Shown here: positions 1-64,000 of the stretch, in pieces
Position numbering within the stretch: position 1 is the stretch's first letter
How the letters are laid out: the number at the start of each line of letters is the position of its first letter
Virus record (IMG/VR): IMGVR_UViG_3300003886_000002
Length of the DNA: 64,000 bases
DNA from: a virus
Strand: one strand, 5' to 3'
Made by a program: the position numbers and the translations under genes
The notes under the pieces: generated by a model
Seen by the model: only the letters and a program-made list of their open reading frames with translations
What the model was told of the DNA's origin: nothing
Databases searched by the model: none

Positions 1-177
1 CCCCATCCGTCGGGCGAGTGCCGCTGCGTGTTCCCTGGCTCGATAATGGCGTGCCGTCTAGACACACTGCACGACGATGACCACGACGCTGGGCCGGTCA
101 CGCTCACGGACGGTGAGCAGTCGATCCCGTTGCGGTGGCCGCAGAGCCGACCTGGTGGAGGTGGCGGCGATGAGTAG
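1..177 (+). CDS. hypothetical protein, 5'-truncated by window edge
   Basis: Frame open from base 1 to TAG at 175-177; ends GGGGDE* and overlaps the next ATG (ATGAGTAG), as at the other junctions of this array. Confidence 0.5.
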   Translation, partial: PHPSGECRCVFPGSIMACRLDTLHDDDHDAGPVTLTDGEQSIPLRWPQSRPGGGGGDE

Positions 178-544
178 CACGATGTTCGTCACAGAACAGC
201 CAATGGTAGAGGTGTGGACCGGGCAGCAGATCGTACGAGTCAACACGGTCGCCCGCAACATGAGGCTGGCATGGCTAGGCGAGGCTGGCCCACCCGCACC
301 TGTCCCAGCCCCCGGTCCCGAAGAAATCCGCCCTGCCCACGAGGGTGACGTGATCGACGTGCCATGCGACGAGTGTGACGGTGGCGAGCGCCCACTACCG
401 GGGCCTTGCGAGCCATGCAGCGACACCGGCACCATCCGGGTGCGGCTCGTAGATGACCTGGAGCAGCTGTGGCGCATCGTCATCGGCGAACCGAGGGACG
501 GCCACGACGTGTGGAAACTCACCTACCAGGAGATGCAGACATGA
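170..544 (+). CDS. small hypothetical protein with CxxC Zn-ribbon-like motifs
   Basis: ATG 170 follows GGAGGTGG; contains PCDECDGG...PCEPCSDTG; the track ORF starts at 77. Confidence 0.6.
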   Translation: MSSTMFVTEQPMVEVWTGQQIVRVNTVARNMRLAWLGEAGPPAPVPAPGPEEIRPAHEGDVIDVPCDECDGGERPLPGPCEPCSDTGTIRVRLVDDLEQLWRIVIGEPRDGHDVWKLTYQEMQT

Positions 545-774
545 ATGACACCAGCAATGACACCGAACTGCTGGACCTTGTCGGGCCGCATCGCGGGCCA
601 TGCGGCATCTGCGGTGGCCCTGACGCCCGGCACCGGTTCGCTGACGCGATCGCGTCACGGGTGCGTGGCGGCGACGGCGCAGATGACGTGGCTGAGGACT
701 ACGGGATGCCTGTGGCGGCTGTGCAGATGTTGGCTGACTGCTACTTCGAGGAAGAGGACGACGACGATGAGTGA
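541..774 (+). CDS. small hypothetical protein (CxxC, possible C-terminal HTH-like helix pair)
   Basis: ATGA overlap with upstream stop; MNDTSND...CGICGG...EEEDDDDE*. Confidence 0.6.
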   Translation: MNDTSNDTELLDLVGPHRGPCGICGGPDARHRFADAIASRVRGGDGADDVAEDYGMPVAAVQMLADCYFEEEDDDDE

Positions 775-1036
775 CGTGATGGAAACGGGTGACCTGCCGG
801 AGAAGATGCACCAAGTGGCGCTAGACCTCCGGCACCACCCCGACGTCGCACACCCCATCGGCCGTCTGCTCGATGCGGGCGCAGACCTGATCGACGACCA
901 GGTCGCCCAGATCGAGCAGTTGCGTGCGGCACTCACAGCGTTGGTGGATGAGATCGGAACAGATATGTATTACCACTCTGTGGAAGTGACAGAGAAGGTT
1001 GAGGCAGCGTTGGACCGAGGTGGCGACGATGAGTGA
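767..1036 (+). CDS. small coiled-coil phage protein
   Basis: ATGAGTGA overlap at 767-774; QIEQLRAAL motif; ends GGDDE*. Confidence 0.65.
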   Translation: MSDVMETGDLPEKMHQVALDLRHHPDVAHPIGRLLDAGADLIDDQVAQIEQLRAALTALVDEIGTDMYYHSVEVTEKVEAALDRGGDDE

Positions 1037-1196
1037 ACGGATCTGGACATGGCTGCGGAATCGGATCGCTCCCGACCTGAGGGTCTGCCCTGAGTGCCGA
1101 GCAGCGATCAGGCACGGCGATCAAGTCAGACACGCGAAGTATCACGACCGTCTACTCAACGTAGAGCGGTCGCTGGGAGGCAACGACGATGAGTGA
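1029..1196 (+). CDS. small hypothetical protein (CPEC Zn-binding motif)
   Basis: ATGAGTGA overlap at 1029-1036; ends GGNDDE*. Confidence 0.6.
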   Translation: MSERIWTWLRNRIAPDLRVCPECRAAIRHGDQVRHAKYHDRLLNVERSLGGNDDE

Positions 1197-1488
1197 CGAA
1201 TGGCTGTTGGCTGCACACCTCCGACACGAACACGGATGGTCGTGGAAGCGTCTCTTGGCAGCGTTTGGAAGCAACCGGGCTACCACTCAACGAGACATCA
1301 GGCACAGAATCGAATACGCCGCAGAACGAATGAGGTACACCGAGTGGACCAAGACCAATGAGTACTGGTGCGGGCTGGTGGTCGACGGCACGGTGATCTG
1401 CAATCACGGTTCGTGGGATGACTGCGCACGACAGCACGACACGATGACACCGCTCTACAAGCGCTCAGGAGGCAACGACGATGAGTGA
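1189..1488 (+). CDS. hypothetical protein
   Basis: ORF track; coupled at both ends; ends GGNDDE*. Confidence 0.65.
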   Translation: MSDEWLLAAHLRHEHGWSWKRLLAAFGSNRATTQRDIRHRIEYAAERMRYTEWTKTNEYWCGLVVDGTVICNHGSWDDCARQHDTMTPLYKRSGGNDDE

Positions 1489-1732
1489 CCTAATCGACTC
1501 TCTGCGTGTTGATGAGACGTGTGGCGACGATGACTGCATCGACCCCGGCCACGGGGTCTGCATGAGGTGGTGGGCCGCCGACGAGATCGAGCGGCTCCGG
1601 GCACTCGTGCGATCAGTGCCGTCCTGCATGTCAGGCGGTGAGCGGGATCTGTGGTCACGGCGGGCCGACCCACAATACGACGCTGCGCTGGCCGAAGCGC
1701 GGGACATCGCCGGGGGTGGTGACGATGAGTGA
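1481..1732 (+). CDS. small coiled-coil phage protein (ADEIERLR motif)
   Basis: ORF track; coupled; ends GGGDDE*. Confidence 0.65.
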   Translation: MSDLIDSLRVDETCGDDDCIDPGHGVCMRWWAADEIERLRALVRSVPSCMSGGERDLWSRRADPQYDAALAEARDIAGGGDDE

Positions 1733-2099
1733 CGGCATGATTCGCTACGACCACAGTCGGTGGATCGCAGAGGACGCGACGTTGCCCCATGTTTTGATGC
1801 GCCCGCGTTTGTTCATCGACGGGAACCAATGGTGTGCCCTGTATGGCAGCGGCGTGCAGGGCGGGGTGGCCGGGTTCGGTAGTTCGCCGCGAGATGCGAT
1901 GTGCGATTTCGACAGCAAGTGGTCGAAGCGACTGAGCGGAGGTGGCGACTCTCCAGAAACGAGACACAGTGCAACCGCGGCCCTGTTGCAGCAGGCTGCC
2001 ATGGATATCAGGCGGCTTGGCCTTGCGATGGAAGCGACAATGCTCGGCTACGCAAGTCTCACCGGTTGTGGGGATGATGGGAAGGATGCTGCGACGTGA
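1725..2099 (+). CDS. conserved phage hypothetical protein
   Basis: ATGAGTGA overlap at 1725; LFIDGNQWCALYG...GVAGFGSSP motif that I recognise from uncharacterised phage proteins. Confidence 0.6.
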   Translation: MSDGMIRYDHSRWIAEDATLPHVLMRPRLFIDGNQWCALYGSGVQGGVAGFGSSPRDAMCDFDSKWSKRLSGGGDSPETRHSATAALLQQAAMDIRRLGLAMEATMLGYASLTGCGDDGKDAAT

Positions 2100-2413
2100 A
2101 CCGGTACGTCACCCTCCATCCAGACGAGGCGAGAGCAATCGCGGACGCTCTGCCAGACAATGACGACGTGTGGTCCGTGTATCTTCGTCGCCTTGCTGAC
2201 TCCGCCGGATACTGGCGGCTCTGCGACGCCTGCGGGATCTCTACGACGCCTGAGGGAACGGTGATACCGGGGCCGCTGTTCGTCGTGGCCGCGATCCGGC
2301 TGTTCTGGGGCTACGGGGTGCTGCCAGTTGTAGACCATATTGACTTTGACCAAGACGAGTATCCGCTTGTTATCGTCGCAACAGGACCCGACCAGGATGA
2401 GACGACGACATGA
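2096..2413 (+). CDS. hypothetical protein
   Basis: GTGA overlap; CDAC motif. Confidence 0.55.
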   Translation: MNRYVTLHPDEARAIADALPDNDDVWSVYLRRLADSAGYWRLCDACGISTTPEGTVIPGPLFVVAAIRLFWGYGVLPVVDHIDFDQDEYPLVIVATGPDQDETTT

Positions 2414-2706
2414 GTGACTTTAGTCATGATCATCCGTGGCGTCCACACGCGATACACACTGATTGTGTCTGTAAAGACGACCGCTGGCCCTGTGAATTCC
2501 ATTCCGGTTTCGCTGAGGCATCTGGGTATGGGGAGAATGTTGCGAAGTGGTTGCAAACTCAACGCGATGAGGCGCGACGCGACGCAGTGTGGTGTTGGGG
2601 TCGCCTTGACCCTGATGTGCGGGCAGAAGCGTTATCTGCGGAGGCGCGGATACGGGTAATCCGTATCCGCAGTTGGGTTACAGCAGACAAGGACCCCACT
2701 CCATGA
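2410..2706 (+). CDS. hypothetical protein
   Basis: ATGA overlap; CVC...WPC motif. Confidence 0.55.
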   Translation: MSDFSHDHPWRPHAIHTDCVCKDDRWPCEFHSGFAEASGYGENVAKWLQTQRDEARRDAVWCWGRLDPDVRAEALSAEARIRVIRIRSWVTADKDPTP

Positions 2707-4691
2707 GCACCACAACAGAAATAGGTGATTGCTTGAAAGCGCTGGCTGAAGTGGCCGACGACACCTACGACTCGATCGTCACCGATCCGCCATACGGAAT
2801 CTCGTTCATGGGGAAGGGATGGGACCACGGGGTGCCCGGTGAGGAGTTCTGGACCGAGATCCTGCGGGTCGCCAAGCCCGGTGCTCACCTGCTCGCCTTC
2901 GGCGGCACCCGGACCCACCATAGGCTCATGGTGGCGATCGAAGACTCTGGATGGGAGATCCGTGACTGCATGATGTGGCTGTACGGTCAGGGATTCCCGA
3001 AGTCGCACAACGTGAGCAAGGCGATCGATAAGGCTACTGGGGCTGAGCGTGAAGTCGTTGGGGTCGATGAATCTAGGGCCGCTCGGCTAGTGAATCAGAC
3101 GGGCGAGTATGCGACGGCGGCTGGATGGGCAGCAGGGAACCGGAGTGCTGAGATAACTGCACCGGCCACCCCTGAGGCACATCAGTGGGACGGCTGGGGG
3201 ACTGCGCTGAAGCCCGCCTGGGAAATCGTGATTGCAGCGCAGAAGCCAGGGGACTGGTCTAAGGTAGATGGGAGCCTAACTGCTTTGGAGGCTGAGTTGT
3301 GGTCGATGTTGTCTGCGAGCGGTGTGGAACTTCCTTCGCCGTCAAGCCCTCCCGTCTCAGGCGAGGGAATGTTCGATGGTGCTCGATGGAGTGCAGAGCA
3401 GCCGACCAATACACAGGTCGGTTCGTTCGATCAGATGGGTACGTTTTCGTACGACGATGTGACGGCTATATGCTGGAACACCGTGCGGTCATGGAGGATC
3501 ACGTTGGCCGCTCTCTCCGAACTGATGAGCACGTCCACCATCGCAACGGAGACAAGTCAGACAATCGACTGGGCAACCTTGTGGTCCTTGATCGAGGAGA
3601 TCACACCCGAGAGCATCATCCAGGCCGTAACGAGTCGCGGTGGGTCGAGGTCTTCTGTCTCAACTGTGGCTCTCGCTTTCAGCGACGTGGCTATGAGGCT
3701 GAGCGCCATCCTCACGCTTTCTGTTCGCGGTCCTGCTACATCGCCGGAGCGCACGCCACTCCCGGCAGAGGGCGTTGACAGTCCCGCTTGGGAGCCGATC
3801 ATCGTGGCTCGCAAGCCATTCTCGGGCACCGTGGCGGCGAATGTGTTGGAGCACGGCACAGGTGCTATCAACATCGACGCCAGCCGGATCGGGTATGTGT
3901 CAGAGTCGGAGATGGATGCGGTGAAGCGTCGGTCCGGCGGGGGATCTTCGAGTGCTGGATACGCTGCGGGTAGCGGAGACACGTTCCATCAAAGCTGGAA
4001 AGATCGTGACGCTGGCCCATCGCAAACGGGTCGTTTCCCTGCGAACCTTGTGCTGAGTCATACGCCTGAGTGTCGAGATGTCGGCACATCATCGGAGGTC
4101 GTCGGTGGCGGGGCTGGGATGAGTGACACGGGTGAAGCATCGGCGTTGCTTGGCGGGGGTGGCTATGAGAAGGGTGATGGCTTCGAGGGCCGATCGGTCG
4201 AGACCGTGGTGTGGGAATGCTCGCCTGAGTGCCCGGTACGCCAGTTGGACGAACAGACAGGTACTCTCACGAGCGGCAAGCCAGGCAAACGTGGAAAGAA
4301 AGGGGAGATCAACTCGTCAGCAGCGTATGGAGCAGAGTCCCGTAAGGCAGGTGGCCCGATGACAGGGTTTGGGGATTCGGGTGGGGCTTCCCGCTTTTTT
4401 TACACAGCCAAGGCGTCGAAGAAGGAACGCAACGAAGGTTTGCCAGAAGGCATGGTCAACAAGCATCCGACTGTGAAGCCGATTGCCCTCATGCGCTACC
4501 TCGTTCGTATGGTGACTCCACCGGGCGGCACGGTGCTCGATCCGTTCATGGGGTCAGGCACGACAGGAGTCGCGGCTATCCGTGAGGGGTTTGATTTCGT
4601 TGGCATCGACAATGATGCTGAGTCAGTTGAGACGGCCAACGCAAGACTCAAACATGAACAAAAGGGGACTTCGGGGCCAACCTTGTTTTGA
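2703..4691 (+). CDS. DNA amino-methyltransferase (N6-A/N4-C, beta-class motif order) with 190-codon in-frame insertion
   Basis: IGDCL, VTDPPYG (motif IV), GFPKS, HPTVKPIALM, VLDPFMGSGTTG (motif I); ATGA overlap at 2703. Confidence 0.93.
   Translation: MSTTTEIGDCLKALAEVADDTYDSIVTDPPYGISFMGKGWDHGVPGEEFWTEILRVAKPGAHLLAFGGTRTHHRLMVAIEDSGWEIRDCMMWLYGQGFPKSHNVSKAIDKATGAEREVVGVDESRAARLVNQTGEYATAAGWAAGNRSAEITAPATPEAHQWDGWGTALKPAWEIVIAAQKPGDWSKVDGSLTALEAELWSMLSASGVELPSPSSPPVSGEGMFDGARWSAEQPTNTQVGSFDQMGTFSYDDVTAICWNTVRSWRITLAALSELMSTSTIATETSQTIDWATLWSLIEEITPESIIQAVTSRGGSRSSVSTVALAFSDVAMRLSAILTLSVRGPATSPERTPLPAEGVDSPAWEPIIVARKPFSGTVAANVLEHGTGAINIDASRIGYVSESEMDAVKRRSGGGSSSAGYAAGSGDTFHQSWKDRDAGPSQTGRFPANLVLSHTPECRDVGTSSEVVGGGAGMSDTGEASALLGGGGYEKGDGFEGRSVETVVWECSPECPVRQLDEQTGTLTSGKPGKRGKKGEINSSAAYGAESRKAGGPMTGFGDSGGASRFFYTAKASKKERNEGLPEGMVNKHPTVKPIALMRYLVRMVTPPGGTVLDPFMGSGTTGVAAIREGFDFVGIDNDAESVETANARLKHEQKGTSGPTLF
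3213..3782 (+). mobile_element. 570-bp in-frame insertion in the methyltransferase carrying an out-of-frame HNH gene
   Basis: Target peptide duplicated: KPAWEIVIAAQKP at 3210-3248 and SPAWEPIIVARKP at 3780-3818; no stop codon in the MTase frame; no intein termini. Confidence 0.75.
3299..3778 (+). CDS. HNH homing endonuclease, overprinted in a different frame
   Basis: GGAGG 3287-3291 then GTG 3299; EHRAVME...EHVHHRNGDKSDNRLGNL...H; N- and C-terminal CxxC...CSxxC zinc fingers. Confidence 0.9.
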   Translation: MVDVVCERCGTSFAVKPSRLRRGNVRWCSMECRAADQYTGRFVRSDGYVFVRRCDGYMLEHRAVMEDHVGRSLRTDEHVHHRNGDKSDNRLGNLVVLDRGDHTREHHPGRNESRWVEVFCLNCGSRFQRRGYEAERHPHAFCSRSCYIAGAHATPGRGR

Positions 4692-4751
4692 TCTACCCAT
4701 CTGGGGCTGCGACACGTCCACTACTACAAAAACACCTATAAGGGGTGATCT

Positions 4752-5171
4752 ATGAATAGACAAAGAGTATGGAAATGGGCCGTAGCCATAACCCTGGTTG
4801 CGGCAGCGTGTGTCCCGAACACGGACGACAACAATCCTCCGCCTATAGAGAGAAGTACAGACACCAGACCCATACAGAAGCCTGTAACATCTCAACCACA
4901 GTTACCTGTAGTAACACGTACAGATTTATACATTAAGGTGATACGCGAAGAGTACCCTTTGCAAACCTTTGGAGTAGATGACGATTCGCTTGTAGCCATT
5001 GGTAAAGGTTGGTGTGACATCGCATCCGTGTCTGTAACGGGAGAAGTATTCTGGGAGACAACCGTTTCGATTGTATTCGATGTGGACCCAAACCAAGCAG
5101 AGTTTTACGGTTTCACAGTTGGCGCAGCCTTGTCCGCTTTCTGCCCAGAATACACTGAGTTTGTTCCATAA
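4752..5171 (+). CDS. putative lipoprotein, DUF732-like
   Basis: Signal peptide with lipobox VAAAC; DDDSLVAIGKGWCD...GAALSAFCPEY pattern. Confidence 0.7.
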   Translation: MNRQRVWKWAVAITLVAAACVPNTDDNNPPPIERSTDTRPIQKPVTSQPQLPVVTRTDLYIKVIREEYPLQTFGVDDDSLVAIGKGWCDIASVSVTGEVFWETTVSIVFDVDPNQAEFYGFTVGAALSAFCPEYTEFVP

Positions 5172-5238
5172 AACCAGGTTTGATGCATGCCCATAGAGAC
5201 GTCCTCAGATATTTCTGGCATACATTTGCAGATAACGC

Positions 5239-5814
5239 ATGCACGTTGCACAGCACTGTGGAATCGCCCAACAGTGTTTGATAGCCTCAGGGCTATCAGG
5301 CGGGATGAGCAGAAGGATATGTGAAATGGGTGAATGCGAAAAACGGGTTTGGACTATAGAAATTGAGTTTGTAGGGACTGAAGACGAAATGGCCACTTTC
5401 TCGAAGTGGATACTAGACGATTCCCCAGGGGTAACAAACGGACTGCGCACGTGGGGGATTGAAGAAATATCGGGACACGTCTATTTAGGTAAAGATACAC
5501 AGGTACTAGGATCACCCGTAATCCCCCCGCGGTCTTTCAACCGGATATGTGACACCGCAGGAGATACAAGCTCCGACTACACCATTTCTGTCTATGGAGT
5601 AACCGGTCATAGGGGGAGGAACGAAACGAATGTGTATGTACGTGTTACCACCAGTAAAGTCATGAGAGCCGTTAAATTCATTTACGTAAACGGCAGATTC
5701 CACCATGCAATGCATACATCAAGTGAGATAGGGAAACTAGAAGCCCCTGACCCTTTGCAACGCATAAGAACCCTTCAGGGTGGGCTTCGTGTCATAGCGG
5801 GCCAGGTGGAGTAG
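5239..5814 (+). CDS. hypothetical protein (start uncertain)
   Basis: ORF track; fills the gap between neighbours. Confidence 0.5.
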   Translation: MHVAQHCGIAQQCLIASGLSGGMSRRICEMGECEKRVWTIEIEFVGTEDEMATFSKWILDDSPGVTNGLRTWGIEEISGHVYLGKDTQVLGSPVIPPRSFNRICDTAGDTSSDYTISVYGVTGHRGRNETNVYVRVTTSKVMRAVKFIYVNGRFHHAMHTSSEIGKLEAPDPLQRIRTLQGGLRVIAGQVE

Positions 5815-5823
5815 GGTGTGGGC

Positions 5824-5988
5824 ATGTCACGTCTACGAACCATCAGGATCGATTTAGCCCCTGTCGTCTATGAACGTGCAGAAGTGATCGCGGCGGAACG
5901 GGATATAGGGGCAGCAGATCTGATTCGCCACGTATTCCTGAAATGGTTGGACAGCCAAAGTGTCGATCATCCTGAAGGGGCACAGTGA
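5824..5988 (+). CDS. putative ribbon-helix-helix DNA-binding protein (54 aa, not in track)
   Basis: Translated by hand: MSRLRTIRIDLAPVVYERAEVIAAERDIGAADLIRHVFLKWLDSQ...; alternating beta-strand followed by two helices. Confidence 0.55.
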   Translation: MSRLRTIRIDLAPVVYERAEVIAAERDIGAADLIRHVFLKWLDSQSVDHPEGAQ

Positions 5989-6034
5989 AGGTGTGCAGGT
6001 GATGGTGTCATCCCCATCGTGTAACCTGTGACAC

Positions 6035-6283
6035 ATGGATCTACAACCCCCGCAACACGCTATGGACACAGCACGATGTGTCGTTACTGCCTCGTTCTTA
6101 GGGGATTTGGAAGCAATCGAACATCTGGTCAACGGGGAAGAGAACCATTTGCCGCTGATAATGTCTCTTGCACACTTGAACTGCCATGCGATGTCACACT
6201 TGGCGCATCAACAGGGGGTAGAGCCATTTGTGTTCTGGCAAAATGGGTTGCATAAACTGGCAGAGCACCGCTCAAATAACTAG
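6035..6283 (+). CDS. hypothetical protein
   Basis: ORF track. Confidence 0.5.
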   Translation: MDLQPPQHAMDTARCVVTASFLGDLEAIEHLVNGEENHLPLIMSLAHLNCHAMSHLAHQQGVEPFVFWQNGLHKLAEHRSNN

Positions 6284-6315
6284 AATATTTCTGCATTCGT
6301 TAGGTAAGGGAAACC

Positions 6316-6921
6316 ATGGCACGTGCTAAGTTCTTAGCTTGGATTGATCTTGAAACGACAGGGGTTGATCCTATACAAGATCCTATTCTTGAGATAGGGA
6401 TGGTCGTAACAGAATCGAAGCGCCCCTTTGAAGAATTAACCTACGGAAGTTGGGTAATTGACCCGTCCGTGGCAGGACATCACTTGTGGAAAGATCGCCT
6501 CGGGGACTACGTGGGGAAGATGCATACGGACAATGGACTGCTGGCCGATATCAGCGACCCTGATATTGCTACCTCGATGGTGGCGGCACAGGAACAAACG
6601 GTTCTGCTACTTGAAGGAATCGGACGACCCCACAACTTTATGCTTGCAGGTTCCGGCGTCGGGCACTTCGACCGCGCCTTCATCAAGCAGCAAATGCCTG
6701 TCCTTGAGAAATGGTTGCAATACCCTAACCTTGACGTTGGGGTCATCAGGCGGGCCTTATCGTTTGCAGGGCGTTCTGACCTTGACGCGTTTGGAACAAC
6801 ATTTGATACAGACGACAAACCTCACCGCGGGTTAAATGACATCAGGGACCATCTCGCTGAATTCCGTATCTACAGCGAAATGTTTAACAGTATTGAGCCT
6901 ATGGGGGCACAGTCGACATGA
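6316..6921 (+). CDS. oligoribonuclease-like DEDDh 3'-5' exonuclease
   Basis: WIDLETTG, ILEIG, LAGSGVGHFDRAFI, NLDV, HRGLNDI motifs. Confidence 0.85.
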   Translation: MARAKFLAWIDLETTGVDPIQDPILEIGMVVTESKRPFEELTYGSWVIDPSVAGHHLWKDRLGDYVGKMHTDNGLLADISDPDIATSMVAAQEQTVLLLEGIGRPHNFMLAGSGVGHFDRAFIKQQMPVLEKWLQYPNLDVGVIRRALSFAGRSDLDAFGTTFDTDDKPHRGLNDIRDHLAEFRIYSEMFNSIEPMGAQST

Positions 6922-7163
6922 CTTCATCCTATGACATTATGAAAGTACGTCGCACACAAGACGGATGGGTTTCCTGTGTATCTGTAAACGTATCTGAACT
7001 TGAGGATGCTATCGCAGCCTACATTTCCGGTAGTAGATGCATGGTGTTCGGGAAAGCTTATGACCCGTTCGACAAAGAAAGTTTAGACGAAGCAGCACGC
7101 CATTATGCACACACGGTGCTGAGTTCCCTCGATAATCTGATGACGATAGACGAGGTCTCGTAA
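6918..7163 (+). CDS. hypothetical protein
   Basis: ATGA overlap. Confidence 0.5.
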   Translation: MTSSYDIMKVRRTQDGWVSCVSVNVSELEDAIAAYISGSRCMVFGKAYDPFDKESLDEAARHYAHTVLSSLDNLMTIDEVS

Positions 7164-7594
7164 TGATCATTTTGATCAGCGTTCTACTGGCTATAGCCGT
7201 CATCACAACCATAGCCATGGTGGCAACACGGAACAAAACACCACCTGACGATACGGTGTCCCCCCCGCAGAGCCACCTATCGGCAGAGCCTGTATCCCCA
7301 CCAGACGATGCGCACTGTCCACTGTTAGACGATGTTGCTGCTCATCCCCCAAACCCTGTTGACCCAATCCTTAGCGTGGACGTGCCCCACCGCAAGGAAA
7401 GTGCAGCATCCCCTACAGACGTAGTGGAGACCCCGCAGGACGCCCCTGTGGCGCTAAGGAAAACAGTGGACGCAGTGAGACGCAAACGTCCCGCATCCCA
7501 GCACCCTGCCCCACACCCTAGGGGAACACCTAGGTCTAAGAACCCATCGGGGGACACCCATAATCCTGAGTGGAAGAAATGGAACCACCCCTAA
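7163..7594 (+). CDS. membrane-anchored Pro-rich protein
   Basis: N-terminal hydrophobic segment; Pro-rich, low-complexity tail. Confidence 0.55.
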   Translation: MIILISVLLAIAVITTIAMVATRNKTPPDDTVSPPQSHLSAEPVSPPDDAHCPLLDDVAAHPPNPVDPILSVDVPHRKESAASPTDVVETPQDAPVALRKTVDAVRRKRPASQHPAPHPRGTPRSKNPSGDTHNPEWKKWNHP

Positions 7595-7622
7595 TGCCTT
7601 TACAACAATGTAGGGGGGGGCC

Positions 7623-8339
7623 ATGAAATCAAACGTTTTACCTGATCTTGAACCGTTTCTTGTCCCCATAGATAACCTCAAACTGCTCCCTGGGAATCCG
7701 CGTAGAGGAAGCGTAAAGGCGGTAAGGAAATCCCTTGTTGAGTTCGGTCAGCATAAACCGCTCGTAGCTAGACGCGTGGAGGCAGACGAGGGGACAGTTA
7801 TAGGGGAAGTGTTGATAGGCAATCATACCCTTATGGCTGCACGTGAACTCGGGTGGGATGATGTCGCAGTTATCTGGAGTGATGACCCTGACGCAAAAGC
7901 GCTTGCCAGGTCACTAGCAGATAACCGTGTTTCTGATCTGGGGGCATACGACAACGACGATCTCGCCGCAATGATGCAAAGCGTCCTGGATGCTGATGAG
8001 CAACTACTAAATGCTGCATCATATACACAAAGCGACCTTGATGCCCTACTGAACGAGTCAACTAGCGAAACGGGACAAGACGCTGACGAAGAAGTCCCTG
8101 ACCCCCATCTAAAGAGTAACCTAAATTTGTTCGACAGGTTCATGGTTCCCCCATTCTCCGTCCTTGACGCACGTGGAGGCTGGTGGCAGGACCGTAAACG
8201 TGCGTGGATTGCCCTTGGAATAGAGGGAGAACTCGGGCGTGACGACAAACCACACACGTGGTACATAGCGGAGCCTGGGTCTTACACGGGAGAGTTGATG
8301 GTCGATGAGCATGCGGCTGATGAGCGCCGCAGCGAGTGA
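7623..8339 (+). CDS. ParB/Srx-domain protein fused to the N-terminal segment of a phage methyltransferase family
   Basis: GNPRRGSV...FGQHKPLVA...GNHTLMAARELGW...LADNR; C-terminal FMVPPFSVLDARGGWWQDRKRAWIALGI. Confidence 0.85.
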   Translation: MKSNVLPDLEPFLVPIDNLKLLPGNPRRGSVKAVRKSLVEFGQHKPLVARRVEADEGTVIGEVLIGNHTLMAARELGWDDVAVIWSDDPDAKALARSLADNRVSDLGAYDNDDLAAMMQSVLDADEQLLNAASYTQSDLDALLNESTSETGQDADEEVPDPHLKSNLNLFDRFMVPPFSVLDARGGWWQDRKRAWIALGIEGELGRDDKPHTWYIAEPGSYTGELMVDEHAADERRSE

Positions 8340-8381
8340 CGAGTAGAGGCCACTAGATGATTAGGTGGAATAGGTTAAGCA

Positions 8382-9998
8382 ATGGGTGACATAGTAGAGC
8401 AAATACAGGAGACTACAAAAGGGCTTCTATATGGGGATGGGGCCACATCTATCTTTGATCCTGTCCTGTGCGAGCTGATCTATCGCTGGTTCTCTCCACC
8501 AGGTGGCGTTATCCTCGACCCGTTTGCGGGGGGTTCTGTACGGGGGATTGTTGCCAACAAACTTGGACGCGCCTACGTTGGGGTTGAACTTAGAGAAGTG
8601 CAGGTGCGAGCGAACGAACGCCAAAGCTTGGAAATCTGCAATGGGATGTCTCTTGTCCCTGACGTCCCAGATGACAATATGCCTGATTACACCCCCGTGG
8701 AGTTCCACGAAAGTGTAAGTATTTGGATGAAACGTGAGGACAGTTACATATTCGCAGGGGTAAGGGGGGCAAAGGTTCGCGCATGCATATTTATGGTGGA
8801 GGAGGCACGCAAGGCCGGGGTAGGGGTTGTCACTGCTGGCGGACGTCATTCTCCACAAGTTAACTTCGTTGCACAGATCGCACATAGGATGGGGGTCAAG
8901 TGCCGTGTCCACGTCCCCACAGGTCCCCTTACCCCTGAATTGTTGGCATCCCGCTCTACAGGAGCGAAAGTGATCCAACATGAGTATGGATACAACACGG
9001 TCATCTTTGCGCGGGCACGGGAAGACGCAGAGGAACGGGGCTGGGTAATGATCCCCTACGGCATGGAGTCGCAAGAATCTATTGACTTCACCATCCCGCA
9101 GGTCTCCAACCTCCCCAAGGATGCGAAACGATTGGTTAACTGTGCCGGGTCCGGAATGACACTGGCAGGTATTTTGTGGGGGCTACAAGAATACGACAAC
9201 GACATCCCTGTTCTGGCTGTTTGTTGTGGGGGCGACCCGACCGCCAACTTGGATAAATGGGCTCCGGATGGTTGGAGGGACCGCGTTGATTTACAGCAGT
9301 CACCAAGTGATTACAATGTCGCAGCCCAAAACTGTGTCTATGCAGGGGTAACGCTTGACCCGTACTATGAGGCAAAGACTATCCCGTTTCTAAAGGAGCA
9401 TGATTGCCTTTGGGTTTCTGCGATTCGTCCATCTGCTGTGATGGCAGAAGGACCAGACCCTCAATGGATCTTGGGGGATGCGGCCAACATAGGGACGTTG
9501 TGTGCCGGGACACAAGCAGATTTGCTCGTAACCTGTCCCCCCTATGGGGATTTAGAGGTCTACTCTGATGACCCGTCCGACCTGTCCACTATGGGATATA
9601 CGGATTTCATCAACACGTTTTCCAAGATCATGAAAAGCAGTTTTCCCTTGATGAAGGACAACACGTTTGCTTGCGTTGTTGTTGGAGATTTCCGATCTGA
9701 TGACGGTTTCTATCACGGGTTCCCATCGGATGCCATATCTGCATGTGATGCCGCGGGGTGGAGGCTTTACAACGATGCAGTCCTTGTGACTCGTGCCAAC
9801 TCTTTGCCTCTCCGGGTTGGTAGACAGTTCGATGCTGCAAGGAAATTAGGGAAGACACATCAATCCGTATTGGTCTTCGTTAAGGGTGATTGGAAGGCAG
9901 CTACTGTGAATTGTGGGCCAGTGGTTTCTGTAGACTTAAGTGATATGCAGGCCGACGACTTAGATGATGGGGTTGTCGACGTCCCTAGTGAGGTTTGA
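8382..9998 (+). CDS. SAM-dependent methyltransferase-like protein with an inserted PLP-dependent (fold type II) domain
   Basis: SIFDPVLCE, LDPFAGGSVRG, TCPPY; aa ~103-350 contain TPV, KRED, GAKVR, GSGMT, LDPYYEAK. Confidence 0.85.
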   Translation: MGDIVEQIQETTKGLLYGDGATSIFDPVLCELIYRWFSPPGGVILDPFAGGSVRGIVANKLGRAYVGVELREVQVRANERQSLEICNGMSLVPDVPDDNMPDYTPVEFHESVSIWMKREDSYIFAGVRGAKVRACIFMVEEARKAGVGVVTAGGRHSPQVNFVAQIAHRMGVKCRVHVPTGPLTPELLASRSTGAKVIQHEYGYNTVIFARAREDAEERGWVMIPYGMESQESIDFTIPQVSNLPKDAKRLVNCAGSGMTLAGILWGLQEYDNDIPVLAVCCGGDPTANLDKWAPDGWRDRVDLQQSPSDYNVAAQNCVYAGVTLDPYYEAKTIPFLKEHDCLWVSAIRPSAVMAEGPDPQWILGDAANIGTLCAGTQADLLVTCPPYGDLEVYSDDPSDLSTMGYTDFINTFSKIMKSSFPLMKDNTFACVVVGDFRSDDGFYHGFPSDAISACDAAGWRLYNDAVLVTRANSLPLRVGRQFDAARKLGKTHQSVLVFVKGDWKAATVNCGPVVSVDLSDMQADDLDDGVVDVPSEV

Positions 9999-10855
9999 TC
10001 TATATGGAATCTCTGCTAAACAGAGTAGAACGGGTTGCTGTTGAAGAAATTGGGTCGTACCCAGACAACCCGCGCATCGGGAATATCAGCGCTTTGCGCG
10101 CCTCGCTGGAAGCGAACAAGCAGTTCTCTCCGCTTGTGGTGCAACGCTCAACAGGGTACATATTGCAAGGCAACCACACTTACGCTGCTGCTAAACTGTT
10201 GGGTTGGGAACAAATAGACGTTGTATATGTAGACGTTGGGGACACCGAAGCGAAACGTATCGTCCTAGCATCTAATCGTATCGCAGACTTAGGCAGCTAC
10301 AACGACGCAATGTTAGCCAACTTGCTTCAGGAGTTGGTAGACGATGACGCATCGCTTCTCCAAGGCACAGGATATGAGAAAGATGACGTGGATGGGCTGC
10401 TAGACGCGACTGTCACAGATATTGACATACCTGTAGATGTGGACGGTAGCGAGCGTGAAGCTACACGGGCAGCTATAGACCGCCTGTTTCCTGTAACAAA
10501 TCAGCAGGAGGCGTCTCTAGACAGTGGGCAACCTAACCTGCACCCTTCGACAAAAGCGGAAGTGGAAGCGGAAGCAGCAACGGGAGCACCCCCCCTGACC
10601 CCTGACGCAGATATGCTGCATGAGATCCAACCCACAGTAATCAACGAACCTGCCCCCCCTGTCCCGGAGTTTGTTCTTTTCAGGTTTGGGGATCTGAAGG
10701 CCAAAGTCATGAAAGACGAATACGATGCTTGGCGTACAGCATGTGACGATACAGACCCGTTTTCTGTGACGTGCGACTATCTAGAGTCCATTGGCCTGAC
10801 CCCCGAATCGATAAGACCATTCGAGACGGATGGTCCAGAAACATGGCACTCTTGA
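9995..10855 (+). CDS. ParB/Srx-domain protein (paralog of 7623..8339)
   Basis: YPDNPRIGN...NKQFSPLVV...GNHTYAAAKLLGW...LASNR; start may be ATG 10004. Confidence 0.85.
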   Translation: MIYMESLLNRVERVAVEEIGSYPDNPRIGNISALRASLEANKQFSPLVVQRSTGYILQGNHTYAAAKLLGWEQIDVVYVDVGDTEAKRIVLASNRIADLGSYNDAMLANLLQELVDDDASLLQGTGYEKDDVDGLLDATVTDIDIPVDVDGSEREATRAAIDRLFPVTNQQEASLDSGQPNLHPSTKAEVEAEAATGAPPLTPDADMLHEIQPTVINEPAPPVPEFVLFRFGDLKAKVMKDEYDAWRTACDDTDPFSVTCDYLESIGLTPESIRPFETDGPETWHS

Positions 10856-10896
10856 CAAGGGCATGTGTCATCCCGACCTGTTAGCCTACCCACCCT

Positions 10897-13800
10897 ATGC
10901 AGACAACCCTATTCGATGCTGCTGACAGCCCTCCCACCCAGATAATCCAACTCCGTGACTACCAACAGGATGCCATCGATTGCATCCTGGAGGCAGAGCA
11001 ACGCGGCGTCCGAAAGCAACTTGGGGTCGCAGCGACAGGCCTCGGCAAAGGGCTTGCAGTAGGAACAACTGTACTAAAATCTGACGGATCATGGCGTCCT
11101 GTCCAAGAACTAGAAGTTGGGGACTTCGTAGTGGGGGCAGACGGATACCCAACTAAAGTAGATGGCGTATTCCCTAGAGGAATCCAACCATGTTTTGTGG
11201 TGACGACAGACGATGGGGTATCCATTGTTGTTGATGCAGACCACCTGTGGACAGTAGCTACAGATGATGGCGTTAAGCGAGACGCCCCATGGGACACGCT
11301 AGAGACACAGCGTCTACACAAAATTGGGGTTGTGTCCTCTACGGGGTTTCCCCGCTGGCGACTCCCTGTTGTTGCCCCTATCACTTTCGACGCTCAACCC
11401 GAGCTTCCTGTGGATGCCCACACCCTTGGCGCAGTCATAGCGGACGGGACTATCGTCCAACATCCGACAGATGTATGCCCTGGCCCGCTATGGACTGCTG
11501 ACAGACCCTATAGGGCACAGCAGGGGACAACTGCCCGTAGCAACATAAACGATGCCCTGTCCTACTTGGGAACATGGGGGTTGGGACCTTTAGACAGGTT
11601 CATCCCAACCCCGTACTTGTGTGCGCCAATAGAAACCCGCCGTCTACTCCTTGCAGGGCTACTAAATGACACCAAACAAGACGGTAACGGGACTATCAAA
11701 TGTTTCACATCGTCTGCCCATCTTGCGAATGACGTAAAAGAACTTGCGGGGTCGTTGGGGATTATTACCACAATCACAAGTGATGCTCCGGGAACTAACG
11801 TGAGCATACACAAACTGGTATTCGGAGACACAAGTCGTCCCCACACTGTACGCAAGATCGTGTCTATAGACGCTGTGTCCCCCCGCGAAACAGTGTGTAT
11901 CAAGGTCTCCGCAGAAGACGGCCTATTCATATCAGAAGGACACGTCGTAACACATAACACTATTGTGTTTAACTCCCTGGCACAACGTAAAGGGGTCCGT
12001 ACCTTAATTCTAGCCCATAGAGACGAGCTGATTTCACAAGCGGTAGACAAACTCCTCATGATGTGGCCCGAAGCGGATGTAGGGGTAATCAAGGCGAAGC
12101 GGAATGAGATCGAGCATCAGATCATAGTAGGGTCGATCCAAACTTTGTCGAGGCAATCGCGCCGTGAACAGATCCCACGTGATTGGTTCAAACTAATAAT
12201 CGTAGATGAGTGTTTCCCTGCCGGTACACTCGTCGACGGTCACCCAATAGAAACGCTTGTCGAAGGTGATGTCGTTTCAAGTTTCGATGAACGCACGGGG
12301 GTGATGGTTCCTCGTCGCATCGTTCGTACAATGTCCAAACGGCCCTCATCTTTGGTGCGCCTTCACATGGCTAATGGGGATCACCTCGTGTGCACCCCCG
12401 AGCATCCTATGTGGACAAATGACGGATGGCTTTCCGCCGCATCATGTGAAGGTGCTAACCTTAGCGTTCATGACATGTACAATCTGCGGGCAGGGAACAG
12501 TGGGGACACGAAAGACATGTTCGAAGAAGTGCCGCTATCGTCTCGCGGCACAGTCTCAGCGTGGTCAGAAACGAAAACCTCGATCCAAACCCATCAAGGC
12601 AACGTGCACGGAGTGTGGGGTCATGGTCTCGATCCCGAGGGATCAGCGAAGCCGTCGGAGTCTTTGGAACTCCAAGGGTCGGGCGTATTGCTCCGACAAG
12701 TGTCGCGGCATATGGACGAGTCGCCTTTCCTCGAAAACTATGAGCGCCACGAACCGCAAGTATGCGTCGAAGCGTATGCGGGAGCACAATCCGATGGCAA
12801 AGAAAGAAGCACGCCAGAAAATGGCGGAGACGTTGCGTCGGATTGGACATCAGCCACGATGGAGGGGTGGGAACGGCCAAGGGATGACCGAACCTCAGAA
12901 GAAACTTCTCTTGGCACTTGGCCCTGGGTGGACAGCAGAATATATCGTTCCCACGGGTCAGCCTCCGACCAAAGGGGGGCTTCCGACACACTACAAGATC
13001 GACATATCTCATCCCGAACTGGGGATCGCTGTAGAGGTGGACGGTTCAAGCCATGCGGTTATTCGGAGGAAGGAAGCGGATCGCCGCAAGGACAAGTTCT
13101 TGTTGGCCCAAGGGTGGACCGTGTTGAGGTTCTCGAACCAGAGAGTGATGGACAATACGGAGGGCTGTGCCCAGATGGTTTTGTCTACAACATAGAAGTA
13201 GAGGACACCCACACCTATACGGCTAACGGGTATGTCGTACATAACTGTCACCACGCCACAGCAGATAGCTACACGAGTACGATCGAATACTTTGCAGACA
13301 GCGATCCTCTGATCTTGGGGGTTACAGCAACCCCTGATCGCGGTGACGGGAAGGGACTTGACGAAGTTTTCGATGAAGTCGTGTTCAACTATGACATACT
13401 GTGGGGTATCCGTAGGGGCTTCCTGTCTGACATTAAAGGGCGCCGTATCACAATGTCCGGGCTTGACCTATCGAAGGTCAGGATAAGCCGTGGAGACTAT
13501 GCAGAGGGTGACGTTGGTAGGGCTTTAGAGGATGCTGACGCCCCGAACCAGATAGCTGACGCCTATGTGCGGTTTGCTCCTGACCGTAAAACTATTGTGT
13601 TCACCCCGACGGTATCTGTTGCAGATGCGGTGTCTATTGCTCTACGTAACCGCGGGGTCTCTGCCGCAATGGTGTCTGGGGAAACACCTATTGATGAACG
13701 ACGCCAGATGTTGAAAGATTTCACCAGTGGGGACATAATGGTGATGGTTAACTGTCAAGTTCTGTGTGAAGGGTTTGATGAGCCGTCTGTTGACTGTATC

Positions 13801-15399
13801 GTTTTAGCAAGACCTACTAGGAGTCGTGCTCTTTACACACAGTGTCTTGATGATGCAACCGAGATCCTTACTTCTTCTGGGTGGCGTTCACGCGGCAAGA
13901 TTATGGATGATGATGTTGTCGCAACTTTCGATGTCGAATCGGGGGCGATGGGGTGGAGTCCCATCCTGTCGCGTGTCGACCGCGAACTTGGTGCAGATGA
14001 GGCCATGTATGAAATTGAGTCCCCCCATCAATCGATCCGGGTTACAGGCGGACACCGCATGGTCTGTTCCCTCACGGGGGGACACCCCCATGAGTGGGGT
14101 GAGTGGCAGCTCATAGAAGCACAGGATGCCGCTGTTATCCCAGATCCGTGGAAACTTCCTGTATCGGGCTTGCAGGATACAGAGGGTGTCCCCTTGTCTA
14201 ATAATGCGATCCGTTCCATAGGTTGGGGGATGTCAAATGCGGCAGTAGATCCTGTTTTTAACGAATCTTTCTCCTCTGTTTCTGAGGCCATAACCCGTGA
14301 ACAGATGGGGATTCTGCTTGATGCCATTCACCGCGGTAAAGGGACAGACCAGGATAGGCAGAAGTCCACGCGTAGCAGTTATCACCTGTCGTTAAGGCAC
14401 AATCGGGTACTGGCAGATCGACTCCAATCTTTGTGTGTCCGCAGAGGATATCGTGCTGCTGTCACTGAAGATCATGGCGGCAACCTTATTGTGCATGTTA
14501 GGGATCAGCAGACGGTGACGGTGGGTGGGGGATCTGTCAATGACCGCCCCATGTTCGTTCACTCGCCTACAAACCAAGGTGAACGTGTCTGGTGCGTTGA
14601 GACAGAAACAGGAACTCTTGTAACACGTCGTAACGGCAGGGTCGCCATCCTTGGTAACTGTATAGGACGGGGGACACGTCGCCACCCTGGGAAAGATAAC
14701 TGTTTAGTCCTAGATGTTGTAGGGGCTTCTGAAGAACACAGCCTGGTCACTATCCCTAGTCTCTTTGGAATTGAGCGAGGTGATGAGTTCGAGCACAAAG
14801 AGATGACAGTCGCGGAAGCGATCCAGGAGCAGGTGGAACGGCAAGTAAAGCTTGGGGAACTCAAAATCCAAGAGGTCGAGCTGTTTCGTAAAGTCGTTGA
14901 CTCCCCACTCGCGTGGACAGGGTATGTCTCAGCGCGAGGGGTGCGGGGATACACAATCTCCATTGGGGGGGATACGAATACGACAGTCATACTCGAAGAG
15001 TTGCAGCGACAAGATGACAGCAGTCGCCGCGTGGATAGCGGTGACAGCGATGGTGCTGATGGTGCTGATAGCAGCGCTCCTTTAAGCCTGTGGCGTGTAT
15101 GTGTACGTGAGAAAGATGGTAATGACGAATACCTGAAACGCCCGCTAATGTCAAACGTTGACCTTGAAATGGCGCAGGGGGTAGGTGAAGACTATGTACG
15201 GAAGCACGGCCATTCAGCATTGGTGAGTCGTGATGCCCCTTGGCGGAAGAGCCCTCCGTCTGACAAACAACTGTTGTTCGCTAAGAAGCTCCATATTCCT
15301 GTTGGTGAGGAATGGACGAAAGGTCAAGTTTCTGAGGCTATCGATGCTGCGTTAGCGCGCCGCAACGCACACCGCAGCGGCAGCTACAAGCGTAGTTAG
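10897..15399 (+). CDS. SF2 DExH helicase precursor with three inteins
   Basis: LRDYQ, ATGLGK|T, ILAHRDEL, VDE|CHH, GVTATP, VNCQVLCEGFDEP, Q|CIGRGTR after removing the inteins. Confidence 0.95.
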   Translation: MQTTLFDAADSPPTQIIQLRDYQQDAIDCILEAEQRGVRKQLGVAATGLGKGLAVGTTVLKSDGSWRPVQELEVGDFVVGADGYPTKVDGVFPRGIQPCFVVTTDDGVSIVVDADHLWTVATDDGVKRDAPWDTLETQRLHKIGVVSSTGFPRWRLPVVAPITFDAQPELPVDAHTLGAVIADGTIVQHPTDVCPGPLWTADRPYRAQQGTTARSNINDALSYLGTWGLGPLDRFIPTPYLCAPIETRRLLLAGLLNDTKQDGNGTIKCFTSSAHLANDVKELAGSLGIITTITSDAPGTNVSIHKLVFGDTSRPHTVRKIVSIDAVSPRETVCIKVSAEDGLFISEGHVVTHNTIVFNSLAQRKGVRTLILAHRDELISQAVDKLLMMWPEADVGVIKAKRNEIEHQIIVGSIQTLSRQSRREQIPRDWFKLIIVDECFPAGTLVDGHPIETLVEGDVVSSFDERTGVMVPRRIVRTMSKRPSSLVRLHMANGDHLVCTPEHPMWTNDGWLSAASCEGANLSVHDMYNLRAGNSGDTKDMFEEVPLSSRGTVSAWSETKTSIQTHQGNVHGVWGHGLDPEGSAKPSESLELQGSGVLLRQVSRHMDESPFLENYERHEPQVCVEAYAGAQSDGKERSTPENGGDVASDWTSATMEGWERPRDDRTSEETSLGTWPWVDSRIYRSHGSASDQRGASDTLQDRHISSRTGDRCRGGRFKPCGYSEEGSGSPQGQVLVGPRVDRVEVLEPESDGQYGGLCPDGFVYNIEVEDTHTYTANGYVVHNCHHATADSYTSTIEYFADSDPLILGVTATPDRGDGKGLDEVFDEVVFNYDILWGIRRGFLSDIKGRRITMSGLDLSKVRISRGDYAEGDVGRALEDADAPNQIADAYVRFAPDRKTIVFTPTVSVADAVSIALRNRGVSAAMVSGETPIDERRQMLKDFTSGDIMVMVNCQVLCEGFDEPSVDCIVLARPTRSRALYTQCLDDATEILTSSGWRSRGKIMDDDVVATFDVESGAMGWSPILSRVDRELGADEAMYEIESPHQSIRVTGGHRMVCSLTGGHPHEWGEWQLIEAQDAAVIPDPWKLPVSGLQDTEGVPLSNNAIRSIGWGMSNAAVDPVFNESFSSVSEAITREQMGILLDAIHRGKGTDQDRQKSTRSSYHLSLRHNRVLADRLQSLCVRRGYRAAVTEDHGGNLIVHVRDQQTVTVGGGSVNDRPMFVHSPTNQGERVWCVETETGTLVTRRNGRVAILGNCIGRGTRRHPGKDNCLVLDVVGASEEHSLVTIPSLFGIERGDEFEHKEMTVAEAIQEQVERQVKLGELKIQEVELFRKVVDSPLAWTGYVSARGVRGYTISIGGDTNTTVILEELQRQDDSSRRVDSGDSDGADGADSSAPLSLWRVCVREKDGNDEYLKRPLMSNVDLEMAQGVGEDYVRKHGHSALVSRDAPWRKSPPSDKQLLFAKKLHIPVGEEWTKGQVSEAIDAALARRNAHRSGSYKRS
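11050..11958 (+). mobile_element. intein 1 of helicase (303 aa, class-3-like, Gly1, degenerate LAGLIDADG)
   Basis: Inserted in Walker A GLGK|T; GLAVGT...DADHLW...TVCIKV...VVTHN|T. Confidence 0.88.
12211..13245 (+). mobile_element. intein 2 of helicase (345 aa) carrying an out-of-frame endonuclease gene
   Basis: Inserted in DE|CH; CFPAGT...CTPEHP...VYNIEVEDTHTYTANGYVVHN|C. Confidence 0.92.
12374..13195 (+). CDS. DUF559/Vsr-like PD-(D/E)xK endonuclease overprinted in the +1 frame inside intein 2
   Basis: YKIDISHPELGIAVEVDGSSH...DRRKDKFLLAQGWTVLRF; N-terminal CxxC/CSxxC motifs; start may be ATG 12470. Confidence 0.85.
   Translation: MGITSCAPPSILCGQMTDGFPPHHVKVLTLAFMTCTICGQGTVGTRKTCSKKCRYRLAAQSQRGQKRKPRSKPIKATCTECGVMVSIPRDQRSRRSLWNSKGRAYCSDKCRGIWTSRLSSKTMSATNRKYASKRMREHNPMAKKEARQKMAETLRRIGHQPRWRGGNGQGMTEPQKKLLLALGPGWTAEYIVPTGQPPTKGGLPTHYKIDISHPELGIAVEVDGSSHAVIRRKEADRRKDKFLLAQGWTVLRFSNQRVMDNTEGCAQMVLSTT
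13843..14658 (+). mobile_element. intein 3 of helicase (272 aa)
   Basis: Inserted in motif VI Q|CIGR; CLDDATEILT...VTGGHRM...VWCVETETGTLVTRRNGRVAILGN|C. Confidence 0.92.
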
Positions 15400-15405
15400 G
15401 CATCC

Positions 15406-15433
15406 TTGTGAACAGGGTTCCTGGTGATACAAT
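15406..15433 (+). promoter_or_regulatory. candidate housekeeping-sigma promoter
   Basis: TTGTGA (15406-11), 16 nt, then TACAAT (15428-33) preceded by TG (extended -10); GGAGG and ATG 15462 downstream. Confidence 0.4.
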
Positions 15434-15461
15434 CCACTGAGCCATCTAACGGAGGTGCCCC

Positions 15462-15653
15462 ATGTCCTTCTCCCGTATAGAACTCCAGGCGTTGGCAGCG
15501 AAAGCCAACTATGAGATCGACCATGCAGGGAATGGGTTGATGCGATGCGCGTACTTTGATTTGTTTATTGCCGCGGAGTACCTGAATGATCTAATGGCTA
15601 GGCAGCTTAACCAACCCCCGTTGTCCAATGGGTTTAGTGATCATGTCCAATAG
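15462..15653 (+). CDS. hypothetical protein
   Basis: GGAGG SD upstream. Confidence 0.55.
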   Translation: MSFSRIELQALAAKANYEIDHAGNGLMRCAYFDLFIAAEYLNDLMARQLNQPPLSNGFSDHVQ

Positions 15654-15876
15654 GGCAATTTCACTTCGTGTACTTTCCCCCTACGTGGGGCGTACGCTGA
15701 CTATATCGAAGTGGTCAAAGGGGGTCGGGGGCGTAGAAGAGATTGCTGCGTTCAAGGGTGTGCTGATTAGCGTCGCAGAAGATCATTGTCGCCTTGCGGT
15801 TCCTGTGCTGGGGGGTACTGTGAAGGAGCGCATTCCGTTTGGACGCGTCATCGATTACATTGTGCAAGATGACTAA
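15643..15876 (+). CDS. small protein with Sm/SH3-like pattern
   Basis: YVGRTLTI...FKGVLISVAEDHCRL...IPFGRV; track start is 15628. Confidence 0.5.
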   Translation: MSNRAISLRVLSPYVGRTLTISKWSKGVGGVEEIAAFKGVLISVAEDHCRLAVPVLGGTVKERIPFGRVIDYIVQDD

Positions 15877-15915
15877 TCGCGTAATCTGACCTGCCAGTAG
15901 TGTATTCTGTGAGGC

Positions 15916-16485
15916 ATGGGAAAAGTGCCAGACAAACTACCAGATTTCAAGGCTCCCGGGGCGCCTTCTAAGTTCAGCGAGGAACGCGCTGAACGGCTGC
16001 TGCAAGCAGTAAGGGGGGGAAACTACCTACAGACTGCGTGTGCGTTCGCAGGAATCAACTATGGGACTATGCGTAGGTGGATTCACAAAGCAGATGAACC
16101 CGATGCCCCTCAAGAATACCGTGACTTCAGGGACGCGATGGAGAAGGCTCGGGCGGATGCAGAGGTGGCGTCAGTCGCTAAGATTCAGAAGGCGGCCAAC
16201 GAAGGCCAGTGGCAAGCTGCTGCTTGGTTCCTGGAGAGATCGATGCCTGACCGCTGGGCCAAGAAAGATAAGACACAACTTGAGGTGACGGGGGGAGACG
16301 GAGGCCCCATAAAGGTGGTGTCAGGTATCGAATTGGACCCAGGAGCTATGGCTGCATTGGCGCGCCGCTTACATGCCCGCGCTATCGAAGGGGCAGAGCA
16401 AGACATTGTAGATGCGGAAGTCGTTGAACCAGGCACTGCGGAACAAGGGGATTCAGATACATCAAGGGACGTTGGGGATGCCTGA
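15916..16485 (+). CDS. terS: terminase small subunit
   Basis: GAPSKF...HTH (GNYLQTACAFAGI..TMRRW), WQAAAWFLER; immediately upstream of terL. Confidence 0.85.
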   Translation: MGKVPDKLPDFKAPGAPSKFSEERAERLLQAVRGGNYLQTACAFAGINYGTMRRWIHKADEPDAPQEYRDFRDAMEKARADAEVASVAKIQKAANEGQWQAAAWFLERSMPDRWAKKDKTQLEVTGGDGGPIKVVSGIELDPGAMAALARRLHARAIEGAEQDIVDAEVVEPGTAEQGDSDTSRDVGDA

Positions 16486-19384
16486 CACAGAAGGACCGGT
16501 AGTAATTGACCCTGAGCTTCTCTTGCATGCTACGGCAGAAGAACGGGAGGCGTATCAGCAATACCTGATGTTCACTGCTATCGAATTGGATCAGTGGGAA
16601 CCTTGGCTACAGGTAATGGTCCCGAAGGCAGCCAACAAAGAATTTGCTAAGCACCATAAAGATTTCTGGGAGTGGCTATGGGGGGTTGAGCCAGGTGAAC
16701 GTCCGAAACCGTTCATAGCGATATGGTCACGTGGGCATGGCAAGAGCAGCAGCGCAGAGATGGCAGTGCTGGCTTTAGGGTGTAGACGCAAGCGCAATTA
16801 TGGTCTGTATGTTTGCCACGAGAAGGGCACACCGATTCTAGACCCTGATGGTGGCTCATGGATAGCGGTAGAAGAACACCCCACGGCCCAGGAACGCTTT
16901 TGCGACGGCTACGAGGTGATGCTGTGGGGTCTTCCGTTTACAGAGGTGGTGACGGCAGAGCATCGTTATTGGACGCGGCGCATCACGGAACAGGACGTGC
17001 AATACGGAAACGCGGGGCAGGCCAGGTTCGCGGACCCTAGGTGGGTGGAAGCTAAGGACCTTGATTCGCATACATGGATAGGTCTCCCCATCGATACATC
17101 TGTTGAGACTTGCCCCAACTGGCTTACATCCCCTGGCTTGTGGTGGCATATAGGGTCATGGTGGGGAAACGGGGCATTCGACAGGGGTGCTAAAGCACAG
17201 GTGCAGTCTAAGGTGCTTGACGAGTTCTTAGCGGCCTGGCATCTGGATGAAGGGGGCTATAGAGTCCCACCCCCGTGGGTCGAGAAACTACCTGCGCAGC
17301 ACCTGACACAGCTCATTGACGGGCTGGTACACGCCACAGGGCAGGTGACAGACCACGAAACCCTGATTACAAACGTCCCCGCCACCACTTTGCTGACCGC
17401 ACGGCGCATCCTTGCACGATTGGGGGTTGCCGCCACGATAGAAACGGGCAGCAGCACCTGCCAAGACGCTGTCTGCGTAAACGTAGACAGGGAACAATCT
17501 TCCTGTGTTCTACGCTTCCGGCAAGACACCGTATCTAAGAGTTCCCCATCCGGAGACGAAAGTGACTTTGCTAACCTCAATGTTTTGATCCGCGATGGCT
17601 ACTTGTGGAGCAAATTGTGCTCTAGGGAAGCGGTACAGAACCGTGTGTTTGTCCCAATCCAGACATCAACACAGGACTACATAACTGCATTTGGGCGCTC
17701 ACACAACTGCGAAACGCAGGAGCAGGCAGACGACCATATCACGAACATCGCAGGGCTCTTAGAATCAGATTTGGTCAACATCGCCTACCCTGAACTCGGG
17801 CAAAGGCTAGTAAGCAAATTCGGATCAGCCAAAGGTTGGAGACGCAACCGTATCCGCGCTTCTACAGGGTTCACAATCGACGCTATGGGACTTGACTCTG
17901 CTGCGCGTGGAGTCAAGCTAGAGAACCAGCGACCAGACTTCATGGTATTCGACGATCTCGACTCCGAACTAGATTCTGACTTATCGACACATAAGAAGAT
18001 AAAGACCATTACACGCAAGCTTCTCCCTGCGGGCTCCCAAGACTGTGCAGTCCTGATGATACAAAACCTAGTACACGAAGATTCAATTTTCGCGAGGTTG
18101 GTTGACGGACGGGCAGACTTCCTGATGGACCGCATCATATCTGGCCCCATCCCCGCCATATTCGGCATGAAATATGAAGAACGTGACGGGAAATTCGTAA
18201 TAGTGGGGGGGACTGCATCATGGGAAAATTCTATGTCTGTAGGGTCATGTCAACAAGTCATGAACGACATTGGGCTTACAGCATTCCTGGCAGAGTTCCA
18301 ACATCAGACACAGCCCCCTGAGGGAGACATCTTCAACCACATTGCCTTCGCTCGCTGCACCCACGCAGAACTACCTGTGTTCAAGCGCGTAACCGTTTGG
18401 GTTGACCCCGCTGTCACCACAACCGATCGAAGTGACTCTATGGGTATCCAATGCGACGCCTTAGGTACTAACGGGCGGTTCTACCGCCTGTACTCATGGG
18501 AAACCCGTGCCACGCCCCTAACAGCCATAGAGAAGGCTCTAAAGGTAGCGTTACGGTGGGGGGCAGACACTGTCGGAGTAGAAACAGACCAAGGTGGAGA
18601 TACTTGGGAAGTGGTGTATCACCAGGCATGCGAAAATATGAGGAAAGAGGGGCTACTCGATGGCAGCGCCCCTAGATTCAAACATGCAAAGGCATCAACA
18701 GGTCACGGGTCCAAAATCGCTAGGGCAGAACGAATGCTAGTTGACTACGAACGCGGCAAATTCGTGCACCTAGAGGGAACCCATCATGTTCTAGAACAGG
18801 CACTTAAACGCTTCCCGAGGGTCAAACCATATGACTTAGTCGACGCATGCCTCATAGGAGAGACCCCTGTAGCCACCCCTGACGGCTGGGTGCACCTGCA
18901 AAACATATCACGTGGCGACCCCATTTGGACACGCCAGGGGCTCGACCGAGTTGCAGATGTAGGGGTGACACAGCGGCATGCCCAAACCTGGGTCCTTGCT
19001 ACAGCAAACGGGATGAGTATAGAAGGGACCTGGCATCATCCCGTATGGACCGAAGAATGTGCGTGGATGCCTCTGGCCATGACACAAGGGCTGCACGTCA
19101 GGACAACCGGGCCTCAGGCAGCAACAGGCCACCCGCAACCTGGGAACGGGAAGATGCTCGACACTGTCGCGTCGCTTGTCCTAACTGTACAACCTGTTAG
19201 TCAAAGAAAAGATGTATGGAACCTTGAGGTTGCAGGAGAACATGAATATTTAGCGGGAGGGGTAGCTGTCCATAACTCATACTGGTCGTGGGCGGACCTG
19301 AATGACACGCTGATCAAACGACGTATACGAGTCAGGAGTTCTGCAAGAGACAGTCTTGGGAATGTCACTATCAACCTTCGCTGA
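16478..19384 (+). CDS. terL: terminase large subunit precursor with two inteins
   Basis: WSRGHGKSS Walker A, RGVK...RPDFMVFDD, VWVDPAVT, VETDQGG, PYDLVDA|S. Confidence 0.93.
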   Translation: MPDTEGPVVIDPELLLHATAEEREAYQQYLMFTAIELDQWEPWLQVMVPKAANKEFAKHHKDFWEWLWGVEPGERPKPFIAIWSRGHGKSSSAEMAVLALGCRRKRNYGLYVCHEKGTPILDPDGGSWIAVEEHPTAQERFCDGYEVMLWGLPFTEVVTAEHRYWTRRITEQDVQYGNAGQARFADPRWVEAKDLDSHTWIGLPIDTSVETCPNWLTSPGLWWHIGSWWGNGAFDRGAKAQVQSKVLDEFLAAWHLDEGGYRVPPPWVEKLPAQHLTQLIDGLVHATGQVTDHETLITNVPATTLLTARRILARLGVAATIETGSSTCQDAVCVNVDREQSSCVLRFRQDTVSKSSPSGDESDFANLNVLIRDGYLWSKLCSREAVQNRVFVPIQTSTQDYITAFGRSHNCETQEQADDHITNIAGLLESDLVNIAYPELGQRLVSKFGSAKGWRRNRIRASTGFTIDAMGLDSAARGVKLENQRPDFMVFDDLDSELDSDLSTHKKIKTITRKLLPAGSQDCAVLMIQNLVHEDSIFARLVDGRADFLMDRIISGPIPAIFGMKYEERDGKFVIVGGTASWENSMSVGSCQQVMNDIGLTAFLAEFQHQTQPPEGDIFNHIAFARCTHAELPVFKRVTVWVDPAVTTTDRSDSMGIQCDALGTNGRFYRLYSWETRATPLTAIEKALKVALRWGADTVGVETDQGGDTWEVVYHQACENMRKEGLLDGSAPRFKHAKASTGHGSKIARAERMLVDYERGKFVHLEGTHHVLEQALKRFPRVKPYDLVDACLIGETPVATPDGWVHLQNISRGDPIWTRQGLDRVADVGVTQRHAQTWVLATANGMSIEGTWHHPVWTEECAWMPLAMTQGLHVRTTGPQAATGHPQPGNGKMLDTVASLVLTVQPVSQRKDVWNLEVAGEHEYLAGGVAVHNSYWSWADLNDTLIKRRIRVRSSARDSLGNVTINLR
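16814..17707 (+). mobile_element. intein 1 of terL (298 aa, degenerate endonuclease)
   Basis: YV|CHEKGTPIL...VTAEHRYW...YITAFGRSHN|CETQEQA. Confidence 0.88.
18848..19276 (+). mobile_element. mini-intein 2 of terL (143 aa)
   Basis: VDA|CLIGETPVAT...GTWHHPVW...VWNLEVAGEHEYLAGGVAVHN|S. Confidence 0.92.
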
Positions 19385-19394
19385 GAACAGCAAA

Positions 19395-19414
19395 GGCCGC
19401 CCCGAAGGGCGGCC
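19395..19414. terminator. hairpin terminator between convergent operons
   Basis: GGCCGCCC-CGAA-GGGCGGCC; UUCG loop followed by UUU on the minus strand. Confidence 0.75.
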
Positions 19415-19483
19415 AATGCCTGTCAGCTAGTCACCTTAGGAGGTAACACGGCAATGCGTCCATCTATGGACCACATTGCGTCT

Positions 19484-19975
19484 CTACTGTACCATACGGG
19501 GATGACACTGCAAGGAATCTGCCCCCTGTGGCGTGAGTTCCCAAACCACAGCAGGGGCACCCGTTTGCGTCAACCTACGCACCCCCGAGTCTTGCACCCA
19601 CCCCTGATTCTTCAAATCGTTACGGCGCTTAGCCCCCGTGTTGACATACAGAGGAAGACGTTCCCCTATCTCGTCATCTGTTAACCCGCCCGGGTACGCA
19701 TTCGACAATTCTGCTAGGACAGATGCCCGCTGTGTCCCTGTCCGCGGCATCACGAAACTGGCAGATGCCTTCTCTGTATCTGTCCCATCTGTGTGGTAGG
19801 ACCCTAGTATGTTCGTCCCAGGAGGAACTAAAGCAATAGTAGATCTCAGAATACCAACATCTACCTTTAGGAGAAGCAAGTCACGGAGTGTGTCCTGCCC
19901 TAAACTCTGATGATGCTCCCATAGGTGCTCGAAACTCTTGGCTACATCATGGGCCGCGGTTCTGACGATATCCAT
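19484..19975 (-). CDS. winged-HTH DNA-binding protein
   Basis: RASVLAEL...GLTDDEI...KRRNDL...GWVQDSG.RR...AVVW. Confidence 0.7.
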   Translation of the reverse strand: MDIVRTAAHDVAKSFEHLWEHHQSLGQDTLRDLLLLKVDVGILRSTIALVPPGTNILGSYHTDGTDTEKASASFVMPRTGTQRASVLAELSNAYPGGLTDDEIGERLPLYVNTGAKRRNDLKNQGWVQDSGVRRLTQTGAPAVVWELTPQGADSLQCHPRMVQ

Positions 19976-20093
19976 TAAACTCTCCTCAAGGGTTAGGTAA
20001 CAAATCGGATGTTTCGTGTAACGATTCTTGCACTCTGATGCAAAAGTGCTCCACCGGGCACATAGGAGTTCCCTGCCGAATCGATGCCGCTAA

Positions 20094-20357
20094 TCATGCC
20101 CTGGAACCAGCCCATTTCTTAGCGTAACAAGTAGGGCATAGGTCCACAGCATCTCCGTTGGGGCGCACAAAAGCGCACTTATCAAGCAACTCGCCGCACT
20201 CCCCGGTGCATCTTTGGAGCCTCTCTAGTTTAGATGTGTAGTGCAACGGATTCTTCGATACGCGCACCTGGTGCGGTTTACCCATGAAGCGCCGATTCCC
20301 ATACCGTTTCTTGGGTTTAGGCACCGTTAGCCCGCTGCCACCGTCATGGGGTTTCAT
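20094..20357 (-). CDS. basic hypothetical protein with Cys motifs
   Basis: ORF track; CTGEC...CPTC. Confidence 0.5.
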   Translation of the reverse strand: MKPHDGGSGLTVPKPKKRYGNRRFMGKPHQVRVSKNPLHYTSKLERLQRCTGECGELLDKCAFVRPNGDAVDLCPTCYAKKWAGSRA

Positions 20358-20592
20358 ACACTTGCCTGACTGCGGACCCGCAAACAGACATCATGGTGGA
20401 ACACGGGGCGTCTGATGAACACATAGGGGTGCGACCTTCACAAGAAGGGAAGGGGCACCGTACAGGCCGTGGTTTTACACGTAATGATGCTGCACCGAAG
20501 CTGACTAGATCATCGATAGTCGCCGCCACCACTGCTAGTACAGGAACCGCTGCTAGCCCTGCGATGAACGCCCCGACTGTTCTGGCTCTCAT
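20344..20592 (-). CDS. small membrane protein with Cys-rich tail
   Basis: N-terminal hydrophobic segment; overlaps neighbours. Confidence 0.5.
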   Translation of the reverse strand: MRARTVGAFIAGLAAVPVLAVVAATIDDLVSFGAASLRVKPRPVRCPFPSCEGRTPMCSSDAPCSTMMSVCGSAVRQVYETP

Positions 20593-20789
20593 CAGGCCAG
20601 GGTGTATTTGCGGCGACTATCGTTGTAATACTTGGCGTCAGGGTTCGCTCGCACATAGCGTTCACGTGCCTCTGTTGCCTCGCAGCTACGGCAGGCCCCG
20701 ATGAAACGGCCTCCCCACATACGTGCGTTGTCGACTGTTAACGGTTTCTGGCAGCCTCGACACGTCTTGATGGCGTTGGTATCAGTCAT
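20592..20789 (-). CDS. small Zn-ribbon protein
   Basis: CRGCQKP...CRSCE. Confidence 0.55.
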   Translation of the reverse strand: MTDTNAIKTCRGCQKPLTVDNARMWGGRFIGACRSCEATEARERYVRANPDAKYYNDSRRKYTLA

Positions 20790-20848
20790 GTGTGCACCCT
20801 AACAGGTAGACATGACAGACAGGGTTGAGCGTCTACCCGGGAGACTCA

Positions 20849-21154
20849 TCATTCTATGGGAAACATTTCATGAAGCATCTTGCTAGCAGTATGCAAACGA
20901 TCTATCTGACCCATCCGGATGTAGTGGCCCACGCGCCTCAAACATTTCGAGCACAACAATGATGGTGATTCCTTATCCCACGTGTGGCTGAATGGATTGG
21001 AATTGCATTGCATCGAATCCATGCACAACGTTTTAGCGTATCCTGTCAAATCTTGGTCACATCGCGGGATATAGGTCAACGCGATATGCTGATTAGTGCC
21101 TGATGAAATATGAGGTTTAACCCAAAAGAGGGATGCTACGTCTATTTCATGCAT
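20849..21154 (-). CDS. hypothetical protein
   Basis: ORF track; HIAL...TLC...CSKC. Confidence 0.5.
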   Translation of the reverse strand: MHEIDVASLFWVKPHISSGTNQHIALTYIPRCDQDLTGYAKTLCMDSMQCNSNPFSHTWDKESPSLLCSKCLRRVGHYIRMGQIDRLHTASKMLHEMFPIE

Positions 21155-21540
21155 CAGTCATCGTCGCTTTCGTAGCGGGCGTTCATTATGTACGCAGCAG
21201 TCTCTTCGTCTTCCTCTGTCACGTCTCGTTCCTCTGCCACACGAATCAGGTATTCGATACCCCCAAGATGCCTGTTGGTCTCTTTGATTATGCCCCTACA
21301 GGTATCTGTCATATCGTCGTCGTAGCACGAAACCCATAGGTTGGCGCCGAAAGTACGGGGTTGAAAGCACAGGGCGCTGCTCGGTTCAAGTGATCCATCG
21401 AAACGGAACTGGTGGTAATCTGTGTCGTCGACAGTCATGTACCAGATGAAATCTATTCTCTGATCTGGTAGCGCCCCTGCGTACTCTACCAGGATGTCAT
21501 AAACCCTGTTTGCGTGATTCTCAGATAGTGTTGCCATCAT
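21154..21540 (-). CDS. hypothetical protein
   Basis: ORF track; coupled to next gene. Confidence 0.6.
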   Translation of the reverse strand: MMATLSENHANRVYDILVEYAGALPDQRIDFIWYMTVDDTDYHQFRFDGSLEPSSALCFQPRTFGANLWVSCYDDDMTDTCRGIIKETNRHLGGIEYLIRVAEERDVTEEDEETAAYIMNARYESDDD

Positions 21541-21576
21541 CCATCTCCGATGTTGATTGCATCTGCATAGATGTGA

Positions 21577-21966
21577 TCAAAGCCTCTTTATTCTCCGGTC
21601 GTCACCGCGCACAGATAAGCATTCGCTACATAAACAAATTGTCCATGCCCCACCGCGGAGTTCCCCAGGTTCCCCACAGTCTTCACAAATGGAAAGGCTG
21701 TGTTCCTCTAGATCAGAAACGGTCTCCCAAAACGGGTCCCTAGACCTGTCCTCTGCAACATCGTATCCAGCAGATGGGTGTGCGTAATAGCAGAGCCCAC
21801 CAAACTTCTCCTTGACCTGGTCGATAATGTAACCGGAGTCGATTTCGTTAAGGCGCCTATCGTATTCCAGGACAAGGGGTATCCACCCGAGTGGAATGCT
21901 GATCATGCCCGGCGGCACCCCTTTTCTTAAACGGGCGTTAATCGGTGAGAGGGAAGATGTCCCCAT
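21577..21966 (-). CDS. conserved hypothetical protein (QVKEKFG family)
   Basis: GWIPLV...QVKEKFGGLCYY...ICEDCGEPG...CLCSEC. Confidence 0.75.
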   Translation of the reverse strand: MGTSSLSPINARLRKGVPPGMISIPLGWIPLVLEYDRRLNEIDSGYIIDQVKEKFGGLCYYAHPSAGYDVAEDRSRDPFWETVSDLEEHSLSICEDCGEPGELRGGAWTICLCSECLSVRGDDRRIKRL

Positions 21967-21998
21967 GAGGCGACCAGACTGTGGGAGGATATGTGTAT

Positions 21999-22250
21999 CT
22001 AAGGGGAATCGATTGGTGCAGTCACAGACCGCAGCATCTGTTCTAACCTGTCCAACCGAACCATGATATCTGCAAGGATCGCAAAGTACCTGTCGGGCTC
22101 ATCCCGAACCATGATATCTGCAAGGATCGCAAAGTTCCTGTCGGGCTCATCCCCAGGGGGATCAGAACGGGACTCCAGATCCCAAAGGCTCATATACCCT
22201 CTACGTGTGAGCCCATAGTAGATGTTGTCACTATCGTATTCATCTATCAT
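21999..22250 (-). CDS. hypothetical protein with 16-aa tandem duplication
   Basis: DEPDR(N/Y)FAILADIMVR twice. Confidence 0.55.
   Translation of the reverse strand: MIDEYDSDNIYYGLTRRGYMSLWDLESRSDPPGDEPDRNFAILADIMVRDEPDRYFAILADIMVRLDRLEQMLRSVTAPIDSP
22057..22152. repeat. 48-bp tandem duplication
   Basis: 22057-22104 and 22105-22152 differ at one base. Confidence 0.95.
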
Positions 22251-22531
22251 TATGCGTCCTCGTTCAAGTCGTCGTCACAGTCCTCTGTGATCCCAGGGAT
22301 AGCGCTTATTGCAGCATTGGCAAGTATCGATAGCTGTATCAGCATTCCGCATAGCCGATTGGGGTCTATCAACAGTTCGTCGAGAATGACATGCATGACA
22401 TCATCTAAATCAGATTTGTAACCATCTGGGTCATCTGATGCCTCCATTCCCGCTATCCGCGACGTGACTAGGGTCACCATCTCCACAACATCATCACTAA
22501 TCCAGGTCATAGCCGATCCTGTCTCCTGCAT
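22250..22531 (-). CDS. hypothetical protein
   Basis: ORF track. Confidence 0.55.
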   Translation of the reverse strand: MQETGSAMTWISDDVVEMVTLVTSRIAGMEASDDPDGYKSDLDDVMHVILDELLIDPNRLCGMLIQLSILANAAISAIPGITEDCDDDLNEDA

Positions 22532-22697
22532 TATCCATAGTAGATATGAGATCGTTTAGCATCTCTGACTCATTCTCGTGTATATGCATAGCATCTTTAA
22601 CAATCCCGATGCATCTAATGCGTTCATCCTCAACTCCTGATGCATGTCCATCAGCGTGGGCGGCCTCGATGGGATCACCATATTGACAATTCTGCAT
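22497..22697 (-). CDS. hypothetical protein
   Basis: ORF track; GVEDERIRC motif shared with 25096..25365. Confidence 0.5.
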   Translation of the reverse strand: MQNCQYGDPIEAAHADGHASGVEDERIRCIGIVKDAMHIHENESEMLNDLISTMDNAGDRIGYDLD

Positions 22698-22727
22698 GTT
22701 CAGTCCTATTCCGTTACCAGGATTACT

Positions 22728-22991
22728 TTATCCTACTGTGGCATCTCGAAACACGTCACCACCCACTTTATGGGCGACCCTACCCCGGGGACACTCCGCC
22801 AACCTTCCCGCTTCGATAGCGTTTGCAAACCAGACAACCATCGTCCCCTCATCAGGCAGGTCACCCCCACAAGGAATCAGCATCGTGCCTTCATCGGGCA
22901 AATCAGCGCCACAGCGCAACATGAATAAGTGTGCCCATTTCGTGGCGTCAGTCCCCAGATCTTTCAATAGGGCGCCGTTGTCATATCCCAT
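22728..22991 (-). CDS. conserved phage hypothetical protein with internal 14-aa duplication
   Basis: LGTDATKWA...DLPDEGTM twice...WFANAIEAG; track start is 23189. Confidence 0.6.
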   Translation of the reverse strand: MGYDNGALLKDLGTDATKWAHLFMLRCGADLPDEGTMLIPCGGDLPDEGTMVVWFANAIEAGRLAECPRGRVAHKVGGDVFRDATVG

Positions 22992-23047
22992 ATCATCTTC
23001 TCCTTGACTGTTGTCATATTCTGCGACGGTCTCCATCATTAGAGCAA

Positions 23048-23461
23048 TTAGGAGAAAAAGTATTGACGACCTTTGGCACGCGTTCCACCACTTTTGTGAT
23101 AGGAGCACTGGCATCGTACAGGGAACGTACTCGATTTGGCGATACGGCAGACCCGATGCGGACTGTATGAGGCATACTCTGTGTCCCACCTGGGCAACGA
23201 GTCTGTTGCATCAACAGCAGTATCGTATTTGCAGCGCACCAGTCCATGACGACCTACGACGGCCCAAGGCAGGTGAACCGGTTCAGGTTCGATCCACGTC
23301 CCGTCTACCCAACAGGCCACCCGCAGAGGGGGGTCGGGTAAAGCAGATGCAACCCATGTCCTCGCCTCAGCGACCGTCATCCCAGCAGTCCGCGGTATAC
23401 CCGTGTCCCAGTTGATGACCGCCCAGATCGGGGCGTTCTCGACAGATTCCTCATCGTTCAT
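23048..23461 (-). CDS. hypothetical protein, paralog of 23458..23943
   Basis: GGAGG SD and ATGA overlap; WAVINWDTG...AEARTW...PHRV. Confidence 0.6.
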   Translation of the reverse strand: MNDEESVENAPIWAVINWDTGIPRTAGMTVAEARTWVASALPDPPLRVACWVDGTWIEPEPVHLPWAVVGRHGLVRCKYDTAVDATDSLPRWDTEYASYSPHRVCRIAKSSTFPVRCQCSYHKSGGTRAKGRQYFFS

Positions 23462-23943
23462 GTCGCCTCCTCCTGGTTGAGTGCTGCTGCACACGCTTCC
23501 CGCACGACCGTGGAGTCAGGGAACCCGGTAACCCCGACATTTGCCGCCATGACCTCCACTACTGCTTGCGGCAGCAGCACAGGGATCGTGTCCGGCGTGT
23601 GCTCGATGAGTTGAGCCACCCGATGAGGTGCGGTACTAGGCCGATCAATGTCCAGCCGCCTGACCTGCGCAACTGCGCCTGCCTTTGTGCTGCACCTCGA
23701 AAGGAGACAGCCCTTTTGGGCCAACACCTGCCACGAATACGGGATCGGCTCGGGCTCCGGTTCAGGCTCGACCCACTGGTGCTCGTCTATGTCCCAACGG
23801 GCCACCCGCACATCGGCAGTTCCGCAGACCGGATACTGCTGCTGGTAGTCATCCAACCACTTGCGGGCTTCTGCAAGGCCAAAATCCCTGACCTGCATCA
23901 GCCCCGTGTCGAAGTCCACCACATGCCAGTTGTTGTCACTCAT
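23458..23943 (-). CDS. hypothetical protein, paralog of 23048..23461
   Basis: ATGAGTGA overlap; WHVVDFDTG...AEARKW...PHRV. Confidence 0.65.
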   Translation of the reverse strand: MSDNNWHVVDFDTGLMQVRDFGLAEARKWLDDYQQQYPVCGTADVRVARWDIDEHQWVEPEPEPEPIPYSWQVLAQKGCLLSRCSTKAGAVAQVRRLDIDRPSTAPHRVAQLIEHTPDTIPVLLPQAVVEVMAANVGVTGFPDSTVVREACAAALNQEEAT

Positions 23944-24178
23944 TACTTGTCCCTTGGGTAAACATAGGTGGGCTGATGGTGTCAATCCGAGCGAGTACAG
24001 TGGAACGGTACCGTTCCACCACAAAGTCGTAGCCCGGGGTGAGGAAGGGGACGGCTTCGGCAGCCATTATGGCGCGCACGACCCCTAGTGTGTCTGCTTG
24101 CCCGGCGAGCCAACCTTCCTGGTAGGTGGGGAGGTTCGCCCACACGGTGTCGCTCATGTCGTGAGGTTGCTCACTCAT
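23936..24178 (-). CDS. small hypothetical protein
   Basis: Coupled at both ends. Confidence 0.55.
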   Translation of the reverse strand: MSEQPHDMSDTVWANLPTYQEGWLAGQADTLGVVRAIMAAEAVPFLTPGYDFVVERYRSTVLARIDTISPPMFTQGTSNE

Positions 24179-24398
24179 CGCCACCACCGGGACCACTTCC
24201 GGCGTTGAGTGAGCATCCGGGGTTGCCACTGGGGTTGCGGACCAGCGGAGCGGTGGGGTCGGCGACGGAAGCGACGAGGGCATGGAGGAATGCGCCCTCT
24301 CGGTCGGCCTGGACCTGCTCGGTCAAACGCCATCGGAGGTCGCGGAGCCTGCGTCGAGGGGGGCGCTCGTGTCGGCTCATCGCTGCTTCGTCACTCAT
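24171..24398 (-). CDS. small hypothetical protein
   Basis: Coupled; ends GGGDE*. Confidence 0.55.
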   Translation of the reverse strand: MSDEAAMSRHERPPRRRLRDLRWRLTEQVQADREGAFLHALVASVADPTAPLVRNPSGNPGCSLNAGSGPGGGDE

Positions 24399-24624
24399 CG
24401 TCGCCACTTCCGGTGTCGAGTGCAGGTCGTCGGACCCAAGCGGCGAGCACGTCGTCGGCTTGGCTCGGGTGGACCCCGCATTGTGCGAACCGCAGTGCAA
24501 GGTCGACGGCTTCGGTCAGGGTGACGCCGTAGGCGGCGAGGCGCTGCTGCTCGGTTTGTCGCCTAGTCCACGCGTCCAAGGCTGCAACGTGGGAGTCGAT
24601 CACCTTGGTCAGCGCGTCACGCAT
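24391..24624 (-). CDS. small hypothetical protein
   Basis: Coupled; ends GSGDDE*. Confidence 0.55.
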   Translation of the reverse strand: MRDALTKVIDSHVAALDAWTRRQTEQQRLAAYGVTLTEAVDLALRFAQCGVHPSQADDVLAAWVRRPALDTGSGDDE

Positions 24625-24793
24625 CGTCGCCACCTCCCGCAGTTGCGGCGATCCACTCGGATACGTCTGCAAAGCAGGTGAGGCAGAAATGCGCCTTGGT
24701 TACCTGCTCGTCCACATCTGGTGGTCCAAACAACAGACCGCCCGGGTCATCAAGCCCCGAGAAGCATCGGGCACACCGCACGTCAAGAGACAT
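24617..24793 (-). CDS. small Zn-binding protein
   Basis: CARC...HFCLTC; ends GGGDDA*. Confidence 0.6.
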   Translation of the reverse strand: MSLDVRCARCFSGLDDPGGLLFGPPDVDEQVTKAHFCLTCFADVSEWIAATAGGGDDA

Positions 24794-25103
24794 CGTCGCC
24801 CCACTCGATAAGCCAGCCGTCACGGAAGTTGCCTACCGAGTCCAACCTCTTGCCACGCTCGGGGTCGGCGGTGAGGGTGATCCTGATGATGCCAGAGCCG
24901 CCGCATGTGTCACACGATTCGTTCTCTGGCGGGACACTGACCGGCTCCACGTACTGCCACCCACTGCCACCACAGTCCGGGCACGGCGCTTCGATCATGT
25001 CACCAGTGCGGGCAGGGCTGTTGATGCGGCAGGGCTGAACGCTTGTCCTGCCACGGCACCACCCGCACACCATCGGCTGCTCGGGGACCACTGCGCTAGG
25101 CAT
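24783..25103 (-). CDS. DnaJ-type CxxCxGxG zinc-finger protein
   Basis: CGWCRGR, CPDCGGSG, CDTCGGSG; ends WGDDVS*. Confidence 0.65.
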   Translation of the reverse strand: MPSAVVPEQPMVCGWCRGRTSVQPCRINSPARTGDMIEAPCPDCGGSGWQYVEPVSVPPENESCDTCGGSGIIRITLTADPERGKRLDSVGNFRDGWLIEWGDDVS

Positions 25104-25365
25104 CGTCGCCACCTCCTGCGATCGCTTCGAGTGCGAGCCGGATCGCCTCGTTCCAATCCGGGTCGTCAAGGCTCTCAACGATGGTTCTGCACCTCGCCCG
25201 CTCCTCTGCGACACCTTCCGTGTGGGCGTCGTGCAGCGTCTGGCCGTACACAATGCCCCGCAGACGCTCGATCTCGACGGCTGCTGCGAACATCACGGCT
25301 GTGGCGACGATGTCGCAACGGGCAAGCATGTCCTCGTCTCCAAGCCTTTCTACGAGTTCACGCAT
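25096..25365 (-). CDS. small coiled-coil phage protein (EIERLR)
   Basis: Coupled; ends GGGDDA*. Confidence 0.6.
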   Translation of the reverse strand: MRELVERLGDEDMLARCDIVATAVMFAAAVEIERLRGIVYGQTLHDAHTEGVAEERARCRTIVESLDDPDWNEAIRLALEAIAGGGDDA

Positions 25366-25684
25366 CATCGCCCCCTGCGGCTTCGATGGCGTCGGCAAGA
25401 ACGTCAATCCTGTACGCCTGCTCACCAGACGCTTTCAGGTCGGCTCTCTGCCGAAGCCACGCCACGATCCTCACCCGTTCCGAAGCGATGCCCTGGGCGT
25501 AGGCGGTGTCTAGCTGTATCACTCGTTCGAGCTGAGCGCACCGCCTTGCCATTACATCTGCTTCGGCTTGCAGCCGTTCGATCTCGACGGCGGCTCGTAC
25601 GACCGCTTGCGCCGTGTGGACCAGCCCGTCATCGGAGCACTCTGCTGCGATCTCTCGTAATGACTCCACCATCTCGTCACCCAT
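25358..25684 (-). CDS. small coiled-coil phage protein (EIERLQ)
   Basis: Coupled; ends AGGDDA*. Confidence 0.6.
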   Translation of the reverse strand: MGDEMVESLREIAAECSDDGLVHTAQAVVRAAVEIERLQAEADVMARRCAQLERVIQLDTAYAQGIASERVRIVAWLRQRADLKASGEQAYRIDVLADAIEAAGGDDA

Positions 25685-25883
25685 CGGTGGCTTCCCCTCG
25701 GTCAGCCCGGATCTCATCACAGAAGCGGATCTCACCCTCGTCGGGATCTGTGCAATCGCCGCACCGACAGCATGTTCTGCCGTCCCCCCAGCACGCACAA
25801 TGACCCACGGTGGTCTCGTCGTAGCAGGGGATCAGACCCTTGCCGTCGCACCACCGGCACGTTGTCCACACCTGCTCACTCAT
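25677..25883 (-). CDS. small Cys-rich protein
   Basis: CRWCDGKG...CAC...CCRCGDC. Confidence 0.6.
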   Translation of the reverse strand: MSEQVWTTCRWCDGKGLIPCYDETTVGHCACWGDGRTCCRCGDCTDPDEGEIRFCDEIRADRGEATDG

Positions 25884-26157
25884 CGTCGCCACCTACGATC
25901 GCTGACCGTGCCTGCCACACGTCATCAGCAGAGAACTGCCCGTTTGTCACCCAAGCCTCAACGATGTAGAAGCACGCGTCCTCACCGTTTCCGGGGTCCG
26001 CGTTGCCGACGGGTAACGCCGCGAACGGGGCGAGTGCAGTCCGCAACCGCTCAAGTTCGGCGGCGAGGTCACTGAGCAGCGCGACGATGTGGCCTGTGCC
26101 GACACCTCGTGACTGGTGTGCGATCTCGTCAACGACACGTTGCTGGATGTCACTCAT
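25876..26157 (-). CDS. small coiled-coil phage protein (ELERLR)
   Basis: ATGA overlap; ends VGGDDE*. Confidence 0.6.
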   Translation of the reverse strand: MSDIQQRVVDEIAHQSRGVGTGHIVALLSDLAAELERLRTALAPFAALPVGNADPGNGEDACFYIVEAWVTNGQFSADDVWQARSAIVGGDDE

Positions 26158-26207
26158 GTCGCTGCCCCATTGCACCTGTGTGGTGTCCGTTCATCAATAT
26201 CATTCAT
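26154..26207 (-). CDS. 17-codon bridging mini-ORF (MNDIDERTPHRCNGAAT)
   Basis: Starts inside the upstream stop context (ATGAATGA) and ends overlapping the next ATG (ATGA). Confidence 0.4.
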   Translation of the reverse strand: MNDIDERTPHRCNGAAT

Positions 26208-26403
26208 GTTCATCCTCCATAAGGCGTTCCCACCTGTCGTCAGCCCCGGATGCTTCGGCCCTCATTGCCAGTCTCCAACACCACATACCTGCCCATACGG
26301 CAATGGCAGCGGGAAAGGATCGTATCACACCGAAAACAAGTAGGGCGCTACCGACGAACCAAGCGAACACGGCTACAATCAGCCACTTCATCTCATTGCT
26401 CAT
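26200..26403 (-). CDS. small two-TM membrane protein
   Basis: Two hydrophobic segments. Confidence 0.6.
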   Translation of the reverse strand: MSNEMKWLIVAVFAWFVGSALLVFGVIRSFPAAIAVWAGMWCWRLAMRAEASGADDRWERLMEDEHE

Positions 26404-26674
26404 ACGTAGCCTCCTCCGGTGCAGGGCCTAGCGATGCACAGTCCATGCCACCGGTCCCCTCGCCGTGCGGCACGAACCTGTCAGGGATCTCATCCCCAAT
26501 CCATTCGAAGAACTCCCTTGACTCATCGCAGGTGCCATGGAAATGCAAGGTGACCACCCACATCTGCCGCGCGTCTACCCCACTCGCGTCCAGAGAGCAG
26601 CCTAGGCTGCCCGCAGGCGCCTGCTCACTCACGGACGGGTCATCGGGCACGGGGAGATTCTCCATGCCCTGCAA
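26393..26674 (-). CDS. hypothetical protein
   Basis: ORF track. Confidence 0.5.
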   Translation of the reverse strand: MQGMENLPVPDDPSVSEQAPAGSLGCSLDASGVDARQMWVVTLHFHGTCDESREFFEWIGDEIPDRFVPHGEGTGGMDCASLGPAPEEATYEQ

Positions 26675-26695
26675 CCTAACAGACAGGGGTGACAG

Positions 26696-27196
26696 TCAAG
26701 CCCGGGTGAGTGCCCTCACGTTCGCAGCGATCGTCTGGAAAGCGTTCATGCGACTCTCGATCGAACGCATAGCTTTCGCGGATGAATCCTTAGCCGCGAC
26801 CCGAATCTCATACTCCTCATACATGGTTCCCCCTGCATCATGGTCATCTTGACAAGGGCACCTTGGGGAACCACAAACCATCTCTTTCGAAAATGCTTCA
26901 CGCGTATCCCTGGCCCCCTTGTCCCCTGACCGAACAATCTGTGTGATGCACCGATCCCGATGATTCTTCCACCTAGCCTCGGCGCGTGCCGCCTGATCAG
27001 CTAAATGGACATGAGTCTCAGTTAGGTTCGCCAACTCGTCGTCGGCACGCATGATGCGCTCTTCGACCTCTGCCATAGTGACAGGAGGCTGATATGGTAA
27101 CCCATCATTCGCCTCAACCGTCTGTGATGCACCGTGTTGGGTATCTGCGTCTGCAACGCTGTACCCATCACCCCATTGCAGTAATGCATGTGTCAT
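26696..27196 (-). CDS. coiled-coil phage protein
   Basis: Long amphipathic helices; ends FQTIAANVRA. Confidence 0.65.
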   Translation of the reverse strand: MTHALLQWGDGYSVADADTQHGASQTVEANDGLPYQPPVTMAEVEERIMRADDELANLTETHVHLADQAARAEARWKNHRDRCITQIVRSGDKGARDTREAFSKEMVCGSPRCPCQDDHDAGGTMYEEYEIRVAAKDSSAKAMRSIESRMNAFQTIAANVRALTRA

Positions 27197-27420
27197 AGAG
27201 CACGGATACTAGCAGCAGATGAGTCCCCACAGTCAAACGCAAGCCGCGTTCCTGCCGATGGTGTGATCTCTGTCGGGTTTCGTAGACTAGCGGGCACTCT
27301 AACCCCAGGTTCTGTCACGTAACGGTACGTTGCTCCGCAATACCAGCAATAATCCCCACTAGCGATGCTGCTCCAACCAACGGGCTGATGATCCCGGTCG
27401 CACCATCTGTTACACGACAT
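27193..27420 (-). CDS. small Cys-containing protein
   Basis: ORF track; ATGA overlap. Confidence 0.45.
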   Translation of the reverse strand: MSCNRWCDRDHQPVGWSSIASGDYCWYCGATYRYVTEPGVRVPASLRNPTEITPSAGTRLAFDCGDSSAASIRAL

Positions 27421-27442
27421 GTAGAAAGACTATGTCCTGGAT

Positions 27443-28567
27443 TTATTCGGTGGCCACCTGCGCCAACAACTCTGCAACCTGCCTGATCTTAGATAGATCC
27501 CCAGCCAAGTCGACCTGTACCGCCTGAACCGCACGCTGCACAGCCGCCTCGATCGAACCGTTGATGAAATCTGCATCTGTTTCAGACACGGCAGCAGCGA
27601 TACGTGCCACATCTGCATCACTGATATCTACACCAGCCATCTCTACGTTCTGTGCATGCAACTCAACGGAGACGTTGGGGCTGTTCTCTGTGATCTCATG
27701 CATGCGTTTAAATGCGACTGCACCGTCGAAATCTAAGACACGTAGCCCAAGTGAATCGATGCCGTACCAGGGGGCAGTGGTCCCCTGCACACGGTAGATC
27801 ACACCGGTCTTCTGATTTGCAAGTCCGAAGGACATCAATCCAAGGGTTTTGACATCGATGTGATCGATAATCCTGTCTGCTTCTGACACTGTAATCTCCT
27901 GTGTAGGTGGGGTTGGTGGGGGAACAGGTACTGGCGATGGGGGAGTCTCCCCTAAAGCCTCCTTAACTGCTGAGAGCACTAAACCAAGATTCAGTTTGCC
28001 TGCATCCCAGTGAGAGTTCGCTATTACCCGTTGATGCGATGTAACCCACTTGCAACCATACCATGTTCCCTGGTCGAATCGGATCGGGCTGCTAACAGTA
28101 GCAAGCACGATGCCTTCATTGGCGCCGTAGGTGCGTTCTACATATTCGAGGTCAAGGTCACCCCCGACGCTACGAATGAACCTTACCACAGGGGCAACCA
28201 TCTCTGCCCCGATCCATTCGACATCAGCCCTAGACCAGCTCTGTGTTTCTGCTGCACGACCCGCTATTTCACATTGTATTGCCCTTGCATGGTTCGTCTC
28301 TGGGGCACCCCTGGGACGCCGAAGGGAACGCGCTACCTTGTCTAACGGGACTGTCTGTAACCTCCACCGCTTGCCTGCACGTGGGTCAATCCACAGGTGC
28401 GGGGCACTCGGGTGGCCCTTAGCCAAAGACCTGAATGATGCAAGATTAGGAGAGGCCCCTTCGATGGTGTGCAGTACAATCCTCCACGGCAAATCACTGC
28501 GACGATAGCTGTTCCCGCGTGGGGTCTTGCCACTGATTTGTTCGTACCCTGGGAGTAAAGCGCTCAT
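27443..28567 (-). CDS. endolysin, N-acetylmuramoyl-L-alanine amidase (Amidase_2-like)
   Basis: IVLHTIEG, APHL, AIQCEIAG, HQRV...HWDAG; Pro-rich linker followed by a C-terminal domain. Confidence 0.88.
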   Translation of the reverse strand: MSALLPGYEQISGKTPRGNSYRRSDLPWRIVLHTIEGASPNLASFRSLAKGHPSAPHLWIDPRAGKRWRLQTVPLDKVARSLRRPRGAPETNHARAIQCEIAGRAAETQSWSRADVEWIGAEMVAPVVRFIRSVGGDLDLEYVERTYGANEGIVLATVSSPIRFDQGTWYGCKWVTSHQRVIANSHWDAGKLNLGLVLSAVKEALGETPPSPVPVPPPTPPTQEITVSEADRIIDHIDVKTLGLMSFGLANQKTGVIYRVQGTTAPWYGIDSLGLRVLDFDGAVAFKRMHEITENSPNVSVELHAQNVEMAGVDISDADVARIAAAVSETDADFINGSIEAAVQRAVQAVQVDLAGDLSKIRQVAELLAQVATE

Positions 28568-28583
28568 GTGCCCTCACATGCTG

Positions 28584-28790
28584 CTAGTTGACAACGGTTA
28601 ACCAACCGGCGTTTATGATTGTATCGAGTTGTGATCCACTGGCCCAAATGATGTCACCAGATTTCCGATGTGAAATTGCGATAGTTGTAGTCACCTGTAT
28701 GGGGGCACGTCCGTCGTCTTCACCGAAAAAGATAGGGTCGTCTACCGTTTCCCCAGACTTTTTCTTTCCGCACCCACATCCCATATGCAC
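28584..28790 (-). CDS. small hypothetical protein (MGCGCGKKK)
   Basis: ORF track. Confidence 0.55.
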   Translation of the reverse strand: MHMGCGCGKKKSGETVDDPIFFGEDDGRAPIQVTTTIAISHRKSGDIIWASGSQLDTIINAGWLTVVN

Positions 28791-28947
28791 CCATTCTCAG
28801 GTTTCTAGTTTCCTACTGACTTAGTTCCTACAGGCCGAGGGTTTCTCATAGAGCGTCTCGCCCCCGGACGCACCCTCTTCACCACAGGTGATACCCCCTT
28901 GGCAGACAGGGCGTCACGTTTCTTCTTACCGCAATTGCAGCCCACTG

Positions 28948-29205
28948 TTACTCGCTGTTCTTGTTGGATTGGCGACGCCGGGATGGAGCCTTTTCATCTG
29001 TAGGGGCATCATCAGGAGTGTCGTCGCTAGGGGCAGATTCGGAAGGCGAGTCATCCGTTTCCTTTACAGGTGCAGGGGCAGGCTTAGCGGCACCGTCTAC
29101 AGGCAACGCGTAGCCACCCACCACCAGACTGTCGTCATCATCAAGTTCGATAACAGCCCCTGCCTTCTTCCCTGCAAGGTTTATGGTAAGCCGATATTGG
29201 CTCAT
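28948..29205 (-). CDS. small protein with acidic/Pro-rich tail
   Basis: ORF track; AGGAG SD. Confidence 0.6.
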   Translation of the reverse strand: MSQYRLTINLAGKKAGAVIELDDDDSLVVGGYALPVDGAAKPAPAPVKETDDSPSESAPSDDTPDDAPTDEKAPSRRRQSNKNSE

Positions 29206-29207
29206 GC

Positions 29208-29453
29208 CTATTCTCCCTTAAGTCCATACACGGGCTCTACAGCTTTTCCAAGCAGCTTGCCCAATTCAGGTCTGCTCTGCTCAATCTTACGAACCACTGC
29301 GTAGTAAACACTTCCCGCTACCAATGTGGCGATAGGGGTGACAGCGTCAGAGCCAAGATCGAACCCCCACTTAGCCGCCACAGCAATAACGGTGCCTACA
29401 ACGAAAGGCACCACTGTGCGGACAATCGAGGTTCCATAATCACTCAAGTTCAT
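29208..29453 (-). CDS. holin
   Basis: Two TM segments, IVRTVVP motif, basic C-terminus, near the amidase. Confidence 0.75.
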   Translation of the reverse strand: MNLSDYGTSIVRTVVPFVVGTVIAVAAKWGFDLGSDAVTPIATLVAGSVYYAVVRKIEQSRPELGKLLGKAVEPVYGLKGE

Positions 29454-30268
29454 AACTCCTCCAGGAGTTCGACATCAGGGCCTACATCCATCATGGTATC
29501 ACCATCAGGGAGCAGGTCAAGGGTTCCAACCCACCCTACAACATTTCCTGACCCATCATGCAACGGAGACGCAGAACCCCTAACGTTTGCCACCGCAGAA
29601 GTGTTGACATTGCGCAGCCGATAAATGGCGGTGAAGTCCTTATGCTCATCTACAGCCTTTCCCCAAGTCCTAAAAACCCGGTCCCTGTCTACGGGGTGCA
29701 GAGACTCTGCCCACCCTTCCCCCTGCGCTTCCTCTATAGGGAGCCCTGTCAAACGTGTCCATGCAGGGTTGACATAGGTGCACCAGCCACTATCGTCTGT
29801 TTCGAACACCGGCATATCTAATGCACGGTAGATTTGGCGTATGCGTCCTGTTGCCCCAACAGCTTCTTGTAACACAGATTCTGACATCTCGGAAAGTTTG
29901 ATGATCTGTAGGTCCACCCCACCGAAGCGTTCCTCTAAACAGCTATGGATATCGTCCACTCTGGCAATCACTTGATCTTGGCGTGTCCACGCCGCCACTG
30001 ATCCGTTAGCCAAAATCTCCTGGTTTGCTTTCAGTCCGTCGAGGCGGTCAACGACTGATGACCCCCCATTAGGTTTGCTTACCTTGTCATCTACGACAGC
30101 GCCCACAACCCGCTCACCCCACTCCGTGACAGGCAAGGCGACTAGACGACGCCATAGCCACTTTGCCGGACGAGTCCTGCTAAGCCCACCTATGGCAGCA
30201 ACCACTGCTGCAACCCAAATAGTTTGTTCACCAATCTGTCGCAGCAATGCAACTAACGCCAAAGTCAT
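29450..30268 (-). CDS. lysis-cassette membrane protein with C-terminal PAS/PAC domain
   Basis: N-terminal TM, KPNGGSS..DRL, coiled coil; aa ~142-252 contain PVFETD..G.CTYVN.AW..LTG...EE..G.GW...LHP.DR...YRLR...ASP..D..G.VVGW.G. Confidence 0.85.
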   Translation of the reverse strand: MTLALVALLRQIGEQTIWVAAVVAAIGGLSRTRPAKWLWRRLVALPVTEWGERVVGAVVDDKVSKPNGGSSVVDRLDGLKANQEILANGSVAAWTRQDQVIARVDDIHSCLEERFGGVDLQIIKLSEMSESVLQEAVGATGRIRQIYRALDMPVFETDDSGWCTYVNPAWTRLTGLPIEEAQGEGWAESLHPVDRDRVFRTWGKAVDEHKDFTAIYRLRNVNTSAVANVRGSASPLHDGSGNVVGWVGTLDLLPDGDTMMDVGPDVELLEEL

Positions 30269-30294
30269 GATTGACAGCCCACATAGGTCAGTTG

Positions 30295-30621
30295 CTACGG
30301 ACCGGGGACATACCCGGTTAGGAATGTGGCGGTATCTGCGCTAGCTCCTATGGCGATAAGGTCAGCATGGGCTGCTACAGCATCGGCAGTATAGGCAGCC
30401 CTGTCGGCTGCCATAACCGCGTCGATGCTTGCACTGCGGTCAGGTGCAGTATCGCGTCTTGCCATGATGGCGTCATATTCTGCTTCTGTTATCTCAACGA
30501 AGTCATTTTGCATAACCCCTGAAACCCCGACAACGTCCCCATCTGCATTTGTAACTGTTTCCTCAACCCCTACAGTATTAGGGTCTCCAGGATACTGCCA
30601 CCATCGCTTAGTCGTTGCCAT
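30295..30621 (-). CDS. putative tail-fibre assembly chaperone-like protein
   Basis: ATGA overlap; RWWQY...VEITEAEYDAI; follows tail-tip genes. Confidence 0.45.
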   Translation of the reverse strand: MATTKRWWQYPGDPNTVGVEETVTNADGDVVGVSGVMQNDFVEITEAEYDAIMARRDTAPDRSASIDAVMAADRAAYTADAVAAHADLIAIGASADTATFLTGYVPGP

Positions 30622-31442
30622 CAGACCGTCCTCGCAATAATGAATGTGTTGAAGCCGCCACCGACAAGAAAGGCTTGTCCAACGCGTGCAGTGGCAGAAC
30701 CAGCCCCCATTTCCCCGCGCCAAGCCACACGGAAACGCGTTGTGGCGTCAGGGGCAAGGTAAGCAGAAAGTGTTACCCCGGAACCGTTAGGGCGAACAAA
30801 CCGCAGATTGAATCCGTCGTTGCTCTCGTCATCGAGCAGGTTCCCCACCTCGTTGGTGCCTGCAAATGGGACAGCGAACCCTAGAAACCCATCACCCGGG
30901 TAGGGGGCCGGGTCATCCCAAATGTTCCCCACGAAAGAAGTCTTTAAAGTAACCCCAGAATCCATGACAGCCTGTGTGGGGCCAAGCTGAATCACATACT
31001 CAACCAGCATCGGGCGAGAAGACGAAGGGTTAGATAGAAGGATCTCTACTGGGGTAGACAACCCGAAGGGTGCCCCACTGTCGTTCCATGGGTTGGGACC
31101 TGGGAACGACCCTGTATCTATCCCCCATGAGAACACAAATCCGGTAGGGAGCCCCCCTGTAGCACCTATAAGCGATGACACTCCCCTTACGGTGCGCGCT
31201 GTCGCGTTAGGGAAAGCAAACAAATCGCCTGTAACCTGGTCACAGTTAAGCCCATTGGTGTTAGTTATGTCTGCAACAGGGAACTCGTCATCGATCGTCC
31301 CGTCATACGGCCACTGCTGTGGGACAGCAGGAAGATTCTGTCTATGGGTGCGCGCCCCCTTGACCTCCAGCTCCCCTGTAACAACATTGATCTCAAATCC
31401 GCAGCCTATACACGGTTCAGCAGTCATGGCTATGGTGTCCAA
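30621..31442 (-). CDS. minor tail / receptor-binding protein
   Basis: Position at the end of the tail module; beta-rich C-terminus. Confidence 0.55.
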   Translation of the reverse strand: MDTIAMTAEPCIGCGFEINVVTGELEVKGARTHRQNLPAVPQQWPYDGTIDDEFPVADITNTNGLNCDQVTGDLFAFPNATARTVRGVSSLIGATGGLPTGFVFSWGIDTGSFPGPNPWNDSGAPFGLSTPVEILLSNPSSSRPMLVEYVIQLGPTQAVMDSGVTLKTSFVGNIWDDPAPYPGDGFLGFAVPFAGTNEVGNLLDDESNDGFNLRFVRPNGSGVTLSAYLAPDATTRFRVAWRGEMGAGSATARVGQAFLVGGGFNTFIIARTV

Positions 31443-31822
31443 ACTAGATCTAGTGAAGCGATCTGCTGTTGCACAAGCATCAAACTTGCTATCGCAGCAA
31501 CAGGGTCGTCATCAGGGTACAGGACAGGGGCTAAAACAGGGTCGTTCGCAACAGTGTCGAGGCGTGTCTGTGCATCAACAAGGTTGTCCCGATGCGCCTG
31601 GAAAAATGTATCTGTTGCAGTCACAATATCTACAGGTGGGGCCTGTTGGGCAGTAAGGTCTGTGACGCGTTGCTGCGCATCAATGATTGATTGATCTGCA
31701 ACAGTCGTGTCTGCTGCGGCGTCAATCAGTAGAAGTAGCTGCTTATACCACTGTGCAGATATAACTGATTGGTTCGCCTCTCTATGTGCGTCATCAACAG
31801 TTTTACTCACCGTTATTGGCAT
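31430..31822 (-). CDS. helical hypothetical protein in the tail-tip cluster
   Basis: ORF track. Confidence 0.55.
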   Translation of the reverse strand: MPITVSKTVDDAHREANQSVISAQWYKQLLLLIDAAADTTVADQSIIDAQQRVTDLTAQQAPPVDIVTATDTFFQAHRDNLVDAQTRLDTVANDPVLAPVLYPDDDPVAAIASLMLVQQQIASLDLVWTP

Positions 31823-32621
31823 TAGGGCTCAACCTCGTGATGCTAAGAAATCTTGGGAACCCCGGACCTCCAGGGCCTATTGGATGCGGGGCAGTTGGGC
31901 CGAAAGAGTCAGTAATGTTAAAGTACCCTTCGACTATATCCCCATCAGACAATTCGATCTGGCACGTACAGTTCATGATCTTAGATGTTGGGAAAACACG
32001 CTCCTGCCTTTGACTAGCGACAACAACCCCGTTGACACGAATCTGTACCCCCACAGTAGTGCTCAAATTGCTCCCAGAAGGGTCATCCCGCTCTTGCATG
32101 GAAATGAGGTGCCAACCCGCCAACCCTACAGGCACCACGAACCTCATTGATCCTGTTGATATGTCTAGATACAAACACGGATCGGTGAACCCTATGAGTG
32201 TGTCATACAACACTGGCACTACCGATGGGATACCTGCCCCAGCAGACGGAGGAACGATTTGCAACGCAAGCATCTCGATCGACGCACGGCACATTACTGC
32301 CAGACTTGCTGCTGGCACATAGGAGCCGTTGCCCCTACACTCAAGGGTGTTCCCTATATCGGGTGAAATGATAGGGTCTGCTGTAAGAGGATCTACGACC
32401 GTGCCTGACCCACCCAGGTCGATGCAGTTAGTGTCCAGGACCGTTACAGAGGATTCAGTGAAAAGCCCGGCGGGACGACACTCGATCTGGTTATCTAGGT
32501 CTGGGTCTATCTCCACGTTTATTTGGAACGGAGACGCGACACTACCTGACCCGGCGAAGGTCGTACAGTCCCCATCTATGAACGTGCATAAACAATCTTG
32601 TGCACAGCCACATCTTGCCAT
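31803..32621 (-). CDS. minor tail protein (tail fibre N-terminal type)
   Basis: MARCGC; two D..C..(F/L).GSG...P...I.PD repeats. Confidence 0.65.
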   Translation of the reverse strand: MARCGCAQDCLCTFIDGDCTTFAGSGSVASPFQINVEIDPDLDNQIECRPAGLFTESSVTVLDTNCIDLGGSGTVVDPLTADPIISPDIGNTLECRGNGSYVPAASLAVMCRASIEMLALQIVPPSAGAGIPSVVPVLYDTLIGFTDPCLYLDISTGSMRFVVPVGLAGWHLISMQERDDPSGSNLSTTVGVQIRVNGVVVASQRQERVFPTSKIMNCTCQIELSDGDIVEGYFNITDSFGPTAPHPIGPGGPGFPRFLSITRLSPNANNGE

Positions 32622-32710
32622 GTCAACACACTACCTTTATAGCGGAACCACCAAGTATAAACATGTTCTGCATCACGTCTCCTGTAGCCTAGGGTAGCGC
32701 ACGGAGCCCG

Positions 32711-32902
32711 TCACGTCTTGGTCCCAATCTCAGGGCCTACAGACCCTGTGGGAACATATAGGTACCTTAGGCCGTCATCCACTTCGACTAGGACGAAACC
32801 GCGGTCGGGAGGATTTGAGCCTGCCTGTTCAATGCGTCGTAGACGGCGGTCTAGGTCGCGGACCCACGCCACCATCCCTTTTTCGTCTTTACGGTAAGAC
32901 AT
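32711..32902 (-). CDS. small minor tail protein
   Basis: LDRRLRRIE coiled coil directly after the hub-like gene. Confidence 0.6.
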   Translation of the reverse strand: MSYRKDEKGMVAWVRDLDRRLRRIEQAGSNPPDRGFVLVEVDDGLRYLYVPTGSVGPEIGTKT

Positions 32903-32910
32903 AATTTCCT

Positions 32911-34017
32911 TTACAGGCCTATGGATTCTGCATCCCGGACATCTAAAGACTCTACCTCGACTGTCCCCAATGGCTGTAGCGACACCATAACATTCCCATT
33001 GAAGTTGACTTCCACACGGTCCAAACGGAAATCTCTAACTAGTTTGCGGCACGTGGCTTGCGAATCAAGACGTACCCTTATCCCTGGGATCAGTTCTGCG
33101 ACAGTGATCGGGGCAGTGGTCTTTAAAGCACCACTACGTGTTGTAGTAATGAAAGTGGGGTCGCGTAGATACTCCACTCTTGATTGGGCGGCGTCGTCTA
33201 CTGACGCCTGATCCTCAATGTCTGGTTCTTCGAACACACGTACAATTTCCCCTGCGAACAAAGCGAAATCGTTGTCACGTGCTACCCCTGTCACCCCTTT
33301 GCCTTTAACCACCACAACTGTTGCTTTGTCGTTCCCACGTTCCTCAATCGTGGGGGGGGCAGTGAAATGTTCATCTAGGAGAGTTACGTATGGGGCCACC
33401 GGGATCTCTTGTGGCCCGACTAGGATCGTTCTGCTGTATGCAGTCCAATCCACCCCTGTGTTCCCTAACTCCTCTAGGTGGTCACGGGCATAGTCGTATT
33501 GGGAACCATCGATGTTGCGGTCCCCGTATATCCCACTTGGGGTAGGGGAAAGGATGATGTTGGGGGAAGTGTCGCTTGACATTGCGTTGTCAGATACTGC
33601 AACGAAAATGTCTGTGAGATCTTTCCTAGTGAAGTTCATTGACCCTACGACACGTCGATCCCACCATGAAGACAAATCCGATGCGGTGATAGACACCTTT
33701 CCGTGTTGGAAAATCGCGTTTGTTACAGGACCTACCCATGCGTCACGTCCGTCACGGTAAACAAGGATTTCTGTTGCCCACGTATAGACATCTGCAAGTG
33801 CCTCGCAGCACGAAACATCCAGACCGCCCCCTACAGTTGCGGTGAGGGACAGCTCACTTGTGTCATCAAGACGACGGTCAAATCTCCCCTCGTCAGGGTT
33901 GATTTCAGCTATAACATTCTGTCCCCCACGGGTTAGCAACACTACACGCAGGTCGTCGCCACTCCCCAAGATCGCACCCGGCTTACACCCTATGTCATAA
34001 GCAGTCTCATGTCCCAT
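32911..34017 (-). CDS. minor tail protein (Tal/hub-like, ReqiPepy6 gp37-like pattern)
   Basis: RRLDDTSELSL, EILVYRDGRDAWVGPV, LIPGIRVRL; position after the Dit-like gene. Confidence 0.75.
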   Translation of the reverse strand: MGHETAYDIGCKPGAILGSGDDLRVVLLTRGGQNVIAEINPDEGRFDRRLDDTSELSLTATVGGGLDVSCCEALADVYTWATEILVYRDGRDAWVGPVTNAIFQHGKVSITASDLSSWWDRRVVGSMNFTRKDLTDIFVAVSDNAMSSDTSPNIILSPTPSGIYGDRNIDGSQYDYARDHLEELGNTGVDWTAYSRTILVGPQEIPVAPYVTLLDEHFTAPPTIEERGNDKATVVVVKGKGVTGVARDNDFALFAGEIVRVFEEPDIEDQASVDDAAQSRVEYLRDPTFITTTRSGALKTTAPITVAELIPGIRVRLDSQATCRKLVRDFRLDRVEVNFNGNVMVSLQPLGTVEVESLDVRDAESIGL

Positions 34018-34020
34018 GAG

Positions 34021-36810
34021 TCACCACCCTGACGCAAGGTATCGGTTTACGAACCCTATGCTAACTCTGGCGTCATCCGCGACAGTCACACAGTCTGCTG
34101 CTACGACTATGCAAAGTTCAGCGCACTGGGAAATATCGAACCAATCGAATGGGCGTCCGTCAGCGGATTCTATGTACCGTAACCCGTTGACGCTCCTTCC
34201 CCCTGCAAAGGTGACCTCAGCAACCCGGATACGTGAATCTATCGTTATGGTGGAACCTACCGGCAACTGTGGAATCAGTAGCGTTGAGCATGGTTCACGG
34301 CAACGCCAGAACTCGTCGTTAGGATCACATGGACACGGAACCCCTTGAGGCCCCCACGGGTTACGATACGCCTCTATCTTCATGTTCCGTATCTCTTTAG
34401 ACCCAGCCTTAACCTCTATAAACGAGGTTGCCTCATTCCATTGAAACGGGTTCCTGTAGGTGCAGCAGGCACGGAACGTGGCCCACGGTTCACAGTAACA
34501 TGACTCGAACCCTGTAAACGGATCGGGTGGGACAATCGGGAAAGCCCCGCAGTCAGGTACAAACAGGTTAGAAGGAATGCCAACCTGTTGGATGATGGGT
34601 GCCGTTTCCTGCGGGTTGGCTATAGTGATGTTGCAGTCAGCAGGTGGGAATATGCCGTCTGCCTCAACCCATGACCAACCAATCTTCGTATAGGTCCCAT
34701 CGGCGTCGAGCAGAATGGGGCAGTCGTTGATCACCTCGGGGGGACATGCTGTTTCCTGAGCATTCTGCACCAGCACGTCTGCAATGAGGTAGCATGTGCA
34801 ACAGTTGTTGTTGATGTCCCCATCCCATCGGATAGGTTCCCACGTCTTAGTATCATTCTTGGCGTCATATACGATACGCACTAAACATGTTTCGCGGCCC
34901 TCTATACACGTCTCACAAACTTCGTAACAATCACAGTTGTTGTTGACAAGGTCCCCGCTCCAATTCACTGGCTCCCATGTCATCACCCCGGTGCACTCGT
35001 TGTATATCAACCGTATCTGGCATGGGCGAAGATCCTCCGGGACACACCCGTTGGGGGGATCTGGGCAGGTACAGTCGCCACCGTTAGTGATGTTTATGGT
35101 GCAGCAATCTGGTGGGAAGTTACCGTCGACAGGTGACCATCCGGACACAGTCCACGTGCCGTCACCCACTAAGGTAACGTCACAATCGTCACCTGTTCCG
35201 CTACCGGGTTGACACGTCTGAGTCTGCTGTTCGTCACATGTCCCAAGGGGATCATTGATTTGCAAAGTGCAGAACTCTGGGACGAACCCTTGGGTAGGAT
35301 CAAAGTTGACTGCATCCCATGAAAGGTCAGCGTTCAAATCAATCAGACACGGGTCACCTGACACCGCAAGGTCTGTTGGGGTCTCCGTCGATGGGTCAAA
35401 GGTCTCGGGCTGTGGAACCATCAGACAGTCGTCAGGAGGGAACCCTAACTCGCTAAGATCCCACCCGTCGGTGCACCAGGTTCCATCATGGCGAACCAGC
35501 ACCTGACATTCAGGGCGCGCCACCTGACGTTCTATCTGTTGAGTCCCAATCGTTTCACTACAATCATCACACCAGTCCAACGGGTTACAAAAGATTTCGT
35601 CACGCGGGAAAGGAGAGTCGTCGAGACACCAATCCAAATCACCGAAAATGTATGGGAGTTCAGATGTGAGAGTGAACTGAACCCGCAGATTCACACACCC
35701 GCAGCGACTCGTGCAACAAGTACCACGCCGTTCCAACACCTTAGGGCCATCAGTCAACCCTGTCCGGTGAAACAACCTAGTGAACTCTAAAGGATCAGGA
35801 CCCACGACCTCCGTGAGGCACCTGCCCTGTGAAAAGTTGTCAACTGTTTGCGATGCTGCTGGAACAAAGTCAATCAGCCACTGCGCAACAGTTGCATTCA
35901 TCTCATCGATACGGCTCTGCACATCAGGACACGACGACACAACAGTGCTATCCAAGTCAATAGTTACCAGAGCCCCACTGCCAGACGGGGAAGTCGCAAC
36001 AGACGTCAATGACGCAAACGGGAAAACGAAAACACGTTCTATCTCCTCCCCCGCCACAGTAAAGCGATACTCCGCCAAACCCTGTGGATCAGCACCATCA
36101 AGACAAGTAGGGAGAAAACCGTCCGTATTATTCAACACCCCATTCAAATCCGACACAACAAACGTTTGGGCCGCATCATCAACCACTATACGAAACTGTC
36201 CACCACCTAAATCGTCAACAGACACAGTAGGGTTACGGCTAGTCACAAGCTGCACCTCAGACGACTCCGCGATATGGCAAATAGCGTCATCATCCCCAGG
36301 GCAACACTTCAACATGTACAAATCACCGAGCTTGCAATCCTCACAAGCAGCATTACCTATAAGCGCCTCCGTAAGCCACCTGAGACCATACTCCGCGGCA
36401 CAACAAGTCTTGGCACGCAACCAACCCGTCACGGTGATAGAACGAGCCCCAACCTTCAAAGGACCAAGTGATCCCCCGTTTATAGCCCCCTCACTTATGG
36501 TGCGCCGCACCGTCGAGTCGAAACCGACGATATCTTCAACGAAAAGTCCGGCGAACTCTGCGGATTCGGGTACCGCCGGGTCATACCATGGGGCGTCATC
36601 AAGTGCAGGTGACACATAGGCGCCATCTACCCCAGATCCCTGGTCACAAAACAGTGTACGGGCCGTAACGCACCCGCAATCCGCAACAAAACTGGTAGAT
36701 GGGGTCCGAAGCCCAGGGACACCGTTTAGAGGGTCCCCCCTCAAATACGAAATGACTCTCTCGTTTGACCAAATCTCTGTGTCCTGAAACCGGCCGTACC
36801 CTGTCCACAT
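34021..36810 (-). CDS. distal-tail-like minor tail protein with Cys-rich repeat insertion
   Basis: Directly after the tape measure; EIWSNERVISY, APWYDP..PES.EFAG; ~6 Cys/Trp repeats. Confidence 0.75.
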   Translation of the reverse strand: MWTGYGRFQDTEIWSNERVISYLRGDPLNGVPGLRTPSTSFVADCGCVTARTLFCDQGSGVDGAYVSPALDDAPWYDPAVPESAEFAGLFVEDIVGFDSTVRRTISEGAINGGSLGPLKVGARSITVTGWLRAKTCCAAEYGLRWLTEALIGNAACEDCKLGDLYMLKCCPGDDDAICHIAESSEVQLVTSRNPTVSVDDLGGGQFRIVVDDAAQTFVVSDLNGVLNNTDGFLPTCLDGADPQGLAEYRFTVAGEEIERVFVFPFASLTSVATSPSGSGALVTIDLDSTVVSSCPDVQSRIDEMNATVAQWLIDFVPAASQTVDNFSQGRCLTEVVGPDPLEFTRLFHRTGLTDGPKVLERRGTCCTSRCGCVNLRVQFTLTSELPYIFGDLDWCLDDSPFPRDEIFCNPLDWCDDCSETIGTQQIERQVARPECQVLVRHDGTWCTDGWDLSELGFPPDDCLMVPQPETFDPSTETPTDLAVSGDPCLIDLNADLSWDAVNFDPTQGFVPEFCTLQINDPLGTCDEQQTQTCQPGSGTGDDCDVTLVGDGTWTVSGWSPVDGNFPPDCCTINITNGGDCTCPDPPNGCVPEDLRPCQIRLIYNECTGVMTWEPVNWSGDLVNNNCDCYEVCETCIEGRETCLVRIVYDAKNDTKTWEPIRWDGDINNNCCTCYLIADVLVQNAQETACPPEVINDCPILLDADGTYTKIGWSWVEADGIFPPADCNITIANPQETAPIIQQVGIPSNLFVPDCGAFPIVPPDPFTGFESCYCEPWATFRACCTYRNPFQWNEATSFIEVKAGSKEIRNMKIEAYRNPWGPQGVPCPCDPNDEFWRCREPCSTLLIPQLPVGSTITIDSRIRVAEVTFAGGRSVNGLRYIESADGRPFDWFDISQCAELCIVVAADCVTVADDARVSIGFVNRYLASGW

Positions 36811-39800
36811 CAGCGACGCACCCGCGCCGTTGCCAAGTCCCGTGCAGCAATTTCAGCCTTCACTTGATCTATCCCCACCCCAACTATGTTATAGGTGTTT
36901 CCTGGGCCGCCCCCTAACGGGCCGCCACCTGTGCTCCCCAACACGTTACTACGTGCACCTGCCGCGGACACAGGGGCAGGGGTATCACGTGTCGCACGTG
37001 CCAACGTGTCAAACAAACCAGACTGCAAAGCAAGCGCCATAGCACGCTCAGGGCTATCCAGCGGAATGACCACCTCGTCACCTGCTTCACCAAGCTCCGC
37101 GACTATACGGCTGCGGATAACTGCACCGTCTGCCAACGCAACATGCACATGGTCACGGTGATCCTGCCACGTGATAGACCCCACCTCCCCGAAGCCCCCA
37201 CCCCCAGGGCCAGAATAGATACGGCGCACCATGCCTGCCACAGGAGCAAAAGCGTTGTAAATGTTCAACAGCTGTTGGCTATCGACACTGGGGGTTAGCC
37301 CCGTAACGTCCGCGGCACGACCCACGTTGTGTAGCGACGGTCTCTGTGTGCCACGAATCAACGAGTTTCGGATTGTAGACGTCACCCGGAACGGGGTGCC
37401 GGTTGCCCTGAGATATGTCAATAGTGCAGGGAAACTATTACGCTGCCCCTGCATTTCCTGTATGAACTGCATCTCCCGTGACAAATCATCTTTGCCGGGG
37501 CCTCCCCTATAGACAGAACCGACTGGCCATGCTGACACAGTCCCAAACTTTTGAATGAAAATCTTATCGATCATGGTGTTAGCTGCACTCAGAAACTCGA
37601 ATGCTGCTTGCGCTGTCTCTTTCGCCGCCTGTTCCATTATCCCGGCGCCAAGGTTACTCACTGCGCTGCGAGCAAACATTGTGTCTATCGAACTTGCAGT
37701 AATCGCGAACACTGCGTCGATCGCTGACTGGGAAATAGAGTTGACAGAATCCCCGATACCAGATGTGTTCGCTACCGCGGCAAGCATCCCATCAAAAGCA
37801 GGGTCGCCGATCTCATCCCTAGGGTCTAACGTGTCCTCAGGACCCAAACGGCCTAGACGTAGTGCCTCAAACTGGTCACGCCCTATTCTGCTCATCGCAT
37901 CAAGAGGAAGAACCCCCTCCCCGGGTTGCAGACGTGCAACAACTTCCCCGCTCTGCGGGGACCCAATCTGCGATGTTGCCATACCGGGCTGGTTGACAAT
38001 GCCACCCGTGTGGAAACTAGGGAGAACCATATCCAAACCGAGGGTGCTCGATGCTGCATTAACTGTTGTTTTGAAAGGACCCCAGAACAGGGTTCTGAAT
38101 ATTGCAACCTGTTTAGCAACAGATGCTGTCGTTGCCGTCACTGCCCCTGCAACCACTCCAGACATTTGTTCCGCCCCCCGCCCAAGCTCATCAATCGTCT
38201 TACCCATGTCCCTGTTGCTCTGCGCAACAGCATCTGCTGTGGTCTGTGCCGCAGTGGTAATAAGGTCATAATCGGTTACAAGCTCGTCGAGCCTCATCCC
38301 GTTAACGCTAGCATCGCTGGGAGTCATTAGATTCGCGATGGCAGGAAGCCCAGAATTGGCAATCAAACCGAGAACCTTGCTCCTTTCAACAGGGTCAAGT
38401 ATTCCTTCAATGACGCTCTGAACAGACGGATCTAGTTCAGACAAGTCTATCCCCTCAGCAAACGCTTCTGCCCATATGGCAGCAGCCTCTTTACCCTTGG
38501 TCGCCATAACGGTATCAAGCTGATCGAGCACAGTAGAAGAGTCGATTGTGGTGCCTTCAAGATTGATCACGCCAAGCTCCTCCCCGATCTTAGCTACTTC
38601 AGTCTTCAATGCTTCTGAGTCCAATTCTGATGCAAGTGCAGCAAGCCTAGGGGTAAGGGGAATGGTGATTGTCTCACCCCGCATGAAAGCATCAATCACT
38701 TCCTGAATCTGTCCTACGCTAAGACCAGCAGTGATATCCTCGAAATTCGCATCCAAATCTACAGTTGACGGGATTGTGATAGCAGGAACCTCAATTTGAC
38801 CCTCTTCCAGATCAATAGTATCTAGCAACAGGCCCCCGGGGAGATTCGACAACAAGAAATCAGGGTCTTTGATAGATTCGAGGTCAACAGCAATAGTTGT
38901 CCCCTCAACAACGCTAAGCCCATCGGCAAAGGCCAGTGCCGTGTCACGTCTAACTACCCGCTTAAATTCGGGGCTGAACTCCCCAGTGGGAATAAACTGT
39001 CCCGTTACCCCAAGATCGGCAAAGAACGCTTTCCTTGACTCGAACTGTTCCTCAAAGAACTGTCTCTGCTGCTCAGCAGCGTCATCCACCTGACCGGTTT
39101 CGAGAAGCAACTCTACGGGGAACTGAAACTCGGTGCCCTCAGTAAGAATCTTGACTAGCCCAGGGATCAGTTCATCTGCGACATCTTGTTCGTGTAGCGC
39201 ATCCGCGATTCCCGTCTTAAGATTATCGTAGGCCTCTGTCGCAACATCTATACTCCCAGAGGCATCAACCATACTGGCCACAAGACTCTCGTCTATCTCC
39301 TTCCCTATCGACTCAACAAAATCCCTGAACTTTTTCGCTTCAGGTGAGGCCGCTCCCAAGAGTTCCGCAAAGTTAGGGAATCCCTTGTCGCCTTTAAACC
39401 CAGCGATCCCACTTTGAACATCCGCCAAAGTATCGAGTGCTTTACGTGAAGCCTCAATAGGGTCTTTATCCAACAAACCTAACGACTCTGCTGCCCCGTC
39501 GATAGCCTCTGAAACATCCCTATATTGCTGCGTAAGGTTTTTGGTTACCTCCAGCAACTCCTCTTCTGCGGCAGCAGCCCTTTCCAACGCAGGTTTCGCA
39601 AATTCTGCTGCAAGCCGGGCGTTACTCATCTCTACCCCGAATTCTTGCAGCTGAAGTAAAGTGTTAGCCAACGCCAGATTAGCCTTTTTACTATCCTCCC
39701 CGAAAAGTTCGAAGATGGGGATTTCACCCAAATCCTTTGTAAGCAACGCATTCAAACTTTCGAGCTTGCCTGTAGCTTGTTCTGTGGATGTCACCAACTT

Positions 39801-42800
39801 TAAGAAAACTTTACTTTGATCTACTGTCCCATCTTCACTCTTCTTGAATGCGATGCTTAGGTTGACTGCGCCGTCGTCGAGGAGAAGCAGTTCTTCAAAT
39901 AGTCGCGCTGCGCTCGCTGCCGTCGCATCAAATGCCAGATCTATCTGCGCCTCGGGGATTCTCGCACCCCCGCGCCCACCACCCGCATACAGCCTCTGTT
40001 TTACATCTACCCTATCAATTAGATCATCGAATACGTCCCCTAGTTTCCCTGCTTCCTTTGCCCCTGCGATGCGAAGTTTGAACATGTTTGTAATGATGTT
40101 GTCGAACACATCTTCAAACGCGCCGTCACTTTTAACGGCAGCATCAACCAGTTCAGTTAGGCTAGCCCCAAATTGTGTTGCTGCAATGTCTAACGTGTCC
40201 ACCTGCTGCAAAAGTTTTGCAGTTGATACAAGCCCGCCCTTAGTCAAAGAGTTGAACGCAGACCCGAATGCGTCGAAAGCCTCCCTAAAGGTGATCATCC
40301 CGTCGCTATACGCTGACTGTAGAGTCCCTGTGGCGTCAATCAGTTTGAACGTCTCCTTCCTAGTGTTGAACAACTGTGTGGCAAGTGCGCCGAACACGGT
40401 TATGACCGTTGTGATTATGCCAACAACTGCTCCCCCTATTGCGAAAGCGAACGCAATGTTTGTTATAGCTGAACCTAAAGCAGTTAGTTTCCCTTCAAGG
40501 TTGGTGGATTCTGCGATCATTTTCCCTAATGAGAAACCTGCAATCGCTGTCGTCAACCCTATGAGGGCTTTGCGTCCCACCTGGGCTGATTGCATGGCCC
40601 TCGACAACTTGTTTACACCTATCGACATGCGTAGCAGCCCCGTGGATGCGAGGCGTGCCCCTGCCCCTATACGGTTGAATACGCCACCCAACACAGACAT
40701 CTTCGCAGCGCCAACAACTGCCTTGTCGGAGAGGTTCCCCATCTTTATGGAAGTGGTTAATAGCGCCGTTGTGGTAGCCTGCAAGGGGGCTAGTAACGCT
40801 CCTTTGATGCGTCCCCCTAGTGTTGTGGTAGCAACAGCAAACTCGAATGCTTTAACCTTCAATATGACGAAAGCTGCCCCTACCGCCACCAAAACTGCTG
40901 CAAAGTTTCTACCCAATAGGGTGGTAAGGGGTTTGATGAAATCGGCTATGGCCCCTAAAGCATCCAGGAATGAACCCAAGGCTTCCACAGCTGTAGTGCC
41001 TACAGATTTCACGAAGTCACTGGTGATGAAATCATTGGTTGTTTCTATGAAACCTTCAATGAGAGGTAGCAGCGCTTCGAAGATGGAGACAGCGTCTTTA
41101 CCTGCGTCGACAATAAAGTCAAATGCACCGCTGGCCCCCGACGAACCTGTGGTGACTATAAACTCTTTGACCTTCACAGCCATATCCGCGATGAACTGTA
41201 TAACCTTGCGGATCGCCCCGTTGCTGATCAGAACCTGTAGACCTCTGTTGAAGCCTTCGATGACCCCTGCCAGACGGTCCCCGACGGCTTCCGCTAACTC
41301 ATCTATCCCACCTGTTGTGTCCCCAAGGATCGTTCCGAACAGAGCCAAAACGGGTTTGATGAACAGTTTGATGATGTCGAAGGTAGATCCAAGTGCGTTT
41401 CTAAGTTCCTCAGAACTTGACACCATACGTTGGAAGAATGTGATCAGCCCAAATATGGCTAACCCGAAAAGTTTCGTGGGGGTGAGCAACAAAGTCAGTC
41501 CCCCAATGAGTAGCCCTATGATTTTGCTTAGAAAGAAGAACCCTGGGCCGAGGGCTGCAAGTGACGCCGCGACCTTAACTATTTGGCTCGTAAGCTTTTG
41601 GTTGGCTTCCACGAAGTCTGTTACGACGTTTATTCCGTCAGCGATCCTGCGGATACCTACACTTAACGCCCCTGCGAATGTGAGCCCAACTTCGATAGCT
41701 AAACCTTCTGTCGCAGACTTGAGTAGTAGGTAGGCTCCCCGCAAGCCTTCCAACTGCTTTTCCTGGATCTGTGCTGCCCGCCCAGCAGAGTTAAGGTTTT
41801 GGTTAGTGAGTTCGTCAAGGCTCTGTGCCCCCTGGGAAATAAGTGCCAGCATCCCGGGTCCTGCACGCTGCGCAAATATCTTCATGGCCTGCGCAGCGGT
41901 AACCGCGTTGACACGAGAGTCTGACATTACCTTATTGAAGCTTTTCAGGATACCGTTAGTGTCAAAGACGTCCACCCCTATATCTTTGAATGCTTGCGCG
42001 TTGTCCTCAAGGAACCGGTTCGAATCAAGTCCCGTTATCGTTTCGAATACGCCAGCAACATTCCCCCCTTTCTCAGCGACCTCCCCCAATATGTCGTTAA
42101 GGTCACGTATGTCGCCGCGGCTTCCACGCACCTCTATGCCGAAGTCACGCATCTTCCCTTCGAACTGTCCAACAATGTCCACCAACGGCAACATGTTGTC
42201 AGACGCATCGAATACCACTATGCCCAACTCGTCGATAACCTCTTTCGCTTGTGCCGAAGGGTTGATCAGCTTAGAGATGATGCCTCGAAGCGACGTACCT
42301 GCAATAGAGTTGCCCGATACAACCGCGTGCCCGTTGCGGCGAACAATCAGAAGATGGTTGGGGACATCTGCACAAAACACTTCATCGTCGTAATCTACCC
42401 ATCGCTCTGCACGCACGTCCACGACGGGGGGAACAGGAATGTATAGTAGGTCAGCAGAATCCTTGTCACCGCTCCCTGAGGCGGCATAGCTGAGATAGTT
42501 GACGTCCATTCCCATCACGTCGCCTGCATAGACGCTACCCCATTTGCTTGACCCCTGCTCCTTTACCCACATACGGTGATTTGGGGTGACCATAAGATCC
42601 ACGTTGCTGTCTGCAACGTGATACATGCGACCCTTGTAGTCATACCTGATTAAGGCATTAGGTTTACAGTATTCAACCTGATGTGTTTCAGGGTTCACAG
42701 TCGCGAATTCTGTGTTATAGCTGACGTCCTGCCAACGCACAAACCCGTTACGAGTCAACACCTGTGTATCGCGGTCGTAACAAGCTTTCAAACCTGCGTT

Positions 42801-43547
42801 TGACAGAACCCCTAGTGCAGCAGTTGTCTCTTCGAACGTCAACCCGGCGGCAGCAGCAACAGGAGCCACGAACTTGAAGCTGGCCGCCAACTGTGTGAGG
42901 TCAGTGTTGGAGTTGGTGAACGTCTGCGTCAACACATCTGCGACACGCCCAGCGTCCCTAGCCTCCAAGTTGAAAGCCCGGATGGCGATGGATGTGATGT
43001 CTGCGGCTTCTGCTAGCTCTACCTGCCCTGCCGATGCCAAAGACAGCGTGCTGGCTGTAGCCGCCAGAATCTCTTCTGTGTCGAACCCTGCCAAAGCGAA
43101 GCTCTGCATAGCTTCGCTAGCCTCTACAGCAGTGAACTCTGTGGTACGGCCAAGCATACGTGCAGTTTCACTCAACTCGGTCATACGCCGCGTTATCTGC
43201 GCAAGGTTGTCCCCAACCCCCGTAGTCAAAGCTTCTACACGCAGCATCCCTGCTTCGAATTCTGTGGTGAGTTTGATAACCCCACCCAGGGCGATGCCTA
43301 ACGGGATCGTAAAGTTGCGTGCAAAGAACCGTCCGAGTGACTGAACCCCCGTTTTGACACGGTTCAGGCTAGCAAGCCCCGCAGAGAACGCCCCTGTAAT
43401 CTGGCGTCTAACGTTGAATGCAAGATCACGAAATGGACGCGACGCCCCCTGGGCTGCACTCTTAGCCTCGCGGCGAACTTTCCCAGCGAACCCCGTGGTG
43501 CTAGGAAGAATTCTGATTACCGCTGCGCCAATTACTGCGCTGGCCAT
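36810..43547 (-). CDS. tape measure protein precursor with mini-intein and C-terminal M15-like peptidase motif
   Basis: TP901-type core (TEFTAVEASEAM, LSLASAG, ADVL, AGTSLRG), Ala/Gly-rich repeats, SLHNVGRAAD...HRDHVH. Confidence 0.95.
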   Translation of the reverse strand: MASAVIGAAVIRILPSTTGFAGKVRREAKSAAQGASRPFRDLAFNVRRQITGAFSAGLASLNRVKTGVQSLGRFFARNFTIPLGIALGGVIKLTTEFEAGMLRVEALTTGVGDNLAQITRRMTELSETARMLGRTTEFTAVEASEAMQSFALAGFDTEEILAATASTLSLASAGQVELAEAADITSIAIRAFNLEARDAGRVADVLTQTFTNSNTDLTQLAASFKFVAPVAAAAGLTFEETTAALGVLSNAGLKACYDRDTQVLTRNGFVRWQDVSYNTEFATVNPETHQVEYCKPNALIRYDYKGRMYHVADSNVDLMVTPNHRMWVKEQGSSKWGSVYAGDVMGMDVNYLSYAASGSGDKDSADLLYIPVPPVVDVRAERWVDYDDEVFCADVPNHLLIVRRNGHAVVSGNSIAGTSLRGIISKLINPSAQAKEVIDELGIVVFDASDNMLPLVDIVGQFEGKMRDFGIEVRGSRGDIRDLNDILGEVAEKGGNVAGVFETITGLDSNRFLEDNAQAFKDIGVDVFDTNGILKSFNKVMSDSRVNAVTAAQAMKIFAQRAGPGMLALISQGAQSLDELTNQNLNSAGRAAQIQEKQLEGLRGAYLLLKSATEGLAIEVGLTFAGALSVGIRRIADGINVVTDFVEANQKLTSQIVKVAASLAALGPGFFFLSKIIGLLIGGLTLLLTPTKLFGLAIFGLITFFQRMVSSSEELRNALGSTFDIIKLFIKPVLALFGTILGDTTGGIDELAEAVGDRLAGVIEGFNRGLQVLISNGAIRKVIQFIADMAVKVKEFIVTTGSSGASGAFDFIVDAGKDAVSIFEALLPLIEGFIETTNDFITSDFVKSVGTTAVEALGSFLDALGAIADFIKPLTTLLGRNFAAVLVAVGAAFVILKVKAFEFAVATTTLGGRIKGALLAPLQATTTALLTTSIKMGNLSDKAVVGAAKMSVLGGVFNRIGAGARLASTGLLRMSIGVNKLSRAMQSAQVGRKALIGLTTAIAGFSLGKMIAESTNLEGKLTALGSAITNIAFAFAIGGAVVGIITTVITVFGALATQLFNTRKETFKLIDATGTLQSAYSDGMITFREAFDAFGSAFNSLTKGGLVSTAKLLQQVDTLDIAATQFGASLTELVDAAVKSDGAFEDVFDNIITNMFKLRIAGAKEAGKLGDVFDDLIDRVDVKQRLYAGGGRGGARIPEAQIDLAFDATAASAARLFEELLLLDDGAVNLSIAFKKSEDGTVDQSKVFLKLVTSTEQATGKLESLNALLTKDLGEIPIFELFGEDSKKANLALANTLLQLQEFGVEMSNARLAAEFAKPALERAAAAEEELLEVTKNLTQQYRDVSEAIDGAAESLGLLDKDPIEASRKALDTLADVQSGIAGFKGDKGFPNFAELLGAASPEAKKFRDFVESIGKEIDESLVASMVDASGSIDVATEAYDNLKTGIADALHEQDVADELIPGLVKILTEGTEFQFPVELLLETGQVDDAAEQQRQFFEEQFESRKAFFADLGVTGQFIPTGEFSPEFKRVVRRDTALAFADGLSVVEGTTIAVDLESIKDPDFLLSNLPGGLLLDTIDLEEGQIEVPAITIPSTVDLDANFEDITAGLSVGQIQEVIDAFMRGETITIPLTPRLAALASELDSEALKTEVAKIGEELGVINLEGTTIDSSTVLDQLDTVMATKGKEAAAIWAEAFAEGIDLSELDPSVQSVIEGILDPVERSKVLGLIANSGLPAIANLMTPSDASVNGMRLDELVTDYDLITTAAQTTADAVAQSNRDMGKTIDELGRGAEQMSGVVAGAVTATTASVAKQVAIFRTLFWGPFKTTVNAASSTLGLDMVLPSFHTGGIVNQPGMATSQIGSPQSGEVVARLQPGEGVLPLDAMSRIGRDQFEALRLGRLGPEDTLDPRDEIGDPAFDGMLAAVANTSGIGDSVNSISQSAIDAVFAITASSIDTMFARSAVSNLGAGIMEQAAKETAQAAFEFLSAANTMIDKIFIQKFGTVSAWPVGSVYRGGPGKDDLSREMQFIQEMQGQRNSFPALLTYLRATGTPFRVTSTIRNSLIRGTQRPSLHNVGRAADVTGLTPSVDSQQLLNIYNAFAPVAGMVRRIYSGPGGGGFGEVGSITWQDHRDHVHVALADGAVIRSRIVAELGEAGDEVVIPLDSPERAMALALQSGLFDTLARATRDTPAPVSAAGARSNVLGSTGGGPLGGGPGNTYNIVGVGIDQVKAEIAARDLATARVRR
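42309..42782 (-). mobile_element. mini-intein in tape measure protein (158 aa)
   Basis: GLKA|CYDRDTQVLT...VTPNHRM...VFCADVPNHLLIVRRNGHAVVSGN|SIAGTSL. Confidence 0.92.
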
Positions 43548-43553
43548 GTGCTG

Positions 43554-43799
43554 CTACAACTCCGCGTTATCGATCGTATGAACATCTGCCAGAGGATTGG
43601 GGTCATCATCCCACCAGGAAGGGGCTTCTTGTCCCTGTAGGCTCTCTGGAAGATCTGGGTCATCTACAATGATGCCACCTCCGGACCCTAAACGTCCGGC
43701 AAACAGTGCATCGATCTTTTTGCGGCCTTTCGCGTCGGCGCCTTCGACAAGCATCGCGTACACGAAACTCATGAGTTCCTGGATGGTTAAGTCAACCAT
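43554..43799 (-). CDS. tail assembly chaperone, downstream (T-like) ORF
   Basis: Lies between the chaperone and TMP; its frame is open upstream and overlaps the chaperone 3' end in the -1 frame. Confidence 0.6.
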   Translation of the reverse strand: MVDLTIQELMSFVYAMLVEGADAKGRKKIDALFAGRLGSGGGIIVDDPDLPESLQGQEAPSWWDDDPNPLADVHTIDNAEL

Positions 43800-43876
43800 C
43801 CTTCTACCATATGGGACCAGTCGACCATCTATTTCACGTGCTCTGCTGACGGCAAAGACTGCAACGCTTAAGACCG

Positions 43877-44284
43877 CTAGGTAGGGCGGTTCCCGGAGAC
43901 CATTGAGATGAGATTCTCCACAATTTTGTTGAGTTCGTTGATCAAGATGGGTGGGTCTGCGTTACGCAGGTAATCGTCGAACTCTTCTTGATCTTCACCC
44001 CAAATAGCAGATTTGAGGAAACCGTGGATGGCCCGGATCTGTTCGATGTCCCCTGACTTAGGATCGGAGGCAAGTCCGATGTCGAGCAGGACGATACCTG
44101 GCAGTTCATTCACCGCACGAAACTCCCGTTCACGGACAGTGAAGGTTTGCCAAGGGGCATCCGCTTCTGCTTTCAACCCTTCGTAGTCTCCACCGATTGT
44201 TTCCATCACCTCCGGGGGGCCTCCCTGGGATGGAACCTGTTGCGCTGACGTAACTGTTTGCACGCCACTGGGGTCACTCATCAA
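43877..44284 (-). CDS. tail assembly chaperone (G-like)
   Basis: Size and position upstream of TMP. Confidence 0.65.
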   Translation of the reverse strand: MMSDPSGVQTVTSAQQVPSQGGPPEVMETIGGDYEGLKAEADAPWQTFTVREREFRAVNELPGIVLLDIGLASDPKSGDIEQIRAIHGFLKSAIWGEDQEEFDDYLRNADPPILINELNKIVENLISMVSGNRPT

Positions 44285-44329
44285 CTTTTCCTTTCAGTAC
44301 CTTTAGGGGTCAAGGCTACACGCTTTCTA

Positions 44330-44842
44330 CTACAAAGGGCTACCCGAGTCAAACGTTGCAGACAAGATAGTTACCCGCGGATCTAGGATAAGTGACCGGA
44401 TCATAGCATCCCAAAAGAACGGATTAGGAGAATTCCCAGGACTATTAACAGATTTGGAGTATCTGATAACCCCACCGCTGGTAGGGTATCGCAGTAACTT
44501 CTTTCGCTTTGGCCTTATGACGCGCGCCCGGGTTCCATAGTGGACAGCCAAAGCATATTTAACGTTGACTGCTATCTTCACCTGTATGCCCTGGAGGGTG
44601 GGTTTAACGGAAATTATTCCTATGCTGCTGCGCAGAACCCCTGAGCGGGACGCCTCTTCGGAGCTGCGTGAGATACGGACAGGGGCAATCGATTTAGCGT
44701 ACGCTACCGCGATAGTGGCAACAGATGTGATGAATCGCCCCACTACCCCCGATGGGGTGTTGAGTAGCACGTTTAGGGCGATAGGGTCAAGGACAACGTT
44801 GACGCTGACCCCCCTGGTGGCGGAACCGATTACGTCTGGCAT
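44330..44842 (-). CDS. HK97 gp10-like tail completion/neck protein
   Basis: TAATG overlap; VHYGTRARVIRPK...VNSPG..PNPF. Confidence 0.7.
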   Translation of the reverse strand: MPDVIGSATRGVSVNVVLDPIALNVLLNTPSGVVGRFITSVATIAVAYAKSIAPVRISRSSEEASRSGVLRSSIGIISVKPTLQGIQVKIAVNVKYALAVHYGTRARVIRPKRKKLLRYPTSGGVIRYSKSVNSPGNSPNPFFWDAMIRSLILDPRVTILSATFDSGSPL

Positions 44843-46344
44843 TAGCAGCAGTTGGGGAGTTCTATAGACATGTCCCAGTACAGCCCTGCGCAGCCCCCTT
44901 GTGGACATTTAGGTACCATTTCACCCCAGCCCACGTCGATGCAGCCTGTTTGTTCCCCGTTGATGGACCAAAAGTTCCCTTGGCTGTATTCGCTGAGGAC
45001 GCAGCACCACAGTACCCACATGTCCACCATCAGTTGTTCAGATGCTGTCTGCATTTCAGATTTTGGTGGGAGGGCAGCCGTGTCCCCTGCCTGTGTGGGG
45101 GCAGGCCAACATTCTCGCATCAATTTAAGACGAATGTCCAGACGCCCTGTGATGTCGTTGCATCTGCCTGTGGCTCTGTTGAAGTCCCCTATCTCGTCTG
45201 AGAAACCAATAGTAGGTTTGATTCCTACAGGGTAGACTGCAAGGTAGTCACAGTTTCCTGTTAAGACACCCCCATCCAACACGAAAGCTCGTGTCCCAGG
45301 GACTGACGCACAGAACACTTCCTCAACACGGGTTGTGTCGCTAACATCGACTATGCGCCAACGGGGGGTAATGGCTTTCTGCTCCCTAACCCGGGATCTG
45401 TGATCGCTGCGCACCAGTAGGTCTTTCCGCAGCGTCGACGCGTTGAGGGATACCGAAAATATTTGTGTGTGGGTGTCCTTGGTGTTCAGGTAGCCTTCCA
45501 TTGCAACTGTTGACGTCCCTATCCCTAACCTGTAACAGATCTCGCGAACACGATTGAGGTGCCCACGATTGGACGATAGGAGCCTCACAGCGCCGTTCCT
45601 GTGACTTACGAGCCCATCGGCAGCGATATACCCTGCGAGCCACCCAGCGAGCCACGGAAGCTCATAGGAGGGGCTAGGGGCGGCTTTCCAATCTAAGGGG
45701 AGGCGCGGAGGTGTGGTCCCATCGTCAGACAGTCCCCCATCTGTCTCGCTGCCGTCTTGTTCGAACCATTCTGCTAGCGATGCGGTTACCCCGTTAACAG
45801 TGATTTCCACATCCCATGATTCTGTAATACCTTCCCCGAATACGATTCCTGCACACACGGCATCAGGGTCCATGCTCCCCTCGTACACTTCACCTGTTTC
45901 GCTGGCAAGCACATCCCCAAGTTGCAGTTGCGCGGTTGTTGCTTCAACAAGGGAACGGGCTTCGCTGTGCGATACGCGGCTGTCGAGTAGCCAACGGTGA
46001 TCGCCTGTAGCGAAAATCTCCATGGTCTCGTTGGAACGCGCAAGCACGACTTTATGGAGGCGCTGCGCCCCGAAACTGTGGACAGGGGCCTTCACCCACT
46101 GCCCGTCTGTTGTCATCAACTCAACAACCTGTCCTGCCAGCGACCCTATGGGGTGGACCCCTTCGGACGTCACGATTTGTGTTTCCGCGGCGAAGCAGCA
46201 GTCATCCGGGGGTTCGCACCAATAGGTGAAGCAGTCCTTGGGTGCGCCGAGAGTGGTGTTATCTAGACAGGAGCATGCCGCATCCAAAAGCTCCTGTAGG
46301 AGGTCTGCGATAACCGTTACATTATCTGGAGGGGGCATAGTCAA
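44842..46344 (-). CDS. putative tail terminator/neck protein precursor with intein (185 aa after splicing)
   Basis: Position after the adaptor; EPPDDC|CDYLAV...LKLMRECWP...CAGLYW. Confidence 0.7.
   Translation of the reverse strand: MTMPPPDNVTVIADLLQELLDAACSCLDNTTLGAPKDCFTYWCEPPDDCCFAAETQIVTSEGVHPIGSLAGQVVELMTTDGQWVKAPVHSFGAQRLHKVVLARSNETMEIFATGDHRWLLDSRVSHSEARSLVEATTAQLQLGDVLASETGEVYEGSMDPDAVCAGIVFGEGITESWDVEITVNGVTASLAEWFEQDGSETDGGLSDDGTTPPRLPLDWKAAPSPSYELPWLAGWLAGYIAADGLVSHRNGAVRLLSSNRGHLNRVREICYRLGIGTSTVAMEGYLNTKDTHTQIFSVSLNASTLRKDLLVRSDHRSRVREQKAITPRWRIVDVSDTTRVEEVFCASVPGTRAFVLDGGVLTGNCDYLAVYPVGIKPTIGFSDEIGDFNRATGRCNDITGRLDIRLKLMRECWPAPTQAGDTAALPPKSEMQTASEQLMVDMWVLWCCVLSEYSQGNFWSINGEQTGCIDVGWGEMVPKCPQGGCAGLYWDMSIELPNCC
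45253..46197 (-). mobile_element. intein (315 aa) with LAGLIDADG-like blocks
   Basis: CFAAETQIVT...FATGDHRW...AGIVFGEG...LAGYIAADG...VFCASVPGTRAFVLDGGVLTGN|C. Confidence 0.92.
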
Positions 46345-47576
46345 CTAGTCCATGTTTTTCCGCCGCCGCCAATTCCACCTGGGCGGTCTGGACGGTACAT
46401 TCGTGCCCTGCGTTGAATGCGGTGCGGATTAACTGTTTGCAGGAACAGGTCCACCTCGTAGATCCCCACTTTACCTTGATCTAAGAAGTCGAGTGGATCT
46501 GCGAATGCCATATCTATGCCTTCACGTGACAATTCTTTGAGGCGTTGCGGAAGTATACATCCATCGGCCCCACAGTTGTCTAATGCTATCTGGCAAGCGA
46601 ATTTCGCTGCGGCGATACGTCCATCGGCCGGGACGGGTTTGCCATACAGGTAGGTGATGCACCATGACCCGATAGGGGTGCGGACCCCCACTTGGGTTTG
46701 GAGCTGCACGACTGTAGATGCCCCTCCGGTAAGTGAAACATCTGCAACAGCCACCACGGGCGCTGACGTGAGTTCAACCGCGGTGAACTCGACCACATAT
46801 GGGGTTGTTCCCCCTACGTCACCAGGGCCACCTGTGACGGCCACGGAGCCTACCCCAACGTTGCTGAGTGACTCTAGGGCGCTTTGGACTGCTGCTGCGG
46901 TGTCTGTAGCGTTCAGGACAGCAGTCTCTGTTGTCGAGGTCAGGTTGGCTGGCGGTCCAACTGTAGCGGTAACTTCTATAGACCACTGTCCGCCTGTTGC
47001 GTCAACAGTGATCTGCTGTATCTCATTTACGTTTTGGACGCATTCGCCTAAGAAGTTGTTGCTACACGGCCACGTTCCCCCATCAATGCGGCACACGCGA
47101 CGATACGCTTGGATACGATATGCGGACGGGTCTAGTACCTCTCCGTCTATCAGTATCTCAACAATGTCGTTGACCGTAGAGGCAAGATCCACGCATGGGA
47201 TATCGCATTTGTTTGAGCAGCATGAACCACTCAGGTTGATTATCCCAAAATCAGGATCTCCACTAGTCGCTATCAGGTGTCCGTCGCTGCCCGCAAGGGA
47301 TGACCCCCGGAACCTAACCCACCAGTCCGATGGGACAAGGTTCCAGAACTGTTCAGACCCGTCGTTGCAGCACCCGGAGTTGTTTCCCATGCACGGCTGC
47401 CATGTCCGCTCACAAACACCCGGGAACTGACGCCCCGAGAGGCGGTAAAGGATCGCGGAAGCAAAAGCAATAGCATCAGTCAAATCGTAGGCGGGGTCTA
47501 GCCCTGGGCAGCACGCAAGGACAGCATCAGAGTCAGTCCACGGATCGCAGGGGACCTGAACAGGGGGAGAAGCCAT
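46341..47576 (-). CDS. head-to-tail adaptor with inserted beta-rich domain
   Basis: PCDPW, ASAILYRLSGRQFPGVC...PC, C..P.R..ELSREGI, G..EVDLFL..VNP. Confidence 0.75.
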   Translation of the reverse strand: MASPPVQVPCDPWTDSDAVLACCPGLDPAYDLTDAIAFASAILYRLSGRQFPGVCERTWQPCMGNNSGCCNDGSEQFWNLVPSDWWVRFRGSSLAGSDGHLIATSGDPDFGIINLSGSCCSNKCDIPCVDLASTVNDIVEILIDGEVLDPSAYRIQAYRRVCRIDGGTWPCSNNFLGECVQNVNEIQQITVDATGGQWSIEVTATVGPPANLTSTTETAVLNATDTAAAVQSALESLSNVGVGSVAVTGGPGDVGGTTPYVVEFTAVELTSAPVVAVADVSLTGGASTVVQLQTQVGVRTPIGSWCITYLYGKPVPADGRIAAAKFACQIALDNCGADGCILPQRLKELSREGIDMAFADPLDFLDQGKVGIYEVDLFLQTVNPHRIQRRARMYRPDRPGGIGGGGKTWTS

Positions 47577-47698
47577 CCCCCCATGTTAGCCCGTATGCAG
47601 CGATAAGTGGTCAATACCTGCCAAGTCCCATCTAAGATGCAGTGTCCTGCTCCCCACCCACATCGGTAGATTTTGCCCCTAGGCATGATTGTTGCCGT

Positions 47699-48001
47699 TT
47701 ACAACAGCCCCTCTTCGTGGGAGAGGATGTCTCCCAGGGTAGCCAGTGACCCGAAGTGGCTCCACTCGGATTCTGGGCTCCACACTTCTGTTCTCCACCC
47801 AGATTCTGGCCTGTGTATCATGCGGAACCTGATGTCGTCGATTTCTGTGTGCCACGTCAGCCCGTGCTTAGTGAACTTGATGTCCCCGGGTTCAACGACC
47901 CGTTCCAAAACACGGGCCAGGATCATTTGGAGTTGAGCGGTTATCTCGTCTTGCCCTCGTTTGAATGAATCGATGGCTATGTCCCGTAAAGATTCTACCA
48001 T
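47699..48001 (-). CDS. hypothetical protein (accessory gene inside the tail module)
   Basis: ORF track. Confidence 0.55.
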   Translation of the reverse strand: MVESLRDIAIDSFKRGQDEITAQLQMILARVLERVVEPGDIKFTKHGLTWHTEIDDIRFRMIHRPESGWRTEVWSPESEWSHFGSLATLGDILSHEEGLL

Positions 48002-48013
48002 GGCGCCACCATA

Positions 48014-48850
48014 TCATGTAGGGGTGGCACGCCATCCGTCCCCGTTGCGGTTCTCTAGTTGCATGACGACGCCGCTACCCATGGATGCTATAGCGGCACT
48101 GATCGCCTGCACGTGGCTTCCGAGGGCATCTGACACTGCCTCTGGGGCGTATTGCTCAGGGGTGTCTATCCACCTACAGTCTTTGACGAACGTGGAGTAG
48201 TCGGCCCCCAGCAGTTGTGCTGCCTCCTTCTTCGTACACGCCATAAGGATGAATTCGTTGCCGGTAGGCACCCTATAGGGGCGCCCCCACCCCTTCTGGG
48301 TGGAGCGCTCAACATGGTGGATTATGCGTGGCACCTGAGCATCTTTCCGAGCAGCACGTGCAGCAGCCAACCTTTGCGTCGCTGCAACCTTTTGCTCATC
48401 TGTGAGGGGGACACGTTTCTTGGGTTTCGCGAACCGGACGCCACTGCTACGAAACGATCCTTTCATCATGTCCGCTTCTGGCTTCCCCATCGAATAGCGA
48501 ACTAGTTCTATCAGATTAGATGCAAACTGCCAGCCGTGAAACGCGGGCCTCATGCCGTACTGCACGTCAGTGACGATGTGCGCCACCTCATGTAGGACAA
48601 CTTCTTCATACCGTGCCCATTTGGGCATGGTGATGTACCTGTTGGCGGGGGATGCCCCTGCCCGTCGCCTACCACGACCATCCCGAACTTGTATGTCTGT
48701 GACGTCAGGCCAACGCCGTTTAAACCATGCACGCTTGACCAGTTCGTCCACGTACCGTTGCATATCCGCAACCCCTACAAGATCTCTTCCATGGACTACG
48801 GATTCTGCCTTGTAAAGCTTCGATCGTTGCGTGTCGCGTTCTCTGTTCAT
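48014..48850 (-). CDS. HEXXH zinc metallopeptidase-like protein (SprT/Rv0185-type)
   Basis: RDTQRSKLYKAE, VVLHEVAH, HGWQF. Confidence 0.8.
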   Translation of the reverse strand: MNRERDTQRSKLYKAESVVHGRDLVGVADMQRYVDELVKRAWFKRRWPDVTDIQVRDGRGRRRAGASPANRYITMPKWARYEEVVLHEVAHIVTDVQYGMRPAFHGWQFASNLIELVRYSMGKPEADMMKGSFRSSGVRFAKPKKRVPLTDEQKVAATQRLAAARAARKDAQVPRIIHHVERSTQKGWGRPYRVPTGNEFILMACTKKEAAQLLGADYSTFVKDCRWIDTPEQYAPEAVSDALGSHVQAISAAIASMGSGVVMQLENRNGDGWRATPT

Positions 48851-48862
48851 GTTGATCCCCTT

Positions 48863-49111
48863 TCATAGCTGACAAGGGAATCTTACCACATGGGGGTGAC
48901 ATCGTTTCTGCGTGGGGGATGGCGCATCGGGCAACACCCACAGTTCGTCATGCGTTAACCGGTCCACCGCCCGTAAAGCCCTGCCAACGGTACGACTATC
49001 CAAACCCATCCCGAGAAGGCCACCAACCAGCACATCGAACTCTCTAACGTTTGCCCGGGCCTCCGATACGACACTCGTGAGGATATCGACGCAAACGAAA
49101 TCGGATGCCAC
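48863..49111 (-). CDS. hypothetical protein (start uncertain)
   Basis: 3' part of track ORF 48863..49312 reads as an amphipathic protein. Confidence 0.3.
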   Translation of the reverse strand: MASDFVCVDILTSVVSEARANVREFDVLVGGLLGMGLDSRTVGRALRAVDRLTHDELWVLPDAPSPTQKRCHPHVVRFPCQL

Positions 49112-49267
49112 TTCCCACTCACGGCAGCCCCGCTGAGACGAGTGGGGGCAACGAGGACCGTACCCCTCATCGTACGTGCCCTGCTCCCTGTCCGTCACAG
49201 AACTCGGGAGACGTTCCGGGTTGCTTTGGTACCTGCGCCCTGTGGTCACATGCGGACAGTAGCACCG

Positions 49268-49284
49268 GGGGATGACACATCCCC
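49268..49284. promoter_or_regulatory. palindrome GGGGATG-ACA-CATCCCC downstream of the major tail gene (terminator or operator)
   Basis: 7-bp perfect inverted repeat; the same 12-mer occurs at 10863-10874. Confidence 0.45.
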
Positions 49285-49353
49285 ATGGCACCCCACCAGG
49301 GACGCCCCTCACTCTAGAGGAAGAATCTGAAATTGTCTAGTAAATCTTACGAT

Positions 49354-50148
49354 TTACGCTACCGGGACATACGAACAGTCTGCGACGGGCACGGGGAGTG
49401 CGGGTACGCAGGACCATGACATTGGGCCGCCTGCCTGGATCGCGGTCTGGTCTGCGAGGGTCCATGGGTCTGGGGTGGTTACTGTTGGGGGGAGGACCGG
49501 TGGTGGTGTGCCTGTTGGGACACCTGTTGGGTCTCCTGCTCCTGGGACCCATGAGGGGAACGCGATGTCTGGGTAGCTTGGGAACCAGAGAGGGTTGTTT
49601 TCCGCGTATCCTGAGACAACGATTTCGAGGGGGCCTGTAGCGAATTCGAGGCCACCGGAGATTTCCCAGTTGATGGTGCGTGGGAGCACCCAGTGAATCC
49701 ATAGGTTGGCTGTTACCCCGTCTACAGAGCACACACCCTTGTCTGCGTTTTTGGACCAGAATTCTAGGGCTAGAGAGTCAAGGCATACTGCATCCTTGGA
49801 TTCGCGCATCGACAAGCCCTTTACGTTGCCTGATCCGTCAAGCAACAATGTGCCCCCTGTGAGCATCTCCACTATGTGGGGTGGGACTCCGCACAAGGTG
49901 AGTTCGAGGTCGAACCCTTTCAGGCGGTCGCAGTCCTTGTCTCGGATGCAAATGTCACCGCACGCATTCTTGGTGGTAATGTCCTCTCCTGCCTCCACAT
50001 CTGGGGAAAGGGAGAGGCTCATGAACCCAGCAGTTTGAATGCGGCTGTTTGGGACCAGCGGATCTAGGGCCACGTCGCATTCGTTCTGTCGAGTGATGCG
50101 AAGGGCGCATGCTTTAATCGACTTTGGACAACAGATGGTAGTTGCCAT
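49354..50148 (-). CDS. major tail protein
   Basis: ALRITRQNEC...AGFMSLSLSP..EAGE.IT.KNACG.IC...LTLCGV; AAGGAG SD. Confidence 0.85.
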   Translation of the reverse strand: MATTICCPKSIKACALRITRQNECDVALDPLVPNSRIQTAGFMSLSLSPDVEAGEDITTKNACGDICIRDKDCDRLKGFDLELTLCGVPPHIVEMLTGGTLLLDGSGNVKGLSMRESKDAVCLDSLALEFWSKNADKGVCSVDGVTANLWIHWVLPRTINWEISGGLEFATGPLEIVVSGYAENNPLWFPSYPDIAFPSWVPGAGDPTGVPTGTPPPVLPPTVTTPDPWTLADQTAIQAGGPMSWSCVPALPVPVADCSYVPVA

Positions 50149-50248
50149 TTCGGTTCTCCTTGGATGGCTCTAGGTGATCGACAACTTGTCTGTTTCGATC
50201 TAACTCAAATGTACTTCAGGGACGGTACGTGATCGTGGCTTTCACCGA

Positions 50249-50569
50249 CTATGGGTTAACGTAGCTCTCCAACACTTCACCGGAAGCATCCACCGTACGT
50301 ATCTCAAGGCTCTCTGTAGCAGAGTCATGTGTGTACGCCTGCACGATGCTTTGTCCAGCGTCAACTTTCCTGGTTCCTGTACGGCCGCCTATGCTGCGGT
50401 AGAAATCGACGGGTCGATCATCGTTATTGGTGTAGGTGATCTCAACCTGCCCTACAGATGGGGTGTCAATGGCTGCGGCCACTATTGCTGATGGGGTGAC
50501 AGGGAGGGTGCCTTCCGTGGGGGCTGAGCGTGCTGGGAAGCGGCGCCAGTTAGTTGTGCGAGTTGGCAT
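50249..50569 (-). CDS. small virion-associated beta-rich protein (WRRFPAR motif)
   Basis: ORF track; paralog-like to the upstream gene. Confidence 0.55.
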   Translation of the reverse strand: MPTRTTNWRRFPARSAPTEGTLPVTPSAIVAAAIDTPSVGQVEITYTNNDDRPVDFYRSIGGRTGTRKVDAGQSIVQAYTHDSATESLEIRTVDASGEVLESYVNP

Positions 50570-50951
50570 TCTCTAATTCCCCTTGCGTAATGTTTGCATT
50601 GGCCAGCACTTTGCCGCCACGATCGTTATGTCTTATCTCCACAGTAGCCGACCCGGGGGTTACTGGTAAGGACGCTGAATGCCTGGTGTTCCCGTCAACT
50701 TCGATTGAAACCACAGGGTCTGTCCCCAAGACAACAATGCGTTCAGTGTGCCCGGTGCGATTGTTTATTGTGAATGAGGCAACGCCATCCGTCACAGACA
50801 AACCTATATCAAACACCGCAGGTTTCCGTGAGTCAACAGTGTCTCTCCCTGTAACCCCTTTCCTTGCAGGGAACCTACGCCACTCTCTAGATCCCAGCCG
50901 AGGCGTTTTGCGTCGCTCAAGAATGGATTTGATGTGACTAGCCCTTGGCAT
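50550..50951 (-). CDS. small virion-associated beta-rich protein (WRRFPAR motif)
   Basis: ORF track. Confidence 0.55.
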   Translation of the reverse strand: MPRASHIKSILERRKTPRLGSREWRRFPARKGVTGRDTVDSRKPAVFDIGLSVTDGVASFTINNRTGHTERIVVLGTDPVVSIEVDGNTRHSASLPVTPGSATVEIRHNDRGGKVLANANITQGELENANSHN

Positions 50952-51360
50952 TCTTCTGCTCCCTACGTAACTTTATCCACAGCCAGACACGGCTGCTTGG
51001 GCCGAAGAAGTGTGGGATGAGCCAAGTGAACAATGCGACTAGCCCCCCGCTCACCATAGCTAAAGCGAACCAACTGTATCCTGCAACATATTGAACCTGC
51101 TCAGTGAAAGTATCGCCCCCCGTGCTGTTCACTAATGCAGGGACCTCAATGGCAAAGAAGCCACCCACCAAGAGAATCAGCCAACCTAGCCACAACCATG
51201 GGTACTTGCCACGGGGCTTGTCATGTGTTACGTCCCCATCATCCATAGGTGGTAACCCACTCTGGGAAATCTTCAGGAACCCAGAATGCGGGACCCGCGC
51301 CACCGTTATGCCACATCTGGATGACAGAAGGTACCTGCACGTCCCATGGGGCAACCCCAT
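50938..51360 (-). CDS. membrane protein (start uncertain)
   Basis: WLGWL...FFAIEVPAL...GDTFTE...WLIPHF; 2-3 TM segments. Confidence 0.6.
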   Translation of the reverse strand: MGLPHGTCRYLLSSRCGITVARVPHSGFLKISQSGLPPMDDGDVTHDKPRGKYPWLWLGWLILLVGGFFAIEVPALVNSTGGDTFTEQVQYVAGYSWFALAMVSGGLVALFTWLIPHFFGPSSRVWLWIKLRREQKNAKG

Positions 51361-52135
51361 CTAGTGCATCCCACCAGGCCTCTGGAACAATCGGAGGGGG
51401 AGATGGAACCTCAGAATAGGTGTGCCCCTGCTGCATAACCTGCGACGTGACTGTAGCCAAGCCACCTGTAAGGGGAACGGCGATACTATCTGTAACTGTT
51501 ACAGATGGGGTTACACCCAAAGATGCCACATTGAAATCTATGTCATAGGGGGTGGTTCCACCTGCATCCCCGGGACCTCCGGTGACTACAACATTACCTA
51601 CCCCAACATTGCTGAGCGCCTCTAGGGATGCCTGCACAGTAACGGCACTATCTATTGCCCCCAGGGCAACGGTTGCCTGAGTCGTGGCGTCATCAACCAT
51701 AAGATCCCACTGCCCCCCTGTCGCATCAACAGTGCAGCGCACCACATGGTTCAAATCTGTGTTCCACGCAAACACGATCGCCTGAATGGATGGGGCAGGG
51801 CGAAAACGCCCTGAGATCATAGACAGCTGGAAAAACTGTTTCAGCAGTGCTTGTGTAAGCGGGGCATCTGCTGCGTCTTGCAGTAGCAGCGTGATGATGC
51901 CACTAGAGGTCCACTCCATTTCCCCGCCTGCTAGAACGGCCTGTACAGTCACTCCTGGGGCGTTAACGGGATCAATCTCTGTGGTGTCTGCCATGTAGGC
52001 CACAACAAAATCCGTTATATCCGATGCGTCGCCATGGTCAAGTGTTGCCCCTATAGCGGTCATAGACAAGGTTCCGTTTGAGCGTGCAACCGTACGGAAG
52101 AACGATTTATCAACCTTGTTGATCTCAATAATCAT
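51239..52135 (-). CDS. putative virion protein with shared DATGG...GGPGD.GGTTPY domain
   Basis: Domain also present in the adaptor and the pentamer-like protein. Confidence 0.65.
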   Translation of the reverse strand: MIIEINKVDKSFFRTVARSNGTLSMTAIGATLDHGDASDITDFVVAYMADTTEIDPVNAPGVTVQAVLAGGEMEWTSSGIITLLLQDAADAPLTQALLKQFFQLSMISGRFRPAPSIQAIVFAWNTDLNHVVRCTVDATGGQWDLMVDDATTQATVALGAIDSAVTVQASLEALSNVGVGNVVVTGGPGDAGGTTPYDIDFNVASLGVTPSVTVTDSIAVPLTGGLATVTSQVMQQGHTYSEVPSPPPIVPEAWWDALDGVAPWDVQVPSVIQMWHNGGAGPAFWVPEDFPEWVTTYG

Positions 52136-52524
52136 CAGAACACCTCGATGATCACAATGTCATTATTCCCTGCGCGGGTCTGGACCTTCTTTGATTTCCC
52201 AGGATACACAAATGTGTAAACCCCTTTAGTGACACGCTGCCCATCTAGTAGGGGACGTGCACGTAAAGGACCGCCTGTAGGGGAATTAACTTGTATAGTA
52301 ACCTTTTTCGCCTCCGTGGCGGTGCTATAAGACATTTTGTTCCCCACCAGTGTAGTGATAACAGGGTCTGGGGATGCGCTCAGCGCCATCTGGGTGGCGC
52401 TCTGATCTGTGTGCTCCTGTTGCGTAAGTTCTGTAGCCCCTGCCAAAACAGAGGACAGGTCCCCTTCGCTTACAGCAAAAGATAGGATACCGTTTCCACG
52501 GTCCACTCGCCAATACCGGGGCAT
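52135..52524 (-). CDS. hypothetical protein (fibre chaperone-like N-terminus)
   Basis: RYWRV...ATELTQQEH. Confidence 0.5.
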   Translation of the reverse strand: MPRYWRVDRGNGILSFAVSEGDLSSVLAGATELTQQEHTDQSATQMALSASPDPVITTLVGNKMSYSTATEAKKVTIQVNSPTGGPLRARPLLDGQRVTKGVYTFVYPGKSKKVQTRAGNNDIVIIEVF

Positions 52525-54266
52525 CAGATTTCCTCCGACACGAAGATGTCATTCCCAGATCCTGGGACAAATGCAATAGGGGGAACACGGGTACCTGTGA
52601 CTAGGTCACCCCAGTTTAGTGTCATTCCGTTTCCCCCTAGGTCAGCTAGTGCAGATCCGTTAACTGTATCCCGCAGTCCTACTGTCGATGATTGTCCTTC
52701 ATGCATGGACTGCACACGACGCGCTTGTGGTGACGTCGTGAAAGTGCCACCAGAGACAAGGGTCGTCACTACAGCAGTCACCGCAAGGATTTGTTCACAA
52801 TCACTGCAACAGTGTAAACAATCTCCAAATGTGACATCCCCAACAGGGGTATACGCACTTCCGTCTACGTCTATGTCGTTGAACCCGGTGATGACCCCTG
52901 CTGCATCAACGTCGAATATGCGTTTAAACGAGAATGTTATTTCGGCCCTTGGATCTGATGCCCAATCGAACTGCACATTCCCTGACGAAATGGGTCCGAG
53001 CCCCGTAGTATACTCACTCGTTCGTATATCTATCTTAAACATTTCCCCATCGTTGAATGTGGAGAAGAAGAATCCGTCTACCAGCACCCCTGCCCCAGAG
53101 AAACCTGATCCGTTATCAGGAACTGTTGTGATTAAGTATCCTGAGGCGTCTGCAAGTGACTCGAAGCGGGTTAAAGCCCCTGAAGCCAGAATGTATAGGC
53201 GGCCGCATTCATCGAATGCCATATCTCCTGCGCCCACAGGCAAATTGAATGACGTGGCCTGCGTTGCTACCAATGTAGACCTATTGATTAGATAGGCAGG
53301 AAGTCCAGAAGACCCCCCGACATACCATCCTTTAGTCTTAGGGTCGTATGCCCCGTAGTTGAAGTTCCCGACAGGTACCCCTGTAGTAATCCCCGGGTTT
53401 GTGACAGCCAAGGTGAAGGGATCGATAGTGAAAACGTTCCCTAACCCGCCTCCTGTAGCCACACGCCCGTATAGGAGTCTTTCATCTGCGATATAGGCTA
53501 AAGCGTTGATAGGCAAAGCGGACACAGACGCGATCAGTGGGGTGAATGTCCCGTCGGCTAAGTTGACCGTCCCAAATCTGCTTGAGCCTGCGTTATTCTC
53601 AGTAGCCCAGAAAGTGTTTTGGGTGACCAGGTCACACATCGGGCAGGGGAGTATCGTTGGCAAACCTGAACCTGATCCGCCTCCCGTGCAGCGGGTAACG
53701 GGTCCTACCGCTACATATGGGGTAGTCCCGTCGAGTGTTGTGTCTGTTGCGGAAGTGAAAGATCCGTCAACCCCGTATTGGAGTGCACGCAGGAACGATA
53801 GGTCAGCGGCCCCTGTGTCACATAGGATTTCGACCTCTACCTCTTGCCCCGAACAGGGGACAACTGTACGTCCGCCTAATGCAATGGGGGCACCCGTCTC
53901 TGCATTGCGAAAATCGGGTCCCTGTAGGATAGCCCCACTGGTGACAGACACCCGTGTGTAACGTGATGCTACGGACCCATCTGACAGACATACGATCTGC
54001 TCAAATGGGAGTCCGTCGATTGATGCGTCGCTACCACAGTTCGTTATAGATCCAATGGGAACATAGGGAGTTGTCCCATCAAGTTCTGTATCTGTGACTG
54101 TGACTATACCTAGGTCGTTGATTGAGTAGCGTCGCAAAAATTCTTGTGTGGTGTCACAGAGAACTAGGACTTCGTCATCGTCTCGGATGTTGCCAACTGT
54201 GACTGCGACGGGGGCACCATCAATGCCTTGCACCTCGCTCCGTCCGCTATGTGCACCTGTGCTCAT
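52524..54266 (-). CDS. putative fibre/decoration protein with Cys-bracketed modules and a beta-propeller-like region
   Basis: LCD...DG.TPY...C modules; INALAY, YGAYDP, GDMAFD blades. Confidence 0.65.
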   Translation of the reverse strand: MSTGAHSGRSEVQGIDGAPVAVTVGNIRDDDEVLVLCDTTQEFLRRYSINDLGIVTVTDTELDGTTPYVPIGSITNCGSDASIDGLPFEQIVCLSDGSVASRYTRVSVTSGAILQGPDFRNAETGAPIALGGRTVVPCSGQEVEVEILCDTGAADLSFLRALQYGVDGSFTSATDTTLDGTTPYVAVGPVTRCTGGGSGSGLPTILPCPMCDLVTQNTFWATENNAGSSRFGTVNLADGTFTPLIASVSALPINALAYIADERLLYGRVATGGGLGNVFTIDPFTLAVTNPGITTGVPVGNFNYGAYDPKTKGWYVGGSSGLPAYLINRSTLVATQATSFNLPVGAGDMAFDECGRLYILASGALTRFESLADASGYLITTVPDNGSGFSGAGVLVDGFFFSTFNDGEMFKIDIRTSEYTTGLGPISSGNVQFDWASDPRAEITFSFKRIFDVDAAGVITGFNDIDVDGSAYTPVGDVTFGDCLHCCSDCEQILAVTAVVTTLVSGGTFTTSPQARRVQSMHEGQSSTVGLRDTVNGSALADLGGNGMTLNWGDLVTGTRVPPIAFVPGSGNDIFVSEEI

Positions 54267-55150
54267 TATGCAACCTCTGTCCAGATGATTGCCACGTCAC
54301 CGGCGGCAGCGCTAATCGCGACGCTAAGGGTTGACTGAATCCCTGAATCTAAAGCTTCTGCCGCCCACTCATAGGTAGAGAAATTTGAAGCAGGGGAGGT
54401 GACGTTCCCGAAAGCATCAGTAACTGTAACACCTGTACGGTCATTCACTAGGAACGTTACTGCCTGGACACGGCCCACGGTGTCAACCCCTATCGCCCAC
54501 GACGATCCTGCCCCAGAGATCCTATCGTAACCTGCACGGATAGATTCCCCATCTACTGTGGTCTCAACAGTTGTTGCACACAGGACAGCAGTCCCAATCA
54601 GGACATAGGGGGTTACCCCATCCAACTCGAAATCAGAAACGGCAGTATTGACCCCATCCACATATGTGTAGACACGAATAAACGGCTCCGATGGATCAAA
54701 CCCGTCATCGCACAAGCACTTGACTTCGACATCTACATCGGATTCCGGACAAGGAATAACCACCCCGACAGGAACTACCAGAGCCCCTGTAAGGGGATCA
54801 CGCCAGAACGGTCCTGCAACTAAATCCCCTGTCTGAGGGTTATAGATTGTTATACGGACCAAAGGGGAAGGGGCGGCGTCGAAGCACACTAGTTCAGCGT
54901 CAACCACATTGGTTGGAGCAACATTTATGTCACCAGAACATACACCGACATCACCTATGACAACGTACGGGGTGAAACCATCTAACTCTGTGTCGATCGT
55001 GGCGGTGACAAAACCTGAATCGCAGTCGACCAGGTAACAGCGCAAAAACGAGGTGGCAGGCCCTGTCCCATTATCGCATAGGACTTCCCACTTAAACCGG
55101 GCGCATTCTGATGTGCCGCATCCCCCTAGTGGGATTGGTGCTCCTGTCAT
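54266..55150 (-). CDS. putative fibre/decoration protein with Cys-bracketed modules
   Basis: Three modules. Confidence 0.65.
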   Translation of the reverse strand: MTGAPIPLGGCGTSECARFKWEVLCDNGTGPATSFLRCYLVDCDSGFVTATIDTELDGFTPYVVIGDVGVCSGDINVAPTNVVDAELVCFDAAPSPLVRITIYNPQTGDLVAGPFWRDPLTGALVVPVGVVIPCPESDVDVEVKCLCDDGFDPSEPFIRVYTYVDGVNTAVSDFELDGVTPYVLIGTAVLCATTVETTVDGESIRAGYDRISGAGSSWAIGVDTVGRVQAVTFLVNDRTGVTVTDAFGNVTSPASNFSTYEWAAEALDSGIQSTLSVAISAAAGDVAIIWTEVA

Positions 55151-55188
55151 GGTTCCATCTTAGATGCCTGAGTCGATACAGTGTTGGA

Positions 55189-55665
55189 TCAGATGACCCA
55201 ATTGTCGATTACGAACACTTCACGTTCAGCACGGTCACATATCAATTGCAAAGCGTCCTGTTGCTGTTGTGGCAACCCAGGGGTGTTGAGCAGCATCCAC
55301 TCTGCATCATGGTAATCTGTCTCTGCCTTAGCACGGTTGGTGTCAAGCAGTGGCTGCATCACAACTGATACATCTGTGAGGGTAATGGACACAATCCGAT
55401 CCCTGATCACCTTGGCTTGAGTGATGGGACCGTCGCGGGCATCCCTTTGTTCTGCCATTAACGCTGCATCAGGATCTACCCCATTGGGGAGAACAGAAGT
55501 AGCGTGCTCATTGTAGAACGCTTGTTTCAGCTCCAACAACTTTACGCTGCGCTCAGCGGAAAAGGCATCGTTATCATCCAATAGGGACGCATCCCCCAAG
55601 CCAGTCGCTTTGGTAAGGGCCACTGCACGTTCAGCGGGGTTCAGGTAACTGTAGGTCATACCCAT
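55189..55665 (-). CDS. helical hypothetical protein
   Basis: ORF track. Confidence 0.55.
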   Translation of the reverse strand: MGMTYSYLNPAERAVALTKATGLGDASLLDDNDAFSAERSVKLLELKQAFYNEHATSVLPNGVDPDAALMAEQRDARDGPITQAKVIRDRIVSITLTDVSVVMQPLLDTNRAKAETDYHDAEWMLLNTPGLPQQQQDALQLICDRAEREVFVIDNWVI

Positions 55666-55667
55666 TG

Positions 55668-56813
55668 TTACACCGCCAATCCTTGCCCCTTGAGGGCAAC
55701 ATCTGCGCTAGCAAGCCAGGCATCAAGACCTGCAATCCCTGTTGGGGCAGGCAGAGGGGCCAATACGGGGGCTGCCACTGGGGCTGCCCCACGGAACCCT
55801 ACAGCATCTACAGGACCTGTCCCATGAGCGAACGTGCGTGGAGTCCCGACAGTAGCAGAACCGCCTGCGCACACAAACGATTCTGTATCGGTTACCACTG
55901 AACCTATGCCTGCTGCTGCAACAGAATCGTTAGCGCGGACACGGTGACCGTGCCCTGCAACAATCGCGGCATCTGCAACAGATGTGAGTGTAGCCACAAT
56001 ACGGTTATCGTCTCCTGCGAAAATTCCGGACCGCAACGATGCGATGCCACCACCAGGAGCGGTGACACGGCTACTGCCTGTAGCCACAGTGGCACTCGAC
56101 CCTGCATTGTCAAGCAGACTCCCTGAGCCACCCCCAATAAAGTTGGAACCGTTCTTGACCCCTGTCGTTTCACGGACAATATGGGAGAACCCGCCTGCCA
56201 CAACACTACGGTTTGTATCTAGAATCGTGTTTACCTGGCCCGCAATGATAGCGTTTGAAAAGTTCGTATCGAAAACCCCTACCAACAAACTATTACCTGA
56301 CCCGCCTCCGATAAACCCTGTGTCATCAAAATCTGTACCTGTGCCTGTGATCATGTTCCCGAAGCCGCCTGCCACTACGGCCCCCACAGATGCGACATCA
56401 TTTCCGATTCCTGCAATGATGCAGCCCGCGAACCCTGTTACTGTGTTGTTGGTGCCTGCGAGAACTGCGCTCTCTCCGAAGTCGGGGCCGAATATTGACG
56501 CCACAGTATTGCCCGTTCCCCCACCGATGAACCCTCCGGCAGCAGAGATGCTCCCTCCGCCCCCCGCAACAATACCTGAGCGGTCCGATACGACAGAGTG
56601 CCCTACCCCACCTAGGATCGTAGAATAGTCACCTGCGACAACGGCAGTAGGGTCACCTTGGTTATTGGCGAACAGCCCTGACGTGGCAGGAAGCCCCACC
56701 GCCCAATTGGTACGTACCGTATCTGACTGTACTGTGGCGTCGGGGGCGAACACCAGCGCATCAGAATCATCGGTAGGTAGGATACGGATTCTACAGCAGG
56801 AAGCGTTACCCAT
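55668..56813 (-). CDS. Gly-rich repeat fibre/adhesin-like protein
   Basis: About 11 (S/G/A)xIxGGxxNx(V/I) repeats. Confidence 0.7.
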   Translation of the reverse strand: MGNASCCRIRILPTDDSDALVFAPDATVQSDTVRTNWAVGLPATSGLFANNQGDPTAVVAGDYSTILGGVGHSVVSDRSGIVAGGGGSISAAGGFIGGGTGNTVASIFGPDFGESAVLAGTNNTVTGFAGCIIAGIGNDVASVGAVVAGGFGNMITGTGTDFDDTGFIGGGSGNSLLVGVFDTNFSNAIIAGQVNTILDTNRSVVAGGFSHIVRETTGVKNGSNFIGGGSGSLLDNAGSSATVATGSSRVTAPGGGIASLRSGIFAGDDNRIVATLTSVADAAIVAGHGHRVRANDSVAAAGIGSVVTDTESFVCAGGSATVGTPRTFAHGTGPVDAVGFRGAAPVAAPVLAPLPAPTGIAGLDAWLASADVALKGQGLAV

Positions 56814-57172
56814 CAGGGGTTACCTCCGGACACTATCGCAGCCTCGTCACCCGTCAAGGGTAGCCCGCCAATAAGTTTGGTGCGTGCAGCATCCTTTAAC
56901 GTCTGTTCAGATACAATCTGTGCGTCGAGCCACGCCTGCCCACCAACAGCCCTATTGGCCCATTCTGTCAAGTATGTGGCTTCTAACGCATCATGTTCAA
57001 CCTTCGTTATAGCCACGGCCCCTGTAGGGCTAGTGTTCTGTGTGCCGTGCACCTGCCCGTTAGTGGCCCAAGTCGAATCGTGACCAAATGCTCCACCGTC
57101 GAACGGGTCGCCGTTAAGCACTTTCCAATAGGTGCGGGACTCTACAGACCCTGGGGGGTAAACGTTCATCAC
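56813..57172 (-). CDS. putative fibre chaperone-like protein
   Basis: RTYWKV...AITKVEHDAL. Confidence 0.5.
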   Translation of the reverse strand: MMNVYPPGSVESRTYWKVLNGDPFDGGAFGHDSTWATNGQVHGTQNTSPTGAVAITKVEHDALEATYLTEWANRAVGGQAWLDAQIVSEQTLKDAARTKLIGGLPLTGDEAAIVSGGNP

Positions 57173-57882
57173 AAAGTCCCCCCGAATAAAGCAATATCTA
57201 TACCCGAGCCGAACACAGATGACACAACTGAGGATGCTCCACTAGACCCGAACAGGGCAACTGTGCTAGCAACACACACGTCTAAGGCAGTGAAGGGAGA
57301 TAGAAGTGAGCTGTCTATACGCACAGTTGGCTCAAAGGTGAAGGATATGGTTGATGTCCCCGCGTTCACGTACCCATCTGTATCAATAGTGAAGAATGGG
57401 GCACCAATAGGATCTGGGCACCCCGACGTGAACCCGTAAGAGAAACCTGCGCCAGGTTCCAAAGTCACGATAAGGACAGGATGTGTCGTAACAATCTGTG
57501 CGACAAAGAACTGGCCTGCAACAGATGGATTAGGCATCGACACAGACAACGCAGAACCCCACGCAACGTTACCTGCTGGCCCCCCCGGGAAAGGCCCAGG
57601 AGGAGTGTCTACGATGATAGGGGGAAGGGAACCTATAGGGAGACTCCCCCCACCGCCCCCAACGAAACCATAAGGACCGGTTTCGAATCCGGACCCCGGG
57701 ACACAAGCTACCCCGTTGTCAACGGGAAACCCGGCACCGAACAAAGGGTGCGGAATCGACGCAGGGATAACGGGGGTGGCGACAAGCGGGTCCAGAGGGC
57801 TACCCACCCCACTGAACCCTATACAGTCAGTATCAGATGTGGCAACAGGTACCCGGATGCGGCAACAACTACCAGCCATCAC
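57169..57882 (-). CDS. putative fibre/decoration protein
   Basis: DTDCIGFSGVGSPLDPLVATPVI resembles the repeats of 31803..32621. Confidence 0.6.
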   Translation of the reverse strand: MMAGSCCRIRVPVATSDTDCIGFSGVGSPLDPLVATPVIPASIPHPLFGAGFPVDNGVACVPGSGFETGPYGFVGGGGGSLPIGSLPPIIVDTPPGPFPGGPAGNVAWGSALSVSMPNPSVAGQFFVAQIVTTHPVLIVTLEPGAGFSYGFTSGCPDPIGAPFFTIDTDGYVNAGTSTISFTFEPTVRIDSSLLSPFTALDVCVASTVALFGSSGASSVVSSVFGSGIDIALFGGTL

Positions 57883-58556
57883 ACCACGACCTCATAGAAT
57901 ACAGTAACAATGTCACCTGCATCTACCCCATCGACAGTAAAGGGCAGGTTCAGAGGGTCAGAACCATTTCCCCATGACTCTTCGTCACCCACAAACATGG
58001 GGGTAGTGTTAACCACATTGTCTGTAACCGTTACTGACCCTGCAACCCCTACCACACGCACCTTGATAGTGAATCGGAGAACATTCGCTGGGAGAGCCCA
58101 CGTGAATACCCCAGTGAAATGCTCCCGCCGGGAAGATATAGACGCCGGGAGACAATCGATACAGTCACAATCAAAATCGACGGGGCCGATCGGAACGTAA
58201 GGGGTGACTCCATCAGCCTCTGTGTCAAACGATGAGGCGATTGTACCATCAGAGTTACGGATCTCGATACGCAGAAACTTGTTTTGGAACCCAGGGGCAC
58301 CAGACCCAAGGTCACATAACTCTCTTACCGCTACAGTCCCAGCTGTATCGGCACAGGTTACAACATCCCCAACGGGAACATACGCGGTGATCCCATCCAA
58401 CAGAGTGTCGACGATGCCGATAACTGTGCCTGTATCACAGTTAATTTGGTAGCGCCGCAGAAACGACTGATTATCGTCACAAAGAACTTGGAAACGAATA
58501 GGTTGACAATTGTCACCAGGGTCACCCGGGAGACACTCTGGGATTGGAGCTGCCAT
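57879..58556 (-). CDS. putative decoration protein with two Cys-bracketed modules
   Basis: VLCDDNQSFLRRY...DGITAYVPVG..C. Confidence 0.6.
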   Translation of the reverse strand: MAAPIPECLPGDPGDNCQPIRFQVLCDDNQSFLRRYQINCDTGTVIGIVDTLLDGITAYVPVGDVVTCADTAGTVAVRELCDLGSGAPGFQNKFLRIEIRNSDGTIASSFDTEADGVTPYVPIGPVDFDCDCIDCLPASISSRREHFTGVFTWALPANVLRFTIKVRVVGVAGSVTVTDNVVNTTPMFVGDEESWGNGSDPLNLPFTVDGVDAGDIVTVFYEVVV

Positions 58557-58559
58557 GAG

Positions 58560-59798
58560 TCAGAAGCCCTGGCACAAGTCAACCAAAATCGCGAAGCGAC
58601 AACACAAGTCGTCAGTGACAGCTGCCGTGCATTCCCCGCGATAAATCACAGTGTTGGTAGCCCTATCGAGTGCCTCCTCTATAGTCCCAGGCACCAGCTC
58701 AGACTCACCTATACGAACCTGCACAGGACCTGTAGCATATGCCCACACCTCGTTTGTTCCGGGAGGGGGCTGGCCGATAGGTCCTGTTCCAGGGTACCCG
58801 GAGCCTGACACCACCACATCGCAGCGGGCGGGGGTAAGTAGAACACGGTCGCCTGTAATGAAATCGGCTAGATCCCCAAGTTCCCCCGAAATAGGCACAG
58901 ACGCGATAGCAGTCAAGTTCAACCAACGCTCAACCAATGCAGGAGTAGCATGGATATATCCACGAGACCCTGTCCCACAGTTAGCAAGAGCCTGCGCGAA
59001 CAAGATTAAAGCTATCCCAGGGGAAACAGCCACAGGGGCAGCGAAACCGCCAGGGTTAAGAATGTGATCGTCGTCGTTAGGGGTAGCACGAACCAAACTT
59101 GGGTTAGAAGGATTCTTACCCCCCGTCCAATACTCTGCCTCAACAGCCTTCGATTTCCCAAGTTCTAGCTGCTCCAATGCACGACGCTCATACTCTGTCG
59201 CCTGCCACCCCCAAGATGAACACCTGTAGGGCACCTCAACTTGGAACGGGTCATAGAAAACGTCTTCGGTAGGGTCGACATACACAGATTTCTGGACTTG
59301 GAGTCCAGACTCCTGAATGACAGTTGCAGCCACACCTGCGCCACCACCGGCAAGGTCAATATCCGCTGCAACAATATCTGGGACGTTCGTTTCACCCAAC
59401 GCGCCTGTAAAGGTAACGACATACGGGGTGGTTCCACCACTGTCACCTGGACCGCCTGATACAACTACATCCCCAGGGGCTATGTCAGGGACAGATACAA
59501 GGCCTTCCAATGCAACCTGCACATCGAAAGCAGCAATGTCAAATGTCAAAGCAGCAGTCGTGTCACCCCCAAATGTGAGATTCCATGTCCCCGAGGTGGC
59601 ATCAACAACTATCTGCTGTACCTCACTTGTCACCCCGCACGGATTGAACACATCGGATTCGATGCAATTCTCAGGTTGGAAAACGAACCCAGACTCCCAC
59701 CGTGTCTTATCACTGACAGTAATAGCAGATCGCAGCAGATCATGGCACGGAGGAATGCTCTTGGGTGGCTGTACAACTGCTTCTGGTGCGACTGGCAT
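58560..59798 (-). CDS. capsid pentamer-like (second capsid) protein
   Basis: RWESGFVF...C, DPFQV...C.S, ALE..E..AVE, YIHA, V.GSGYPG..P; directly after the MCP. Confidence 0.7.
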   Translation of the reverse strand: MPVAPEAVVQPPKSIPPCHDLLRSAITVSDKTRWESGFVFQPENCIESDVFNPCGVTSEVQQIVVDATSGTWNLTFGGDTTAALTFDIAAFDVQVALEGLVSVPDIAPGDVVVSGGPGDSGGTTPYVVTFTGALGETNVPDIVAADIDLAGGGAGVAATVIQESGLQVQKSVYVDPTEDVFYDPFQVEVPYRCSSWGWQATEYERRALEQLELGKSKAVEAEYWTGGKNPSNPSLVRATPNDDDHILNPGGFAAPVAVSPGIALILFAQALANCGTGSRGYIHATPALVERWLNLTAIASVPISGELGDLADFITGDRVLLTPARCDVVVSGSGYPGTGPIGQPPPGTNEVWAYATGPVQVRIGESELVPGTIEEALDRATNTVIYRGECTAAVTDDLCCRFAILVDLCQGF

Positions 59799-59840
59799 AG
59801 AACCCTTCCTTTACGGGCAAAGCATAGGCGCCTAGCGCCA

Positions 59841-59872
59841 GGGCTTGGTGGAATAGTAGCCCCACCAAGCCC
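59841..59872. terminator. 11-bp perfect hairpin between the MCP and pentamer-like gene
   Basis: GGGCTTGGTGG-10nt-CCACCAAGCCC; no U-tract on the coding strand. Confidence 0.5.
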
Positions 59873-59904
59873 AAGCATCCAAACGAATGCGCTATGACAG
59901 TTTC

Positions 59905-61644
59905 CTAGGCGCAAACAAACGGAGCCAAAGGTTCCGGAGCAGTACCATCGGGACACAAGGTGTGCTCAAGTCTGATCGACTCAAGCCCAACGAAACAAAC
60001 CTGGAGCCATTCCTCAGAGAACATCTCAAGGTCATTTGTTCCGTTAAGGGAACTGTCTCGGATCATACCCACATCCAAGGTTCCGCCATCAAGCCGAACG
60101 AAGGTGCCCGGAGCGAAGATGTACGAAACGACAGTGGTTGGGAAGCTGTTGAGCACCCCTGCCGCCTGCGCAGCGTTGAACTCTTGCCCCGCTCCTGTAG
60201 CGGAGTCGTAGTAGAAACACACGTTCAGGTTCAAGGTGGCGAAAGCACACTGAACAGTACGCACAGGGTCCTCACAGATCTGAGCCAAACCTAGAGAATG
60301 ATCGTTGACCAAGTCAACGTACACAAACTCTGCGATCCAGGAAGGGAGGAACAGTTCGAGTACCGCATCCGCAGCCATGTGGTGGCGACGCCGGTAGTTT
60401 GCAGTAGCGATAGCGATGTTGTTGATCAACGACCGCACAGCGCCATAGGTGGAACCTGCGGTAACCGCAGTCGATGCATTGTCAATCGCATCAAGGTAGA
60501 AGATCTCCTTGGTCTCAGTGAAGATAACAGCCAAGTCCTGAAGGAATGACTCTACCTGCTCTGGGAATGTGCGGAAGTTCAAGTTACCGAACCGCACACA
60601 CTGAGAGACTACATCGACACGACACTCCTCAACGGGAGGACAGGCAACTGCCACACATGGCTTGGGGGCCGTTGGTGGGTATCCTGATGCGTCCTCTACC
60701 TCTGTGGTAACACGCACACCAGCGGCGGCGTCACGGAAGTCAGGAGGGGAGATGAAACGGATGCCCCCACGCGGAACCTGCACTGTTGGCAAGCAAGACT
60801 CGACAGGGTTCATGGCTTCTGCCAAGCGGAAGAAGTCATAGTCAGGCTCTAGGGGAGCACAGTTACCACCAGATGCGACAAGGGCGTTAACCTCTGCGCG
60901 TGCCTGGGCGTGACGACTGCGTACAGCGTCAAGAATCGCGAAGTTCTCCTCGTAACCGGTACCGAGCACATATGGGTGCTCGACAGTGGCGGAAGCAAGG
61001 GTGATCTTCTCGAATGTTCCTGTTGGGACACTGGCTGTGTGGCGCTTGCGGTCAACCAACAGTTCCGCGAGTGCGGAAATGTCGATGGTCTGACCATCGC
61101 TGAGGCCATTGTCGTTCACGCGGCTGCGGAATCCTGCTGCTAGAGCATCTTCCTCAACAGCGATAGGTTCAACGGCAGCGGGGCGACTCTGCTTCAGGGC
61201 GGAGACAACGGGGTGGCGTGATTCGATGACGGGCTCCACAAGGGCAACATCATCAGTGATGTCGTCGGTAGAAGCTTCCAAGGTGACTTCAACAGAAGCC
61301 TCAATGTTGTCATCTACGACAGGCTCATCATCAGAGGTGCCTTCATCAGCACCATCCAAATCAGCTTCTTCGACGTCTGCGTCATCTTCGCCTTCTGGGG
61401 CAAACCTCTGGAGGACTGCACCCACACGCTCTTCGCGTTCCGCAGCAGCAGATTCACGTGTCGTCAGCTCGTCGTTGACGCGGTCGAATTCTGAAACAAG
61501 GCGCTCAAGTTCTGAGAGCTTCGAATCATCTTTCTTGGCCTCTTCGGCTAGAGCCTCGACCTGCTCTTGGATCTGAAGTCCAAGTTGGGTAAGTTCATCT
61601 TCCGTAAGACCTGTAAGGTCTTCCGGTACCTGGATTGGGTCCAC
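59905..61644 (-). CDS. major capsid (hexamer) protein with N-terminal scaffold-like domain
   Basis: GAGGAG SD and GTG start; coiled-coil/acidic N-terminus; LVASGGNCAP...YDF, V.RGGI.F, FGNL..R.FPE, LDGGTLD.G..RDS.LN.TND...F.E. Confidence 0.9.
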   Translation of the reverse strand: MDPIQVPEDLTGLTEDELTQLGLQIQEQVEALAEEAKKDDSKLSELERLVSEFDRVNDELTTRESAAAEREERVGAVLQRFAPEGEDDADVEEADLDGADEGTSDDEPVVDDNIEASVEVTLEASTDDITDDVALVEPVIESRHPVVSALKQSRPAAVEPIAVEEDALAAGFRSRVNDNGLSDGQTIDISALAELLVDRKRHTASVPTGTFEKITLASATVEHPYVLGTGYEENFAILDAVRSRHAQARAEVNALVASGGNCAPLEPDYDFFRLAEAMNPVESCLPTVQVPRGGIRFISPPDFRDAAAGVRVTTEVEDASGYPPTAPKPCVAVACPPVEECRVDVVSQCVRFGNLNFRTFPEQVESFLQDLAVIFTETKEIFYLDAIDNASTAVTAGSTYGAVRSLINNIAIATANYRRRHHMAADAVLELFLPSWIAEFVYVDLVNDHSLGLAQICEDPVRTVQCAFATLNLNVCFYYDSATGAGQEFNAAQAAGVLNSFPTTVVSYIFAPGTFVRLDGGTLDVGMIRDSSLNGTNDLEMFSEEWLQVCFVGLESIRLEHTLCPDGTAPEPLAPFVCA

Positions 61645-61803
61645 GATCTTTTCTCCTCGTGATCATGTTGAGAATGGTTGCTTGACCCGCAAGCCCGACT
61701 ATGCCGGTCTGCTTGCTGTTGACTTCGTCAACAGCCGGTATCTCCCTAGCGGGGACACCTCCCACTATAAACACTCGCATATAGCGAAGTGTGGCAATCC
61801 GAA

Positions 61804-62007
61804 TTATCTTGCCCAGGATAGCAACGATGTGGGGTAACGGTGATGCTGCCACTTGGCTGCTACAGCAGTGATAGTTTCTCGCCAATCATCCGATTGCGAT
61901 TGGCGTAACATGCGTTCGCATTCGTTGACGCATTCAGATCCGAACACCTCGCGAATCTGATTTAGTTCATACGCCAGATCCAATGCATCGTTAATCCATC
62001 TAGTCAT
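61804..62007 (-). CDS. hypothetical protein
   Basis: AGGAGG SD upstream of ATG 62007. Confidence 0.55.
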   Translation of the reverse strand: MTRWINDALDLAYELNQIREVFGSECVNECERMLRQSQSDDWRETITAVAAKWQHHRYPTSLLSWAR

Positions 62008-62078
62008 ACTGATACCTCCTATAGGGGGCCACCTATATGATACATCAACACAGCTGCTAGCAGCAAGCAAAACGACGG

Positions 62079-62642
62079 CTAAGCATTATCTTCGACTTTA
62101 GTAACTGTTACATCTGCATCACCCAACGGAACCCCACCATCAACATCATCATCTAACCCCCCGACATTGCTCAGTGGAATGTGCTCTGGGATAGATGCCT
62201 CCGCAGGTTCCATTACCGGTTCATCTTCCGTAACTGTCCGCTGCGCCCCAGGATGCGGAGCAGGACGTTTACGCACATCAGGTTGCATCGGAAGTTCCCC
62301 AGGGGACAGATTAGAATTGTCCATACCAGGCTGCGGCATTTCACGCAACAGACGGTTATGGACAACCGTTCCATCCTCACCAGACACAGCACAATAGACA
62401 GCTAGGGCGCCACCAACCCAATGGGTACGCCTATCGTTGAGGACAAGATCAACGTCCTGTAGCCCATCCAACCACTTTTGACGCCCCTCGCATACCCTAT
62501 CCCAAGCAACCGCAAGCCCCATCTCCGAACGCTGCGGCAACTCCCCCTGAGAACCAGCACCAGACGTTTCCAAAGGAACATCGCTGTGCCGACGCGTGCA
62601 ACCCTGGTCTTTCCCCGTATCAATATGAATTCGCAATCGCAT
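62079..62642 (-). CDS. hypothetical protein with acidic tail
   Basis: ORF track. Confidence 0.5.
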   Translation of the reverse strand: MRLRIHIDTGKDQGCTRRHSDVPLETSGAGSQGELPQRSEMGLAVAWDRVCEGRQKWLDGLQDVDLVLNDRRTHWVGGALAVYCAVSGEDGTVVHNRLLREMPQPGMDNSNLSPGELPMQPDVRKRPAPHPGAQRTVTEDEPVMEPAEASIPEHIPLSNVGGLDDDVDGGVPLGDADVTVTKVEDNA

Positions 62643-62742
62643 ATAGCGATTCTACCTACAAGAGTTACAGCAGATGCAAAAAATTCAAACCACGTAAACA
62701 GATGCCGCAACAGCAACAATCCTAGGGGCCTGCTAAAGTCCC

Positions 62743-62976
62743 CTACTTGTTTTCGCCTAGCATCCCCCCCGGGTCCCACACGTGAACAGTATGTCCACTA
62801 TCATCAACGATCCGACCTGCTTTCATAGCCATTGAAATCCCGTTGGGGATCAAAGATACACCTGCTACAAACCCTGCCGACTCCCAGAACACAGTGCCTT
62901 CCCTGTCAAATGCTTGGTACGTCCCACACTTCCGGGTGACGACCGTCATTTCCTTTTTCTCTGCCTTACGCGCCAT
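62743..62976 (-). CDS. hypothetical protein
   Basis: 3' part of track ORF 62743..63078; start uncertain. Confidence 0.4.
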   Translation of the reverse strand: MARKAEKKEMTVVTRKCGTYQAFDREGTVFWESAGFVAGVSLIPNGISMAMKAGRIVDDSGHTVHVWDPGGMLGENK

Positions 62977-63017
62977 AGTTGGCTCCCCTACAACTTCCCA
63001 CCATGAGGAAATTTGAT

Positions 63018-63221
63018 CTAGATGATGCTCAAGAAACTCTTGCAAGACTTTGCCTCTGATATAGAACGTATCGCACAACAGGACAAACCGTCTCCCATTG
63101 AACTGTTGTTCATCGCGAACGCACTCAACAATCTAGCGCAAGCAGCCGGAGAAGAAAAGTTTGTACCCACACAACACGAACGCGCGTCAACTCCCATCAC
63201 CTGCCCCAAGTAGACATCCAA
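63018..63221 (-). CDS. hypothetical protein
   Basis: ORF track. Confidence 0.45.
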   Translation of the reverse strand: MDVYLGQVMGVDARSCCVGTNFSSPAACARLLSAFAMNNSSMGDGLSCCAIRSISEAKSCKSFLSII

Positions 63222-63264
63222 CGGAAACTATAGCCAAAGGGGAGATTAGCCCCCAGGGGGCAAC

Positions 63265-63984
63265 TCATCCCCAGCAGGAGCGTGACGCATTCCACGGGCT
63301 AGTGCCACCCTGTGCGATCATCTGTGCAGAAACCCGGGCGTTCGCTGATGGGCTGCTCCATGAGCCATAGTCATATCCTAAACGGGCAGCGCGCCCAGAC
63401 CAAAACCGTGGGAGATGCTGAAACAGCCCTAATGCTCCACTAGACCGGTTCACAGCCTGGGGGTTAAGTGTCGACTCACACCTAGCGATCCTAACCAGTA
63501 GATTTCCTGAAACTCCGAACTCTGCTGCTGCGGCCCTAATGGTGCTCTCCACTGATCCCGTTGGTGCAGTGGGGGTAGCAGGTACTGTCGTGGGGGGGTG
63601 CGTAGTGGGTGGTGTAGTGACACGTTTAGGTGGTGGCGGTGGGGCGAAGTACGCTGTACATGGGCGCCCGTCCCCGTTGGTGTCGATACCAGAAGTATCT
63701 GTCTCGGGGGGGCTAGCATCCATCCACTTTTGTGCGTCCGCTTGACTCTGCCAGGTTGCACAACCGGGGGCGGTTATGGCAACGGGGACTGTTGTCGTTG
63801 CCTCTGTGGTGCTAGGGATAGGTTCCGTTGTCGTTGGGACGCTGTCTACGTATGTGGCTGACGTGGGTGCTGGTTCTGTGACAACAGGAGGGGAAGCAAC
63901 ATCAGGGTTCTTGGGAATCTGAACAAAAACGAAGATAACGACAGGAAGCGCGCCTATAAGGGCGAACTTGGTGTAGTGTTTCAT
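63265..63984 (-). CDS. membrane-anchored Excalibur + SLT lytic transglycosylase protein
   Basis: N-terminal TM, Thr/Pro linker, C..W.SQADAQ...DTNGDG.PC, IARCES..NP.A.N..SGA.GLFQ, W. Confidence 0.85.
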   Translation of the reverse strand: MKHYTKFALIGALPVVIFVFVQIPKNPDVASPPVVTEPAPTSATYVDSVPTTTEPIPSTTEATTTVPVAITAPGCATWQSQADAQKWMDASPPETDTSGIDTNGDGRPCTAYFAPPPPPKRVTTPPTTHPPTTVPATPTAPTGSVESTIRAAAAEFGVSGNLLVRIARCESTLNPQAVNRSSGALGLFQHLPRFWSGRAARLGYDYGSWSSPSANARVSAQMIAQGGTSPWNASRSCWG

Positions 63985-64000
63985 GTGTCATTCCTTGGCA

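Follow-up and report, generated by a model that had tools for sequence, protein, structure and literature searches.

The window, by which we mean the whole stretch of viral DNA that was analysed (64,000 nucleotides), contains a DNA methyltransferase (MTase) gene within which an insert, continuous with the MTase reading frame, carries an HNH homing-type endonuclease gene in another frame (Table 1). The ATG of the methylase gene overlaps the stop of the upstream ORF (ATGA), and its product matches PF01555 (Pfam, E 4.6e-29), with both motifs of the class pattern DPPY ... FxGSGTT intact, i.e. DPPY at 2784-2795 and FMGSGTT from 4545. The methylase core of an AF2 model resembles the solved beta-class enzymes M.BceJIV (9c3s, Z 25.8) and CcrM (6pbd, Z 25.5) in a structural match that covers model residues 1-655, and a sequence search of solved structures with the motif region gave alignment only at the DPPY end and at the C-terminal motifs. 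No match to the methylase gene or to positions 1-25000 of the window was returned by megablast against 50,697 phage records. The source phage has a GC content of ~53%, and an identical methylase protein is on record on a 158-kb contig.

Table 1. Features of the interrupted methylase locus (positions are those of the window)
Feature	Position	Strand	Description
MTase ORF	2703-4691	+	beta-class N6/N4 DNA methyltransferase, 662 aa; frame continuous through the insert
Mobile insert	3213-3782	+	570 nt (190 codons); no stop in the MTase frame
Motif copy 1	3213-3248	+	PAWEIVIAAQKP; element-borne; Glu174 = 3222-3224
Linker	3249-3298	+	translated in the MTase frame only; contains GGAGG (3287-3291) and an HNH-frame TGA (3293-3295)
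HNH homing-type endonuclease gene	3299-3778	+	MTase frame +2; GTG start, 159 aa, TGA stop
Motif copy 2	3783-3818	+	PAWEPIIVARKP; native copy of the host gene, directly 3' of the insert

The initial annotation had described a block of 570 bp that lies in frame within the methylase and is free of stops, and the uninterrupted ORF bears this out. The ends of the insert are uncertain by ~5 nt, because CCCGC begins both. Among the 120 closest MTase homologues the insert is present, in frame, in 95, and the site is empty in 25; the phages Dumbo and Burton are without it in our protein alignment (A1), and the empty site is pinned down by a DNA alignment of MISSy with Dumbo. Alignment to insertion-free homologues, which had been proposed as a check, places the insert after ..WGTALKP in the window and likewise in ShiLan, MISSy, Bipolar, Mantra and Cr-LKS3. 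Searches of Pfam and PHROG with the in-frame peptide of the insert gave no match. The GTG of the HNH ORF stands 86 nt into the insert, and the ORF fills all but 86 nt of it.

That the insert holds a complete HNH gene with its own GGAGG SD, as had been proposed from the letters of the window, is supported by matches of the ORF to PF13392 (HNH_3, E 1.3e-8) and to 14 PHROG HNH families (best E 1.2e-18). The predicted protein has a Cys4 zinc ribbon at both its N- and C-terminus, with the HNH core (EHVHH..N..DN..N..H..EH) between them, and every Cys, His and Asn of this layout is invariant in an alignment of HNH proteins (A2); a search with the HNH profile found no relative among solved structures. 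The GGAGG of the linker is 7 nt upstream of the GTG, and a start further upstream is ruled out, because the TGA that follows the GGAGG lies in the HNH frame. For the ShiLan-type elements, the published start is a GTG 18 bp into the insert with no RBS, described as 'leaderless' (PMC9957025, PMC11855218). The window element does not match this gene model, since the same TGA blocks it, and in MISSy and Bipolar, too, a TGA severs the published upstream GTG from the HNH frame. The start used here is conserved widely, 4-6 codons ahead of the first zinc-ribbon Cys, with an SD-like motif ahead of it in 25 of 34 family members (GGAGG in 17; no obvious SD in the other 9), and ShiLan, MISSy, Bipolar and Mantra share the arrangement of GGAGG, 4 nt and GTG. 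The wide conservation of an SD-linked start thus makes the published 'leaderless' start doubtful, and we regard the SD-linked GTG as correcting the gene model in the literature, not as a ground to exclude the window element from the ShiLan family. The ideal spacing of the GGAGG in the window favours ordinary initiation within the methylase mRNA over leaderless translation.

Two other ways of expressing the nested or split coding regions were considered and rejected. A programmed -1 frameshift fusing the N-terminus of the MTase to the HNH protein is opposed by the linker TGA, which closes the HNH frame, and by the lack of a slippery heptamer after it; reinitiation past the HNH stop, yielding a separate C-terminal MTase fragment, would have no in-frame start codon around 3776-3800 other than within the motif itself.

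The initial annotation had likened the block to a hidden HNH insertion named 'ShiLan' in actinophage methylases. Such an element has been reported: the ShiLan domain is a hidden, out-of-frame HNH gene in the mycobacteriophage methylases ShiLan gp65, MISSy gp100, Bipolar gp76 and Mantra gp64 (PMC9957025, 2023; PMC11855218, 2025), and that of the window is of the same kind and at the same site. The two share a PF01555 host, insertion after ..WGTALKP, the +2 frame, a protein of the form zinc ribbon-HNH-zinc ribbon and a host frame without stops, and neither has an intron or intein signature. The HNH stop falls in the final 4 nt of the insert in both, as TGAC in the window (3776-3779, followed by AGT CCC, i.e. 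Ser-Pro) and as TAAC in the ShiLan-type mycobacteriophage elements. The differences are of length and context: the insert has 570 nt in the window and 606 nt in the mycobacteriophage elements; the 159-residue HNH protein of the window is missing their 10-residue loop after the first zinc ribbon; and the window methylase has neither an intein nor a LAGLIDADG insert. The HNH protein of the window is 53% identical to that of ShiLan and 65% identical to that of Cr-LKS3, its closest relatives (58-65% identity) being Cylindrospermopsis phage Cr-LKS3 g59 (OM373202.1) and ~60 IMG/VR and MAG loci. These Cr-LKS3-like loci agree with it in insertion site, reading frame and duplicated motif, and also in an M-V-x-V-V-C-E start after TTGGAGG. 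The HNH proteins of the window, the ShiLan-type elements and Cr-LKS3 are in frame +2 throughout and have ..TPGRGR at the 3' junction; in the Cr-LKS3-like loci the ORF continues into the native motif copy for 5-11 nt and its product ends ..GRGRKAEP, whereas that of the window stops before it, like those of the mycobacteriophages. The same site, the same frame and a homologous HNH protein thus identify the window element as a divergent new member of the ShiLan family.

It had also been supposed that the element keeps its host gene translatable by remaining open in two frames. In the window by itself the open MTase frame is unremarkable, since it is open across the HNH ORF in 22% of synonymous-codon shuffles; it is the related loci, of which we compared ~65 (IMG/VR contigs, one cyanophage, one actinobacterial genome and one Betaproteobacteria MAG, with GC of 0.29-0.68), that support the supposition strongly. 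In 64/65 of these loci the MTase frame has no stop in the stretch that starts 99 nt ahead of the HNH start and ends 36 nt beyond the HNH stop, the exception (L012) having a stop in the linker. Of the embedded HNH genes, 45 are non-redundant; the MTase frame is open in every one of them, compared with 12.2 expected from within-gene synonymous shuffles, and the third frame in none, whereas free-standing HNH relatives are open in the equivalent frame in 2 of 28 cases, compared with 1.3 expected. The excess is seen throughout the GC range, and the product of the per-gene probabilities for a family-wide open frame is ~1e-41. Codon context carries the same signal: Leu and Val codons that precede a codon beginning with A are NTY in 201/201 embedded cases, NTG and NTA being found in none of them, compared with NTY in 81/144 free-standing cases, and Met followed by such a codon occurs in 0/94 embedded compared with 12/69 free-standing cases.

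The supposition requires one qualification, which concerns what is conserved in the two frames. Pairs of loci at 90-97% identity have 0.057, 0.019 and 0.141 substitutions per site at HNH codon positions 1, 2 and 3, respectively, i.e. the order is position 3 > position 1 > position 2 of the HNH frame, and the peptide identities in the MTase frame and in the third frame are about equal (0.848 versus 0.817; 0.396 versus 0.401). The overlapped MTase-frame peptide is thus only kept stop-free, since it is no more conserved than that of a non-coding frame. These comparisons show that, where the two frames overlap, conservation as protein is confined to the HNH frame, the MTase-frame peptide behaving as a free-drifting, stop-free spacer.

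A duplicated target peptide was noticed from the start as flanking the block, and this duplication stands, although the pattern given for it, PAWE.I..A.KP, was off by one position and should read PAWE..I.A.KP. The first ~12 in-frame residues of the insert resemble those just after it, a pattern that holds across 91 invaded homologues; in the window the two copies are identical at 8/12 residues and 23/36 nt. Copy 1 codes in one frame only, because it lies outside the HNH ORF. Its P1 (91/91), E4 (91/91), A9 (87/91), K11 (89/91) and P12 (88/91) are conserved among the invaded homologues, and synonymous codons are all used (GAA 26, GAG 10; four Pro and four Ala codons). Judged by these counts, copy 1 is under selection at the level of protein: the residues are held while third positions vary freely. 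Copy 2 fits the uninvaded consensus P-A-W-E-P-I-I-V/L-A-R-K-P, and P5, A9, R10, K11 and P12 are each kept in at least 84 of the 91 invaded homologues; its Glu, however, is retained in 45/91 invaded genes compared with 28/28 uninvaded genes. Which copy fills the core strand is answered differently by two AF2 runs, for which the mean pLDDT is only 62-65: with a mixed alignment of invaded and uninvaded sequences, copy 1 is predicted as a core beta-strand (173-180, pLDDT ~80), and with an invaded-only alignment copy 2 forms a strand (363-370) and copy 1 is not in the core strand. Pfam searches with the N-terminal half, with or without copy 1, and with copy 2 plus the C-terminal half gave matches that stop short of the duplicated motif, and so cannot tell which copy fits the family profile.

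We consider it likely, with good confidence, that the window carries a ShiLan-family HNH cassette in the most conserved motif of the methylase, between ..WGTALKP and AWEPIIVARKP.., and that the methylase stays functional by read-through, with neither RNA nor protein splicing. The unspliced reading rests on the selection for an open frame and on the protein-level selection on copy 1. According to this proposal, the MTase would be translated straight through the cassette. The sequence comparisons show that the codons of the HNH gene, and even its neighbouring residues, are chosen such that stops in the MTase frame are avoided. The HNH protein would cut insert-free alleles at the conserved site, and repair would then copy the cassette in, i.e. 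homing. At its 5' end the cassette carries a duplicate of the 12 residues that it interrupts, and this spare copy may restore the broken structural element right after ..ALKP and supply the invariant Glu; if so, the ~175 further residues would be looped out on the surface, in front of the native ARKPL..GTVAANV segment. More tentatively, we propose as a real possibility that the cassette is 'self-complementing', a third way, besides introns and inteins, in which a homing endonuclease can persist within an essential motif. It would cut and insert at the most conserved DNA of the gene, and the two copies would then share the work, with copy 1 providing the Glu and the strand after ..ALKP and copy 2 providing ARKPL..GTVAANV. 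In this reading, the remainder would be a stop-free spacer of arbitrary sequence, kept purely by the choice of codons in the nuclease gene.

An unlikely alternative is that the insert has been domesticated and no longer homes. The phage would then benefit from the ~190 residues, for instance if they helped the methylase to dimerise or to be regulated, from the nuclease, for instance if it excluded competing phages, or from both. The arrangement is old and widespread, as its presence in 95 of the 120 closest homologues indicates, selection still acts on both motif copies, three long helices (185-207, 250-277 and 318-340) recur in the two AF2 predictions, and the window element has no near-identical relative. 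The overlapped peptide, however, shows no conservation beyond that imposed by the HNH frame, and the distribution of the element is patchy (PMC9957025). In many pairs of loci the HNH identity is at least 0.9 and the flank identity 0.3-0.7, a comparison made over 100-aa windows that include variable regions and that may overstate the divergence of the flanks; such a difference is as expected for horizontal spread. The patchy distribution, together with HNH identities far above those of the flanks in many pairs, thus argues for continuing transfer; this argument applies to the family as a whole, the HNH protein nearest to that of the window being only 65% identical.

It is very improbable that the insert is a self-splicing intron of an unrecognised class with an HNH ORF, such that the mature mRNA lacks the block and the open frame is incidental or protects the precursor. 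Group I introns of phages often carry HNH genes. The resemblance of the 5' end of the insert to the 3' exon could also be a guide-sequence signature (PMC11855218). The initial annotation saw no intron signal in the letters, and a covariance search of the known families agrees: with a threshold of E<=10, cmscan of positions 2600-4800 returned no intron family from Rfam 15, its three matches being weak and irrelevant. Among sequencing runs, none was listed for the methylase gene of the window; for the mycobacteriophage element there was no RNA run, and the four runs listed had word shares of 0.05-0.06, too low for their contigs to reveal a splice. The part of the insert outside the HNH ORF amounts to only 86 nt, copy 1 is conserved at the protein level and not at the RNA level, and efficient splicing would need neither stop-free frames in 64/65 loci nor the total avoidance of NTG before A and of NTA before R.

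That the insertion has inactivated the methylase, leaving a pseudogene whose frame is open by chance, is more improbable still. A chance probability of 0.22 for the window alone and the linker stop in L012 would be compatible with inactivation, but the joint probability for the family is not, and in the 95 invaded genes the catalytic motifs beside the insert are invariant, while copy 1 is selected as protein. A non-canonical intein, or any other segment that is excised from the finished protein, is scarcely credible: although the insertion is in frame within a conserved motif, as with inteins, and is followed by Ser in the window and by Thr or Ser in mycobacteriophages, the +1 Ser is the only residue that fits, since the peptide begins with Pro or Ala and ends with Val-Asp in place of His-Asn (the initial annotation, too, had seen no intein ends), the in-frame peptide matches no Hint or intein family in Pfam or PHROG, AF2 gives long helices and no Hint fold, and a catalytic splicing domain is incompatible with a peptide that evolves like a non-coding frame. 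Ribosomal bypass between the motif copies, as in T4 gene 60, is implausible over 570 nt and needless with an open frame.

Comparison with other homing systems helps to place the read-through cassette. The hidden HNH genes of the Pacc40 gp60 type and the homing endonucleases that lie out of frame in non-canonical inteins (PMC11855218; bioRxiv 10.1101/2025.01.02.630785) likewise have a homing endonuclease overprinted in a shifted frame of a host ORF that stays open; they differ from the window element in host site and endonuclease lineage, and in non-canonical inteins the host-frame peptide is a functional splicing domain, as opposed to the drifting spacer proposed here. With I-HmuI, from the group I intron of phage SPO1, and with free-standing phage homing endonucleases, the element shares the HNH_3 domain, the targeting of a conserved coding motif and a patchy distribution. 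In those systems RNA splicing, or a position of the endonuclease gene between genes, spares the host gene; in the window, where no known intron ribozyme was found, rescue would be by read-through and the duplicated motif.

To our knowledge, homing endonuclease genes within coding sequence have been thought to survive only by means of a ribozyme, as in introns, or of a protein-splicing domain, as in inteins. Elements of the ShiLan type point to a third solution. The kind of element was already known (2023-2025), from published work that rests on ~10 nearly identical mycobacteriophage copies (PMC9957025, PMC11855218); what is new is a divergent member and quantitative evidence from ~65 loci. This evidence indicates that the host frame is held open through selection on codon context, the spacer peptide itself being unconserved, that the start of the nuclease gene is conserved and usually SD-linked, and that the duplicate of the target motif is selected as protein, with complementary decay between the copies. 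The locus is also a clear case of overprinting in nature, the sole constraint on one of the two frames being that it contain no stop. The nuclease gene has been missed by gene callers and annotators in all these genomes, and the copy of the element in the Cr-LKS3 g59 DNA methylase is likewise unannotated.

The 570-nt insert in the window methylase gene is, as judged from sequence comparison, a divergent new member of a kind of element published in 2023-2025, i.e. the category is not new; ShiLan-type elements, HNH genes inserted out of frame in mycobacteriophage DNA methylases, are described in PMC9957025 (2023) and PMC11855218 (2025). The initial annotation had noted a block lying in frame and without a stop in the methylase, flanked by a duplicated peptide and carrying a complete HNH gene with its own Shine-Dalgarno (SD) sequence in another frame, and had likened it to the hidden HNH gene of ShiLan; on the comparative evidence, both the observation and its interpretation hold. 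The 5' end of the insert reads PAWEIVIAAQKP and PAWEPIIVARKP follows directly after it. The methylase has its DPPY motif close to the N terminus and FMGSGTT close to the C terminus, whereas the insert codons, read in the methylase frame, gave no match in Pfam or PHROG families. The HNH ORF, in which the HNH core lies between two Cys4 zinc ribbons, matches 14 PHROG 'HNH endonuclease' families (best E 1.2e-18). The methylase ATG shares ATGA (2703-2706) with the TGA of an upstream 98-aa ORF (2410-2706), and the two are probably translationally coupled.

Features of the methylase gene and its insert in the window
Feature	Position	Strand	Remark
DNA methyltransferase ORF, 662 aa	2703-4691	+	PF01555, E 4.6e-29
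Insert	3213-3782	+	codons 171-360 of methylase
GGAGG	3287-3291	+	7 nt ahead of HNH GTG
TGA in HNH frame	3293-3295	+	
HNH ORF, 159 aa, GTG start	3299-3778	+ (frame +2 of methylase)	PF13392, E 1.3e-8

In the methylase protein alignment (A1), the window insert follows ..WGTALKP, the exact site of the inserts in ShiLan, MISSy, Bipolar and Mantra, whereas the insertion-free methylases of Dumbo and Burton run from ALKP directly into AFEPIVVARKP; aligning MISSy with Dumbo DNA gives a clean 606-nt insertion at the ALKP site. A distant blastn search matched phage ShiLan to the interior of the window insert and recovered mycobacteriophage methylases across the region, some with ~600 extra bases and some without. 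An isolated cyanophage, Cylindrospermopsis phage Cr-LKS3, also has the element, unannotated, in a gene annotated as 'DNA methylase' (OM373202.1 g59; locus L004 1426-3276); the HNH ORF there (162 aa, L004 1947-2435), equally unannotated, overlaps the native motif copy by 11 nt. Because the window element has the same insertion site, the frame +2 and ..TPGRGR end at the 3' junction found in HNH ORFs of all members, and a homologous HNH protein, we place it in the ShiLan family; it is nevertheless divergent (53% HNH identity to ShiLan) and without a close relative, the best HNH identity being 65%, to Cr-LKS3.

The comparison also suggests a correction as to where the nuclease gene is likely to start. 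The published ShiLan HNH start is a GTG located 18 nt inside the insert with no RBS, for which leaderless initiation was proposed (PMC11855218). That start is impossible for the window HNH gene, since the in-frame TGA precludes any earlier start, and it cannot hold in MISSy or Bipolar, where an HNH-frame TGA lies downstream of the published GTG (L002 about 2516-2518 and L005 about 1923-1925, respectively). The HNH start lies 4-6 codons ahead of the first Cys in all members examined, and is preceded by TTGGAGG and 7 nt in the window and Cr-LKS3, and by CTGGAGG and 4 nt in four mycobacteriophages; an SD-like motif precedes it in 25 of 34 non-redundant members (GGAGG in 17). The conserved 'LE' dipeptide of the methylase frame is this SD sequence read as codons.

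For the window alone, the open methylase frame need not be selected, because its HNH ORF, when synonymous codons are shuffled within the gene, also stays stop-free in that frame in 22% of cases. Family-wide, the case for selection on the open frame is clear. With near-duplicates removed, the methylase frame is open across every one of 45 embedded HNH genes (12.2 expected from synonymous shuffles) and the third frame across none; of the free-standing HNH relatives, only 2/28 are open (1.3 expected). Multiplied together, the per-gene probabilities come to ~1e-41, and the pattern holds over GC 0.29-0.68. Between 99 nt before the HNH start and 36 nt past the HNH stop, 64/65 loci are stop-free, in line with the proposal that the element stays open in two frames. 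The sole stop (L012 2972) falls immediately upstream of the HNH SD, within the single-coding linker, and may reflect a methylase in decay or an error in sequencing. The two open 'free-standing' relatives (L070 2971-3532 and L075 2906-3661), which are open in +1 over their whole length, may lie within some other host gene. How stops are avoided shows in the codons: a methylase-frame stop arises only where an HNH codon NTA precedes A or G, or NTG precedes A. Leu/Val codons that stand ahead of an A-initial codon take the form NTY in 201/201 embedded cases versus 81/144 free-standing ones, Met is followed by an A-initial codon in 0/94 versus 12/69, and NTA before G never occurs in embedded HNH genes.

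Only one of the two frames is conserved as a protein. Analysis of substitutions by codon position in pairs 90-97% identical gave 0.057, 0.019 and 0.141 differences per site at the first, second and third positions of HNH codons, which marks the HNH protein as under purifying selection. Methylase-frame identity, in contrast, is no different from non-coding third-frame identity at any divergence level (0.848 vs 0.817, 0.674 vs 0.637 and 0.396 vs 0.401), and 'dual-coding' therefore describes the block in a restricted sense only: the stop-free frame stands, whereas peptide conservation beyond that of the third frame does not. Within the overlap, the sole constraint on the methylase frame is thus to remain free of stops, leaving a spacer peptide that is otherwise unconstrained.

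Methylase-frame selection can be read cleanly from the first 86 nt of the insert, because they lie outside the HNH ORF. They include copy 1 of the target motif (consensus in uninvaded methylases P-A-W-E-P-I-I-V/L-A-R-K-P, with Glu in 28/28), which is element-borne, lying wholly within the inserted DNA in MISSy versus Dumbo. Copy 1 retains P1 and E4 in 91/91, A9 in 87/91, K11 in 89/91 and P12 in 88/91, while using all synonymous codons for its conserved residues (GAA 26, GAG 10; four Pro and four Ala codons). This pattern indicates selection on copy 1 at the protein level, implying that methylase translation runs through the insert and that the protein depends in some way on copy 1. The decay of the two copies is complementary, since P5 and R10 are mostly replaced in copy 1, whereas native copy 2, 3' of the insert, keeps P5, A9, R10, K11 and P12 each in at least 84/91 but Glu in only 45/91 (otherwise Asp 24, Arg 10, Cys 4 and further residues). 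Identity between copies within an element is 0.51 versus 0.455 for shuffled partners, with 0/2000 shuffles reaching the observed value in a test that is inflated by kinship. These data suggest that what makes the element tolerable is the substitute it brings for the interrupted motif. In the published accounts (PMC9957025, PMC11855218) we did not find this suggested route to tolerance, the selection for an open frame and its action on codons, the otherwise unconstrained spacer peptide or the corrected likely nuclease start.

AF2 modeling of the window protein predicts a β-class MTase core (span, model residues 1-655) resembling M.BceJIV (9c3s; Z 25.8, 227 residues, rmsd 4.0) and CcrM (6pbd; Z 25.5, 213 residues, rmsd 2.3), with the insert as three long helices predicted at low to middling confidence. 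With a mixed invaded and uninvaded alignment, copy 1 forms core strand 173-180 (pLDDT ~80) and copy 2 is disordered; with an invaded-only alignment, copy 2 forms strand 363-370 and copy 1 is disordered. Either copy evidently fits the core slot in these models, which do not decide between them; the conservation data favor copy 1 as the supplier of the Glu. The variable (target-recognition) region of the window methylase has ~60 extra residues (4056-4247), modeled as two low-confidence strands with Cys pairs (..PEC.. and ..WECSPEC..), that its mycobacteriophage and cyanophage homologues lack.

An HNH-protein profile found at least 338 IMG/VR relatives (80 kept) and 16 from genome contigs; the published survey was limited to actinobacteriophages. 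The nested element extends well beyond Mycobacterium phages, including bacterial assemblies of Kribbella qitaiheensis (L090, NZ_JBHSKE010000077.1) and a Betaproteobacteria MAG (L088), where it presumably sits in prophages. In 65 loci with a complete ORF, methylase halves flank the HNH gene in frame +1, and 95 of the best 120 protein homologues of the window methylase have an in-frame insert, the other 25 having none. In many pairs HNH identity is 0.9-0.99 versus only 0.3-0.7 for the methylase flanks, a contrast probably somewhat overstated as flank identity was taken from 100-aa windows that include variable stretches; the two identities show low correlations (0.11 and 0.49), and the contrast agrees with the incongruence published for actinophages (PMC9957025). 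On a 289-kb IMG/VR contig, two methylase-like genes (905-2815 and 3801-5534) border a free-standing HNH relative (L055 2791-3495; 45% identity) whose +1 frame is closed, an arrangement that could resemble the ancestral, non-nested state. In the window, GC is 0.60-0.63 over the first 4 kb (a small-gene array and the methylase) and ~0.52-0.54 across most of the remainder, with a further GC-rich patch at 24-26 kb.

What the first reader, a model, noticed from the sequence alone, without database searches (positions are those of the whole stretch)
7623..10855. ParB / MTase-with-inserted-PLP-enzyme / ParB locus: candidate unknown DNA-modification pathway
A ~250-aa fold-type-II PLP domain (nt ~8688-9431) splits the SAM-binding motif (DPFAGGS) from the catalytic-type motif (TCPPY). 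It has ACC deaminase/D-cysteine desulfhydrase-like motifs KRED, GAK131VR, GSGMT and LDPYYEAK. Two ParB/Srx paralogs flank it. Established: PLP enzymes act in thymidine hypermodification in phages M6 and ViI, and ParB/Srx-fold proteins SbnI and SerK are serine kinases, with SbnI supplying phosphoserine to the fold-type-II enzyme SbnA. Inference: the locus activates a substrate with the ParB fold, processes it with PLP, and transfers a group other than a simple methyl to DNA or to a metabolite. A separate conventional MTase already exists at 2703, so this one need not be a plain methylase.
Basis: partly seen in the sequence, partly recalled or inferred. Interest (0 to 1): 0.8.

Follow-up and report, generated by a model that had tools for sequence, protein, structure and literature searches.

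The report
Phage DNA methylase carrying PLP enzyme
A phage encodes, in two pieces, a DNA-tethered methyltransferase with a complete vitamin-B6 (PLP) enzyme built into it. That enzyme is related to the only PLP enzymes known to trim amino acids attached to phage DNA, so this common but unstudied module may make a DNA mark other than plain methylation.

Summary
ORF B (8382-9998) is a SAM-dependent amino-methyltransferase with a roughly 257-residue fold-type-II PLP domain (residues 98-354) nested between motif II/helix B and motif III. ParB paralogs flank it. The "three-enzyme pathway" reading is mostly not supported.

- **Split gene:** ORF A (7623-8339) and ORF B are two halves of one ParB-methyltransferase that is a single protein in other phages.
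- **ParB domains:** they lack the superfamily's active-site arginine (GNHT) and resemble DNA-binding ParB/KorB more than the kinases SerK/SbnI.
- **Methyltransferase core:** it is essentially identical to plain family members, one of which makes m6dA.
- **PLP domain:** its cofactor and catalytic residues are invariant in 122 homologues. Its nearest characterised relatives are not cellular ACC deaminases but ViI gp226 and M6 gp52, decarboxylases of amino acids attached to DNA.
- **Association:** the PLP module appears nested, N-terminal, C-terminal or stand-alone, almost always beside a methyltransferase. No kinase or amino-acid:DNA transferase accompanies it.

My best reading (about 0.35) is that the PLP domain processes an amino-acid-type group on DNA, most simply the aminocarboxypropyl part of SAM. 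Rivals are a cofactor-level helper and an independent effector. I found no paper describing this architecture. This scan has met the same family in several other genomes.

The parts
7623..8339 (+). ORF A, 238 aa: ParB/Srx-fold N-domain (residues about 11-156; Box II reads GNHT, with no arginine), an acidic linker, and the N-terminal segment of the methyltransferase (residues about 165-210, FDRFMVPPFSVLDARGGWWQDRKRAWIALGIEGELGR).
   Evidence: PHROG phrog_723 E 3e-33 and phrog_498 (ParB-MTase) E 1e-27. ORF A aligns end to end with the first 240 or so residues of fused homologues. Fold is closest to 5K5D, 8QA8 and 6RYK (Z 10.2-11.1).
8115..8252 (+). The segment of ORF A (residues 165-210) that belongs to the methyltransferase fold.
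   Evidence: It matches phrog_12517 positions 26-66. In the predicted complex, ORF A residues 172-206 pack against ORF B residues 22-36, 50-60, 71-85, 392-395 and 464-471. P177, V180, W188, R191, K192 and W195 are invariant.
8340..8381 (+). Spacer between ORF A and ORF B. It is in the same frame as both ORFs; counting ORF A's own stop codon (8337-8339), three in-frame stops separate the two ORFs, two of them inside this spacer. A GGTGGA ribosome-binding-like site lies upstream of the ORF B ATG.
   Evidence: The split falls in the variable linker of fused homologues. About 50 homologues of 520-540 aa share the split form, as do loci L015, L018, L019, L023-L026 and L033.
8382..9998 (+). ORF B, 538 aa: methyltransferase core interrupted by a PLP domain.
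8439..8645 (+). First half of the methyltransferase (residues 20-88): motif X-like TSIFDPVLCE, motif I DPFAGGS (46-52), motif II acid E69 (GVELR), and helix B.
   Evidence: D46, G50, G51, S52 and R54 are invariant in 122 homologues. The consensus is identical to that of plain ParB-MTases.
8673..9443 (+). Nested fold-type-II PLP domain (residues 98-354). It contains K131 (PLP lysine, nt 8772-8774), KRED 117-120, S157-P-Q, phosphate loop GSGMT 256-260, and D326/Y329/E330/K332.
   Evidence: Pfam PALP E 2.4e-15. Residue invariance. 1J0A Z 25.9. phrog_3650 (ViI gp226 family) E 1.6e-31. hhalign against the gp226 orthologue 97.9% and against M6 gp52 95.8%.
9453..9926 (+). Second half of the methyltransferase (residues 358-515): motif III W362..G365-D366, motif IV T-C-P-P-Y 384-388 (nt 9531-9545) followed by DLEVYSDD, and the C-terminal strands.
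   Evidence: phrog_12517 E 4.4e-87. CPPY is invariant wherever it aligns. Plain relatives have the same motif.
9995..10855 (+). ORF C, 286 aa: second ParB-fold paralog (GNHT at Box II) with an acidic linker and a C-terminal part with no family match. Its start overlaps the ORF B stop by 4 nt.
   Evidence: phrog_723 E 6.6e-38. 37% identical to ORF A. Weak matches to Noc and Spo0J. Present downstream only in the close clade (L003, L016-L019, L022).

Best explanation
**What it is (well supported).** Nucleotides 7623-9998 encode one enzyme in two polypeptides. It is a ParB-tethered, SAM-dependent amino-methyltransferase of the phage 'CPPY' ParB-MTase family. The tail of ORF A (residues 172-206) completes the methyltransferase fold of ORF B. 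Nested in that fold is a compact PLP enzyme with intact catalytic residues, belonging to the same phage clade as ViI gp226 and M6 gp52. ORF C is an extra ParB paralog with no catalytic arginine.

**How it most likely works (inferred).**
1. The ParB domains hold or activate the enzyme on phage DNA, as ParB does for phage thymine dioxygenases.
2. The methyltransferase domain binds SAM and presents an exocyclic amino group, probably N6 of adenine.
3. The PLP domain forms a Schiff base with the free alpha-amine of an amino-acid-type group that hangs on the DNA and processes it. By homology this would be a decarboxylation.

No other transferase is conserved with the module. The simplest source of such a group is therefore the 3-amino-3-carboxypropyl part of SAM, transferred by the methyltransferase-like domain. 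That would give an aminopropyl-type mark instead of, or besides, a methyl group.
For: **Split enzyme**
- Fused homologues exist in cultured phages: Pam4 gp70 (829 aa) and ZS04 gp7 (812 aa).
- ORF A aligns over its full length with the N-termini of fused homologues.
- Complex prediction supports binding of ORF A to ORF B. ipSAE is 0.87, against 0.00 for the best of 3 controls. That mark was reached by 51 of 78 solved complexes and 2 of 108 mismatched pairs.
- The three runs share at least 45% of their contacts, and the partner's pLDDT is at least 55. The interface is ORF A 172-206 against ORF B 22-36, 50-60 and 464-471.
- These are halves of a split gene, so the pass may reflect likeness to intact methyltransferase folds. 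The calibration also held no ligands riding along.

**PLP domain has its catalytic residues intact**
- K131, R133, KR[DE]D, S157-P-Q, GSGM[ST] and D326..Y329-E330-x-K332 are invariant or nearly so in 122 homologues, down to about 37% identity.

**Clade**
- phrog_3650 scores 110.6 bits (E 1.6e-31). Pfam PALP scores 57 bits, and every NCBIfam ACCD/DcyD/CuyA model scores 31.5 bits or less.
- phrog_3650 is the ViI gp226 family. Maynard_28 matches it at E 1.7e-240 and is 96% identical in DNA to Vi01_182 = YP_004327553.
- M6 gp52 belongs to phrog_7093 (E 2e-159). hhalign gives 95.8% probability over 227 columns, and the aligned window lysine falls in gp52's SFSKIRG motif, the lysine the paper numbers K36.
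- Both enzymes were shown to decarboxylate amino-acid:thymine conjugates in DNA (PMC8989533).

**Association with methyltransferases**
- Among the sequences whose PLP domain could be typed, 191 were nested, 28 C-terminal, 4 N-terminal, 15 stand-alone (under 300 aa), 21 in other fusions and 7 partial.
- These forms are intermixed on the PLP tree (58 label changes on 268 tips).
- Stand-alone genes sit beside methyltransferases in Alsa_1, L007, L008, L011 and L013.

**Other partners are DNA-modification-type enzymes**
- DUF3109/DpdM-like (PMC10516641).
- GNAT.
- DNA polymerase A.
- ThyX-like plus NUDIX.

**No other conserved neighbour**
- In 80 viral loci the only other recurrent neighbours are terminase, portal and helicase genes.

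**ParB as activator of a phage DNA-modifying enzyme**
- PMC13229309.
Against: - The SAM-binding and catalytic motifs of PLP-bearing proteins are practically identical to those of 122 plain ParB-MTases. Only three conserved columns differ between the two groups, and none of them lies in motif I or motif IV.
- A plain ParB-methyltransferase, BCE_0392, makes m6dA by LC-MS (PMC3459991). I did not check its sequence against this family. The core may therefore simply methylate.
- The insertion point (helix B to strand 3) is on the face of the Rossmann sheet opposite the SAM site. This is inferred from topology. No coordinates were available to measure the distance between the two active sites.
- Homologues of the enzymes that create the gp226/gp52 substrates (the 5-hmdU kinase and the amino-acid:DNA transferase) are absent from the window and from 80 related loci.
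- The same PLP domain is fused to a SET domain and sits next to class-I methyltransferases. That fits a SAM or SAH-level role equally well.
- Aminocarboxypropyl transfer to DNA has no precedent.
- An earlier check within this scan priced the aminocarboxypropyl reading at 15/100.
Confidence: 0.35

Rival explanations
1. Plain orphan methylase with a cofactor-level helper. The methyltransferase makes ordinary m6A (or m4C) for anti-restriction. The PLP domain acts on the amino-acid end of a SAM-derived small molecule (SAH, homocysteine or SAM itself), for example to relieve product inhibition.
For: - The methyltransferase core is unchanged compared with plain relatives.
- BCE_0392 makes m6dA.
- The PLP module accompanies SAM-dependent methylases of unrelated kinds. 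These are the CPPY type, an SPPY type, a gamma-class NPPW N6_Mtase, a SET-domain fusion and a class-I methyltransferase neighbour, a Methyltransf_12/25 fusion, and DUF3109.
- The position of the PLP domain is free (nested, N-terminal, C-terminal or separate), as expected if only proximity matters.
- ACC deaminase chemistry handles the four-carbon skeleton that SAM and SAH carry (general knowledge).
Against: - The nearest characterised relatives act on DNA-borne amino acids, not on free metabolites.
- Fusions to GNAT and to DNA polymerase A are not explained.
- The ACCD/DcyD clan prefers D- or achiral substrates (general knowledge).
- No PLP-dependent SAH or SAM lyase of this fold is known.
Confidence: 0.25
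2. Independent effector in a 'polyvalent' protein. The PLP domain is a separate counter-defence or metabolic enzyme that rides on the ParB-methylase hub, with no chemical link to methylation.
For: - ParB and adenine methylase domains are hubs that fuse to many unrelated effector domains in phages and plasmids (PMC5512222).
- The PLP domain's partners are varied: GNAT, SET, DNA polymerase A and LPG_synthase_C-like genes.
- The geometry suggests that the two active sites are not adjacent.
Against: - Stand-alone PLP genes are next to a methyltransferase in most loci examined, and those methyltransferases belong to different families, so recent fission does not explain the adjacency.
- The association survives many rearrangements.
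- The polyvalent-protein survey lists no PLP domain.
Confidence: 0.2
3. A ParB-fold kinase activates a substrate (as SbnI/SerK make phosphoserine), the PLP domain processes it, and the methyltransferase-like domain transfers the product.
For: - ParB, Srx, SerK and SbnI share a fold, and SerK and SbnI appear in the fold search at Z 7.4 and 6.8.
- SbnA-type enzymes are among the structural neighbours of the PLP domain (5D84, Z 19.7).
Against: - Box II is GNHT in ORF A and ORF C, and the arginine is not conserved across the family.
- DNA-binding ParB, KorB and PadC are closer (Z 10.2-11.1).
- ParB is linked to the methyltransferase family regardless of PLP.
- PLP loci without ParB are common.
- ORF C is confined to close relatives.
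- The PLP domain is ACCD/gp226-like, not SbnA/CysK-like (Z 25.9 against 19.7).
Confidence: 0.03
4. The PLP-fold domain is non-catalytic. It would serve as a structural, dimerisation or target-recognition module sitting where alpha-class methyltransferases carry their recognition domain.
For: The insertion lies between the motif I-II half of the core and motif III. ACCD and DcyD are dimers (general knowledge).
Against: - The Schiff-base lysine, the phosphate loop, the Tyr-Glu pair and the KR[DE]D motif are invariant across 122 divergent homologues, including stand-alone forms.
- The domain also works from N-terminal, C-terminal and separate positions.
Confidence: 0.05

Closest known systems
ViI gp226 (YP_004327553, phrog_3650) and M6 gp52 (YP_001294560, phrog_7093): PLP-dependent decarboxylases of amino-acid:thymine conjugates in phage DNA (Lee et al., NAR 2021/22, PMC8989533)
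   Same: - Same compact fold-type-II, ACC-deaminase-like PLP fold. The paper's best template for gp226, 1J0A, is also the window domain's best structural match.
- The Schiff-base lysine aligns. Window K131 aligns with K65 of the gp226 orthologue Maynard_28, which corresponds to the paper's K92 in the 27-aa-longer ViI protein (hhalign). It also aligns with the lysine of gp52's SFSKIRG motif, the paper's K36.
- Shared motifs: KRED, SPQ, GYNS and YE[GA]K.
- Both are phage-borne.
- Scores: HMMER E 1.6e-31 and 4.8e-12; hhalign 97.9% and 95.8%.
   Different: - Identity is only about 25%.
- The partners differ. The window has no 5-hmdU kinase, no aGPT-Pplase amino-acid:DNA transferase and no radical-SAM isomerase.
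- Here the domain is nested in, fused to or adjacent to an amino-methyltransferase.
- Substrate and reaction are untested.
Plain phage/prophage ParB-methyltransferases of the 'CPPY' type (Listeria phage B054 gp77; phrog_498/phrog_12517). The characterised B. cereus ParB-methyltransferase BCE_0392 is taken from the literature; its sequence was not compared here.
   Same: - Same order of parts: ParB N-domain, PPFSVL.AR.GWW..RK..W segment, TSIFDPVLCE, DPFAGGSVRG, [ST]CPPY.DLEVYSDD.
- Same usual position next to the packaging genes.
- BCE_0392 gives m6dA in E. coli, and its ParB domain nicks DNA.
   Different: - The window enzyme carries a 257-residue PLP domain between helix B and strand 3.
- It is split into two polypeptides.
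- Its ParB lacks the Box-II arginine.
- A second ParB gene follows.
ACC deaminase / D-cysteine desulfhydrase (1F2D, 1RQX, 4D8T, 1J0A; TIGR01274/TIGR01275)
   Same: - Best solved structural matches (Z 23.8-25.9).
- Foldseek E 5e-12.
- Sequence E 3e-6 to 1F2D.
- The Lys, Ser and Tyr-Glu positions align.
   Different: - Scores are far below the curated family cut-offs (about 30 bits against 289-450).
- The domain is about 70 residues shorter.
- It has SPQ where the cellular enzymes have SN[HQ].
- Only 852 representatives in 1.84 billion proteins match at E 0.001 or better, nearly all of the listed ones methyltransferase-linked. It is a separate, phage-centred clade.
ParB activators of phage thymine dioxygenases (5mYOX176/ParB176; PMC13229309)
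   Same: - A ParB-fold protein encoded beside a post-replicative DNA-modifying enzyme in a phage.
- Its function does not depend on the NTP-binding residues.
- ORF A and ORF C lack those residues.
   Different: The partner enzyme here is a methyltransferase/PLP protein, not a dioxygenase. No experiment links ORF C to ORF B.

Membership tests
CPPY-type ParB-methyltransferase (PF01555 permuted; phrog_498 / phrog_12517) | SAM-binding motif I (DPFAGGS) and motif II acid | tested here: met
   Residues 46-52 and E69. Invariant in homologues. Identical consensus in plain members.
CPPY-type ParB-methyltransferase (PF01555 permuted; phrog_498 / phrog_12517) | Motif IV [ST]CPPY followed by DLEVYSDD | tested here: met
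   Residues 384-397. The same motif is present in B054 gp77.
CPPY-type ParB-methyltransferase (PF01555 permuted; phrog_498 / phrog_12517) | N-terminal PPFSVL.AR.GWW..RK..W segment and ParB N-domain in the same protein | tested here: met
   Both are present, but on the separate polypeptide ORF A. Predicted to dock on ORF B.
CPPY-type ParB-methyltransferase (PF01555 permuted; phrog_498 / phrog_12517) | Methyl transfer to DNA adenine N6 | not testable with these tools
   Shown only for the ParB-methyltransferase BCE_0392 (PMC3459991), whose sequence was not compared here.
Fold-type-II PLP enzymes (PF00291) | Schiff-base lysine, glycine-rich phosphate loop, overall fold | tested here: met
   K131 and GSGMT 256-260. 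Pfam E 2.4e-15, above the cut-off. Z 25.9.
ACC deaminase / D-cysteine desulfhydrase equivalogs (TIGR01274, TIGR01275, NF003030) | Score at or above the curated family cut-off | tested here: not met
   22-31 bits against cut-offs of 289-429 bits.
Phage PLP decarboxylases of DNA-borne amino acids (ViI gp226 / M6 gp52) | Sequence and profile homology with an aligned catalytic lysine | tested here: met
   phrog_3650 E 1.6e-31 and phrog_7093 E 4.8e-12. hhalign 97.9% and 95.8%. Family assignments verified.
Phage PLP decarboxylases of DNA-borne amino acids (ViI gp226 / M6 gp52) | Co-occurrence with a 5-hmdU DNA kinase and an amino-acid:DNA transferase | tested here: not met
   jackhmmer with ViI gp243 and gp247 found no hit at E 0.01 or better in the window or in 80 related loci. 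The rest of the 158-kb contig was not available.
Phage PLP decarboxylases of DNA-borne amino acids (ViI gp226 / M6 gp52) | Decarboxylation of an amino acid attached to a DNA base | not testable with these tools
   Needs biochemistry.
SbnI / SerK ParB-fold serine kinases | Closest structural and sequence relatives are the kinases | tested here: not met
   SerK Z 7.4 and SbnI Z 6.8, against pNOB8 ParB 11.1, KorB 10.4 and PadC 10.2. Sequence matches only to Noc, Spo0J and ParB.
ParB CTPase clamps / ParB-Srx active site | Box-II arginine (GxxR) in the nucleotide pocket | tested here: not met
   GNHT in ORF A (residues 66-69) and in ORF C. The column is variable across the family.

The most novel reading that the evidence does not exclude
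The methyltransferase-like domain transfers the 3-amino-3-carboxypropyl group of SAM, rather than (or besides) the methyl group, to an exocyclic amine of a DNA base. The nested gp226-like PLP domain then decarboxylates it on the polymer. The product would be a cationic N-(3-aminopropyl) base, a DNA modification not yet described, made by a single self-contained enzyme that is common in uncultured phages.
Probability: 0.2. Interest if true: 0.9.

Novelty: new variant of a known kind. Interest (0 to 1): 0.66.

Why it matters
ParB-methyltransferases are among the commonest orphan methylases of phages and prophages and are assumed to make plain m6A. A large sub-family carries a PLP enzyme with its catalytic residues intact, homologous to the only PLP enzymes known to work on DNA-borne amino acids. 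I found at least 350 clusters (50% identity) with E below 1e-30, and 201 IMG/VR contigs. Cultured members are available in Pam4, R6L and ZS04.

If the two activities are coupled on DNA, this would be a one-gene route to a new amino-bearing DNA modification. That bears on restriction evasion, on sequencing artefacts and on enzymatic DNA labelling. If the PLP domain instead acts on SAH or SAM, it would be the first built-in by-product-clearing module of a methyltransferase. Either result is directly testable with cultured phages and simple expression constructs.

The papers I found do not mention the PLP domain. The R6L genome paper describes the gene as single-domain and CcrM-like. Surveys of ParB fusions and of polyvalent proteins contain no occurrence of PLP or pyridoxal.

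Tried and rejected
- **DNA-level search:** megablast of the locus against 50,697 phage records found no match.
- **Own genome:** The genome search 'own' failed because no genome is held for this window. The rest of the 158-kb contig could not be scanned.
- **DUF3109:** looked for a DUF3109/DpdM-like gene in the window with phmmer. None at E 1 or better.
- **hmdU pathway genes:** looked for the ViI 5-hmdU kinase and amino-acid:DNA transferase in the window and 80 loci. None.
- **Window Pfam scans:** 30 other window ORFs gave no hypermodification genes. Most have no family at all.
- **Group-specific residues:** comparing PLP-bearing with plain methyltransferases gave only three differing conserved columns and no change in motif I or motif IV. 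There is therefore no sequence sign of a change in chemistry. The plain set is mostly from Firmicutes, so lineage may confound this.
- **Net charge of PLP domains:** tried as a hint of DNA binding. Too variable to be informative.
- **NCBIfam:** no curated family fits.
- **Literature:** searches for a described methyltransferase-PLP fusion found none. The one co-occurrence hit (PMC11780129) was irrelevant.
- **Rejected idea:** 'CPPY' is not a mark of altered chemistry in the PLP-bearing form. It is family-wide.
- **Not possible:** I could not measure the distance between the PLP and SAM sites, because model coordinates are not exposed.

Full report
**1. What is in the sequence**

Three co-directional ORFs fill 7623-10855: ORF A (7623-8339, 238 aa), ORF B (8382-9998, 538 aa) and ORF C (9995-10855, 286 aa). 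They lie in a phage-like stretch between an RNase T-type exonuclease gene and a helicase gene that carries inteins.

Pfam finds a PALP domain in ORF B at residues 109-283 (E 2.4e-15). It also finds the C-terminal, motif-I part of N6_N4_Mtase at residues 31-77. ORF A and ORF C each give a weak ParB_N match. PHROG profiles are much clearer:
- ORF A and ORF C match ParB family phrog_723 (E 3e-33 and 7e-38).
- ORF B matches phrog_12517 (E 4e-87) and the ParB-methyltransferase family phrog_498 (E 2e-70).
- ORF B also matches two PLP families, phrog_3650 (E 9e-31) and phrog_7093 (E 2e-11).

An AlphaFold2 model of ORF B (pLDDT 88, pTM 0.81) contains two domains.
- Residues 98-354 superpose on the ACC-deaminase homologue 1J0A (Z 25.9, rmsd 2.7 Å, 255 residues), on D-cysteine desulfhydrase 4D97 (Z 25.2) and on ACC deaminase 1RQX (Z 23.8).
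- The discontinuous remainder (21-502) matches the amino-methyltransferases TrmN, aTrm11 and Trm14 (Z 18-20).

**2. ORF A and ORF B are one split enzyme**

ORF A and ORF B are in the same reading frame. Three stop codons separate them, the first being ORF A's own.

The tail of ORF A (FDRFMVPPFSVLDARGGWWQDRKRAWIALGIEGELGR) is the conserved N-terminal segment of this methyltransferase family. In Pseudanabaena phage Pam4 gp70 (829 aa), in Erythrobacter phages ZS04 gp7 (812 aa) and R6L ORF1, and in many metagenomic proteins, four parts form a single polypeptide. These are ParB, this segment, the motif-I half with the PLP domain, and the motif-IV half. ORF A aligns end to end with the first 240 or so residues of such proteins and stops in their variable linker.

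About 50 homologues of 520-540 aa, and several viral loci, share the split form, so it is a stable arrangement and not a pseudogene.

Complex prediction supports binding of ORF A to ORF B.
- ipSAE is 0.87, against 0.00 for the best of 3 controls. That mark was reached by 51 of 78 solved complexes and 2 of 108 mismatched pairs.
- The three runs share at least 45% of their contacts, and the partner's pLDDT is at least 55.
- The interface is exactly ORF A 172-206 against ORF B 22-36, 50-60, 71-85, 392-395 and 464-471, that is, around motifs X, I and IV.
- These are halves of a split gene, so the pass may reflect likeness to intact methyltransferase folds. The calibration also contained no ligands.

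**3. The ParB domains**

ORF A and ORF C are paralogs, 37% identical (E 4e-27). Both have GNHT where ParB/Srx proteins carry the Box-II arginine, and that column is not conserved across the family.

A model of ORF A (pLDDT 79.5) is closest to pNOB8 ParB-N (Z 11.1), KorB (10.4) and PadC (10.2). Sulfiredoxin (7.9), SerK (7.4) and SbnI (6.8) follow at superfamily level.

The ParB fusion belongs to the methyltransferase family in general. Listeria phage B054 gp77 and 120 further plain ParB-methyltransferases have no PLP domain. ORF C-like genes follow the methyltransferase only in the window's close relatives, and not in Pam4, ZS04 or a prophage copy.

Two published results give a better analogy than SbnI/SerK.
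- The ParB domain of the B. cereus ParB-methylase nicks DNA (PMC5512222).
- Phage ParB proteins activate thymine dioxygenases on double-stranded DNA independently of their NTP-binding residues (PMC13229309).

**4. The methyltransferase**

Motif IV reads T-C-P-P-Y. In a sequence alignment of the plain relative B054 gp77 with aTrm11, the Cys of CPPY aligns with the Asp of DPPY. This is a family trait, not something special to the PLP-bearing form.

I compared 224 PLP-bearing with 122 plain members. The consensus sequences are nearly the same throughout: TSIFDPVLCE, DPFAGGSVRG, GIDLR.EQ, [ST]CPPY.DLEVYSDD. Only three conserved columns differ, and none of them lies in motif I or motif IV.

The ParB-methyltransferase BCE_0392 gave m6dA by LC-MS in E. 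coli, although an earlier in vitro assay with [3H]AdoMet was negative (PMC3459991). I did not compare its sequence with this family.

**5. The PLP domain**

In 122 homologues, down to about 37% identity, the following are invariant or nearly so: K117-R118, D120, G129, K131, R133, S157-P-Q, G256-S-G-M, D326, Y329-E330 and K332. The same residues are conserved in stand-alone versions.

The domain belongs to no curated cellular family. NCBIfam models for ACC deaminase, D-cysteine desulfhydrase and CuyA score 22-31 bits against cut-offs of 289-450. A full HMMER scan of 1.84 billion representatives finds only 852 relatives at E 0.001 or better, and nearly all of the 150 listed are embedded in longer, methyltransferase-type proteins.

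- Salmonella phage Maynard gene 28 matches phrog_3650 over its full length (E 1.7e-240). It is 96% identical in DNA to Vi01_182 = YP_004327553 = gp226.
- M6 gp52 (YP_001294560) matches phrog_7093 (E 2e-159).
- The window's domain scores 110.6 bits (E 1.6e-31) on phrog_3650 and 47 bits on phrog_7093.
- hhalign of the family alignment gives 97.9% probability against the gp226 orthologue and 95.8%, over 227 columns, against gp52.
- Window K131 aligns with K65 of Maynard_28, which corresponds to the paper's K92 in the 27-aa-longer ViI protein. It also aligns with the lysine of gp52's SFSKIRG motif, the paper's K36.

Both gp226 and gp52 were shown biochemically to decarboxylate amino acids attached to thymine in DNA (PMC8989533).

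**6. Comparative genomics**

Architectures in the sequences collected (counts):
- 191 nested, 28 with a C-terminal PLP domain and 4 with an N-terminal one.
- 15 stand-alone (under 300 aa), 21 in other fusions and 7 partial.

On a FastTree tree of the PLP domain these forms are thoroughly intermixed (58 parsimony changes on 268 tips). Branch supports were not evaluated, and some metagenomic proteins are truncated.

Stand-alone PLP genes lie next to, or within a few genes of, methyltransferases of several kinds:
- CPPY type in L008 and L011.
- SPPY type in Staphylococcus phage Alsa_1 and L011.
- A small PF01555 protein in L013.
- A gamma-class NPPW N6_Mtase in L007.

Other recurrent or occasional partners:
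- DUF3109 (the DpdM family, which methylates dPreQ1 in DNA; PMC10516641), either fused or adjacent.
- GNAT.
- A SET domain in a giant-virus bin, and LPG_synthase_C-like genes with a class-I methyltransferase in a 257-kb contig.
- DNA polymerase A.
- A ThyX-like gene plus NUDIX.

In 80 IMG/VR loci, out of 201 viral contigs with a relative, no other gene family recurs in more than 13 loci. Those that do recur are a 165-aa HTH protein (possibly the small terminase subunit), the large terminase subunit, the portal and a helicase. Homologues of the ViI 5-hmdU kinase and amino-acid:DNA transferase are absent from the window and from these loci.

**7. Interpretation**

*Shown by the evidence:*
- The enzyme is a split ParB-tethered amino-methyltransferase.
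- It carries a nested PLP domain with intact catalytic residues, of the gp226/gp52 clade.
- The methyltransferase-PLP association is persistent and independent of geometry.
- No accessory enzyme is conserved with it.

*Inferred:*
- My leading reading (0.35) is that the PLP domain acts on an amino-acid-type group carried by DNA. The only such group available to this self-contained module is the aminocarboxypropyl part of SAM. Decarboxylation would then leave an aminopropyl-type mark. I put that specific version at about 0.2.
- Against it stand the unchanged methyltransferase core, the m6dA reported for the ParB-methylase BCE_0392, and the lack of any precedent.
- A cofactor-level helper acting on SAH or SAM (0.25) is favoured by the association with methylases of unrelated folds.
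- An independent 'polyvalent' effector (0.2) is favoured by the hub behaviour of ParB-methylases, but it does not explain why stand-alone PLP genes sit beside methyltransferases.

**8. Novelty**

I found no paper describing this architecture.
- The R6L genome paper calls its copy a single-domain CcrM-like methylase.
- The polyvalent-protein survey and the 2025 survey of ParB fusions contain no occurrence of PLP or pyridoxal.

This scan has reported the same family in at least five other genomes, so the present window adds a split form with an extra ParB paralog rather than a first sighting. I class it as a new variant of a known kind. It would become categorically new only if a non-methyl product is demonstrated.

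Noticed in passing
window 12374-13195 (+), inside helicase ORF 10897-15399: A 273-aa ORF lies in a different reading frame within the intein-bearing part of the helicase gene. It has paired cysteines and a DUF559/Vsr-like endonuclease signature (Atlas feature score 0.95 to a PF04480 cluster; weak PDB match to 3HRL). It looks like a homing endonuclease gene nested out of frame in a mini-intein.
   Followed up: partly
window 10897-15399 (+): A 1500-aa ResIII/Helicase_C helicase is interrupted by Hint/intein and LAGLIDADG segments, probably more than one intein. Relatives have 589-948-aa versions.
   Followed up: no
window 2673-4691 (+): A second PF01555 methyltransferase (672 aa) matches the profile only at residues 28-48 and 582-656. 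Its core is therefore also interrupted by about 500 residues of unidentified sequence, possibly an intein or another inserted module.
   Followed up: no
L019 (IMGVR_UViG_3300045742_000078) / protein P0018: A close homologue of ORF B is 895-935 aa long because it carries an intein (PF14528, PF14890) inside the methyltransferase-PLP gene.
   Followed up: no
L091:2128-3657 (giant-virus MAG contig); proteins P0162, P0214, P0139; L086:7971-11457: The same PLP domain is fused to a SET domain, to GNAT acetyltransferases and to DNA polymerase A. In a 257-kb contig it sits beside two LPG_synthase_C-like genes and a class-I methyltransferase.
   Followed up: partly
L045 (IMGVR_UViG_3300029288_000063, 253-kb contig): Three ParB-methyltransferase paralogs stand in a row, and only the middle one carries the PLP domain. 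This suggests that the PLP-bearing and plain forms are not redundant.
   Followed up: no
window 29450-30268 (-): A PAS-domain protein is encoded in the phage (PAS_3 E 3.5e-14). A PAS protein is also present in the related contig L003.
   Followed up: no
L002:1-939 (Erythrobacter phage ZS04): A PAPS-reductase-like gene lies five genes upstream of the ParB-methyltransferase-PLP gene, and the R6L paper also lists PAPS reductases. This is reminiscent of IbrA/IbrB-type ParB plus PAPS-reductase pairs.
   Followed up: no
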